From: an uncultured Eubacteriales bacterium
GTDB lineage: Bacteria > Bacillota > Clostridia > TANB77 > CAG-508
DNA: 64,000 nucleotides
Direction: 5' to 3'
Assembly: GCA_949840345.1 (NCBI GenBank)
Contig: CATKWX010000008.1
Location: forward strand, 1,801-65,800
The position numbers were made by a program, and so were the translations under genes. The notes under the pieces were generated by a model. That model had not been told where the DNA came from. It searched no databases and saw only the letters and a list, made by a program, of their open reading frames with translations. How positions within the stretch are numbered: position 1 is the stretch's first letter; the number at the start of each line of letters is the position of its first letter. Shown in pieces: positions 1-64,000 of this stretch.

Positions 1-589
1 GAGTGATGCCTACATAATTGTGAAACTAAAAGCCAATAAGGAAATAACTGCAAAGTGCGATATAAAAGTTGTTTCTGATGATGTTATAGGAACACCAAGT
101 CCAACTCCAACACCAAGTCCTACACCAGTTGTTCCAAGTCCCATACCAGACCCAAGTCCATTACCAAATCCAGAAGAAGATGAAATAACAAGTAATAAAT
201 ATTTAGTAGATCCAAATAAGGATTATGTTTATGGAATACTACCAAGTATAAAAATAAGTGAGTTCAAATCTAATATAATAGCAAATGTAGATTATAAAAT
301 TTACGATAAAGATGAAACCGTTGTAACAGACGAAGAAAAGATAGTTTCAACTGGTATGAAAATAAAAACTAAAAACAAAGTTTATACTGCGATTGTAAAA
401 GGAGACATAAACGGAGATGGAAAAATTACTATAACAGATGTAGTTAGATGTAATTTATATAATGTAAATATAAAGGTACCAAATGAGATAGAAAAAATTG
501 CAGCAGATGTAAGTGGGGACGGAAAGATTAGCATAACAGATGTGGTTAGATTAAAACTTGCAAGTGTGAATATAAAGCCAATAGGGTAA
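1..589 (+). CDS. C-terminal part of a cellulosomal-type protein: Pro/Thr/Ser linker followed by a type-I dockerin (two Ca-binding repeats, 'GDINGDGKITITD' and 'DVSGDGKISITD'). The 5' end is cut by the window.
   Basis: Translation of the ORF at 20..589 shows a PT-linker plus duplicated dockerin calcium-binding loops; the ORF continues upstream beyond the window. Confidence 0.6.
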   Translation, partial: SDAYIIVKLKANKEITAKCDIKVVSDDVIGTPSPTPTPSPTPVVPSPIPDPSPLPNPEEDEITSNKYLVDPNKDYVYGILPSIKISEFKSNIIANVDYKIYDKDETVVTDEEKIVSTGMKIKTKNKVYTAIVKGDINGDGKITITDVVRCNLYNVNIKVPNEIEKIAADVSGDGKISITDVVRLKLASVNIKPIG

Positions 590-619
590 TATGCGTTTAA
601 ATTTTTGCTAAAATATGAA

Positions 620-784
620 ATACAATAAAAGAATAAAATTCCTCGGCTACATTACAAAATTTAAGAAATTCTAAATTGATTTTATGGCACCCTTTCAAGG
701 CAAGCTTGAACATTTTCCATAAAATCTGCTTAAGAATTTCTAAAATTTTCCATTTGCATTCGTAATTTTATTCCTTTATTGTAT
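620..784 (+). mobile_element. MITE-like ~165 bp element with 21 bp terminal inverted repeats (ATACAATAAAAGAATAAAATT / AATTTTATTCCTTTATTGTAT) and a long internal imperfect hairpin; copy 1 of 3.
   Basis: The 5' and 3' ends are reverse complements with 1 mismatch; related copies lie at ~11149-11325 and 34035-34113. Confidence 0.6.
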
Positions 785-822
785 TTTTTATTCTATGCAA
801 ACAAATATATTTTAAATAGTAT

Positions 823-858
823 AGGGAACGACCTTCTAAAGTCGTTCCCTATAAGTTA
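823..858. terminator. Perfect GC-rich palindrome TAGGGAACGAC-N8-GTCGTTCCCTA between the convergent dockerin gene and leuS. Probable bidirectional terminator and a member of the TAGGG...CCC palindromic repeat family.
   Basis: 11 bp perfect inverted repeat seen directly; the same arms recur at 4467, 39785, 47233, 52071 and 53378. Confidence 0.6.
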
Positions 859-3264
859 TTTCACTACAATATTATAAATTTTATTTTTTACATATATTTC
901 TTTTACAATTGTTTTTCCTTCTAATAGTGTTGCTACTTCTTTTTTTACTATTTCTTTTACAGCTGATTCTTCTGCGTCTAATGGAATTTTTACTGTTGCT
1001 TTTACTTTTCCATTGAATTGAACAGGAATTTCTATTTCATCATCAATTGTTTTTGCTTCATCATATTTTGGCCAAGTAGAATCTGATATTGTATGACCTG
1101 TGTTTAGTAATTCATATAATTCCTCTGTTATATGTGGTGCAAATGGATTTAGCAATTCTAAGAAAGTTTTAAATTCTGCTTTGTTTATTCTTTTTAGCTT
1201 ATAAAATTCATTAATCATTGTCATAAATGTTGCAATAGAAGTATTAAACTTCATTTCCTCAATATCGCTAGAAACTTTTTTAATAGCCTTATGCATCATT
1301 TTTTCAAATTCAGGAGAGTAAGAATCTCCATCTACTAATATTTCTTGTAGGTTCCAAACTCTTTCTAGGAATTTATAGCATCCTCTAATACTATCCATAG
1401 ACCAAGGTGCTGATTGATCAAATGGTCCTATAAACATTTCATAAACTCTAAAGGTATCTGCACCGAATTCATTAACTATATCGTCTGGATTTACAACATT
1501 ACCCCTAGATTTAGACATCTTTTCTCCATTACTTCCTAAAATCATACCATGTGATGTACGTTTTTGATAAGGTTCTTTTGTTGGAACTACACCTATATCG
1601 TATAAAAATTTATGCCAAAATCTTGAATATAGTAAGTGTAGAGTAGTGTGCTCCATACCACCGTTATACCAATCTACAGGAGACCAATATTCTAGTGCTT
1701 CCTTTGAAGCTAATGCGTTATCATTATGTGGGTCCATATAACGTAAGAAATACCAAGAAGATCCAGCCCATTGAGGCATTGTATCTGTTTCTCTTTTAGC
1801 ACTTCCACCACAGTGTGGACAAGTTGTGTTAATCCAATCTGTTTGTTTTGCTAAAGGAGATTCTCCATTTTCACCTGGTTCAAAGTCTTTTATATCTGGT
1901 AAAACAAGAGGTAATTCTTTTTCATCTAATGACACCCAACCACAATTTTGGCAATATACCATTGGAATTGGTTCACCCCAGTATCTTTGGCGAGAAAATA
2001 CCCAGTCACGAAGTTTGTAGTTTACTTTTCTTTTTGCAATTCCTTTTTCTTCTAGATAGTTTATACAAGTTTTAATAGCTTCTTTTACTCCTAATCCATT
2101 TAAGAATCCAGAATTAATCATTGTTCCAGAATATACATCTGTATGAGGTTTTTCCTGTACATTTTCGCCACCTGATACAACTTCTATTATTGGTAAATTA
2201 AATTTCTTTGCAAAATCCCAGTCTCTATCGTCATGGGCAGGAACAGCCATAATAGCACCAGTTCCATATGTAATTAATACATAATCTGAAATCCAAATAG
2301 GAATTTCTTTTCCTGTTAATGGATTTATTGCCGTTATTCCTTTTAATTCTACACCAGTTTTTTCTTTAGAAAGTTCAGCTCTTTCAAAATCTGATTTTAA
2401 TTTTGCTTGATTTTGATATTCCTTTACGTCATTTAAATTAGTAATTTTATCTTCAAATTTTTGAATCATAGGATGCTCTGGTGCGATAACCATATAAGTT
2501 GCACCAAATAAAGTGTCAGGTCTTGTTGTATATACAGTAAGTTCCTCTCCTTCAATTCCTGCAAGTTTAAACTTAACTTCAGCACCTTCGCTTCTACCAA
2601 TCCAATTTTTTTGTTGTAATTTAATTTTTTCTAAGAAATCTATATCGTCTAAATCGTTTATAAGTCTTTCAGCATATTCTGTAATTTTTAGCATCCATTG
2701 ACTTTTTTCCTTTTGAACAACAGGACTTCCGCATCTTTCGCAAACACCATTAACAACTTCTTCGTTTGCTAAACCTACTTTGCAACCTGTACAATAGTTT
2801 ATAGGCATAGTTGTTTTATATGCTAAACCGTGTTTAAATAATTGAATAAAAATCCATTGAGTCCATTTATAATAATTTGGGTCTGTTGTATTTATTTCAC
2901 GAGACCAGTCAAAAGAAAATCCTAGAGCCTTTAATTGCTCTCTAAAATGATCTACATTTTGTTTTGTAATTATACTTGGATGAACTTTATTTTTTATAGC
3001 GTAGTTTTCAGCTGGAAGACCGAAAGCATCAAATCCAATAGGGTATAAAACGTTAAATCCTTCTAATCTTTTCTTTCTTGCAATGATATCAAGTGCTGTA
3101 TAGCTACGAGGATGACCAACGTGGAGTCCTTGTCCTGATGGATATGGAAATTCTATTAATCCATACCACTTCTTCATAGAATAATCATTTTTTGCATTAA
3201 AAGTTCCTTCTTTTTCCCATTTTTGTTGCCATTTTTTTTCTATCTCTTTGAAATTATAAGACAT
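856..3264 (-). CDS. leuS: Leucyl-tRNA synthetase (class I aaRS; HVGH and KMSKS motifs).
   Basis: 802 aa ORF with 'HVGHPRSY' and 'KMSKSRGN' motifs and the LeuS editing-domain architecture. Confidence 0.95.
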
Positions 3265-3420
3265 AAGGCATCCTCCTTGTTTTAAAAAATAATGTAAACA
3301 TTATACTACAAAAATTAAATATAGTCTAGGGAAATGGGCAAATTAATTATTCTTTTAAAAAACATATTGCAAATACTTTAGGAGTGCAGGCTAACGCCCT
3401 AATGTACATATCTAATCAAA

Positions 3421-3462
3421 AAGAGATAGTAATTCGCAGTTACTATCTCTTTTTTTTGCTAT
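3421..3462 (-). terminator. Stem-loop with flanking A/T runs in the leuS 5' leader; a possible attenuator.
   Basis: AAAAAGAGATAGTAA-loop-TTACTATCTCTTTTTTTT, about 160 nt upstream of the leuS ATG on the minus strand. A T-box identity was not confirmed. Confidence 0.35.
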
Positions 3463-3608
3463 ATGACTTAACGCAGATTTAATCAAAGTCATTTCTAATC
3501 TAAGTATATTGTACTATTTTAAATTTAATTTGTCAATATGTTTACCTAAAAATTCCCTTGCAAATTGAAAATATATCATATATAATTTTGCTAAATGAGG
3601 TAGAGATT

Positions 3609-5663
3609 ATGCAAAAGAGTTTGTTGATTACGGAAAAGCCGAGTGTTGCAATGGAGTTTGCAAAGGTGTTGAAAATAAATACAACTAGAAAAGATGGATT
3701 TCTAGAGTCTGACAATTGGGTAGTTACTTGGTGTGTAGGTCATTTAGTTACAATGTCTTATCCAGAAAAGTATGACGAGAATTTAAAGTTTTGGAGATTG
3801 GATACGTTGCCTTTTATTCCAAGTGAATTTAAGTATGAAGTAATACCTGCCGTAGAAAAACAGTTTAATGTAGTTAAGGGATTATTAACAAGAGAAGATA
3901 TTTCTAAAATTTATGTATGTACTGACTCTGGTCGTGAAGGAGAATATATATATAGATTAGTAGACCAAATGGTTGGAGTTACTGGCAAAGAGAAAAGGCG
4001 TGTATGGATAGATTCTCAAACAGAAGAGGCGATTTTAAATGGAATAAAAGACGCAAAAGATTTATCTGAATATGATAGTATTTCAGCTTCTGCATATTTA
4101 AGAGCAAAAGAGGATTACTTAATAGGAATAAATTTTTCAAGGCTTCTTTCAATTATATATGGAAGAAGAGTTGCAAAGCAAATAAATGAGGATAAAGCTT
4201 CCATATCTGTTGGTAGAGTTATGACTTGCGTATTAGGTATGGTGGTATCAAGGGAAAGAGAAATTAGAAATTTTGTAAAAACAAAATATTATAAAATAAT
4301 AGGTGAATTTGGAAGCGACACATCTTCTTTTAAAGCAGAATGGAAGGTAACAGAAAAATCTAGTAAATATAATTCAATAGAATTATACAACGAAACAGGG
4401 TTTAAAAAAGAAGAAGATGCAAAGAAATTTATTTTATCATTAGCAGGTGTAGAAAATGATAACACTGTAGGGAACGAGACCAACGTCGTTCCTAAAAAGA
4501 ACGCTATTGTAACAGAAGTTAAAAAAAGCAAACAAAAAGAAAATCCACCACTACTTTTTAATCTTGCAGAATTACAAAACGAGTGCACAAAAAAGTTCAA
4601 AATAAAACCAGATGAAACATTAGAGGTTGTACAAAATTTATATGAGAAAAAATTAGTAACATATCCAAGAACTGATGCGAGAGTTTTGTCAACAGCAGTA
4701 GCAAAGGAAATTACAAAAAACTTAAATGGAATAAGCAGAGGGTTTCAAAACGAAGAAATAAAAACAATAATAAACAAAATGGTTAGTGAAAAATATTCAA
4801 CAAATCTAATAAAAACAAAATATGTAAATGATAGCAAAATAACAGACCACTATGCTATAATTCCAACAGGACAAGGGTATGAAAATTTTGATAAATTGCC
4901 TGAGCTACATAAGAATATATACATAAACATAGTAAAAAGATTTTTAAGCATATTTTATCCACCAGCAGAATTTAATAAAGTATCTGTAACATTAGAGGTA
5001 GAAAACGAGCAATTTAGTACTAGTGGTAAAGTTTGTACAAATTTGGGATATTTAGAAATATTAAAACAACCTAAAAATACTGTAGAGGAACAGACTAACG
5101 GTGCTTCACAAAATTCAGACGATACCGCAGGGAACGACGCCCCCGTCGTTCCGTTAAATACAGAAACACAAGAAGAAAACAATTTAGACATTTTAAATAC
5201 ATTAAAAAAAGGTCAAGAAATAAATGTAGTAAATTACGAGTTAAAGGAATCTGAAACTACACCACCTACAAGGTACAATTCTGGTTCTATAATTCTAGCA
5301 ATGGAAAACGCAGGAAAACTAATAGAAGATGACGAATTAAGAGAACAAATAAAAGGATGTGGAATTGGAACAAGTGCAACAAGGGCTGAAATTATAAAGA
5401 AGTTGGAAAGAATAAAATATATAGATATAAATAGTAAAACACAAATTATAACTCCAACAAACAAAGGAGAAATAATATTTGATGTAGTAAACTCATCAAT
5501 GCCAGATATGTTAAACCCAAAGCTAACTGCAAGTTGGGAAAAAGGACTAGAAATGGTCGCAAATAAAGAAATTCAGTCAGACGAGTTTATGGGAAAACTA
5601 GAAAACTACATAAAAACAAAAATAAATAAATTGGTTATCCCAGACGGAAGATTATCTATGTAG
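3609..5663 (+). CDS. topB: DNA topoisomerase III (type IA, Toprim domain). It carries two in-frame insertions of GC-rich palindromic repeat elements (~4461-4500 and ~5123-5153).
   Basis: N-terminal 'LLITEKPSVA...WCVGHL' Toprim/topoIA motifs. The ORF track starts at 3558, but the ATG with an RBS is at 3609. Confidence 0.85.
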   Translation: MQKSLLITEKPSVAMEFAKVLKINTTRKDGFLESDNWVVTWCVGHLVTMSYPEKYDENLKFWRLDTLPFIPSEFKYEVIPAVEKQFNVVKGLLTREDISKIYVCTDSGREGEYIYRLVDQMVGVTGKEKRRVWIDSQTEEAILNGIKDAKDLSEYDSISASAYLRAKEDYLIGINFSRLLSIIYGRRVAKQINEDKASISVGRVMTCVLGMVVSREREIRNFVKTKYYKIIGEFGSDTSSFKAEWKVTEKSSKYNSIELYNETGFKKEEDAKKFILSLAGVENDNTVGNETNVVPKKNAIVTEVKKSKQKENPPLLFNLAELQNECTKKFKIKPDETLEVVQNLYEKKLVTYPRTDARVLSTAVAKEITKNLNGISRGFQNEEIKTIINKMVSEKYSTNLIKTKYVNDSKITDHYAIIPTGQGYENFDKLPELHKNIYINIVKRFLSIFYPPAEFNKVSVTLEVENEQFSTSGKVCTNLGYLEILKQPKNTVEEQTNGASQNSDDTAGNDAPVVPLNTETQEENNLDILNTLKKGQEINVVNYELKESETTPPTRYNSGSIILAMENAGKLIEDDELREQIKGCGIGTSATRAEIIKKLERIKYIDINSKTQIITPTNKGEIIFDVVNSSMPDMLNPKLTASWEKGLEMVANKEIQSDEFMGKLENYIKTKINKLVIPDGRLSM
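4461..4500 (+). repeat. In-frame palindromic element (AACACTGTAGGGAACGAGACCAACGTCGTTCC) inside topB, translated as ...NTVGNETNVVPKK...
   Basis: Same head and arms as the intergenic copies at 47233 and 52071; GC-rich island in an AT-rich gene. Confidence 0.6.
5123..5153 (+). repeat. In-frame palindromic element (GCAGGGAACGACGCCCCCGTCGTTCCG) inside topB, translated as ...TAGNDAPVVPL...
   Basis: GGAACGAC...GTCGTTCC arms identical to the family. Confidence 0.55.
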
Positions 5664-5664
5664 T

Positions 5665-5734
5665 AGGTGCCGAATGAATAGTGAATAATGAAAAGTGAAG
5701 AATGATATGTAGGGGTCGGTCAAGACCGACCCGC
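5665..5734 (+). repeat. Composite repeat: AGTGAATA-type octamer repeats plus a TGTAGGGGTCGGTCAAGACCGACCC hairpin.
   Basis: Matches the family seen at 47150 and 34161. Confidence 0.5.
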
Positions 5735-5774
5735 AAATTGTTAACAGATTGTATAATATAATTAGGAGGCGTTT

Positions 5775-6368
5775 ATGAAAATTGGAGTAGACCTAGATGG
5801 TGTAATATTTGATTCTGAAAAACTATACAGAGTATGTTCAGAATTATATGAGGTTGTTGACTTAAAGAAAAATACAATTAGAGATAATAAAAGTCGTTTA
5901 TTTGAAGAACGATATGACTGGAATGAAATAGAGATGCAAAATTTCATAGACAAATATCATGAATATGTTGTAAGAAACGCAAACTTTATGCCTGGAGTAA
6001 AAGAGGTATTAGAGAAGCTAAAAAAAGATGGTAATGAATTAATACTAGTTACTGCAAGAGGTCAACAAGAAAGCAAATATATAAAAATTACAGAAGAAAT
6101 ATTTAAAGAAAATAATTTTGAAATTTTTGATAAATATTATTGGGGAATAACAGCTAAGGCAAAAATTTGCAAGGAAGAAAATATAGATATAATGATAGAC
6201 GATTACAATAGGAATTGTGAAGAACTTGCAAAGGCAAAAATAAAAACAATATATTTAAAAGACGCCCCATCATATGAGATAAAGGATAATGAGTATATTA
6301 AAACCTTATACAATTGGGGTGAAATATATAGGTTTATAAAGGAAGGAGAACAAAAATGCAAGGAATAG
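5775..6368 (+). CDS. HAD-superfamily hydrolase, NT5C-like 5'(3')-deoxyribonucleotidase family (DxDGV motif).
   Basis: 'MKIGVDLDGVIFD' N-terminus; about 197 aa. Confidence 0.5.
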   Translation: MKIGVDLDGVIFDSEKLYRVCSELYEVVDLKKNTIRDNKSRLFEERYDWNEIEMQNFIDKYHEYVVRNANFMPGVKEVLEKLKKDGNELILVTARGQQESKYIKITEEIFKENNFEIFDKYYWGITAKAKICKEENIDIMIDDYNRNCEELAKAKIKTIYLKDAPSYEIKDNEYIKTLYNWGEIYRFIKEGEQKCKE

Positions 6369-7516
6369 AAATATCAGAAGCAATAAAATACATTGGAGCA
6401 AGTGACAAAGAAACAAAAATATTCGAAAGTCAATATCATATGCCAAATGGTATGGCATATAATTCATATTTAATAAAAGATGAAAAAAATGTTGTAATGG
6501 ACACTGTAGATAGACATGTAACAGATAAATGGATTAGTAATTTAGAAAAAGAACTAAATGGAGAAAAAGTAGATTACCTAGTAGTTTCACATATGGAGCC
6601 AGACCATGCATTTAATATTGGGCTATTGGCAAATAAATACCCTAATATGAAAATAGTTGGAAACGCAATGACTTTTAGGATGTTAGCAAATTTTTTTGAT
6701 ATAGATATAGAAGAAAGAAAAATTGAAGTAAAAGAAGGAGATACTTTAAATATAGGTAGTCATACTCTACAATTCTTTATGGCACCAATGGTGCATTGGC
6801 CAGAGGTAATGGTAACTTATGAACAAACAGAAAAAGTATTGTTTTCAGCAGACGGATTTGGAAAATTTGGTGCAATAGATACAGATGAAGACTGGGACTG
6901 TGAAGCTAGAAGATATTATTTTGGAATTGTTGGAAAATACGGAGAACAAGTACAGGCTTTATTAAAAAAAGCATCTACTTTAGAAATTAACACAATTTGC
7001 CCATTACACGGACCAATATTAAAAGAAAATTTAGAGCATTATATTAATAAATATGATATATGGAGTAAATATGAACCAGAAGATGATGGAGTATTTATAG
7101 CAGTTGCATCAATTTATGGAAATACTATGGAGGTAGCAAAGAAACTAGGACAAATACTAGAACAAAAGGGAGTAAAGAAGGTTACAATAACAGATTTAGC
7201 AAGAGAAGATATGGCAGAAGCGGTAGAAGATGCATTTAGATATGGAAAAGTAATACTTGCAGCTTCCACATATAATATGAGTGTATTTCCACCAATGAGG
7301 CAGTTCTTAACGAATTTAAAAGAGAGAAATTATCAAAAAAGAAAAATAGGAATAATAGAAAATGGAACATGGGCACCAGCAGCCGGAAAGTGTATGAGAG
7401 AAATTCTAGAGCAAATGAAGGAAATAGAAATTATTGAACCAACAGTTACAATAAAATCAAAAATGAAAGAAGAGGACATTGTAAAACTAGAAATACTAGC
7501 TGAGGAAATATTGTAG
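6356..7516 (+). CDS. fprA: Flavodiiron protein (metallo-beta-lactamase-like di-iron domain plus flavodoxin domain; FprA / O2/NO reductase type).
   Basis: 'HMEPDHA' MBL-like motif and a C-terminal flavodoxin-like segment 'VFIAVASIYGNT'. Confidence 0.7.
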   Translation: MQGIEISEAIKYIGASDKETKIFESQYHMPNGMAYNSYLIKDEKNVVMDTVDRHVTDKWISNLEKELNGEKVDYLVVSHMEPDHAFNIGLLANKYPNMKIVGNAMTFRMLANFFDIDIEERKIEVKEGDTLNIGSHTLQFFMAPMVHWPEVMVTYEQTEKVLFSADGFGKFGAIDTDEDWDCEARRYYFGIVGKYGEQVQALLKKASTLEINTICPLHGPILKENLEHYINKYDIWSKYEPEDDGVFIAVASIYGNTMEVAKKLGQILEQKGVKKVTITDLAREDMAEAVEDAFRYGKVILAASTYNMSVFPPMRQFLTNLKERNYQKRKIGIIENGTWAPAAGKCMREILEQMKEIEIIEPTVTIKSKMKEEDIVKLEILAEEIL

Positions 7517-7554
7517 AAATATTACGAACGACCAATGGTTGTCGCGACAATAAA

Positions 7555-7680
7555 TATATTGCAAACTGTAGGGGCGGACGTCCCTGTCCGCCCGCAAAAC
7601 AGACAATAAACACAGAGTGAATAATTATTTGTAGGGGCACCGTTTGTGGGAATACCCGTGAGATGAGACACTACTGTGCC
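7555..7680 (+). repeat. Composite of two palindromic elements: type B (TGTAGGGGCGGACGTCCCTGTCCGCCCGC) and type D (TGTAGGGGCACCGTTTGTGGGAATACCCGTGAG...CACTACTGTGCCC).
   Basis: Both types recur elsewhere: B at 40409, D at 47275, 53342, 54669 and 56217. Confidence 0.6.
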
Positions 7681-7708
7681 CTTACTTGTTATAAATTTTT
7701 AAGGAGGA

Positions 7709-8077
7709 ATGAAAGATATGAAATTTAAAAAATGTATGAAGTGTGGAGCTCTTGTAAGAGTAGTTGAAGATTGCAAATGTGGAGAAATTACTTGTTGTGG
7801 AGAAAAAATGGTAGAGTTAATACCAAATTCAACAGATGCAGCAGTAGAAAAACACGTACCAGAATTAAGCATAGTAGATAATAAATTAGTTGCAAAAGTA
7901 AACCATGTAATGGATGAGGACCATTTTATAGAATGGATTTCATTTAAAAATGGAGATTTAGAAAAGACAGTATATTTCGAACCAGGAAAAACAGCAGAAG
8001 CAAGATTTTGCAGAACAAATGGAACAACAGTATATGCGTATTGCAATAAACATGGACTATGGAAAAGTGAGATGTAG
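7709..8077 (+). CDS. dfx: Desulfoferrodoxin / superoxide reductase (N-terminal desulforedoxin CxxC..CC domain plus SOR domain).
   Basis: 'CMKCGALV...CKCGEITCCGEKM' and 'EKHVP...YCNKHGLW'. The real start may be the second ATG (~7718). Confidence 0.8.
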   Translation: MKDMKFKKCMKCGALVRVVEDCKCGEITCCGEKMVELIPNSTDAAVEKHVPELSIVDNKLVAKVNHVMDEDHFIEWISFKNGDLEKTVYFEPGKTAEARFCRTNGTTVYAYCNKHGLWKSEM

Positions 8078-8154
8078 TTTGCAAATTATGTAAATTTATG
8101 ATAAAATATAAGTATGCACAGTAATGTGTAAATTATATTTTGGAGGAATACATT

Positions 8155-8451
8155 ATGAAAACAATCGAACGGATATGCGACGAGGTAAGAGAGGAGATTA
8201 AGAAGGATCCTAAAGCAGACTTTCATCTTGAAGATGCAACGGTAAACGCTCTGCTTGCGGAAGCATCAAAGATTGCTACAGAAGACGGAAAGATGGTTTT
8301 GACCTATGACGAAGAAGGGATAACGTTTGAATTCCAGTTTTGTGGGAAACTCTGCACTGAACCACCTTCGTTTACACGAATCGTAACTGTTCGCGGCAAA
8401 GGTTTGGATTATTATCAACAGTATCCAAGCTACAATGGAACAATTCTCTAA
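8155..8451 (+). CDS. Small hypothetical protein (~99 aa) with clearly higher GC than its surroundings; contains an in-frame CGG Arg codon.
   Basis: ORF-track entry 8140..8451 starts at TTG inside the RBS; the ATG is at ~8155. Local GC of about 45% versus about 28% in flanking sequence. Confidence 0.4.
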   Translation: MKTIERICDEVREEIKKDPKADFHLEDATVNALLAEASKIATEDGKMVLTYDEEGITFEFQFCGKLCTEPPSFTRIVTVRGKGLDYYQQYPSYNGTIL

Positions 8452-8455
8452 GCAT

Positions 8456-8505
8456 TTGGGGGAATGAACGCAACTGCGTTTCATTTCCCCCATTTGTTTT
8501 TTTAT
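8456..8505. terminator. Bidirectional rho-independent terminator (GGGGGAATGAA...TTCATTTCCCCC plus T-run) between ORF 8155 and mgtA.
   Basis: 12 bp GC-rich stem followed by TTTGTTTTTTT. Confidence 0.7.
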
Positions 8506-18103: not shown

Positions 18104-19678
18104 ATGGAAGAATTTACATTAAGGCTAAATAATTTCTTGTTTAATAGCGGAATATTAGGATTTTATAGAGTTCTATACAATGCTGAAAAGCAGAATTTAA
18201 TGGAAGCAAAGGGAAATTGCTTAATTGTTAAAAAATCAGCAATAGATAACTTTGAAGAAGATTATATAAATGCAATGATAGATACTTACGAAGAAGATAC
18301 TAAATGGTACACTATTGTATCTTTAAAGGAAACAGTTAGACAGATAGATCAAGATAGTAAGCAATTAGAAGGGATATATACACAAATAAAGAAAGCAGTA
18401 GAAAGTGCAAGTTATAAATCGGCTTATGAAAGCATACAAAAAAATTCAGAGGAAGATATATATGAAATACTAAAACAAATAAAAGCAGAGACTAATTTTG
18501 AAGCAAAGAAGAAATTAATTATAAAAATAATTGAACATTTAGAAAAAAATAAAAAAGTATATTGTATGAAAGATATAATTTATACAAAAATAAATTGCTT
18601 TTGGGAAAATGTATCTTTTTTAAATCGTTCTGCCAATAAAAAGGATATTAAAGAAGAATATAAGAAAACATTTGTATCGCCATTAAAAGCATATCTAAAT
18701 CAACCTAAAAAAAGTGATTATAGATGTATTGAATGTGGAAATGAAGTAAGCAAATCAGAAGCAAGTGGAATGAGTTGGTTAAAAGATGTTGGGGTTGATA
18801 TGAATAGAAAAAAATCTGGCTTTTGGAATTTCAATGAAGATATGTTTTTATGTCCAATCTGTAATTTGATATATTCATGTGTTCCATTAGGATTCTATAT
18901 GATTGGAAGCAATGGGATATTTATAAATAACAATGATAGTTTTATAGCACTAAAAAGAGATAATCAAATATACAATAGAGATGAAAAAATATCATTAGAA
19001 GGAGCGTACCACAAAACAATATATAATTATATAAATAGAATGAGTCAAATTGGTAATGAAAAGAAAGCAAAATTTGAACCTAAGAATATACAAGTAATAA
19101 AAAGAATTGGAAGTAAAGATAATCAATATTACGAGTTCAATATATTATCAAAAGATAAATTAGAAATTTTAAAAAAGGCATCAAATCAATTTGAATATTT
19201 AGTAAATTCTAATATATATCAAGAAGTGTTAACAAATTTAATTTATAATCAAAAACAATATAATTTAGTGGATAGACTATTAAAGCAAAAATATGAAATA
19301 AATTATGTAAAACCAATTTTAAATATTGAAGCTATTAATATGGAAGGAGGAAGAAAAATGGAAGATAGAAAAAAACTTATTGATGATGTAATAAAAGCGG
19401 GAGAAAGTTTACAAAAGTATTTTTTTGTAAAGAAGGAAAATAACAATAAATTAAAGGCTTATGAATATAGACTTCAAAATGCTTTGAAAGCAAATAAAGT
19501 AGAGGAATTCTTAAAACAATTTACTATGTTTTATGGCAGCTTAAACGATTTTCCAATGCCTAATGGAGAGGGTATATTAAAGTTAATAGAAGATCCAGAT
19601 TATTTTAGATTATTAGGATATTCTTATGTATATGGATTAGGAAAGAGAATAGAAGGGGGAAATAAAAATGAAGAATAA
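18104..19678 (+). CDS. cas8b: Cas8b (Cst1) large subunit, type I-B.
   Basis: ~525 aa; position; Zn-finger-like 'CIECGN...CPICN'. Confidence 0.7.
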   Translation: MEEFTLRLNNFLFNSGILGFYRVLYNAEKQNLMEAKGNCLIVKKSAIDNFEEDYINAMIDTYEEDTKWYTIVSLKETVRQIDQDSKQLEGIYTQIKKAVESASYKSAYESIQKNSEEDIYEILKQIKAETNFEAKKKLIIKIIEHLEKNKKVYCMKDIIYTKINCFWENVSFLNRSANKKDIKEEYKKTFVSPLKAYLNQPKKSDYRCIECGNEVSKSEASGMSWLKDVGVDMNRKKSGFWNFNEDMFLCPICNLIYSCVPLGFYMIGSNGIFINNNDSFIALKRDNQIYNRDEKISLEGAYHKTIYNYINRMSQIGNEKKAKFEPKNIQVIKRIGSKDNQYYEFNILSKDKLEILKKASNQFEYLVNSNIYQEVLTNLIYNQKQYNLVDRLLKQKYEINYVKPILNIEAINMEGGRKMEDRKKLIDDVIKAGESLQKYFFVKKENNNKLKAYEYRLQNALKANKVEEFLKQFTMFYGSLNDFPMPNGEGILKLIEDPDYFRLLGYSYVYGLGKRIEGGNKNEE

Positions 19679-20531
19679 GGGATTAACATTATCAATGATA
19701 ATAGAAACAGAAAGTGCAAATTATGGAGAAGGGTATAACAACATTACTACACTAAAGAAATTAACTAGAGGAGATGGAAATACATACACATATATTTCAA
19801 GACAAGCATTAAGATATAATATAGTAGAACAAATGAAATGTGATAATACACCAGTGGAAGCAATAGGCTCAGGAGAAAAGAAAGTAATACAATTTCATCC
19901 AGATAGTACAATTGCAGAATATCCTGAAATTGACTTTTTTGGATACATGAAAACAAAAGGAGGAGATTCTGCTACAACAAGAAATGCAGTTGTTAGGCTA
20001 AGTAATGCAATTTCTTTAGAGGAATTTGAAGCGGATACAGATTTTTTAACTAATATGGGACTAGCTAAAAGAATAGATGCAAATAACTCTATTGCACAAA
20101 GTGAAATCCACAAATCATATTATGCATATACTATAACAATTGATTTAGATAAAGTTGGAGTGGATAAAGATATTGAAATAAGCGAAGAAGAAAAAAAGAA
20201 AAGAGTAAAAGAGCTGCTAAAAACAATTGAATTTTTATATCGTGATATAAAAGGAAGAAGAGAGAACTTATCACCTATTTTTGCAATTGGTGGAGTTTAT
20301 GATAGAAAAAATCCATTTTTTGAAAATAGAATTCAAGTAAAGAGTAATAAATTAAATACAAGTATGTTAAAAGAAATAATTAATGCTGACGAAGATATAA
20401 GTAAAAACACAAAAGTTGGATATATAGATGGAAAATTTGAAAATAATAGTGAAGTAAAAGAAGAACTACAAACAATGAAGATAAGTGAATTTTTCGATGG
20501 GTTAATAAAAAAAGTAGAGGAGGAATGCTAG
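19668..20531 (+). CDS. cas7: Cas7 (Cst2/DevR) backbone subunit.
   Basis: 287 aa; 'ETESANYGEGYNNITTLKK' typical Cas7-I-B N-terminus. Confidence 0.8.
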   Translation: MKNKGLTLSMIIETESANYGEGYNNITTLKKLTRGDGNTYTYISRQALRYNIVEQMKCDNTPVEAIGSGEKKVIQFHPDSTIAEYPEIDFFGYMKTKGGDSATTRNAVVRLSNAISLEEFEADTDFLTNMGLAKRIDANNSIAQSEIHKSYYAYTITIDLDKVGVDKDIEISEEEKKKRVKELLKTIEFLYRDIKGRRENLSPIFAIGGVYDRKNPFFENRIQVKSNKLNTSMLKEIINADEDISKNTKVGYIDGKFENNSEVKEELQTMKISEFFDGLIKKVEEEC

Positions 20532-21251
<720 letters not shown>

Positions 21252-21263
21252 AAGGAGATTTTA

Positions 21264-23456
21264 ATGGAAAACAAAGCATTAGCAAAAACTGAAAAAGAAA
21301 AAACAATTAAGCAACACACAGATGACTTATTATATCAATATGATATTTTAAAAATTTTGTATAAAGATATTATGGATGAAGATGATTGGCAACTGCTAAA
21401 AGAAGCAGTTGTCCATCATGATTTAGGTAAAATAAACTCTAAATTTCAAAATAAACTATATAAAATATTAAAATACAACGAATTTTTGCCAGAGTTGGAT
21501 GATAATGAAGAAGTACCACATAATTTTTTAAGTCCAGTTTTTATTGATACTAAAGAATTTGAGAAAAAGTATGGATTAACAAAAACTAAAATACTAGTAA
21601 GTGCTGTTTATTATCACCATAATAGAGATGAAAAGCTAATAAGTAAAAATGATATTGAAGATATAAAAAAACAAGCTAAATATATTGGTATGGATAAAGA
21701 TAAAATAAATCCATACTTCAGGAAGTACTTATTAAGCCCGAACTGTGAGGAAGATATTGAAATACTTGAAAGCAGAGAATATATACAAATAAAAGGTTTA
21801 TTAAATAGGCTAGATTATGTAGCAAGTCTTGATAAGAAAGGTGTAAATGTAGAAGAAGAAGTAACACAAGATGGAGAAACAGTAGCAGATATAATAAAAG
21901 GAAAATTTAAAGATTCTTTTAGAGAAGTTCAAACGTATATGTTAGAAAATGAAGAAAATAATTTAGTGGTTGTTTCGTATACCGGAAGCGGGAAAACAGA
22001 AGCAGCGTTATTATGGATAAGAAATAATAAGGCATTTTATACATTACCACTGAAAGTTTCTATAAATGCTATGTACAAAAGAATTAATAATAATATTAAA
22101 TATAACAAAGCGTTGTTATTACATTCTGATGCGTATTCATACTATAAAAATGAAAATGAATTAATAAAGTATGATAGAGCTAAGAGGATGTCTGCACCAC
22201 TTATTATAACTACAGTAGATCAAATATTTAAGATTGCTTTTAAATATACAGGATATGAAGAAATTCTGTCTACATTAAGCTATTCTAAAATAGTTATAGA
22301 TGAAATTCAAATGTACTCTCCAGAATTATTGGCTTATATCTTGTTGGGATTAAGTATGATAACAAAAGTAGGTGGAAAATTTGCAATTATTACAGCTACT
22401 TTTCCACCAGTTTTATATAATATTATGGACTATTTAAAAATACCTTATGTAAAACAAATACAAGAATTTAAACCTCATATTATGAATAGACACAAAATTC
22501 AAATTAGTAATGAAGAAGAATTTAATTTTCAAAAGATTAGAGAAATATCAAAACATAAAAAAGTGTTAATAATTGCAAATACTGTAAAAAGAGCACAGGC
22601 TATATATGAATGTTTAGCTGAAAGTAATGTACATTTATTACACAGTCATTATATAAAAGAAGATAGAGATATTTTAGAAAACAATATTTTAGAATTTGGT
22701 AATAGAGATAAGAATGACGAAAGTGGAATTTGGGTGTCTACACAGATAGTAGAGGCTAGTTTAGATATTGACTTTGATATATTATTTACAGAAATGTGTT
22801 CGATTGATAGTTTATTTCAAAGAATGGGAAGAGTATTTAGAAAAAGATTATACCAAAGTGAAGAACCTAATGTAATTATTTTAAATAATAGAAATGGTGT
22901 TCCATATATAATAGATTCAGATATATACGATTATACATTAAGAGAGCTAGAAAAGTATAATAACAAAAATATTTCAGAAACCGATAAACAAAATATGATA
23001 CGAAACATATTTAGTTTAGAAAAGAATAAAGAATTGAAAGATTCTAAATACTATAAAAAGATAAGAAAAACAATAGAAATGATGGAGGATATAAGACCTA
23101 GCCAAGCGGATAAGGAAGAAATAAGTGATAAATTCAGAGATATCCAAAATGTTTCATTAATACCAGATAATATATATGAAAATCTATATAGTGAAGGAAA
23201 AATAGATATATGGAATAATATATTGAAATCTGAAACAAGTTACTTAAGTGAAAAAATACAAGTTAAAGATGAAATAAGAAAATATGTAGTAAATGTGAGA
23301 TGGAGTAGAAAGTTAGACATAGGCAAGGATGAATTGTTTTATAAAGGAAGTAACATATATAGAACTAGATATACTTATGAATTTAATAAAGATTCAAAAA
23401 GAGGTTTAGGGTTAATAATGAAAAATATGCACAATACAGGATATTTTGATGAATAG
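21264..23456 (+). CDS. cas3: Cas3 (N-terminal HD nuclease plus SF2 helicase).
   Basis: HD motifs 'VVHHDLGK' and 'YYHHNRD'; Walker A 'SYTGSGKTEAAL'; 'VIDEIQMY'. Confidence 0.85.
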   Translation: MENKALAKTEKEKTIKQHTDDLLYQYDILKILYKDIMDEDDWQLLKEAVVHHDLGKINSKFQNKLYKILKYNEFLPELDDNEEVPHNFLSPVFIDTKEFEKKYGLTKTKILVSAVYYHHNRDEKLISKNDIEDIKKQAKYIGMDKDKINPYFRKYLLSPNCEEDIEILESREYIQIKGLLNRLDYVASLDKKGVNVEEEVTQDGETVADIIKGKFKDSFREVQTYMLENEENNLVVVSYTGSGKTEAALLWIRNNKAFYTLPLKVSINAMYKRINNNIKYNKALLLHSDAYSYYKNENELIKYDRAKRMSAPLIITTVDQIFKIAFKYTGYEEILSTLSYSKIVIDEIQMYSPELLAYILLGLSMITKVGGKFAIITATFPPVLYNIMDYLKIPYVKQIQEFKPHIMNRHKIQISNEEEFNFQKIREISKHKKVLIIANTVKRAQAIYECLAESNVHLLHSHYIKEDRDILENNILEFGNRDKNDESGIWVSTQIVEASLDIDFDILFTEMCSIDSLFQRMGRVFRKRLYQSEEPNVIILNNRNGVPYIIDSDIYDYTLRELEKYNNKNISETDKQNMIRNIFSLEKNKELKDSKYYKKIRKTIEMMEDIRPSQADKEEISDKFRDIQNVSLIPDNIYENLYSEGKIDIWNNILKSETSYLSEKIQVKDEIRKYVVNVRWSRKLDIGKDELFYKGSNIYRTRYTYEFNKDSKRGLGLIMKNMHNTGYFDE

Positions 23457-23465
23457 GAGGTTGCG

Positions 23466-23957
23466 ATGAAAAGTGTAACAGGTTTGATGTTCTACTATTA
23501 CTTTATCTGTCAAAGAAAGTTATGGTATTTTGCAAATGAAATAAATATGGAACAAAATAGTGAACTTGTATCTATAGGAAAAGTGTTAGATGAGACAAGC
23601 TATTCTAGAGAAAAAAAGAACATAATGATAGATAATACAATAAATATAGATTTTATAAAGAATGGAGCAGTTTTGCACGAAGTGAAGAAAACTAAATCTA
23701 TAGAAGAAGCTGGAATTTGGCAGATAAAATATTATATGTATTATTTAATGAAAAAGGGTGTAAACACAATTGAAGCTAAAATAGATTTCCCATTATTAAG
23801 AGAAACCAAAGAGGTAATACTTGAAGATGAAGATATAAAGATAATAGAAAATGTAATAAAAAGCATAGAGGAAATAGTATCAAACGATAAAATACCACAA
23901 GTTATAAATGATAAGATTTGCAAAAAGTGTGCATATTATGATTTGTATTATGTATAG
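23466..23957 (+). CDS. cas4: Cas4 (RecB-like nuclease with Fe-S cysteines).
   Basis: N-terminal Cys plus C-terminal 'CKKCAYYDLYY'. Confidence 0.8.
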   Translation: MKSVTGLMFYYYFICQRKLWYFANEINMEQNSELVSIGKVLDETSYSREKKNIMIDNTINIDFIKNGAVLHEVKKTKSIEEAGIWQIKYYMYYLMKKGVNTIEAKIDFPLLRETKEVILEDEDIKIIENVIKSIEEIVSNDKIPQVINDKICKKCAYYDLYYV

Positions 23958-23966
23958 GAGAAGGGT

Positions 23967-24959
23967 ATGAAACAATCATATTATTTATATAAAAGCGGAA
24001 GAATTCAAAGAAAAGATAATACTTTAGAAATTGTATATAAAGATAATACAAAGAAGTCAATACCAGTAGAAAGAGTTGACGATATATATGTAATGACAGA
24101 GTTTGACTTTAATACAAGTTTATTGAATTTTTTAGGTAAGTATGGAATTTCTGTGCACTTTTTTAATTACTATGGGTTTTATACAGGAACTTACTACCCC
24201 AAAGAGGGATTAGTTTCTGGAAAGCTTTTAGTAAAGCAAGTAGAGCACTATAGTGATTTAAATAAGAGACTAAAAATTGCTAAAAGTTTTATAGATTCTG
24301 CGTCATACAATATCTATAGAAATTTAGTTTATTATAATAATAGAGGAAAAGACTTAACACAATACATGGAAGAAATAGAACATTTAAGGAAGCAAATACC
24401 ATTATGCAATGATGTGCAAGAACTAATGGGAATAGAAGGAAATATTAGAAAAACTTATTATGATTCTTGGAATATTATTATAAATCAAGATATAGATTTT
24501 GAAAAAAGAATAAAAAATCCTCCTGACAACGCTATTAACTCACTTATATCTTATGTGAATACAATTATTTATACTAGAACATTAAGTGAGATATATAAGA
24601 CACAATTGAATCCTACTATAAGTTATTTACATGAACCTTCAGAAAGGCGATTTTCTCTTTGTTTAGATGTTTCAGAAATATTTAAACCAATATTAGCAGA
24701 CAGATTAATTTTTTCTATGTTAAATAAAAAACAAATAACAGAAAAGGATTTTGAAGAAGGATTAAATTTTTTATATATAAAAGAAAATGCTAGAAAAGAA
24801 ATTACAAAAGAGATAGATAAAAGACTTCAAACAACTATAAAACATAGAAAACTAGATAGAGAAGTATCGTATGAATACTTAATAAGATTAGAATTGTATA
24901 AATTAATAAAGTATTTTACAGAGGATATTCCATACGAAGGGTTTAAAATATGGTGGTAG
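23967..24959 (+). CDS. cas1: Cas1 integrase.
   Basis: 330 aa; Cas1 fold motifs; position. Confidence 0.85.
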   Translation: MKQSYYLYKSGRIQRKDNTLEIVYKDNTKKSIPVERVDDIYVMTEFDFNTSLLNFLGKYGISVHFFNYYGFYTGTYYPKEGLVSGKLLVKQVEHYSDLNKRLKIAKSFIDSASYNIYRNLVYYNNRGKDLTQYMEEIEHLRKQIPLCNDVQELMGIEGNIRKTYYDSWNIIINQDIDFEKRIKNPPDNAINSLISYVNTIIYTRTLSEIYKTQLNPTISYLHEPSERRFSLCLDVSEIFKPILADRLIFSMLNKKQITEKDFEEGLNFLYIKENARKEITKEIDKRLQTTIKHRKLDREVSYEYLIRLELYKLIKYFTEDIPYEGFKIWW

Positions 24960-24960
24960 A

Positions 24961-25245
24961 ATGTATGTTATTTTAGTATATGATATAAATTTAGAAGAAA
25001 AAGAAGGTCAAAGAGTTTTAAGAAGAGTTTTCAAAACATGTAAAAAGTATTTAGTACATATTCAGAATTCTGTTTTTGAGGGAGAATTATTAGAATCACA
25101 AGCAATAAAATTAAAAGCAGAATTAGATAAATATATACGAGAAGAAAAAGATAGTGTTATTTTATTTAAAAGTAGGAGCCATAAATGGCTAGATAAGGAA
25201 TTTTTAGGAAAAATAGAAGATGATAAAACATCAAATTTTTTATAG
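24961..25245 (+). CDS. cas2: Cas2.
   Basis: 94 aa; 'MYVILVYDI' Cas2 N-terminus. Confidence 0.85.
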   Translation: MYVILVYDINLEEKEGQRVLRRVFKTCKKYLVHIQNSVFEGELLESQAIKLKAELDKYIREEKDSVILFKSRSHKWLDKEFLGKIEDDKTSNFL

Positions 25246-25460
25246 TAATATTTAAGCACATATTATTTTTTAAACTAAATTCATCTGTCGACCTCCAATA
25301 ATGTAAAAATCATGTGGGTACGACAGATGTAAAAAGTATTGATATGATCAAATTTTGTAAATTTTAGTAAGAAATGAAGTTTATAATATTAATATAAAAA
25401 GTAATAGTCGACAGAATATAGGTATCAAACCTATGAGACCCAGGCTCTTTATTAAGACCT
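25246..25460 (+). promoter_or_regulatory. Leader of CRISPR array 2, containing a CATCTGTCGAC / GTACGACAGATG inverted repeat and a third TAGTCGACAGAAT copy.
   Basis: AT-rich; lies immediately 5' of the first perfect repeat; shares the TCTGTCGAC motif with the array-1 leader. Confidence 0.6.
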
Positions 25461-27309
25461 GTATTAATTTAAATATAGTAGAATGTAAATGTATTTTATG
25501 ATTTAGAAGACAATAAAACACGTCAGTATTAATTTAAATATAGTAGAATGTAAATTCAAATTGATTATACATATTTTCTATAGTTAAGCGTTGTATTAAT
25601 TTAAATATAGTAGAATGTAAATGTAGAATTAAATGGCTCTGGAGCAATGGATTTAACTGGTATTAATTTAAATATAGTAGAATGTAAATTATGGAACACA
25701 TATAAAGGGCAGAAAGATATATAAGGTATTAATTTAAATATAGTAGAATGTAAATTTGAAATATAATAGATGTTTAAACTTAATAGAACGTATTAATTTA
25801 AATATAGTAGAATGTAAATTCATTTTTCCAGTATCCAAGTTTTACTTCGTCTATATCAGTATTAATTTAAATATAGTAGAATGTAAATTCATAAATGTGG
25901 CTCTTTCTAATTTCAATTACTTTTAAGTATTAATTTAAATATAGTAGAATGTAAATTTTTGAGATAGTTTCGATGCCAGTCGGACTATCTCTGTATTAAT
26001 TTAAATATAGTAGAATGTAAATAAATCTACTATAGAAGAACCTAGTTTGTCAAAATCTGTATTAATTTAAATATAGTAGAATGTAAATATATTGTTATCT
26101 GTTTTAGAATTTAATTCTGATAGTGTTTCGTATTAATTTAAATATAGTAGAATGTAAATACAAAATCACCAACTTCAACAGTATCTCCAACTTCTGTATT
26201 AATTTAAATATAGTAGAATGTAAATAATTTTGACTTTAAAGCTTCTTGCAAAACTTGAGAGTATTAATTTAAATATAGTAGAATGTAAATAAAGATAATG
26301 GCTTTCCGTCAGTCCATAAAGTATCTTGGTATTAATTTAAATATAGTAGAATGTAAATCGGAGCAACAAGTCAGAAATCACAACGGAGTAAATCAGTATT
26401 AATTTAAATATAGTAGAATGTAAATTGTTTAATTATAAAATAGAGAACAGCTATAAAAAAGTATTAATTTAAATATAGTAGAATGTAAATATGGATTCCA
26501 TATTCATACTCACCGCCTTTCGTTGCGTATTAATTTAAATATAGTAGAATGTAAATTCAAACAATCTAATGTTAATGTCTTGTAGTGGTTCTGTATTAAT
26601 TTAAATATAGTAGAATGTAAATAAACTAACATTAGAACAAGGCACAAGTAAGAATAAAGTATTAATTTAAATATAGTAGAATGTAAATTTATAAATATCC
26701 AACCAGTTAGATACTCTTTTTTCGTATTAATTTAAATATAGTAGAATGTAAATAGAATTTGTAAATAACCATACTCTTGATATAACAGGAGTATTAATTT
26801 AAATATAGTAGAATGTAAATTTAGAATATCCTTTTCCTATTATCAAATCTGCATCGGTATTAATTTAAATATAGTAGAATGTAAATCCGAAAAATAGTAT
26901 ATCACGGGTTGTGAAAAAAATCAGTATTAATTTAACTATAGTAGAATGTAAATGTAAATATAACCTTTTTAAGTAAAGATAATTTGCTATGTATTAATCT
27001 AAATAAAGTAGAATGTAAATGTGTTTGGAATAGTTTTTATTCCGCAATGAGCCAAGCAAGTATTAATCTAAATAAAGTAGAATGTAAATATATATCAGGA
27101 AAAAGATCTAGCAAAGAAGAATATTAGTATTAATCTAAATATAGTAGAATGTAAATAATTTATTTTTTAATAGATTATAGTCTGCTGATGTAAGTATTAA
27201 TTTAAATATAGTAGAATGTAAATGAGTCTTGTGTTCCAAATTTTTCGCTTTGTGTATCAGTATTAATTTAAATATAGTAGAATGTATATTAATTACACAC
27301 ATAATTCCC
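25461..27309 (+). CRISPR. CRISPR array 2, about 29 repeats. Repeat GTATTAATTTAAATATAGTAGAATGTAAAT (I-B type, ends ATGTAAAT). The last ~6 repeats are variants (GTATTAATCTAAATAAAG...), marking the trailer.
   Basis: 65-66 bp periodicity; the repeat differs at 2 positions from the array-1 repeat. Confidence 0.95.
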
Positions 27310-27411
27310 AAACTTTCCCAAAATTTGGGTAAAATATTGCAAGGTTTAATTTGTTATGTTACAATAAAACTAAATTTTGAAATAGCGTTATATGAAAGGT
27401 GATTATTACTA

Positions 27412-30400
27412 ATGGAAAAAGAAAAATTTGAGCTAACAAATCCACAAAAATCTATATGGCTAACTGGGCAGATGTATCAAGATATGCCAATTGAAAATAT
27501 TTGTGGCTCTGTTTATATTGAAACAAAAATAGATTTTGACGCATTAGAAAATGCAATTAATATGTTCATAGAAAAAAATGATAGCTTTCGTATAAAGCTT
27601 ACAAATGATGGAGGGCAAATACGCCAATATATAAGTGACTTTGTACCAACAAAAGTAGAGAAAATAGACTTAGCCAAAGATGAAGATGTATGTAATATTG
27701 AAAAAGAATTAGTGTCTAAAGTTTTTCCACTTATAGATACACTTTTGTTTGAATTTAAAATGTTTAAACTACCAAACGGGCAGGGTGGATTTACAGTTGT
27801 TACACATCATTTAATTGCTGATGCATGGAGTTCTGGTATTGGTGCAAGTGAAATAGTAGATTTTTATGCAGAACTTACTAATGCAAAACCTTGCGAAGAA
27901 AAAGAAATGCCATCATATATAGAATATATTCATACCGAAAAGGAATATTTAAATAGCGAGAGATTTATAAAAGATAAAGAATATTGGGAAAACTTATTTC
28001 AAAATATTCCAGAAATAGCTAAAATTCCAGCTGTAAATGAAGAAGTAACAAACAAACTAGAGTGCAAGGCGAAAAGAAAACAATTTAATATTTCAGGAAG
28101 TGTAATAGAGGAAATTAATAAATTTTGTACCGAAAAAAGAGTTTCTATATTTAATTTCTTTATGGCAACTTTTGCTATATATTTAGGAAAAGTGTCAAGT
28201 TTAAAAGAATTTGTTATAGGAACACCAATTTTAAACAGAAAAACATTTAGGGAAAAGCATACTACAGGTATGTTTATTAGTACTGTTCCATTTAAAATTT
28301 CTTTAGAAGATAATTTAGAATTTGCAAGTTTTGTATCAATAATAGCAAAAGACTCACTTAGTATGTTAAGACACCAAAAGTATCCATATCAATACTTGTT
28401 AGAAGATTTAAGAAAAAGAAATTCATCTATACCAAATTTATATGATATTCTAATTTCTTATCAAAATATAAGAACTGAAAAAGAAACATCAGAAATTATT
28501 CCATTTAAAGTTAAATGGACTCCAAATGATTGTTTATCTGACGGAATGAATATTCATATATATGACATGAATGATACAGGAAGCTTAGATGTAGCATACG
28601 ATTACTTGCTTTCACGCTATGATGAAAACACAATAGATGAAATACATAACAGAATTTTATACATAATAGAGCAAGTACTTAAAAATAACAAAATAGCATT
28701 AAATAATATAGAAATTATAACACCAGAAGAAAAGAAAAAATTGTGCATTGAATTTAACAATACAGAATTTGAATATGATAAAACAAAAACAGTAGCAGAG
28801 CTTTTTGAAGAACAAGTACAAAAAACACCAGAGGCTGTGGCACTTGTATTTGAAAAGAAAGCAATGACATATAAAGAATTAAACGAAAGAGCAAATAGTT
28901 TAGCATATTATTTAAGAGAAAAAGGGGTTACAAGAAATACTATAGTAGGAATTATGGTAAATCGTTCCTTTGAAATGATAATAGCAATTTTAGCTGTTTT
29001 AAAATCTGGTGGCGCGTATATTCCAATAGACCCAGAATATCCGGCAGAGAGAGTTTCATATATGCTTGAAAATAGTAAAAGTAAGTTTTTACTTTCAACT
29101 AAATCCTTAAATGAAAAGCATAATTTCGGGCAAGAAATAATAGAAATTGATTTAGATTCAGAACTATATAATAATCCTAAAGAGAACTTAAAACATATAA
29201 CAAAACCAGATGATTTATCTTACTTAATTTATACTTCTGGCTCTACTGGAACTCCAAAAGGAGTTATGCTTACACAAAAAAACCTATGCAATTTTTGTGA
29301 ATCAATGTACAATAAAATAGAATACTTAAAATCAGATAAACAATATTCTATAGTTTCAGTTACAACAGTTTCGTTTGATATATTTGTTTTTGAAACTATA
29401 GTTTCACTAACACGTGGGCTAAAGCTATTTATGACAAATTATTTTGAACAAAAGATTACTACCAAATTAGAAAGATTAATTAAAGACAATAAAATAGATA
29501 TTATACAAACAACACCATCAACAATGAAATTCCATTTGGATAATTTATCTATAAATTCTAGTTTATCAGACTTAAAATATGTTATGCTTGCAGGAGAACA
29601 ATTGCCAAAATCACTAGTAGAGCGTATCAAAAATATTGCACCAAAGTGTACTATTTACAATGGATATGGTCCATCTGAAACAACTATATTCTCTACAGTA
29701 TGCAATGTAACAGATTTAGATGTTATAACCATCGGAAAACCAATTGGAAATACACAAATTTACATTTTAGGGAAAGACAAAACAATTATGCCTATGCAAA
29801 CTCCAGGAGAAATATACATTGCAGGAGATGGAGTAGGACTTGGTTATAAAGGAAACAACAACTTAACTGAGAAAGGATTTTTGGAAAATCCATTTACAAA
29901 TAATTCTAAATTATATAAAACTGGAGATTTAGGAGTTTGGCTTCCAGATGGAACAATAAAATGTTTAGGAAGAGTAGATAACCAAATAAAATTAAGAGGA
30001 TTACGTATTGAAATTGGAGAAATAGAAGAAATAATAAATTCTTTTGATAGAGAGAAAAAGTTAAAGTCTGCAGTTATATTAAAAAATGAAAATGGGAATG
30101 TTTCTTTGCACGCATTTTATAGTATGCCAAAGGAAGTAGATATAGCGGAACTAAAGAAATTTATTAAAAGCTATCTGCCAAATTATATGATACCAAATAC
30201 CTTTACATATATAGAAAGTATTCCATATACGCCAAATGGAAAAATAGATAGAAAGGCACTACAAAATGTAAAAATAAATACTCAAATAATAGAAGATAGC
30301 GAGTTAAATTTGCCTAGAAATGAATTAGATGAAACTATATATAAAGTTGTAAAAGAAAAATTGAACATTGAAAAATTCGGAATAGACCAGAACATATTTG

Positions 30401-53038: not shown

Positions 53039-53323
53039 ATGTCTGAAATAAACTCAACCACACCTTGGCAAGACCTAACAATAGGTGGAAATATATATGA
53101 AGCTGGAAATGCAAAAAATTTTAAAACAGGAGACTGGAGAAGTGTAAAGCCAATATACTTATCTGAAAAATGTAAACAATGTGGTTTATGTTTTCCAGTT
53201 TGCCCAGATGATGCAATACCAGTAAATAAAGAACAAAAAAGAGAAGATTTTAATTACGATATGTGTAAAGGTTGCGGAGTATGTGCAAAAGTATGCCCAT
53301 TTGGTGCAATCGAAATGCAGTAA
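53039..53323 (+). CDS. porD: 2-oxoacid:ferredoxin oxidoreductase delta subunit (2x[4Fe-4S]).
   Basis: Two CxxCxxCxxxCP motifs. Confidence 0.8.
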   Translation: MSEINSTTPWQDLTIGGNIYEAGNAKNFKTGDWRSVKPIYLSEKCKQCGLCFPVCPDDAIPVNKEQKREDFNYDMCKGCGVCAKVCPFGAIEMQ

Positions 53324-53330
53324 ATATATA

Positions 53331-53462
53331 TTGCAAACATTGTAGGGGCACCGTTTGCGGGAATACCCTGTAGGGAACGACGCCCTCGTCGTTCCGCAGA
53401 CACCACTGTGCCCTTGTTAATGAATAGTGAAGAGTACAAAATTCTTCCAATTTTGAAAGGAG
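53331..53462 (+). repeat. Nested repeat: a type-D element (GTAGGGGCACCGTTTGCGGGAATACCC|...|GCAGACACCACTGTGCCC) interrupted by a complete type-A element (TGTAGGGAACGACGCCCTCGTCGTTCC), followed by AGTGAA repeats plus hairpin plus RBS.
   Basis: Comparison with uninterrupted D copies at 47275 and 54669. Confidence 0.6.
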
Positions 53463-53470
53463 AAATAAAA

Positions 53471-54652
53471 ATGTCAATAAGAGAACGTTTAAGTGGAAAT
53501 GAAGCAGCAGCAATAGCTATGAAACAAATAAATCCAGATGTAGTAGCAGCATTTCCAATAACACCATCAACAGAAATACCACAATATTTTTCAAGTTTCG
53601 TAAGCAATGGAGCGGTGGATACAGAATTTGTAGCAGTAGAAAGTGAACATAGTGCAATGAGTGCTTGTATCGGAGCAGAGGCAGCAGGAGCTAGAGCAAT
53701 GACAGCGACTTCATCTAATGGTTTATCTTTAATGTGGGAAATGATATATATAGCTTCAAGTTTAAGATTACCTATAGTAATGTCTCTAGTAAATAGAGCA
53801 GTATCAGGACCTCTAAACATACATAATGACCATTCAGATGCAATGGGAGTTAGAGATTCTGGTTGGATACAATTATTTTCAGAAAATAATCAAGAAGCAT
53901 ATGACAATTTAGTTATGGCACATAGAATAGCAGAACATAAAGATGTATTATTGCCATTAATGGTATGTCAAGATGGATTTATAACATCACACTCAATAGA
54001 AAATATAGAATTAATAGAAGATGATCTAGTAAAGAAATTTGTTGGAACATATAAACCAGAGCATTACTTATTAAATGACAAAGAGCCTATGGCAGTTGGA
54101 CCTTTAGATTTACAAGCATATTTATTTGAACATAAAAGACAACAAGCTGAGGCTATGAGAAATGCAAAAAAAGTTGTATTAGAAGTTTCAAAAGAATTCG
54201 AAAAAATGACAGGAAGAAAATATGGTTTCTTTGAAGAATACAAATTAGAAGATGCAGAAATTGCAATAGTTTGTATGAACTCAACAGCCGGAACTACAAA
54301 GTATACAGTAGATAAATTAAGAGAAAAAGGAATTAAAGCTGGGTTATTAAAAATAAGAATGTTTAGACCATTTCCAACAGAAGAAGTTGCAAAAGCATTA
54401 TCACACTTAAAAGCAGTTGCAGTACTTGATAAAGCAGATTCTTTAAATGGGGCTGGTGGAGCTCTATTTGAAGATGTAATATCTAGTATGTATGTATCAA
54501 ACATACATGTACCAACTGTAAATTATGTATATGGTATTGGTGGAAGAGATACAAAAGCAGACGATATAGAAAAAGTGTACAATGATTTAAGTGAAATTGT
54601 AAAAACAGGAAATATAAATAATCCATACAGATATTTAGGAGTAAGAGAATAA
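53471..54652 (+). CDS. porA: 2-oxoacid:ferredoxin oxidoreductase alpha subunit.
   Basis: POR alpha family; ATG with RBS at 53471 (the track start 53408 is inside the repeat). Confidence 0.8.
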   Translation: MSIRERLSGNEAAAIAMKQINPDVVAAFPITPSTEIPQYFSSFVSNGAVDTEFVAVESEHSAMSACIGAEAAGARAMTATSSNGLSLMWEMIYIASSLRLPIVMSLVNRAVSGPLNIHNDHSDAMGVRDSGWIQLFSENNQEAYDNLVMAHRIAEHKDVLLPLMVCQDGFITSHSIENIELIEDDLVKKFVGTYKPEHYLLNDKEPMAVGPLDLQAYLFEHKRQQAEAMRNAKKVVLEVSKEFEKMTGRKYGFFEEYKLEDAEIAIVCMNSTAGTTKYTVDKLREKGIKAGLLKIRMFRPFPTEEVAKALSHLKAVAVLDKADSLNGAGGALFEDVISSMYVSNIHVPTVNYVYGIGGRDTKADDIEKVYNDLSEIVKTGNINNPYRYLGVRE

Positions 54653-54668
54653 TAATAAATGGTTAAAA

Positions 54669-54720
54669 TGTAGGGGCACCGTTTGTGGGAATACCCGTTA
54701 GGTTACGACACCACTGTGCC
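54669..54720 (+). repeat. Type-D palindromic element.
   Basis: GTAGGGGCACCGTTTGTGGGAATACCCGTTAGGTTACGACACCACTGTGCCC. Confidence 0.6.
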
Positions 54721-54746
54721 CAGGATAAAAGGAGGAGAAAAATAAA

Positions 54747-55701
54747 ATGGCATATAATCATAAAGAAATAATTGCAAACCGTCCATCTAGATTTACATCT
54801 GGGCATAGAATGTGTGCAGGATGTGGTGCACCACCAGTAGCAAGAATGGTATTAAGAGCATTAAAACCAGAAGACCATGCAGTAATAACAGGTGCAACAG
54901 GTTGTATGGAAGTTTCAACATTTATATATCCATATACAGCGTGGACAGATTCATTTATACACACAGCATTTGAATGTGCAGGTGCAACTTGTTCAGGAGT
55001 TGAAGCTGCATATAAATCAATGAAGGCTCAAGGAAAATTGCCACAAGATAAAGATACAAAGTTTATAGCATTTGGAGGAGACCGGAGGAACTTACGATAT
55101 AGGAATACAAAGTTTATCTGGTGCAATGGAAAGAGGACACGATATGGTATATGTATGCTATGATAACGGAGCATATATGAATACTGGTATTCAAAGATCT
55201 TCTGCAACACCAAAATTTGCAGATACAACAACAACACCAGCAGGAACAAAAGTGCCTGGAAAAATGCAATCAAGAAAAGATTTAACTTTAATAATGGCAA
55301 ATCATCATTTACCATATGTTGCACAAACTGCTGCTATAATGAACTTTAAAGATTTATATGAAAAATCTGAAAAAGCAATATATACAAAAGGAGCATGTTT
55401 CCTAAATGTATTAGCACCATGCCCAAGAGGTTGGGGATATCCAACAGAAATGCTAATGGAAATAAATAAGCTTGCAGTTGAAACTTGCTATTGGCCATTA
55501 TATGAAGTAGAAAATGGAAAGTATAAAATAACCTATAAACCAGCAAAGAAATTGCCAATAGAAGAGTTCTTAAAACCACAAAAAAGATTTAAACATATGT
55601 TTAAACCAGGAAATGAATGGATGATAGAAGAATTCCAAAAAGAAGTAGATGCAAGATGGGAAGAACTATTAAGATTAGAAGAAATAACAAATAAGGAATA
55701 A
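54747..55701 (+). pseudogene. porB: 2-oxoacid:ferredoxin oxidoreductase beta subunit (TPP-binding). The frame breaks at an in-frame CGG (~55083); the +1 frame restores 'FGGDGGTYDIGIQ'.
   Basis: Track ORFs 54747-55163 and 55072-55701 join seamlessly with a +1 shift after 'GAC CGG'. Confidence 0.7.
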
Positions 55702-55745
55702 ACCAAAAAACTCCAACTCTTTTAAGAGCTGGAGTTTTTTTGGTT
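55701..55745. terminator. Bidirectional terminator (AAAAAACTCCAGCTCTTAAAAGAGTTGGAGTTTTTTTGG).
   Basis: Perfect stem plus U-runs on both strands. Confidence 0.7.
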
Positions 55746-55764
55746 AACCTGAAAAATTTTGGCA

Positions 55765-56082
55765 TTAGTCGATGTAAATTCCTATTGCTGCATCGAATTT
55801 TGAGTTATGGCAGCATTTGCGAAAAGCCATAATAGCATCCCATATAAAGGGGTCAGCGTCTTTGGCAACAAAGTCCAACAAGCGATAGAATTCGCTGGGA
55901 TAATCTGCTTGACCGTTGAGAAGCAAGCCCTTAATTAAAAGATGTGCTTCATTGTCCTGGCTTTTGACAAACCGGAAGTCTTCTCCATACAAGGAAATTA
56001 CGTGAATTTTACGAGTTTTCTTGGATACATAAATGTACCCAGTTTGCGTCATCTGAAATTTTTCAAAGTCACGAATGTTCAT
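55765..56082 (-). CDS. Hypothetical small protein (105 aa), GC-richer than its surroundings; contains an in-frame CGG.
   Basis: ORF only. Confidence 0.35.
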   Translation of the reverse strand: MNIRDFEKFQMTQTGYIYVSKKTRKIHVISLYGEDFRFVKSQDNEAHLLIKGLLLNGQADYPSEFYRLLDFVAKDADPFIWDAIMAFRKCCHNSKFDAAIGIYID

Positions 56083-56216
56083 AAGAACCTCCTATAATGT
56101 TGTAGTAAATCTAAAGTGAAAAAGATTTACTTTGGTTAAAAGGAATAGTACAAGTATATCAAAACAAACACATTATGTCAATATTGAATATTTAACATGA
56201 TTTGTGATAATATAAT

Positions 56217-56270
56217 ATGGGCATCGTTTGTGGGAATACCCGTTAGATTATGACACCACTGTGCCCTAAT
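56217..56270 (+). repeat. Type-D element lacking the GTAGGGG head.
   Basis: ATGGGCATCGTTTGTGGGAATACCCGTTAGATTATGACACCACTGTGCCC. Confidence 0.55.
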
Positions 56271-56297
56271 AAGAATAGCAAAAAATAGGAGAAATAA

Positions 56298-57530
56298 ATG
56301 GATATAATTGATATTGCAAACAAAATAAATAATGCAGGGGGAAGACTATATTTAGTTGGTGGGGCTTTAAGAGATGAAGTAATGGGAAAAGAAAAACATG
56401 ATGAAGATTATTGTGTAACTGGCTTATCCTCAGAAGAATTTTTGAATCTTTTTCCTATGGCACATACAAGAGGAAAAAGCTTCGAGGTATATGATATAGA
56501 AGGCAAAGAATTTGCTTTAGCAAGAATTGATAGAAAATCTGGATTAGGACATAAGGAATTTGAAATAACAACAGATAAGTCTATAACAATTGAGCAAGAT
56601 TTAGAAAGAAGAGATATAACTGTAAATTCAATTGCAAAGGATGTTTTAACAGGAGAAATTATAGACCCATTTGGAGGAATAAAAGATATAAAAAATAAAA
56701 TAATAAAAGCTACATCAAAAGCATTTGCGGAAGACCCATTAAGAGTATATAGAGTTGCTAGGTTTGCAGCTCAGCTAGAGTTTAATATAGATATACACAC
56801 ATTAGAGTTAATGAGTAGTTTAAAAAATGAATTAAATACATTATCAAAAGAAAGGGTATTCGAAGAATTTAAAAAAGCAATGTCACAAAATAAGCCATCA
56901 ATATTTTTTGAAATTTTAAGGAAAGCAAATGTGTTAGATGTGCATTTTATAGAAATATATAATTTAATTGGAGCCTTACAACCGATACAATATCATCCAG
57001 AAGGAGACGCATATAACCATACAATGATTGTACTAGATGAAATTTCTAAAAATACAAAAGACTTAAAAGTAAGATTTGCAGGTTTAGTACACGATTTAGG
57101 AAAAGGGCTAACTCCGAAAGAAAAATATCCTCATCATTATGGTCACGATAAAAATGGAGTAAAACTAGTAGGAAATTTGGGAAATAGAATTTGTGTACCA
57201 AATGCATGGATTAAGTGTGGGAAGGTTTCGGCAGACGAACATATGAGAGGTGGAATTTTTCATAAAATGAAGCCATCAAGACAAGTTCAATTTCTAGAAA
57301 AAGTATCAAAATCATATTTAGGGTTAGATGGGTTGCAATTAGTTGTAAACGCAGATAAAGGTACGAGAGGAGATGCAAATGAATTCGCTAATTTAGGTAA
57401 AAAAATGTTACAAGAAATAGATGGAGAATATATTTTTAAAAAATATGGTAAGCTAGACGGATTAGAAATAAAGGAAAAATTATATGAAAATAGAGTTAGA
57501 TGGATAATTTCACAAAAAAACTTGACATAA
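56298..57530 (+). CDS. cca: CCA-adding tRNA nucleotidyltransferase (Pol-beta NT domain plus HD domain).
   Basis: 'GGRLYLVGGALRDEVMG' and downstream HD motifs. Confidence 0.8.
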   Translation: MDIIDIANKINNAGGRLYLVGGALRDEVMGKEKHDEDYCVTGLSSEEFLNLFPMAHTRGKSFEVYDIEGKEFALARIDRKSGLGHKEFEITTDKSITIEQDLERRDITVNSIAKDVLTGEIIDPFGGIKDIKNKIIKATSKAFAEDPLRVYRVARFAAQLEFNIDIHTLELMSSLKNELNTLSKERVFEEFKKAMSQNKPSIFFEILRKANVLDVHFIEIYNLIGALQPIQYHPEGDAYNHTMIVLDEISKNTKDLKVRFAGLVHDLGKGLTPKEKYPHHYGHDKNGVKLVGNLGNRICVPNAWIKCGKVSADEHMRGGIFHKMKPSRQVQFLEKVSKSYLGLDGLQLVVNADKGTRGDANEFANLGKKMLQEIDGEYIFKKYGKLDGLEIKEKLYENRVRWIISQKNLT

Positions 57531-57544
57531 TCCAAAAAATGATG

Positions 57545-57790
57545 TATAATTTAATCGTACTTGGGAAACTGAGTGAAAAATCATGAAGGGAGGATCAGGT
57601 TATGAACTGTAGAGCACCGAATATAGGAATTTGTTTGAACATTAATTAAACACCGACGCTGCGGCCATAGAAGGTCTAATATGAAACGGTACATGACTGG
57701 TTTTACCTAGAGTATTTATTTGTTGACAAATCTATTGGCGACAAAATTTACTCTCCCCCATTTTATGGGGGGCTTTTTTTTTTATGATTT
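57545..57790 (+). ncRNA. Candidate small RNA or leader: an extended -10 (TGATGTATAAT), a 15-codon mini-ORF with a strong RBS, and a strong terminator (CTCCCCCATTTTATGGGGGGCTTTTTTTTTT).
   Basis: Promoter-to-terminator unit of about 230 nt between cca and minD with no substantial ORF. Confidence 0.3.
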
Positions 57791-57869
57791 CATTGACTTT
57801 TTTTGAAAAAAAAGGTAATATATATAGTAGTTATTTAGAGTAACTAATTTTTGAGGAGGAAAAATAGTT

Positions 57870-58664
57870 ATGGGAGAAGTAATAGTAATCACATCAGGAA
57901 AAGGTGGCGTAGGAAAAACAACAACAACAGCTAATTTAGGAGCAGCCCTAGCATTAGAAGGGAAAAAAGTAGTGTTAATAGACACAGATATCGGTCTTAG
58001 AAACCTAGACGTAGTTATGGGATTAGAAAATAGAATAGTATACGATATAGTAGATGTAGTAGAAGAAAAGTGTAAATTGAGACAAGCCTTAATAAAAGAT
58101 AAAAGATTTGATGAGCTTTTCTTATTACCAGCAGCACAAACAAAAGATAAAAGTGCTGTAAATGAAGTTCAAATGAGAGAGTTAGTTAATAAATTAAAAG
58201 AAGAATTCGATTACATATTAATAGACTGCCCTGCAGGAATAGAACAAGGATTTAAAAATGCTATAGCTGGTGCAACTAGAGCAATAGTTGTTACAACAGC
58301 AGAAATATCTGCAATAAGAGATGCAGACAGAATTATAGGTTTATTAGAATCATCAGAAATAAAAAATCCAGAATTAATAGTTAATAGATTGAGACCATCA
58401 ATGGTAAAAAAAGGTGAAATGATGGATGTTGATGATATCATAGATTTATTATCAATAGACTTAATAGGAGTTGTACCAGATGATGAACACATAATAAGCC
58501 AAACCAATAAAGGAGAGCCAGTAATACAAAATAAACACGCACCTTCAGGAAAAGCATATTTAGAAATAGCAAAAAGAGTATTAGGTGAAAATATCGATAT
58601 AACTATACCTGGCAAAGAAAATTCGTTCATAGCGAAAATAAAAGCGTTTTTTGCAAGAAAATAA
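57870..58664 (+). CDS. minD: Septum site-determining ATPase MinD.
   Basis: Deviant Walker A 'SGKGGVGKTT'. Confidence 0.9.
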   Translation: MGEVIVITSGKGGVGKTTTTANLGAALALEGKKVVLIDTDIGLRNLDVVMGLENRIVYDIVDVVEEKCKLRQALIKDKRFDELFLLPAAQTKDKSAVNEVQMRELVNKLKEEFDYILIDCPAGIEQGFKNAIAGATRAIVVTTAEISAIRDADRIIGLLESSEIKNPELIVNRLRPSMVKKGEMMDVDDIIDLLSIDLIGVVPDDEHIISQTNKGEPVIQNKHAPSGKAYLEIAKRVLGENIDITIPGKENSFIAKIKAFFARK

Positions 58665-58692
58665 TTAATACATACGGTTTGGGGGATGGAAG

Positions 58693-59358
58693 ATGTTTGA
58701 GAATATTGCTAATTTTTTTAGAAAATTAATGAAATCAGAAAAAAAAGAGCAAGGGTCAAGAGATGCAGCAAAAGAAAGATTACACCTAGTATTAATGCAA
58801 GATAGAGCAAATGTGTCAGCTGACTTTTTAGAACTAATGAAACAAGAAATAATTGATGTTATAAAAAAATATATAGAAGTAGATGAAAAAGAAATAGATG
58901 TTAGATTAACAAACAAGGAAAATGAAGATGGAACAAATGGAGCACCTGCGTTATATGCCAATATACCAATTTTAAATATTAGAAATGAAATGAAAAAAGA
59001 AGTTATGACAGAAAAGCAAGTTGAAAATACAGAAACCGAAAACAGTGAAGACGTAGGGACTTTAACTTCTAATTCGGAAGAAATGCAAGAAAATCAAAGT
59101 AAGGAAGAAACAAAACAAGAAAACATAGATGTAGAGGTAAGCATTGCTTGTCCGGAAGAAATACAAGAAAATCAAAATAATGGAGAAATGAAACAAGACA
59201 ATGCAGATGTAGAGACAAGCATTGCTCGTCCAGAAGAAATGCAAGAAAATCAAAATAATGAAGAAACTAAACAAGAAAATATTGAAAACATAGAAGAACA
59301 AAGTATTGAAACTGTTAATGTACAACCAGAAGTAGTTAATCAAACAAATAATATATAA
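58693..59358 (+). CDS. minE: MinE topological specificity factor with an unusual ~130 aa acidic C-terminal extension. The extension is built from ~81 bp tandem repeats that include palindromic-element-like sequence.
   Basis: The MinE core occupies the N-terminal ~90 aa. Repeats 'EEMQENQ..EETKQENIDVEVSIACPEE' x3 correspond to DNA 'GATGTAGAGGTAAGCATTGCTTGTCCGGAAG' and 'GATGTAGAGACAAGCATTGCTCGTCCAGAAG'. Confidence 0.7.
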   Translation: MFENIANFFRKLMKSEKKEQGSRDAAKERLHLVLMQDRANVSADFLELMKQEIIDVIKKYIEVDEKEIDVRLTNKENEDGTNGAPALYANIPILNIRNEMKKEVMTEKQVENTETENSEDVGTLTSNSEEMQENQSKEETKQENIDVEVSIACPEEIQENQNNGEMKQDNADVETSIARPEEMQENQNNEETKQENIENIEEQSIETVNVQPEVVNQTNNI

Positions 59359-59449
59359 ACATTTTAGATAAATTTTTAAAGGGCGTAATCAATGTGTTAC
59401 GCCTTATATAATATTAGGAAACAGAGAAATTCGACTTTTGATTGATATA

Positions 59450-59530
59450 ATGCGGGCGGACTTAGAGGCCCGCCACTACAAAAAACATATTGCAAACTTT
59501 GTAGGGGTCAATGCTCACATTGACCCGTTT
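59450..59530 (+). repeat. Two palindromic elements (GCGGGCGGACTTAGAGGCCCGCC; CATATTGCAAACTTTGTAGGGGTCAATGCTCACATTGACCC) in the rodA 5' region.
   Basis: Family members. Confidence 0.55.
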
Positions 59531-59574
59531 AGGCGAAGTTTAATTTACATATTGGAAAGGAATTGCTACTAACA

Positions 59575-60676
59575 ATGAATAAAAGAAATTTAAAAAATAC
59601 AGAATGGAGCATATTAATAATAAGTTTGGTACTATTCATAATAGGAATAGTTGCACTATATTCTTGCACCCAAGCTACTGAATTTGACGAAATGAAAAAG
59701 CAAATAATATGGTTTGTAGTAAGCATACCAATATTAATTGTATTTTTTGTTGTAGATTATAATTTAATAAGCAAAGCTTCATACGTAGCATATGGTATAT
59801 TTATTCTTTTGTTAGTAGGTGTTTTATTTACACCAGAAATAAATGGAGCAAGAAGTTGGTTTAACATTGGAGCATTTTCACTTCAACCTGGAGAGTTTGC
59901 AAAAGTGTTTGTTGTAATACTGTTTTCCACAATAATATGCAAATTTCAAGAAAAAGGAAAAAATGAAATAAATAAACCTTGGAAATTAATCTTATCATTG
60001 ATGGTTGTAATATTACCAACATTGTTAATTATAATACAGCCGGATATAGGAACAGCAGCTGCATTTATTGTATCTACAATTTTCATTTTATTTGTAGCAG
60101 GAATAGATAAAAAATATATAATAGTAACTTGTGCTTTAATAGTGATATTAGTACCATTAATATATATGTTTGTATTGCCAGATCACGCAAAAACTAGAAT
60201 AGACGTATTCTTAAATCCTAATTTAGACCCTAGAGGTTCTGGATACAATGTAATTCAGTCTAAATTAGCAGTTGGCGCAGGAAAAGTATTTGGGATGGGA
60301 ATTTTAAAAGGAAACCAAACACAATTGGGATTTTTGTATCCTAAAACTACAGACTTTATATTTGCAGTAGTTGGAGAAGAAATGGGATTTATAATTTCAG
60401 CTGCAATAGTTATATTATATGTGCTATTACTAACTAAAGCCATATATATTGCAAAAACTGCTAAAGACGATTTAGGCTCATATGTAGCCACAGGAATAGT
60501 TCGGAATACTGTTTTTTCATGTATTAGAAAATATAGGCATGACCGTAGGACTATTGCCAATTACAGGAGTTCCATTGCCTTTTATAAGTTATGGAGGAAG
60601 TTCACTTATAACAAATTTTATATGCATAGGTATATTGATGAATATTAGTTCTAGACGCCAAAAAACAATATTTTAG
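59575..60676 (+). pseudogene. rodA: FtsW/RodA-family peptidoglycan glycosyltransferase. The frame is broken at an in-frame CGG (~60502); the +1 frame gives the conserved '...LPITGVPLPFISYGGSSLITNF...' C-terminus.
   Basis: The track ORF 59563-60648 ends in nonsense; the +1 frame after 'GTT CGG' reads 'GILFFHVLENIGMTVGLLPITGVPLPFISYGGSS'. Confidence 0.7.
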
Positions 60677-60856
60677 TAGTTTGAAAAATAATTAGCATAT
60701 TGTGTCGTTATTTAAAACTAGAAAATCCTCGATGTACAAATGTACACCTCCGGTATTTCTAGTTTTAAATGCCTAGCACTATACTAATTCTTTTTCAAAC
60801 TATTAAAAAAATAATCAGCATATTGCAAACATTGTAGAAAGGAATTTGAACACACA

Positions 60857-61832
60857 ATGTATATACATCCATTAAAAATAGGAAATGTAGAATTAAATAA
60901 CAATATATTGTTAGCACCAATGGCAGGTATAACAGATAAATCCTTTAGAATTATGTGCGAAGAAAAAAGTAATCCACGGACTTGAGTTTACAGAAATGGT
61001 AAGTTCAAAGGCAATATATTACAAAGATGAGAAAACACAAAAATTAGTAAATACAGATAATGAAAAAACTAAAGTAGCTATACAGATATTCGGAAGTGAG
61101 CCAGAGATAATGGCATATTCTGCAAAAGAATTAGAATGTAAGGCAAGCATTATAGATATAAATATGGGATGCCCAGCACCTAAAGTAGTAAAAAATGGAG
61201 ATGGAAGTAAGCTATTATTAAATTTAGAACTAGTATTTGAAATAGTAAGTAAAGTAGTTAATGCAGTGAATGTTCCAGTAACAGTTAAAATGAGAAAGGG
61301 TTGGAACAATACAAATATTGTTGCAGTTGAAGCTGCTAAAATTATAGAAAAAGCAGGTGCAAGTGCTATAACAATACATGGAAGAACGAGGGAGGAGTAT
61401 TATTCAGGGAAAGTAGATTTAGACATAATAAAAAAAGTTAAAGAAGCAGTAAATATACCTGTAATAGGAAATGGAGATATAAAGAATGCTAAAGATGCTT
61501 TAAAAATGTTTGAATATACAAATGTAGATGGAATAATGATTGGAAGAGCAACTTTAGGTAATCCTTGGGTAATAGGGCAGATAAAAGAAGAGTTAAATGG
61601 AAATGTGGCAAATTTGCCTAGCAATGATGAAAAACTTAAAACAATAAAAGAGCATATAGATTTGGAAATAGCAGAAAAAGGAGAGTACATAGGAATAAGG
61701 GAAATGAGAAAGCACATTTCTTGGTATATAAAAAATTTAAAAGATTCAAGTAAAGTAAGAGAAAAAATTAATATATTAGAATCAAAACAAGAAGTTATAG
61801 ATTGTCTAAATGAATATTTTAAAACATTGTAA
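60857..61832 (+). pseudogene. dusB: tRNA-dihydrouridine synthase (DusB-like). The frame is broken at an in-frame CGG (~60977) about 40 codons from the start.
   Basis: N-terminus 'MYIHPLKIGNVELNNNILLAPMAGITDKSFRIMCEEKSNP' then CGG; the +1 frame 'GLEFTEMVSSKAIYY...' continues into the track ORF 60996-61832. Confidence 0.7.
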
Positions 61833-62004
61833 ATATAATTGTAGGGGAAAGAATTTCCTATTGCATAGGAAAAATCGCAAGATTTTTCTAGAGCAACAAG
61901 GTTAAGTTTCATTGATCCGTGCATATTTGCGAAGCAAAATGCACATATGGCGAAGCCACTTTTCTTACAATTATATTTTTTTAAATATATTTAATTGCTT
62001 GCAA

Positions 62005-62100
62005 TAAAAATATTGCATATTGTAGGGGCGCATGATTGCGCCCATTGAAGAGTGAATAATGAAGAGTGAAGAGTACAAAAATCTTCGATTTTTGAGAAAG
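62005..62100 (+). repeat. 5' UTR module: ATATTGCATATTGTAGGGGCGCATGATTGCGCCC (E), AGAGTGAATAATGAAGAGTGAAGAG, TACAAAAATCTTCGATTTTTGAGAAAGG.
   Basis: Near-identical to 31936-31990. Confidence 0.6.
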
Positions 62101-62110
62101 GTTGTGAATT

Positions 62111-62782
62111 ATGAAAAAAAAGGTTTCTATAATAATTGCTATAGTATTAATTATACTTGTAATTTTTTTATTTTTTATAAAAAATAATTATAATTTTTTT
62201 AAATTTGGAAATAATATGAGTAACAAATCAGCTGATGAAATAAAAAATTATATTTTAAATATTGATTCATTTAGTGCAGAGGCATCGGTTACAATAACAA
62301 GTAATAAAACTACAAATACATATACATTTAATCAAAAAATTAAAGGTAATAAGTGCGTTCAGGAACTGCTAGAGCCAGAAAATATTGCAGGATTAAAAAT
62401 ATTGTATGATGGAGTTAATATAAAAATAGAAAATACAAAAATAGGAATATCTAAATTATATGAAAACTATAACTGTATAACCAGTAATTCATTGTGGATA
62501 AATACATTTATCAATGATTATAAAAATGAAACAAATGAAAAAACAATGTATGAAGAAAATAACAAGATTATATTAGAAGTAAAAGTAAAAAATGAAAATA
62601 TATACAATGCAAATAAAAAGCTATATATAGATAAATTGACGGGCAAACCTGTAAAAATGGAAGTACAAGATATTACACAAAACTTAAAGGTTTACATATT
62701 ATATAATAAGGTTGAAATAAATACCTTGCAGGAAGAAAATATAATAGCCTTTAAATTAAATGGTGAAAACGAAGTAATATAA
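62111..62782 (+). CDS. Hypothetical membrane-anchored (N-terminal TM) protein.
   Basis: ORF; hydrophobic N-terminus. Confidence 0.4.
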   Translation: MKKKVSIIIAIVLIILVIFLFFIKNNYNFFKFGNNMSNKSADEIKNYILNIDSFSAEASVTITSNKTTNTYTFNQKIKGNKCVQELLEPENIAGLKILYDGVNIKIENTKIGISKLYENYNCITSNSLWINTFINDYKNETNEKTMYEENNKIILEVKVKNENIYNANKKLYIDKLTGKPVKMEVQDITQNLKVYILYNKVEINTLQEENIIAFKLNGENEVI

Positions 62783-62851
62783 AAATAATAAAAAGTCTTT
62801 CTGCGAAATTTGAACTAATATTTAATATATAAAATATACAAATTAGCAGGA

Positions 62852-64000: not shown

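Follow-up and report, generated by a model that had tools for sequence, protein, structure and literature searches.

The DNA topoisomerase III gene (topB; 684 amino acids, positions 3609-5663, plus strand) of an uncultured gut Clostridia lineage carries, at two codon positions, inserted segments that belong to a family of GTAG-tagged REPs (repetitive extragenic palindromes), in which a 5' (T)GTAG head is followed by a GC-rich stem-loop of 6-9 bp. The best explanation of the data as a whole, and one that we hold to be very probable, is that this GTAG-REP family, spread by a RAYT (REP-associated Y1 HUH tyrosine transposase), landed in frame in tolerant loops of topB. The DNA analysed was a 64-kb stretch (the window), which was compared with loci of related species. 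The host had been described as clostridial in a first-pass annotation; this holds at the level of the Clostridia, but the lineage lies near Clostridium sp. CAG:245/492/508 and not in Clostridium proper.

Repeat-derived segments in topB

The predicted TopB protein has the Pfam domains Toprim and Topoisom_bac and finds its best PDB match in E. coli Topo III structures (E = 2e-67); the catalytic motifs TYPRTD and DSGREGE are intact and dN/dS lies between 0.05 and 0.19. Judged from its sequence, the gene looks functional and still under purifying selection. The insert-spanning stretches of the predicted protein are ...DNTVGNETNVVPKK... and ...DDTAGNDAPVVPLN.... An AlphaFold model of TopB shows coil with pLDDT <50 at residues 283-290, 488-524 and 677-684, and all three repeat-derived segments (site 1, site 2 and the C-terminal tail) are low-confidence coil between confidently modelled elements. 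The two inserts are lineage-specific and, on this model, occupy two predicted disordered loops or linkers, in line with the surface loops that the first-pass annotation had proposed.

Both type-A elements reported by that annotation are present and read in frame, as TVGNETNVVP and TAGNDAPVVP respectively, and its reading of the TGTAGGG head as Val-Gly or Ala-Gly is borne out (GTA-GGG gives Val-Gly at site 1; the second peptide has Ala-Gly). Its description of the insertions as length-neutral is wrong: site 1 makes the protein 16 residues longer, and site 2 adds about 22-26. The site-1 element (4466-4492, plus strand; TGTAGGGAACGAGACCAACGTCGTTCC, read (T)VGNETNVVP) is 27 nt long, with a TGTAG head and a 7-bp GC-rich stem, and folds as ssDNA with -6.1 kcal/mol (z = -2.1), leaving GTAG unpaired. 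An AT-rich module (GTAGAAAATGATAACAC, 4449-4465, plus strand) was co-inserted 5' of it; this resembles intergenic GTGAATAATGA modules (compare 5676-5707) and occurs, in variant forms, in every occupied site-1 allele but that of the closest species (L001), while being absent from empty alleles. Of 80 orthologous topB loci of related species, 78 have an empty site 1. The 27-nt element is exactly what sets the L001 allele apart from the empty alleles L002 and L004; it is accompanied by no target-site duplication in this comparison, and its boundary is ambiguous by one T.

The site-2 element (5126-5152, plus strand; CGCAGGGAACGACGCCCCCGTCGTTCC, read (T)AGNDAPVVP) has a perfect 9-bp stem and folds as ssDNA with -10.7 kcal/mol (z = -4.5), again with the head unpaired. 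Its head is GCAG here, mutated from the GTAG found at the same place in strains L081 and L083, and this copy has probably lost its mobility. Site 2 is empty in the closest element-free relatives (P0011 and P0014-P0020 among them) and changes in 9-residue steps. The surrounding linker is hypervariable, differing in length and composition across many species, and this is what could be said for regarding the segments as ordinary lineage-specific linker variation, or as assembly artefacts, that are merely repeat-like. Against such a reading, intergenic copies elsewhere in the window match the inserted DNA exactly or almost exactly, the elements have a GC content of about 70% in a 30% GC genome, and the same elements occupy the same topB sites in at least seven independent assemblies; the empty site-1 orthologues and the clean 27-nt indel effectively refute it, and we give it next to no credence. 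Nor did any distant orthologue carry homologous peptides at these positions while lacking repeat-like DNA, an outcome that would have spoken against insertion.

A third topB copy, just upstream of the site-2 element, is a decayed type-A REP (TGTAGAGGAACAGACTAACGGTGCTTCA, 5081-5108, plus strand; read TVEEQTNGAS), whose intact counterparts (TGTAGGGAACAGACCAACGTCGTTCC) lie at 47233 and 52070. Its hairpin is lost, folding no better than shuffled sequence; at the same position the copy of strain L081 is less decayed and keeps GTAGGG, and that of L082 is intact. The 3' end of the gene is likewise repeat-derived: a repeat module (..GGAAGATTATCTATGTAGTAGGTGCCGAATGAATAGTGAATAATGAA.., 5643-5707, plus strand), seen again at about 51330-51380 and 63240-63290, provides the final six codons (DGRLSM) together with the stop, at 5643-5663, and runs on into the 3' flank, whereas most relatives retain the ancestral end ..VIPM*. 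An extragenic REP (TGTAGGGGTCGGTCAAGACCGACCCGCA, 5708-5735, plus strand) follows 45 nt past the stop; in L001 its orthologue abuts topB, and the stop codon of topB comes from its GTAG head.

The REP family in the window

The window contains about 26 REP copies, 25 on the plus strand and one on the minus strand. A hairpin pattern matched five times (0.00 expected), and TGTAGGG occurs 23 times against 2.6 expected, every time on the plus strand. All but a few of the copies (21 of about 26) are intergenic, each between co-directional plus-strand genes and mostly 8-190 nt past a stop codon. The short units are 26-27 nt long, with stems of 6-9 bp and folding z-scores of -1.7 to -4.5. Across 16 distinct 26-nt variants, positions G1, A3 and G4 of the head are invariant, T2 is kept in 15, and no fold has the head paired. 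Of the stem cells 96% pair, and six of the eight pairs show double-sided changes, a level of covariation reached by none of 500 shuffles and one that collapses in slid controls.

Besides the short units there is a long GTAG subtype, with four plus-strand copies at 7630-7681 (TGTAGGGGCACCGTTTGTGGGAATACCC...ACTGTGCCC), 47274-47326, 53341-53413 (the loop of which contains a type-A REP, 53369-53395) and 54669-54721, all of which align with the arms of the L028 REPtron described below. As the long subtype folds no better than shuffled sequence, only its closing GGGCAC/GTGCCC stem is claimed. Doublets in opposite orientation are represented by a single head-to-head pair, between the sole minus-strand REP (34117-34139) and the plus-strand copy at 34160-34187; tandem pairs are arranged head-to-tail.

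An Rfam search of the whole window gave no match at gathering thresholds, and only far-sub-threshold chance matches for 47050-47400 at E <= 1; the elements are therefore not a curated RNA family. A CRISPR origin was rejected, the array at about 25659-26226 having an unrelated AT-rich repeat, as was a MITE, since the element consists throughout of a single hairpin, headed asymmetrically by GTAG, and has no target duplication. Copies are plentiful in this genome and in the relatives closest to it, and neighbouring species have almost none: L001 has five copies in 8 kb, and the topB loci of 79 other species have one copy in total. A scan of metagenomes with the type-A pattern returned 120 contigs, few of them from this clade and most from unrelated organisms (27-66% GC), usually with the motif in plus/minus pairs, which shows the motif, at the level of a sequence pattern, to be widespread.

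Three further in-frame copies lie on the plus strand in a cyclic-glucan-synthase fragment, as the first-pass annotation had reported: a type-A REP at 39784-39810 (IVGNETSVVP, opposite a 19-residue gap in the homologues P0361 and P0365), CGTAGGGGCGGACGTCCCTGTCCGCCC at 40408-40434 (IVGADVPVRP), the 26-nt core of which (GTAGGGGCGGACGTCCCTGTCCGCCC) is identical to an intergenic copy at 7568, and TGTAGGGGTCGCGTCCTTAGGCGACCC at 40567-40593 (VVGVASLGDP), the last two likewise opposite gaps in homologues. The three share one reading phase and match gaps in homologues of 53% identity (BLASTP). These copies are real, but the gene is broken into at least five frameshifted ORFs in the window, so that their translation is doubtful.

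Association with RAYT genes

No RAYT gene was found in the 64-kb window, either by eye or by tblastn with five Y1 proteins, and the same tblastn search of all loci gave no RAYT, nor was a small RAYT seen in the topB loci of the clade; the link between this genome and a RAYT accordingly runs through relatives. On contig L028 a 153-residue RAYT (1061-1522) lies between a long GTAG REP (994-1045) and its inverted copy (1524-1575), and scores 66.8 bits on the NCBIfam model REP_Tyr_transpos as against 20 for IS200. Contig L222 has a 152-residue RAYT in the same inverted long-REP arrangement, in a gene neighbourhood shared by L223 and L224, and also holds a REP variant identical to the window copy at 52114. 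The REPtrons found carry the long subtype; type-A REPs stand directly upstream of small RAYT genes on the low-GC metagenome contigs L174 and L217, which come from unrelated organisms. All RAYT matches fall just under the curated NCBIfam cut-off (67-75 bits, against 80).

A different source of mobility would be a 248-residue Y1 transposase flanked by terminal inverted repeats, or recombination or gene conversion, with the repeats being genuine but spread by something other than a REP-specific RAYT. The Y1_Tnp gene in question lies about 45 nt upstream of topB in the sister strains L083 and L084 and scores 73.6 bits on REP_Tyr_transpos, which, together with the lack of a small RAYT in the clade's own loci, lends this some weight, and conversion could place different variants between the same flanks. 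The gene is, however, flanked by perfect inverted TGCACATTGGGGACGTAAAAAATGTGCA hairpins that have no GTAG and do not occur in the window, and it is also present in species without GTAG REPs in 8-12 kb (L087-L091); we therefore rejected it as the mobiliser and kept it as a minor rival. Conversion leaves a clean de novo insertion of 27 nt unexplained, and relatives have the canonical REP-RAYT-REP arrangement with the window's own long GTAG subtype. Spread without a REP-specific RAYT is thus rather improbable. On the favoured explanation a RAYT would spread and exchange the elements by way of single-stranded hairpin DNA. Most copies lie just downstream of genes, and a minority settled inside them. 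The E. coli protein TnpA-REP is reported to bind and cleave the GTAG hairpin as ssDNA.

Reading frame and turnover between strains

All topB repeat copies are read in frame. The type A/B unit inferred at the topB sites is 27 nt long and the reading frame is therefore never shifted, while in the sense orientation one phase of three makes a stop (xxG-TAG). From the integrity of the ORF and the selection acting on it, the inserts appear to be translated; their peptides are probably passengers, and the copies that persist would be those that lie in tolerant surface loops and read Val-Gly-...-Pro.

Among strains whose TopB proteins are 88-98% identical, the two sites are variously empty or occupied by different REP variants, as a single copy or a tandem pair; L084, for instance, has GGGAACGATGCCCCCGTCGTTCC where L086 has GGGGTCGACGCCCCTGTCGACCC, and the flanks are identical. 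The arm changes between strains at these sites are compensatory, so that the DNA palindrome is kept while the peptide is altered, and they could reflect element replacement, gene conversion or selection on the hairpin. The last of these would fit a role in cis, in which the topB hairpins are kept as an mRNA stabiliser, a pause site or a site for a DNA-topology protein, and are selected rather than carried as passengers. In its favour, intragenic copies hold perfect 9-bp stems while residues change, with compensatory arms at identical flanks; intragenic REPs are noted to be concentrated in genes of DNA replication and repair (Di Nocera 2013, PMC3733652), and for extragenic REPs a function as RNA elements is assumed (PMC3733652). 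Such a role is nevertheless improbable, given that occupancy is polymorphic among these closely related strains, with some alleles empty, that one topB copy has decayed past folding and that the same elements lie in the frameshifted glucan synthase; replacement by a freshly transposed copy accounts equally well for the intact stems.

Strand orientation

The near-uniform orientation of the elements on the G-rich strand may result from strand-specific insertion at the replication fork, into the lagging-strand template, by analogy with the IS200/IS605 relatives of RAYTs, whose Y1 transposases insert ssDNA into that template in a strand-specific manner (PMC6006769). Orientation is inseparable from gene direction in the window because 86% of its coding sequence is on the plus strand; only four of 46 genes are on the minus strand, none of them with a REP. 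The phage contig L098 has ten REPs, every one of them antisense to the genes and on the C-rich strand, which is consistent with a strand-specific process and not with a simple G-rich-strand rule, and plus-oriented copies occur in divergent promoter regions at 17675 in L081 and 7782 in L082. As to replication or transcription as the source of the strand bias, these copies of L081, L082 and L098 are only suggestive.

Relation to known repeat systems

The elements have the features by which GTAG REPs are recognised: an unpaired 5' GTAG beside a short GC-rich stem-loop (Di Nocera, De Gregorio & Rocco 2013, PMC3733652), several stem subfamilies in one genome, many copies in the window that are mostly extragenic and just 3' of ORFs, with some in frame, insertion that involves neither terminal inverted repeats nor a target-site duplication, and an association with RAYTs that, for the long subtype and in relatives, extends to the REPtron. 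Opposite-orientation dimers predominate among the GTAG REPs of PMC3733652, whereas 25 of the 26 copies here are singletons or tandems on one strand, and that survey does not describe what is seen here, near-identical strains with exchanged variants at a single codon position. The known hosts of GTAG repeats in that survey are Proteobacteria, Cyanobacteria, Chloroflexi and the PVC group, with no Firmicutes among them.

The same survey lists intragenic, in-frame REPs in several phyla, often in DNA replication or repair genes (Di Nocera et al. 2013, PMC3733652), those of Opitutus terrae and of uvrA in Thioalkalivibrio being examples with GTAG. In-frame palindromes are thus not known mainly from Rickettsia, as had been supposed in the first-pass annotation, and its comparison with the Rickettsia palindromic elements (RPEs) stands in one respect only, that the insertion is in frame in genes that remain intact. 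That likeness is one of behaviour and not of membership, the elements being GTAG-class REPs. RPE-1 is about 100-150 bp long, whereas the units here are of 27 nt, GTAG-tagged and RAYT-linked. As Ogata et al. (2000) are cited in PMC3733652, RPEs are selfish palindromic repeats that lie in frame in functional genes and add surface peptides; RPE-4 and RPE-6 are CGTC-tagged REPs without a dedicated transposase (PMC3733652).

With the REPIN-RAYT systems of Pseudomonas and E. coli (Bertels & Rainey 2011; Nunvar 2010; Ton-Hoang 2012; Messing 2012) the family shares units made of GTAG and a hairpin and, in L028 and L222, a single-copy Y1 HUH gene between inverted REPs. The mobile REPIN unit is an inverted doublet, of which the window has just the one head-to-head pair, so that the copies here are not REPINs or BIMEs, and the hosts of REPIN-RAYT systems are Gammaproteobacteria of higher GC content. 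Unlike the elements here, those of the IS200/IS605 family are much longer than 27 nt, have a left and a right subterminal hairpin that differ from each other and lie on one strand, and usually carry tnpA/tnpB, and the RAYTs found score about 20 bits on the IS200 model as against 67-75 on the REP model. Common to both are a Y1 HUH transposase, hairpin recognition and the absence of target duplication; the strand-specific insertion of IS200/IS605 elements into the lagging-strand template (PMC6006769) agrees with the uniform orientation seen here.

Implications

In-frame REPs are known elsewhere, and none is reported for this bacterial group in the literature found; what distinguishes the present case is that the host is a Firmicute, that the copies are oriented on a single strand and that variants at fixed sites are exchanged rapidly. 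Neither PMC3733652 nor the RAYT literature found reports GTAG REPs and RAYTs in a low-GC gut Firmicute lineage, and the GTAG-REP/RAYT system, with its in-frame decoration of proteins, now extends to one such uncultured lineage. In AT-rich MAGs, 27-nt islands of high GC content give rise to lineage-specific 'VG...P' segments, and even to stop codons, and these can mislead orthology, domain and selection analyses.

The empty, single, double, swapped and decayed topB alleles at two codon positions amount to a natural time series, from which metagenomes could give the rates of REP insertion, replacement and decay, and selection on the hairpin as against the peptide is directly testable. The near-total single-strand orientation makes this a simpler system than the inverted-pair REPINs in which to ask whether RAYTs act at the replication fork. 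A bolder reading, which we regard as unlikely though worth stating, is that the REP/RAYT system of low-GC gut Clostridia combines strand-specific insertion of single GTAG hairpins into the lagging-strand template with repeated replacement of the occupant of an existing site by another family member, and so performs in-frame cassette exchange in coding regions. If true, such exchange would rewrite the surface loops of essential proteins as fast as strains diverge, in TopB here and even in the RAYT itself (contigs L109 and L193).

In-frame repeat units in topB and their insertion

The topB ORF (3609-5663, + strand; DNA topoisomerase III, 684 aa, Pfam Toprim and Topoisom_bac), whose best match among solved structures is E. 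coli Topo III (E = 2e-67), is unbroken and carries, where the first-pass annotation had placed them, two GC-rich 27-nt hairpin repeats in frame: TGTAGGGAACGAGACCAACGTCGTTCC at site 1 (4466-4492) and CGCAGGGAACGACGCCCCCGTCGTTCC at site 2 (5126-5152), in a genome of ~30% GC around them. The units read (T)VGNETNVVP and (T)AGNDAPVVP, and as single-stranded DNA fold with -6.1 and -10.7 kcal/mol, respectively, both leaving the GTAG/GCAG head unpaired. Other repeat-derived pieces of the gene are an AT-rich module co-inserted with the site-1 unit (4449-4465), a decayed copy of the short type-A unit that has lost its fold (5081-5108), and the final six codons with the stop (5643-5663), from a module with further copies near 51330 and 63240. 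The hairpin pattern (5 matches in the window against 0.00 expected) and the sequence TGTAGGG (23 matches, all on the + strand, against 2.6 expected) do not recur by chance.

The proposal that the segments are lineage-specific insertions is borne out by comparison with 80 orthologous loci for topB taken from other species. All of these are MAGs of uncultured Clostridia from gut or rumen, Clostridium sp. CAG:245, CAG:492 and CAG:508 (71-72% identity) among them. Site 1 is empty in 78 of the 80, and between the closest species (L001, 93% identity) and the empty alleles L002 and L004 the difference is precisely the 27-nt element, with no target duplication at site 1 in this comparison. The inserts had been called length-neutral, which they are not. 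The site-2 linker is highly variable in length across the topB family, and is short and acidic in the nearest element-free relatives. In an AlphaFold2 model (72 homologues, mean pLDDT 72) all three repeat-derived segments (residues 283-290, 488-524 and 677-684) are coil with pLDDT <50, flanked on either side by confidently modelled elements, in keeping with the loop locations first suggested. Given purifying selection (dN/dS 0.05-0.19 in element-bearing lineages, similar to the 0.05-0.06 of element-free ones) and intact catalytic TYPRTD and Toprim DSGREGE motifs, the gene looks functional from its sequence, and we infer that the inserts are translated. In L001 (4995-5035) the topB stop is itself the TAG of a REP's GTAG head (..CCA ATG TAG GGGTCGG..), the ancestral end being ATG TAA or ATG TAG.

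Turnover of units at two fixed codon positions

Searching with the protein gave TopB variants in a graded series of 85-98% identity, and DNA was retrieved for six of them. Strain by strain, the same two codon positions are occupied by differing units: site 1 holds GGGAACGAGACCAACGTCGTTCC, GGGAACGACGCCCTCGTCGTTCC, decayed GGGGCGAGCATTGCTCGTCC-like and GGGGCGGAC-like units, or nothing, whilst site 2 holds a single unit, a tandem pair of types A and B in either order (A+B in sister strain L082, B+A in L001), or nothing. Since units change in 27-nt (nine-codon) steps, insertion never shifts the topB frame. Between identical site-2 flanks, sister strain L084 has GGGAACGATGCCCCCGTCGTTCC and L085/L086 have GGGGTCGACGC(T/C)CCTGTCGACCC; the 5' arm goes from AA to GT and the 3' arm, in compensation, from TT to AC, which appears in the protein as a swap of Asn..Val for Val..Asp. 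In a set of 16 distinct 26-nt variants, pairing holds in 96% of stem cells, and double-sided changes occur at six of the eight stem pairs; none of 500 shuffles matched the observed pairing and covariation, and slid controls collapsed. The palindrome is the conserved or regenerated part, and the peptide its passenger. Exchange of variants at one site could reflect re-insertion beside a resident unit, the window itself offering an example of nested REPs (53341-53413); alternatively, gene conversion could account for it.

The REP family in the window

Some 26 units in the window combine a (T/C)GTAGGG head with a hairpin, 25 of them + strand; the remaining one (34117-34139) is on the - strand, head-to-head with that at 34160. 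Twenty-one are intergenic, every one between + strand genes and mostly 8-190 nt past a stop codon; in the five intact intragenic copies GTA is always a codon. The units match the definition of GTAG-class REPs, i.e. a 5' GTAG followed by a short GC-rich stem-loop, with several stem subfamilies, lying just after ORFs (PMC3733652). The family is lineage-restricted, as 8 kb of L001 contains five copies and the loci of the other 79 species only one between them.

Directly 5' of many intergenic heads, at a distance of 1-2 nt, lies a conserved motif, (A)AACATATTGCAAAC (7547-7566, 31845-31865, 34138-34159, 47127-47148, 51292-51312, 53320-53340, 59478-59499 and 62002-62020, with decayed copies at 3355-3375 and 60811-60835), which precedes none of the intragenic REPs in the window. 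Possible roles are a component of a composite unit, a favoured target and a promoter-like TTGCAA box. Mosaic modules, CTACGAAG-N4-GTGCCGA(A/G)(T/C)GAAGAATGAATAGTGAATAATGAA and AAAAATCG(N4-5)GATTTTTGA, also accompany REPs (5664-5707, 51325-51400 and 63240-63300; also 31975-32000, 47210-47232 and 61870-61900), forming BIME-like mosaics of a single orientation throughout.

The annotation had described the same behaviour three times in the cyclic beta-1,2-glucan synthase / GH94 gene (38002-46228). The three copies are genuine, share one phase, and fall in gaps of homologues 53% identical by BLASTP. Homologues are for the most part encoded as one protein, reaching about 2,900 aa; here the gene falls into five or more successive ORFs, with a +1 shift from each to the next. 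Either it is a pseudogene or the assembly contains indels, which makes translation of these copies doubtful. At 54747-55701, two overlapping ORFs (138 and 209 aa; Pfam match, TPP_enzyme_C, in the second only) may be halves of one frameshift-split gene, by eye resembling a 2-oxoacid:ferredoxin oxidoreductase beta subunit. Two REPs (31866 and 31935) directly follow a single-module NRPS with a terminal reductase (27412-31758; Condensation, AMP-binding, PP-binding, NAD_binding_4). A CRISPR-Cas locus (17376-24959; Cas6, Cas7/DevR, Cas3 and Cas1 by Pfam), taken from gene order to be type I-B, has arrays at 25659-26226 (period 64-66 nt) whose ~30-nt AT-rich repeat (..ATTAATTTAAATATAGTAGAATGTAAAT) is unrelated to the GTAG elements.

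Reading phase and orientation

A sense-orientation REP meets a TAG stop in one phase and is open in the other two. All six such intragenic copies in the window, counting the decayed copy at 5081, use the GTA-GGG phase (chance of one-phase usage with two open phases, about 0.016), as do intragenic copies in sister strains. Insertions may occur widely, with survivors confined to tolerant loops and avoiding the Arg-rich alternative phase (CRERDQRRS); that phase does exist, a transposase gene on metagenome contig L174 carrying one REP so read (CRGGVLLHP).

By analogy with its family, the REP-associated tyrosine transposase (RAYT) would recognise the GTAG hairpin on single-stranded DNA, and Y1 transposases of this superfamily work on the lagging-strand template at the fork (PMC6006769). 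Cumulative GC skew climbs across the whole window and the GTAG strand is the G-rich one; the 25:1 orientation fits a replication model in that this strand has the lagging-strand template sequence. Orientation is, however, confounded with gene direction, as 86% of the window's coding sequence lies on the + strand. Copies in divergent promoter regions are still + oriented (L081 17675, L082 7782), and a phage contig from IMG/VR (32% GC; large terminase, portal, replication initiator) has ten GTAG REPs in 9 kb (L098:1851-8196), in almost every intergenic gap and all antisense to the genes, suggesting that uniform orientation is not simply sense-strand selection. Lagging-strand insertion at the replication fork may set it. 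One REP of this contig lies inside an ORF, in reverse reading (GEHCSPLQ).

Link to RAYT transposases

No Y1 transposase gene was found in the window. In a related species (L028, TopB 74% identical), TGTAGGGGCATCGTTTGTGAAAATACCCGTGAGACATGACACCACTGTGCCC is followed by a 153-aa ORF and then an inverted copy of the same element; the ORF scores 66.8 bits on the NCBIfam 'REP-associated tyrosine transposase' model (curated cut-off 80 bits) against 20.4 on IS200, a sub-threshold but specific match, and its REP arms align with four long GTAG elements of the window (7630, 47274, 53341 and 54669). The same REP-RAYT-REP arrangement occurs in L222, which also carries GTAGGGGCGAGCATTGCTCGTCC, identical to window 52114; two further places with the L222 protein (L223, L224) share its gene neighbourhood. 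A metagenome scan found the type-A pattern in >120 contigs of 27% to 66% GC, usually with +/- pairs; two low-GC contigs, L174 and L217, have a type-A unit immediately 5' of a small RAYT gene. On the evidence of L028, L222 and L174/L217, the window elements probably belong to REP/RAYT systems, the link to a putative cognate RAYT of this genome running through relatives.

A 248-aa Y1_Tnp gene ~45 nt upstream of topB in two sister strains (L083:852-1762, L084:3439-4349; 73.6 bits on REP_Tyr_transpos) is flanked by perfect inverted 28-bp TGCACATTGGGGACGTAAAAAATGTGCA hairpins. Neither gene nor hairpins occur in the window, and we treated it as a separate mobile element, its hairpin being of another type and the gene being found also in species without GTAG REPs. 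Homologues from other gut Clostridia bear, at their ends, GCACATTGGGGACG half-sites reiterated in tandem, and a solo hairpin lies at L081:7933. Small RAYT genes on two low-GC metagenome contigs (L109:1351-1917, L193:981-1598) hold an inverted GTAG REP pair in frame just past the HUH motif (..PNHIHGIVIINDVGNDLRVVPNVDKVRHIGRTLQ..), a RAYT gene decorated by its own kind of repeat. Another (L219/L220/L221, 8001-9235) has a mutated HUH motif (PNHIYII) and a 3' end disrupted by an oppositely oriented copy of a 246-aa Y1 element; the segment adjoins a phage-type integrase, and assemblies differ in that it is inverted with respect to the flanks.

Relation to known systems

The observation is confirmed and its first interpretation supported with corrections. 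The likening to Rickettsia palindromic elements holds as regards in-frame palindrome insertion but not identity, the units being GTAG REPs of a RAYT system. Nor is the phenomenon mainly rickettsial: it is already documented in other bacteria, intragenic GTAG/CGTC REPs being known from several species, with the highest GTAG count in Opitutus terrae, and R. conorii RPE-4 and RPE-6 having been equated with CGTC REPs (Di Nocera et al. 2013, PMC3733652). Many of those intragenic REPs hit replication or repair genes (uvrA, uvrB, dnaE2, ligase), a pattern that a topoisomerase host fits. For GTAG repeats the same work names Proteobacteria, Cyanobacteria, Chloroflexi and the PVC group, with no mention of Firmicutes, a name likewise absent from the other REP/RAYT papers retrieved in a search of limited coverage. 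Known REP doublets are inverted, whereas the window REPs, all but one on a single strand, run head-to-tail. What stands out is accordingly the Firmicute host, the one-strand head-to-tail arrangement, and the strain-level exchange of cassettes at fixed codons, for which topB provides an unusually well resolved turnover series.

Follow-up and report, generated by a model that had tools for sequence, protein, structure and literature searches.

The closest described counterparts of the elements reported here are the REP sequences of Escherichia coli and their BIME mosaics. In such REPs, an imperfect palindrome has a GTAG head at its 5' foot. They are mostly extragenic, fall into several subfamilies with a common head, and form mosaics with other short motifs, and a lone HUH/Tyr gene, that of TnpA-REP (RAYT, YafM), stands between inverted copies. 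This arrangement, the REPtron, has been described for E. coli and others (PMC3333891, PMC6006769). TnpA-REP of E. coli binds single-stranded REPs through GTAG and the irregularity of the stem, cleaves in vitro at C/T on either flank of the REP, with little specificity and by way of a 5'-phosphotyrosine intermediate, and makes REP/BIME variants by cleavage and strand transfer; strand transfer 'can create sequence variability' and tandem copies (PMC3333891). In Pseudomonas fluorescens SBW25, the mobile unit is an inverted REP doublet (REPIN), a non-autonomous repeat tied to single-copy RAYTs (Bertels & Rainey 2011, PMC3116915). GTAG-tagged palindromes of 20-40 nt have been surveyed as well; many of them are located downstream of or between co-directional genes, some lie in frame within genes, and some families are regularly inserted within other palindromes (PMC3733652). 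The survey mentions neither Firmicutes nor Clostridia (0 occurrences), and its background section cites REPs as targets of insertion sequences (Di Nocera et al. 2013, PMC3733652). REP/RAYT systems are known above all from proteobacteria, and the way in which RAYTs act on REPs in the cell is still unresolved.

For insertion sequences of the IS1397/ISKpn1 type, the central part of the REP hairpin is a preferred insertion point. A modular intergenic mosaic is also known from a low-GC Gram-positive bacterium, namely the BOX element of Streptococcus pneumoniae (boxA-boxB(n)-boxC), which is built from a leader, variable internal hairpins and a trailer. BOX lacks both a GTAG head and an associated RAYT.

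We analysed a 64-kb stretch of DNA (the window, ~29% GC) from an uncultured, very AT-rich lineage of mouse-gut Clostridia (MAGs GCA_949095705.1 and relatives). Between porD and porA of the four-subunit pyruvate:ferredoxin oxidoreductase operon lies a composite, D(A), in which one short repeat element (A) stands between the arms of another (D). With a probability of roughly 0.7, we read this feature as a REP-in-REP mosaic of a REP/RAYT system in low-GC gut Clostridia, strand transfer by the RAYT being its presumed origin. The system is of the REP/RAYT kind with BIME-like mosaics, and repeat-in-repeat arrangements are already known; D(A) alters no major concept and is a fairly ordinary mosaic in an unusual host. 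Less familiar are the Clostridia host (class 2 TnpA-Y1 genes have been reported mainly in other phyla), the form of D, the fixed apex with several guests, and the double inactivation of the RAYT gene. Here, a compact Clostridia system presents a host REP with a fixed frame, the centre of which has repeatedly accepted other hairpin repeats.

The elements of the window and its relatives resemble E. coli REPs in the GTAG head at the foot of a palindrome, the inverted copies around one HUH/Tyr gene, the several subfamilies with a common head and the mosaics with other short motifs; the copies in the sequence examined are mostly extragenic. Unlike in E. coli, the host is an uncultured member of the Clostridia with ~29% GC and not a proteobacterium, the RAYT protein is shorter (~150 aa) and stays below the NCBIfam cutoff (57.7 vs 80 bits), D forms a weak hairpin, its long unpaired arms being conserved and its centre hypervariable, and the copies in the window are almost all in one orientation instead of forming inverted doublets. 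The REPINs of SBW25 are likewise non-autonomous repeats linked to RAYTs; in contrast to them, each unit found here is one GTAG hairpin in direct orientation, with the guest at one fixed position of the host REP, the apex, where it replaces the centre. GTAG-tagged palindromes resemble our modules in size and in their position between or within genes, whereas the host palindromes described among them are not RAYT-flanking REPs. Unlike IS1397 and ISKpn1, the guests are hairpins of 23-40 nt with no transposase gene and no target duplication seen. The likeness to BOX (leader, variable internal hairpin modules, trailer) is one of architecture, and none of sequence would be expected. The features of the composite and the intact D copies of the window are the following:

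7630-7681, plus strand: intact D with the other centre, GTGAGATGA
47274-47326, plus strand: intact D in a regulator-kinase spacer, preceded by an A-variant at 47233-47258
53039-53323, plus strand: porD, 4Fe-4S delta subunit; its final codons differ between filled and empty alleles
53326-53340, plus strand: L-module ATATATATTGCAAACAT, the 5' leader ahead of the first GTAG module in most arrays
53341-53368, plus strand: left arm of D (D-left), 28 nt, TGTAGGGGCACCGTTTGCGGGAATACCC, the same as the left arm of RAYT-flanking D copies
53369-53395, plus strand: A module (the guest), 27 nt, TGTAGGGAACGACGCCCTCGTCGTTCC, TGTAG plus a GC-rich hairpin with a perfect 9-bp stem and the loop CCCT
53396-53398, plus strand: linker GCA (GTT in L008, GTC in L151)
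53399-53413, plus strand: right arm of D (D-right), 15 nt, GACACCACTGTGCCC, made up of GACACCACT, conserved and unpaired, and the 3' half of the closing stem
53414-53456, plus strand: R-module, short repeats of the GTGAA type and an AT-rich hairpin (CAAAATT..AATTTTG), just 5' of the porA ribosome-binding site
53471-54652, plus strand: porA, pyruvate:ferredoxin oxidoreductase alpha subunit, 3' of the composite
54669-54721, plus strand: intact D in the porA-porB spacer

Positions 53341-53413 read TGTAGGGGCACCGTTTGCGGGAATACCC + TGTAGGGAACGACGCCCTCGTCGTTCC + GCA + GACACCACTGTGCCC. D-left consists of the GTAG head, GGGCAC (the 5' half of the closing stem), CGTTTG, and a mini-hairpin, GGG-AATA-CCC; the linker resembles the G[CT]N that trails most modules. 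In the three intact D copies of the window, the left arm differs by one base from that of the split copy and the right arm is the same. An earlier note on this DNA had described D as split by a complete A, behind which it resumes. A complete A is indeed present between the two arms, and the three intact copies on which the note relied, like the 64 canonical copies known by now, do define the uninterrupted form. D does not simply resume, because the 9-10-nt centre (GTTAGGTTAY or GTGAGATGA, between ...ACCC and GACAC...) is absent from the split copy, which has only GCA there. When A was excised in silico, ACCC-GCA-GACACC remained, which is an incomplete host D and not the product of a clean interruption. 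Since the centre is wholly missing, A replaces it rather than interrupts D. MAFFT proposed another alignment, with a 20-nt insertion and 6 substitutions, which we rejected because replacement by the exact A 27-mer is the more parsimonious account. Because the mini-hairpin GGGAATACCC is directly followed by A, the outer stem of D can still form, and so can the A hairpin; indeed, the predicted ssDNA folds of nested copies retain the outer D stem and the stem of the guest. The composite is presumably co-transcribed with the por operon, and any present effect of a hairpin in the RNA or DNA between porD and porA would be hypothetical.

The TGTAGGG heptamer that heads both A and D occurs 23 times in the window, always on the plus strand, versus 2.6 times expected, and three independent NCBI MAGs (L001-L003; L numbers designate the loci compared) have the whole 147-nt spacer in identical form, with a diverged version in L008/L009. 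Therefore, the composite is neither a chance arrangement nor an error of assembly. Contigs do often end at such repeats (L004, L069 and L070 end inside or adjoining them), as a chimeric join at repeats within a MAG would have it. Given that the spacer recurs unchanged in independent MAGs and diverged in two other samples, and that the same architecture exists at another locus in another sample (L151), the probability of such an artefact is negligible.

To describe D, we scanned one genome per species with a pattern for D-left that left the right arm unconstrained. The scan returned 53 loci from ~15 uncultured Clostridia MAG species. Among 56 distinct D copies, every position of D-right, an arm that was not in the search pattern, was conserved to at least 90%; both arms were nearly invariant, and the centre (8-11 nt) was hypervariable and without consensus. 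TGTAG precedes GGGCAC...GTGCCC in nearly all D copies, and the closing stem of 6 bp is present in every predicted fold. The right-arm variants are single mismatches; since the pattern fixed the left arm, covariation of the stem is uninformative. The distinct D-left occurrences in all the DNA examined comprise 64 canonical copies, none of which carries A, 4 copies with a GTAG hairpin between the arms, 2 that abut a module without D-right, and 4 elongated copies (D-long, see below), plus RAYT-adjacent copies in L072-81. The window has 4 D copies and ~20 other GTAG modules in 64 kb, and one MAG (CAPZDM) has at least 12 D copies.

All 23 TGTAGGG heads (23/23) are in gene orientation, copies lie just upstream of start codons, and D combines conserved arms with a variable centre, all of which would suit a structured regulatory RNA in 5' leaders with the A hairpin as a tolerated variable stem. 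Many RNA families carry expansion segments. Nevertheless, we consider a regulatory RNA very improbable. No Rfam family was matched by the whole window at the gathering threshold or by positions 53250-54800 even at E <= 1, and the fold of D itself is weak (z about -1 to -2.2). Moreover, D precedes unrelated genes and is missing from the same spacers in 98%-identical strains, modules also occur within coding regions, and D stands in inverted pairs around a transposase-like gene.

In six lineages, D copies flank this gene, which encodes ~150 aa: inverted pairs are found at L056, L064, L072-81, L082-86 and L191-193, and at L050 only the downstream D is present within the sequence examined. At three loci (L050, L056 and L064), the gene, with its PNHIH and YWQRNYYEH motifs, was found via D alone. 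The REPtron of L056, in which, as in L064, the D heads point outward, is arranged as follows:

177-228, plus strand: D
241-669, minus strand: the ~150-aa gene
691-742, minus strand: D

PNHIHFILE and YWQRNYYEH are present in the proteins of L050, L056, L064, L072 and L191, and both motifs align with E. coli TnpA-REP (4ER8), which is also the best PDB match (E = 4e-7). The NCBIfam model REP_Tyr_transpos was matched with E = 1e-15 and 57.7 bits (cutoff 80), the IS200 model with only 18.6 bits, and Pfam Y1_Tnp with 19-24 bits (cutoff 23). More distant homologues are labelled 'REP element-mobilizing transposase RayT' by their sources. A tblastn search with IS200 and E. coli RAYT queries served as a lead only, and its hits were confirmed with Pfam, NCBIfam and PDB searches. 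Because inverted D copies flank the gene, and because NCBIfam, Pfam, 4ER8 and the names of the homologues agree, D is, on sequence grounds, the cognate REP of a putative RAYT, a domesticated, TnpA-REP-like HUH/Tyr enzyme. One RAYT locus was seen per MAG among the loci examined. The 64-kb window contains no RAYT gene, and no RAYT flanked by copies of A was found at the loci examined.

A is an independent, sharply bounded unit. Its perfect 9-bp stem behind TGTAG folds with -10.7 kcal/mol as ssDNA (z = -5.2), and a GTAG head joined to a palindrome, repeated and dispersed, makes it a GTAG-tagged REP-like hairpin. The ~0.5 Mb examined contained 13 distinct copies, 7 of them with the identical 27-mer, which is solo in L005 (three copies) and L034 and nested in the window, L008 and L151. 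Variants of A are located at 4466, 31866, 39784, 47233 and 52070 of the window, among them these solo copies:

4466-4492, plus strand: solo A-variant, in frame within a type-IA topoisomerase gene
52070-52095, plus strand: solo A-variant, upstream of porG

No common target motif was found 5' of the solo A copies. The sole regularity is that A often directly follows the foot of another hairpin, ...GATTTTTGA or GGGAATACCC. The topoisomerase ORF (3558-5663; Pfam Topoisom_bac, E = 1e-93) carries its 27-nt A-type module in frame as xxT GTA GGG...; the same insertion is present in another species, with a second copy in the gene (L040:4675, 5323).

A search for other nested configurations gave the following set, in which the parts are named from the end of D-left onwards:

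Window: ACCC + A + GCA + D-right
L008/9, ortholog of the window: ACCCG + A + GTT + D-right
L151, pheS-pheT spacer: ACCC + A + GTC + D-right
L068, a D variant of the GGTTCTAAGGG type: ACCCG + hairpin TGTAGGGGCGCATGATTGCGCCC + TGCT + D-right

An intact copy of the GGTTCTAAGGG-type variant is found in L008 (about 11040-11100), and hairpin TGTAGGGGCGCATGATTGCGCCC is also found solo at 31935 and 62021 of the window. Besides the guest, guest-bearing D copies have just 3-5 nt, versus 9-10 nt in canonical D, and these residual nucleotides resemble the G[CT]N tail of modules elsewhere. A different enlargement is seen in the D-long forms of 91 or 126 nt (L028, ~6890-6980; L036:121-211; L053; L062; L072:1394-1484), in which an AT-rich hairpin follows GGGAATACC and the typical centre (..AGACAT) is kept; in the 126-nt form, a further hairpin lies inside the AT-rich one. 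At L072, D-long stands on one flank of the RAYT gene and a short D on the other. We also scanned metagenomes for the junction GGGAATACCC N0-2 TGTAGGG. Only 3 of the 103 loci returned were real (L089, L107 and L151), the others being chance 17-mers in unrelated GC-rich DNA. The point just 3' of GGGAATACCC is thus a recurrent site of change, which more than one kind of guest has entered. The claim of the earlier note that the elements target each other or a shared sequence context can thus be upheld for a recurrent position with an ACCC(G) junction, which other guests share (L068, L089, D-long); 5' of the solo A copies, no common target motif came to light.

The same forms bear on the question of where the composite arose. 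A single ancient nesting could have produced a longer subtype, D(A), and this could then have spread by copying to several sites like any D-type REP; if so, the copy in the por spacer would be uninformative on A targeting D. At the non-orthologous pheS-pheT site of L151, the architecture is that of the window and the boundaries are exactly TGTAG...GTGCCC. Likewise, the A/GCA/D-right junction in a regulator-kinase spacer of L005 is identical to that of the window, and the D-long subtypes are enlarged forms of D that propagate and even flank RAYT genes. However, the linkers differ (GCA, GTT, GTC) while A is identical in 27/27 positions. Between the D(A) copies of the window and L151, 2 of the 4 substitutions fall within the 3-nt linker (P = 0.007), and between those of the window and L008 it is 2 of 3 (P = 0.003). 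This concentration indicates that the junction formed more than once or that it shares the hypervariability of the D centre. The D variant of L068, with its different guest at the equivalent position, shows that the position was hit more than once. On balance, descent of all copies from one D(A) is a serious option that falls somewhat short of being probable. The earlier note had considered that the insert might turn out to be part of a longer D subtype present elsewhere, and this has in part come true: D(A) exists at L151, half-junctions at L107 and L005, and the D-long subtypes are real. Hence, the por copy may be a pre-formed composite and not the result of an event in situ.

Half-forms were found as well. 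L089 has D-left followed by a B-like module and L107 has D-left+A+GCA, neither with D-right. The regulator-kinase spacer illustrates both kinds: the window has an A-variant, a 15-nt tail and an intact D there, L005 has A+GCA+D-right with identical flanks and no D-left, and it is in this spacer that L107 has its D-left+A+GCA without D-right. The window contains another chimera:

34160-34206, plus strand: B-type hairpin + GCAC + D-right-like tail GACACCAC CTAAGCCC, with an inverted REP before it at 34118-34141

A paralogous composite in L008 (~5540-5620) is a full D with the rare tail of this chimera. No insertion at all would be needed if D-left, A and D-right were modules, arranged by illegitimate or homologous recombination within arrays, that is, by slippage, deletion or gene conversion between the common TGTAGGG heads. 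D-left, at 28 nt, has the size of other modules and can abut a module without D-right (L107, L089), D-right occurs with no D-left before it, behind A (L005) or behind a B-type hairpin (window 34160), and one and the same spacer has different module sets in different strains. A deletion between TGTAGGG repeats would turn D(A) into the form seen in L005, and this form is the expected leftover of a deletion between the TGTAGGG(AAC) repeats of the upstream A-variant and the nested A. For such left-only and right-only chimeras, recombination of modules is at least as good a description as the 'nesting' of the earlier note. As an account of D(A) itself it is a serious rival, though we find it rather unlikely, since 64 of the ~74 D-left occurrences continue to D-right after 8-11 nt, the arms pair, and they flank RAYT genes as one unit. 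Furthermore, array modules are otherwise separated by spacers, direct abutment occurring only after D-left, and the half-forms are more simply explained as deletion derivatives of D(A).

We therefore return to the REP-in-REP mosaic as the preferred reading. According to it, A with its usual 3-nt tail would have taken the place of the centre of D, most likely through single-strand cleavage and strand transfer by the RAYT at a CC/T-type junction; afterwards, the composite may have been copied as a D-type unit, or the event may have recurred at other D copies. The left junction ACCC/TGTAG is of the CC/T form, D-long has ACC/TACG, and several solo A copies have C/T at both boundaries, which is compatible, by analogy with the E. 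coli enzyme, with cleavage and rejoining at the D centre. A single C/T cut-and-paste was discarded: A is followed by G and not by T, and 9-10 nt of D are lost. Because the right junctions (A then G) do not fit such a one-site reaction, our confidence in the RAYT model is only moderate. The perfect stem of A lacks the mismatch that E. coli TnpA-REP requires (PMC3333891), so that action of the RAYT on A is no more than a possibility, and the chimeras without D-left (L005; window 34160) or without D-right (L107, L089) fit recombination of modules equally. One might go further and regard the D apex as a dedicated exchange point, at which the RAYT cuts on both sides and swaps GTAG-headed hairpins to give combinatorial REPs. 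We think this quite doubtful. If true, such a cassette exchange would also explain the hypervariable centre of D, and a small, easily synthesised system would offer a handle on the still unknown RAYT reaction in vivo.

To follow the history of the site, we compared the por operon among strains. Nine PorA-based contig look-ups revealed only three states of the porD-porA spacer. It was empty (15-19 nt) in L005-7, L066/67, L010 and L011/12, held the leader ATTGCAAAC and a B-type hairpin in L071, which was filled independently, and held the nested composite in the window and L008/9. An intact D was found in none of them, and so there is no before/after pair for this spacer. Over the operon, L066 shares 98.4% identity with the window, yet has neither the composite nor the D of the porA-porB spacer; its PorA is identical over 393 aligned residues and has two extra residues at the C terminus. 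L008 is 93% identical to the window across the operon, yet the composite is present. The porA-porB D is absent in L005, L008, L010, L011, L066 and L071, and in L068-70 this site has two other GTAG hairpins. The R-module behind the composite is part of a segment of ~127 nt that is missing from empty-site alleles. Filled and empty alleles also differ in their flanks (stop-codon context, ribosome-binding site), and the local identity profiles are uneven, which points to probable allele exchange by homologous recombination rather than recent excision.

The state of the RAYT gene was evaluated in relatives of the window. A RAYT relative of 100 aa (P0143) is encoded in GCA_948901475.1, the MAG assembly of L002 with its identical por locus, and was also present in sample ERR3199635, the source of L004. 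At L082, which comes from the same assembly as L002, the RAYT gene between a D on the plus strand (1432-1484) and a D on the minus strand (1805-1857) has an in-frame deletion of 150 nt, the same in five assemblies, that removes the whole region of the tyrosine motif. The orthologous REPtron of a related strain, L192/L193 (97% identical; L192:460-1040), is full length, but the TGG codon of its WQ motif is TGA. At L191 (1929-2510; 88% nucleotide identity), the RAYT gene is intact. Judging by these predicted lesions, the RAYT at the loci seen is inactivated twice in the window's species. P0122, a database protein, continues through the TGA, apparently because genetic code 4 was used to call it.

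Since the composite is common to strains that are 93% identical and the RAYT is now inactivated, the nesting event is old, and an old event followed by loss of the RAYT means that the present pattern of presence and absence reflects past activity plus homologous allele exchange. Of the ongoing or past mobility that had been deduced from the nesting, past mobility stands, whereas ongoing mobility is unlikely in the window's species, with its broken RAYT and a composite shared with a 93%-identical strain. Empty, filled and re-filled sites in close strains, together with a transposase lost twice, provide a natural series for the turnover and decay of REPs.

The uniform plus orientation of the heads could result from insertion into the lagging-strand template, as in IS200/IS605 relatives, or from selection relative to transcription. 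Since the GC skew and almost all genes run in one direction, the two readings cannot be told apart in this window. The sole minus-strand GTAG heads of the window are found at 34118-34206 and 59470-59526, where inverted CGTAGGGGCGAGCATTGCTCGTCC, leader and forward hairpin make up inverted-plus-direct REP doublets (BIME/REPIN-like).

Many spacers of the window are mosaics of four kinds of part: a leader, which is ATATTGCAAAC plus 2 nt; one or more GC-rich hairpins of several types that have a GTAG head and, in most cases, a G[CT]N tail; short repeats of the GTGAA type; and an AT-rich hairpin just before the ribosome-binding site. The leader, as ATTGCAAAC plus 2 nt, stands directly 5' of TGTAGGG at 7558, 31855, 34149, 47138, 51302, 53330 and 59489. 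Relatives of the R-module are located at 47190-47232, 51370-51411 and 62050-62094. For annotation, these repeats account for the GC-rich islands in spacers and in some coding regions of such MAGs. The AT-rich trailer hairpin, CAAAAATC..GATTTTTG, recurs directly upstream of ribosome-binding sites (53414-53456, 47190-47232, 62050-62094 and 31961-31990) and may have an effect on translation or processing.

Repeats were also observed in other genes. A GH94 cyclic-glucan-synthase-like gene is distributed over five ORFs in the window (38002-46228), and L011 has one ORF of >2314 aa. The ORF at 39152-40711 in this region contains three GTAG modules (39784, 40408 and 40567) in one reading frame. Probably, this gene is in decay and repeats have colonised it. 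The minE ORF (58693-59358) encodes 221 aa and includes 2.6 copies of a 78-nt tandem repeat (59075-59279), the unit of which contains TGTAGAGACAAGCATTGCTCGTCC, a degenerate GTAG module akin to the hairpin at 52113. This tandem repeat is repeat-derived coding sequence.

Further variation was observed in the por operon. The gene for the TPP-binding beta subunit, porB, is present as two overlapping ORFs in different frames in the window (54747-55163 and 55072-55701), L005, L008 and L066, and as a single ORF of 317 aa in L010, L011 and L071; the split could be a frameshift, a pseudogene or a case of recoding. The porG-porD spacer (52819-53038) contains an AT-rich palindromic MITE-like insert of ~220 nt that is unrelated to the GTAG modules; its two sets of inverted repeats are 52842-56 with 52973-87, and 52915-43 with 52994-53022. 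The window, L066 and L008 have this insert, whereas L071 and L010 lack it. Finally, the regulator-kinase spacer of the more distant relative L011 (~4320-4350) contains a 'mini-D', the perfect palindrome TGTAGGGGGCACATTACAATGTGCCC, which consists of the D closing stem alone.

Follow-up and report, generated by a model that had tools for sequence, protein, structure and literature searches.

In the current study, computational analysis of minE from an uncultured Eubacteriales bacterium revealed that the acidic C-terminal tail of the encoded cell-division protein contains three tandem units, parts of which can be traced to a palindromic element that is also dispersed between genes. The best overall explanation, and in our estimation a probable one, is that a REP of the GTAG type came to reside in frame within a tail that was already present, that a unit comprising this element and adjoining tail sequence was triplicated, and that the copies have since undergone neutral, AT-biased decay. 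The gene lies in a stretch of 64,000 nucleotides (GCA_949840345.1 CATKWX010000008.1:1801-65800), which was analysed as a whole and is referred to below as the window; coordinates are collected in Table 1.

The minE gene, its product and its surroundings

The minE product matches PF03776 at 82.7 bits (cut-off 25) over profile positions 1-67 of 68, and the gene starts at 58693 directly after the end of minD at 58664, the adjacency to minD that characterises a MinE gene. An AlphaFold model, built with 43 homologues, displays an N-terminal helix, a long helix and a beta-sheet, with pLDDT values of 72-86 over roughly the first 100 residues, while values below 50 were obtained for the tail at aa 107-146 and 148-211. 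The composition of this tail is 27% D+E and 7% K+R, an example peptide from its predicted translation being VETSIARPEEMQENQNNEETK. According to the model, MinE is composed of a canonical core followed by a tail of approximately 120 (121) aa that is predicted to be disordered, and the acidic extension beyond the MinE core which had been noticed in a sequence-only reading of the window is thereby confirmed (ORF of 221 aa, Pfam core at aa 22-93). The exact protein is present on 14 public contigs, and the genome has a GC content of 28.6%.

The gene upstream of minD specifies a PolyA_pol/CCA-type enzyme, and minC was absent from the position directly upstream of minD, the immediate upstream gene being the one inspected. 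Approximately 235 bp within 57508-57787, upstream of minD, are present in the window and missing from the independent assembly L081, one of four sister strains (L081-L084) with 97-99% identical DNA; this stretch begins with TTGACA...TATAAT, ends in a hairpin plus T-run (CCCCCATTTTATGGGGGGCTTTTTTTTTT), has no match in Rfam and looks like a small transcription unit. In rodA, the reading frame breaks near 60497-60500 (region 60490-60680) and the conserved C-terminal SEDS motif is found in the +1 frame (ORF 60539-60676). The break seems real rather than a sequencing error because L081 shows substitutions and no indel in this region, the gene being called there at the identical truncated length of 357 aa. 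The dus gene (tRNA-dihydrouridine synthase, 60857-61832) is interrupted, leaving an N-terminal ORF of 42 aa and a further one of 278 aa, and a similar split (57 aa plus 278 aa) exists in L081-L084.

Table 1. Features of minE and of REP elements; positions refer to the window unless another locus is named.
Feature	Position	Strand	Details
minD	57870..58664	+	264 aa, immediately 5' of minE; Pfam AAA_31, CbiA, ParA, MipZ
minE	58693..59358	+	ORF of 221 aa including tail
MinE Pfam domain PF03776, canonical core	58756..58971	+	aa 22-93; 82.7 bits
Acidic C-terminal tail, predicted disordered	59011..59355	+	aa 107-221; from pLDDT, composition, dN/dS
Tandem unit 1	59053..59130	+	REP slot 59053-59075 scrambled (GTAGGGACTTTAACTTCTAATTC, VGTLTSNS), then 55-bp spacer
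Tandem unit 2	59131..59208	+	REP-derived 59131-59153 (GTAGAGGTAAGCATTGCTTGTCC, VEVSIACP, 19/23), then spacer
Tandem unit 3	59209..59286	+	REP-derived 59209-59231 (GTAGAGACAAGCATTGCTCGTCC, VETSIARP, 20/23), then spacer
Older C-terminal tail end (...VVNQTNNI), not REP-derived	59287..59355	+	common to relatives without recognisable REP units
Intergenic REP-like element just 3' of minE	59452..59479	-	GTAGTGGCGGGCCTCTAAGTCCGCCCGC; conserved in L081-L084
Intergenic GTAG REP 3' of minE	59501..59527	+	GTAGGGGTCAATGCTCACATTGACCCG
Reference E-type REP	52114..52136	+	exact 23-mer GTAGGGGCGAGCATTGCTCGTCC, intergenic
Reference E-type REP	34117..34139	-	exact 23-mer GTAGGGGCGAGCATTGCTCGTCC, intergenic
REP in topoisomerase III-like ORF 3558-5663	4467-4493		GTAGGGAACGAGACCAACGTCGTTCCT, VGNETNVVP; frame GTA-GGG
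REP in topoisomerase III-like ORF 3558-5663	5127-5153		mutated head; GCAGGGAACGACGCCCCCGTCGTTCCG, AGNDAPVVP
Three in-frame REPs in ORF 39152-40711	39785, 40409, 40568		frame GTA-GGG
Four in-frame REPs in dnaX of L198 (31.8% GC)	3141-4970 (L198, gene)		three families; frame GTA-GGG
REP in minE tail of L001			VGNETDVVS, from GTAGGGAACGAGACCGACGTCGTTTCG; frame GTA-GGG
REP in minE tail of L090			VGADESHRP; frame GTA-GGG
REPs in minE tail of L052			two GTAGGGGC heads; frame GTA-GGG

The dispersed palindrome and its copies within minE

The palindrome, named a type-E element in the sequence-only reading, is indeed present as an exact 23-mer at the two places reported there (52114 and 34118), both of which are intergenic, and it is a genuine GTAG-type REP, the canonical copy consisting of GTAG followed by an 8-bp stem with a 3-nt loop (-12.2 kcal/mol). 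In the sequence flanking the 139 copies examined, only a TT upstream and a G downstream are conserved, and the mobile unit is therefore approximately 24-26 bp in size. A scan of the whole window against Rfam at gathering thresholds matched no family; the REPs are therefore not a curated RNA family.

REPs of the window were listed by their GTAGGG heads; an automatic hairpin filter proved too strict and missed most elements. Twenty-eight such heads were counted, against approximately six expected from base composition (a rough estimate), with 27 of the 28 on the plus strand, which also carries 43 of 48 putative genes, and most of the heads precede a GC-rich stem-loop of varying sequence. Many are themselves preceded by a conserved AAAAACATATTGCAAAC-NTT (e.g. 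34140-34160 and 59480-59500), which suggests composite elements. Comparison of the window with L081 (97.4% identity) identified several intergenic REP-containing blocks in one strain only, among them 54644-54732 of the window and 579 bp that follow window position 62071 in L081 only, so that gains or losses of these elements must be recent.

Outside the window, at least 139 copies of the exact 23-mer were found in at least 120 metagenome contigs ranging from 28% to 67% GC, often as inverted pairs (L092-L211). In L103 (58.5% GC), a RAYT-like ORF (978-1511), detected by tblastn with an L183 ORF that matches Pfam Y1_Tnp, lies between E-type REPs at 965-987 (+) and 1526-1548 (-), and a gene bracketed by inverted REPs is the hallmark by which REP-associated tyrosine transposases are defined (PMC2817692). 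In the related low-GC species L001, minE is preceded at a distance of 2.3 kb by a further RAYT-like gene, flanked by another REP type. A search of the 64-kb window with the L183 protein returned no RAYT gene. The occurrence of an identical REP in contigs of such different GC content suggests either horizontal REP-RAYT movement or extreme conservation.

Within minE, the element is read as GTA GGG GCG AGC ATT GCT CGT CC, i.e. VGASIARP. In the window, the closest copy is that of unit 3, and matches of its quality were obtained in none of 100 dinucleotide-preserving shuffles; of the slot in unit 1, nothing but the GTAGGG head and the terminal CGG has been retained. A derivative of the palindrome had been proposed for every unit, which holds for units 2 and 3 but not for unit 1, scrambled as it is in this strain. 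Considerably better copies are preserved in relatives: minE of the related species L085 (protein P0003) contains the exact 23-mer in frame (VGASIARPEE), unit 1 of the sister strains L081-L084 reads GTAGGGGAGAGCATTGCTCGTCC (22/23, VGESIARPEE), and the first unit of L086 minE likewise carries the 23-mer at 22/23 in frame (VGESIARPEE). Further copies with 3-7 mismatches occur in the minE genes of L081-L086, the frame being identical throughout, and the REP-derived codons are GC-rich (GGG, GCG, CGT, CCG) against a genome of 28.6% GC.

Low-complexity tails do yield short recurrent motifs, and the two window units that carry the motif do so with 3-4 mismatches, such that an acidic tail might by chance or convergence hold VxxSIAxP with no relationship to the palindrome. 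This notion is scarcely credible, as matches with three or fewer mismatches were absent from the 100 shuffles, the 23/23 identity in L085 includes synonymous positions, and other REP families are translated likewise in other genes. Exact identity at synonymous positions together with GC-rich codons in a genome of low GC content therefore rules out convergence at the peptide level, the exact nucleotide match in L085 being what refutes it. Judged at the nucleotide level, the tail motif demonstrably originates from the dispersed palindrome, as the sequence-only reading had maintained.

Tandem growth, age and decay of the tail

Tandem Repeats Finder reported a run at 59075-59279 with a period of 78, 2.6 copies and 85% matches; if the count begins at the first palindrome slot, the array contains three complete units of 78 bp (26 codons), each comprising a 23-bp slot and a 55-bp spacer. 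Its units follow one another head to tail and are divisible by three in length, such that the array constitutes a coding tandem repeat. The earlier description of three tandem repeats is correct in number but not in period, given there as approximately 81 bp; 81 bp is the period in the related loci L085 and L087, owing to a 3-bp indel. The number and spacing of units vary between species, while no variation in whole-unit copy number was found among the seven alleles of the 90% cluster, in which the differences consist of point changes, a single indel of 3 aa and an N-terminus that is called shorter in one case.

The spacers decide how the array arose. They are 82-87% identical in pairwise comparison, as opposed to 42% on average and 62% at most in composition-matched shuffles, and with a spacing of exactly 78 bp this requires that REP and spacer were duplicated as one unit. 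Were the tail an insertion hot spot that had received three REPs independently, with no single insertion followed by duplication, flanking sequence would not have been duplicated, and no conserved flanks are found around the 139 dispersed copies. Repeated insertion does happen, given that different REP families occupy the minE tails of L001, L090 and L052, and the best-preserved copy of L086 occupies another site, immediately behind the core; nevertheless, we regard three separate insertions as quite improbable for the array of the window. Tandem triplication, and thus the amplification that had been proposed, is demonstrated by the alignment of the units.

The scrambled slot of unit 1 is an allelic feature. 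It reads GTAGGG-ACTTTAACTTCTAATT-CGG (VGTLTSNS) in the window and GTAGGG-GAGAGCATTGCTCGTC-CGG in the sister strains, with 12 of 16 bases differing and with length and frame unchanged, the patch forming part of an 80-bp stretch (59045-59126) that accounts for 18 of the 23 differences in minE between window and sister strains. Both alleles are real and frequent in public assemblies, VG[T/A]LTSNS being recorded on 37 contigs and VGESIARP on six. Decay by simple point mutation does not explain this patch. It may be a short tract acquired by recombination from a lineage whose copy is old and decayed (L089, for comparison, has EGTSVAST at this position), or, alternatively, the sister allele may have been re-converted by a fresh REP; a donor was sought in the window (three or fewer mismatches) and in 211 loci, and none was found.

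Concerning the age of the tail, all of the best 120 MinE homologues listed are tailed, with total lengths of 127-309 aa (median 190) and an average of 34% D+E in their tails, and the motif V[GE]xS[IV]xxP occurs in approximately 11 of these 120, those nearest to the window. Across 80 species-representative genomes of uncultured gut Clostridia, which include Clostridium sp. CAG:575 and Candidatus Scatovivens, minE is always tailed (129-455 aa in total). An nhmmer profile of the REP-derived segments found no trace in 78 of the 80, strong matches being confined to L001; a marginal match in L002 minE (E = 0.057, VEVNVNHTEE) may represent a fully decayed unit. The flanks of the representatives contain 0-3 GTAGGG heads per 1.5-6 kb (mostly approximately 5.7 kb), or five in L001, and the species of the window has 13 per 10 kb.

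The REP units are preceded by the core and followed by a C-terminal end (...VVNQTNNI), which relatives without recognisable units have in common with the window and which shares only 13% identity with the REP slot. Since tails are near-universal without a trace of REP, and since this end is shared, the REP would have entered a pre-existing acidic tail; the comparison of relatives in this way establishes the acidic tail as older than the REP. The element supplies just 24 of each 78 bp, namely the non-acidic VGASIARP part, and the acidity evidently stems from older tail sequence rather than from the REP. The proposal that the whole extension is repeat-derived does not survive this comparison, relatives being tailed (127-455 aa, approximately 34% D+E) and REP segments being limited to the immediate clade of the window. 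Relatives having the same extension with no likeness to the palindrome would argue against a palindromic origin of the extension; those found do so weakly, in that their acidic extension lacks the palindrome but differs from that of the window. A literature search on MinE C-terminal extensions in Clostridia returned nothing relevant.

The REPs that are located immediately 3' of minE today (59452-59479 and 59501-59527), and the frequent abutment of GTAG REPs on ORF 3' ends (PMC3733652), could be taken to mean that loss of a stop codon and read-through into REP-bearing intergenic DNA created the entire tail. This is very improbable, as acidic tails are found in 80 of 80 related species, nearly all of them without REPs, and as the REP units precede a conserved, older C-terminal end.

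Once in minE, the copies have visibly eroded. Relative to the canonical REP, 47 of 62 substitutions are GC to AT (counts that are not phylogenetically independent), and predicted hairpin energy has risen from -12.2 to between -0.4 and -7.5 kcal/mol; the window copies have kept GTAG, their stems having decayed to -4.2 to -4.5 kcal/mol. The core yields dN/dS values of 0.01-0.07, as compared with 0.34-0.66 for the tail, the latter lowered by the protein-guided alignment. The REP-derived peptide varies freely (VEVSIACP, VEETIDHP, VGATIGSP and others), such that frame and general composition are kept and sequence is not. Decay of the minE copies is demonstrated by these substitution and folding data, and the pattern fits tolerated, slowly eroding inserts rather than a conserved RNA hairpin or peptide motif.

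The sequence-only reading had gone further in proposing exaptation, i.e. that the repeat had gained a function, of which we find no indication given the loss of the hairpin, the AT-directed substitutions and the relaxed dN/dS of the tail. A function could be envisaged in the form of an mRNA hairpin influencing minE/rodA expression or slowing translation, or of a peptide motif tuning the interaction of MinE with MinD or the membrane. Consistent with such a role are the frame kept across species, a tail dN/dS below 1, the single frame shared by in-frame REPs of minE, the topoisomerase III-like gene and dnaX, the nearly intact first copy in several species, and the known capacity of REPs to stabilise mRNA in other bacteria (PMC3733652). 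Hairpin stability nevertheless collapses in most copies, substitutions follow the AT bias of the genome, the commoner allele in the species of the window has abolished the first hairpin altogether, the peptide is free to vary, and the closest relatives do without REP segments; we consider functional exaptation unlikely, and infer that the REP insert has no function. Some constraint is apparent from the tail dN/dS below 1 and the kept frame, and a function for the tail as a whole is possible.

The history that we favour, that of an in-frame REP in an older tail followed by triplication and neutral decay, would begin with a canonical MinE core bearing a fast-evolving acidic tail of predicted disorder, ancestral to a broad clade. 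The genome of the sub-lineage to which the window belongs is colonised by GTAG-type, RAYT/Y1-associated REP hairpin elements, one of which, of approximately 24 bp (GTAGGGGCGAGCATTGCTCGTCCG), would have joined the coding sequence of the tail in the frame GTA-GGG, adding VGASIARP. A 78-bp unit consisting of this REP and 54-55 bp of older tail sequence would have been triplicated in tandem, likely by replication slippage or unequal recombination, after which the copies would have drifted under AT-biased mutation, losing the hairpin and retaining the reading frame. The insert was presumably tolerated on account of an unstructured and weakly constrained tail. The order of events and the slippage mechanism are deduced indirectly, and as no insertion-free allele was recovered at the exact site, we infer the original insertion and its boundaries.

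In-frame REPs in other genes and comparison with known systems

REPs inside reading frames are not restricted to minE (Table 1). The topoisomerase III-like ORF, which matches Pfam Topoisom_bac plus Toprim, contains two, that at 4467 bordering on a segment without alignment to solved topoisomerase III. In dnaX of L198 (DNA polymerase III tau/gamma), the four elements read VGVGVPDDP, VGASIARP twice (the exact E-type 23-mer) and VGVGFHAHP, and three of the four follow the last Pfam-matched stretch, in a K/E-rich segment. The ORF with REPs at 39785, 40409 and 40568 is the second of three consecutive ORFs on the same strand (38002-39150, 39152-40711 and 40680-42119), the last of which has a glucoamylase-like domain, and 38002-42119 looks like one large gene split by frame breaks.

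One of the three possible frames, xxG-TAG, is closed by a stop codon. The open frame xGT-AGG was seen only in the RAYT-like Y1 transposase ORF of L183 (approximately 500-968), which has an E-type REP inside (CRGEHCSS) and may be a disrupted gene. The approximately 14 in-frame REPs, not all of them independent, use the other open frame, GTA-GGG; for metagenome sequences, only low-GC loci (L198 dnaX and L183) entered these counts, high-GC contigs with their chance long frames being excluded. Such one-frame use is unlikely if both open frames are used equally, and peptide tolerance or an insertion bias may possibly be responsible. It hints at selection or mechanistic bias, which a purely neutral account does not predict. 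A more far-reaching view, which we hold to be rather doubtful, is that in this lineage of gut Clostridia with small genomes, REPs are a systematic, frame-compatible source of new coding sequence (invariably GTA-GGG...CCN, V-G-...-P) for disordered linkers and tails of the essential proteins MinE, topoisomerase III and DnaX, with tandem amplification driving the growth and turnover of such tails and thereby tuning the length and charge of that of MinE.

The minE case is a clean and datable one in which non-coding selfish DNA has turned into protein sequence within a gene essential for cell division: the element of origin, its copy in frame and the tandem growth that followed can all still be read. 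It indicates that disordered tails and linkers are where in-frame REP inserts survive, and it calls for caution in annotation, as a V-G-x...P peptide written in GC-rich codons is, in low-GC gut MAGs, the footprint of a REP and not a conserved protein motif. By itself, the finding adds nothing new on the working of the Min system.

Di Nocera, De Gregorio and Rocco (2013, BMC Genomics 14:522; PMC3733652) described GTAG REPs that are fully contained in the ORFs of known proteins, where they are translated, are often found near termini or in linkers, are sometimes clustered (up to 82 aa) and are probably neutral, being in flexible regions; many of their cases concern DNA replication and repair genes, and the authors drew a parallel to Rickettsia RPEs. 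The present elements resemble those in being short, GTAG-headed, GC-rich palindromes that are normally extragenic and RAYT-associated, the minE copies departing from the extragenic location of a GTAG REP by their position inside an ORF, and the topoisomerase III-like and dnaX cases parallel the replication and repair genes of that study. They differ in host (low-GC gut Clostridia), in gene (minE), in the triplication of a REP unit and in the presence of several families in one tail, all in one frame. Firmicutes or Clostridia are mentioned nowhere in the text of PMC3733652, a later survey states that described REP families are mostly proteobacterial (PMC6006769), and our literature search for RAYT/REP in Firmicutes or Clostridia found nothing specific; the present data extend intragenic GTAG REPs from this mostly proteobacterial record to uncultured gut Clostridia.

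The Rickettsia palindromic elements are in-frame selfish palindromes whose host products remain functional, in a small AT-rich genome (PMC3733652, refs 13, 14). RPE-1 inserts are longer (PMC3733652) than the REP of approximately 24-27 bp in minE, which moreover belongs to a Clostridia MAG lineage and is not an RPE, the likeness being one of behaviour only, i.e. in-frame insertion. A resemblance also exists to REP/REPIN-RAYT systems (Nunvar 2010, PMC2817692; Bertels and Rainey 2011, PMC3116915), with which the elements share the GTAG head and hairpin, a high copy number, inverted REPs on either side of a Y1 transposase gene (L103, L001) and inverted pairs in many metagenome contigs. Unlike the inverted doublets of REPIN-RAYT systems, most elements of the window stand alone and point in one direction (27 of 28 heads on the plus strand), and the exact 23-mer in contigs of 28%-67% GC contrasts with systems described as mostly vertically inherited within lineages.

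MinE of the E. coli type has approximately 88 aa. The protein under study is like canonical MinE in its N-terminal amphipathic helix, long helix and beta-sheet core and in the position of its gene after minD, and unlike model MinE proteins in its acidic, 121-aa tail predicted to be disordered. Intragenic GTAG REPs are thus already known as such; what is new in the present case is the host group, the gene minE, the clear triplication of a REP unit and the recurrent hits of multiple families in one and the same tail.
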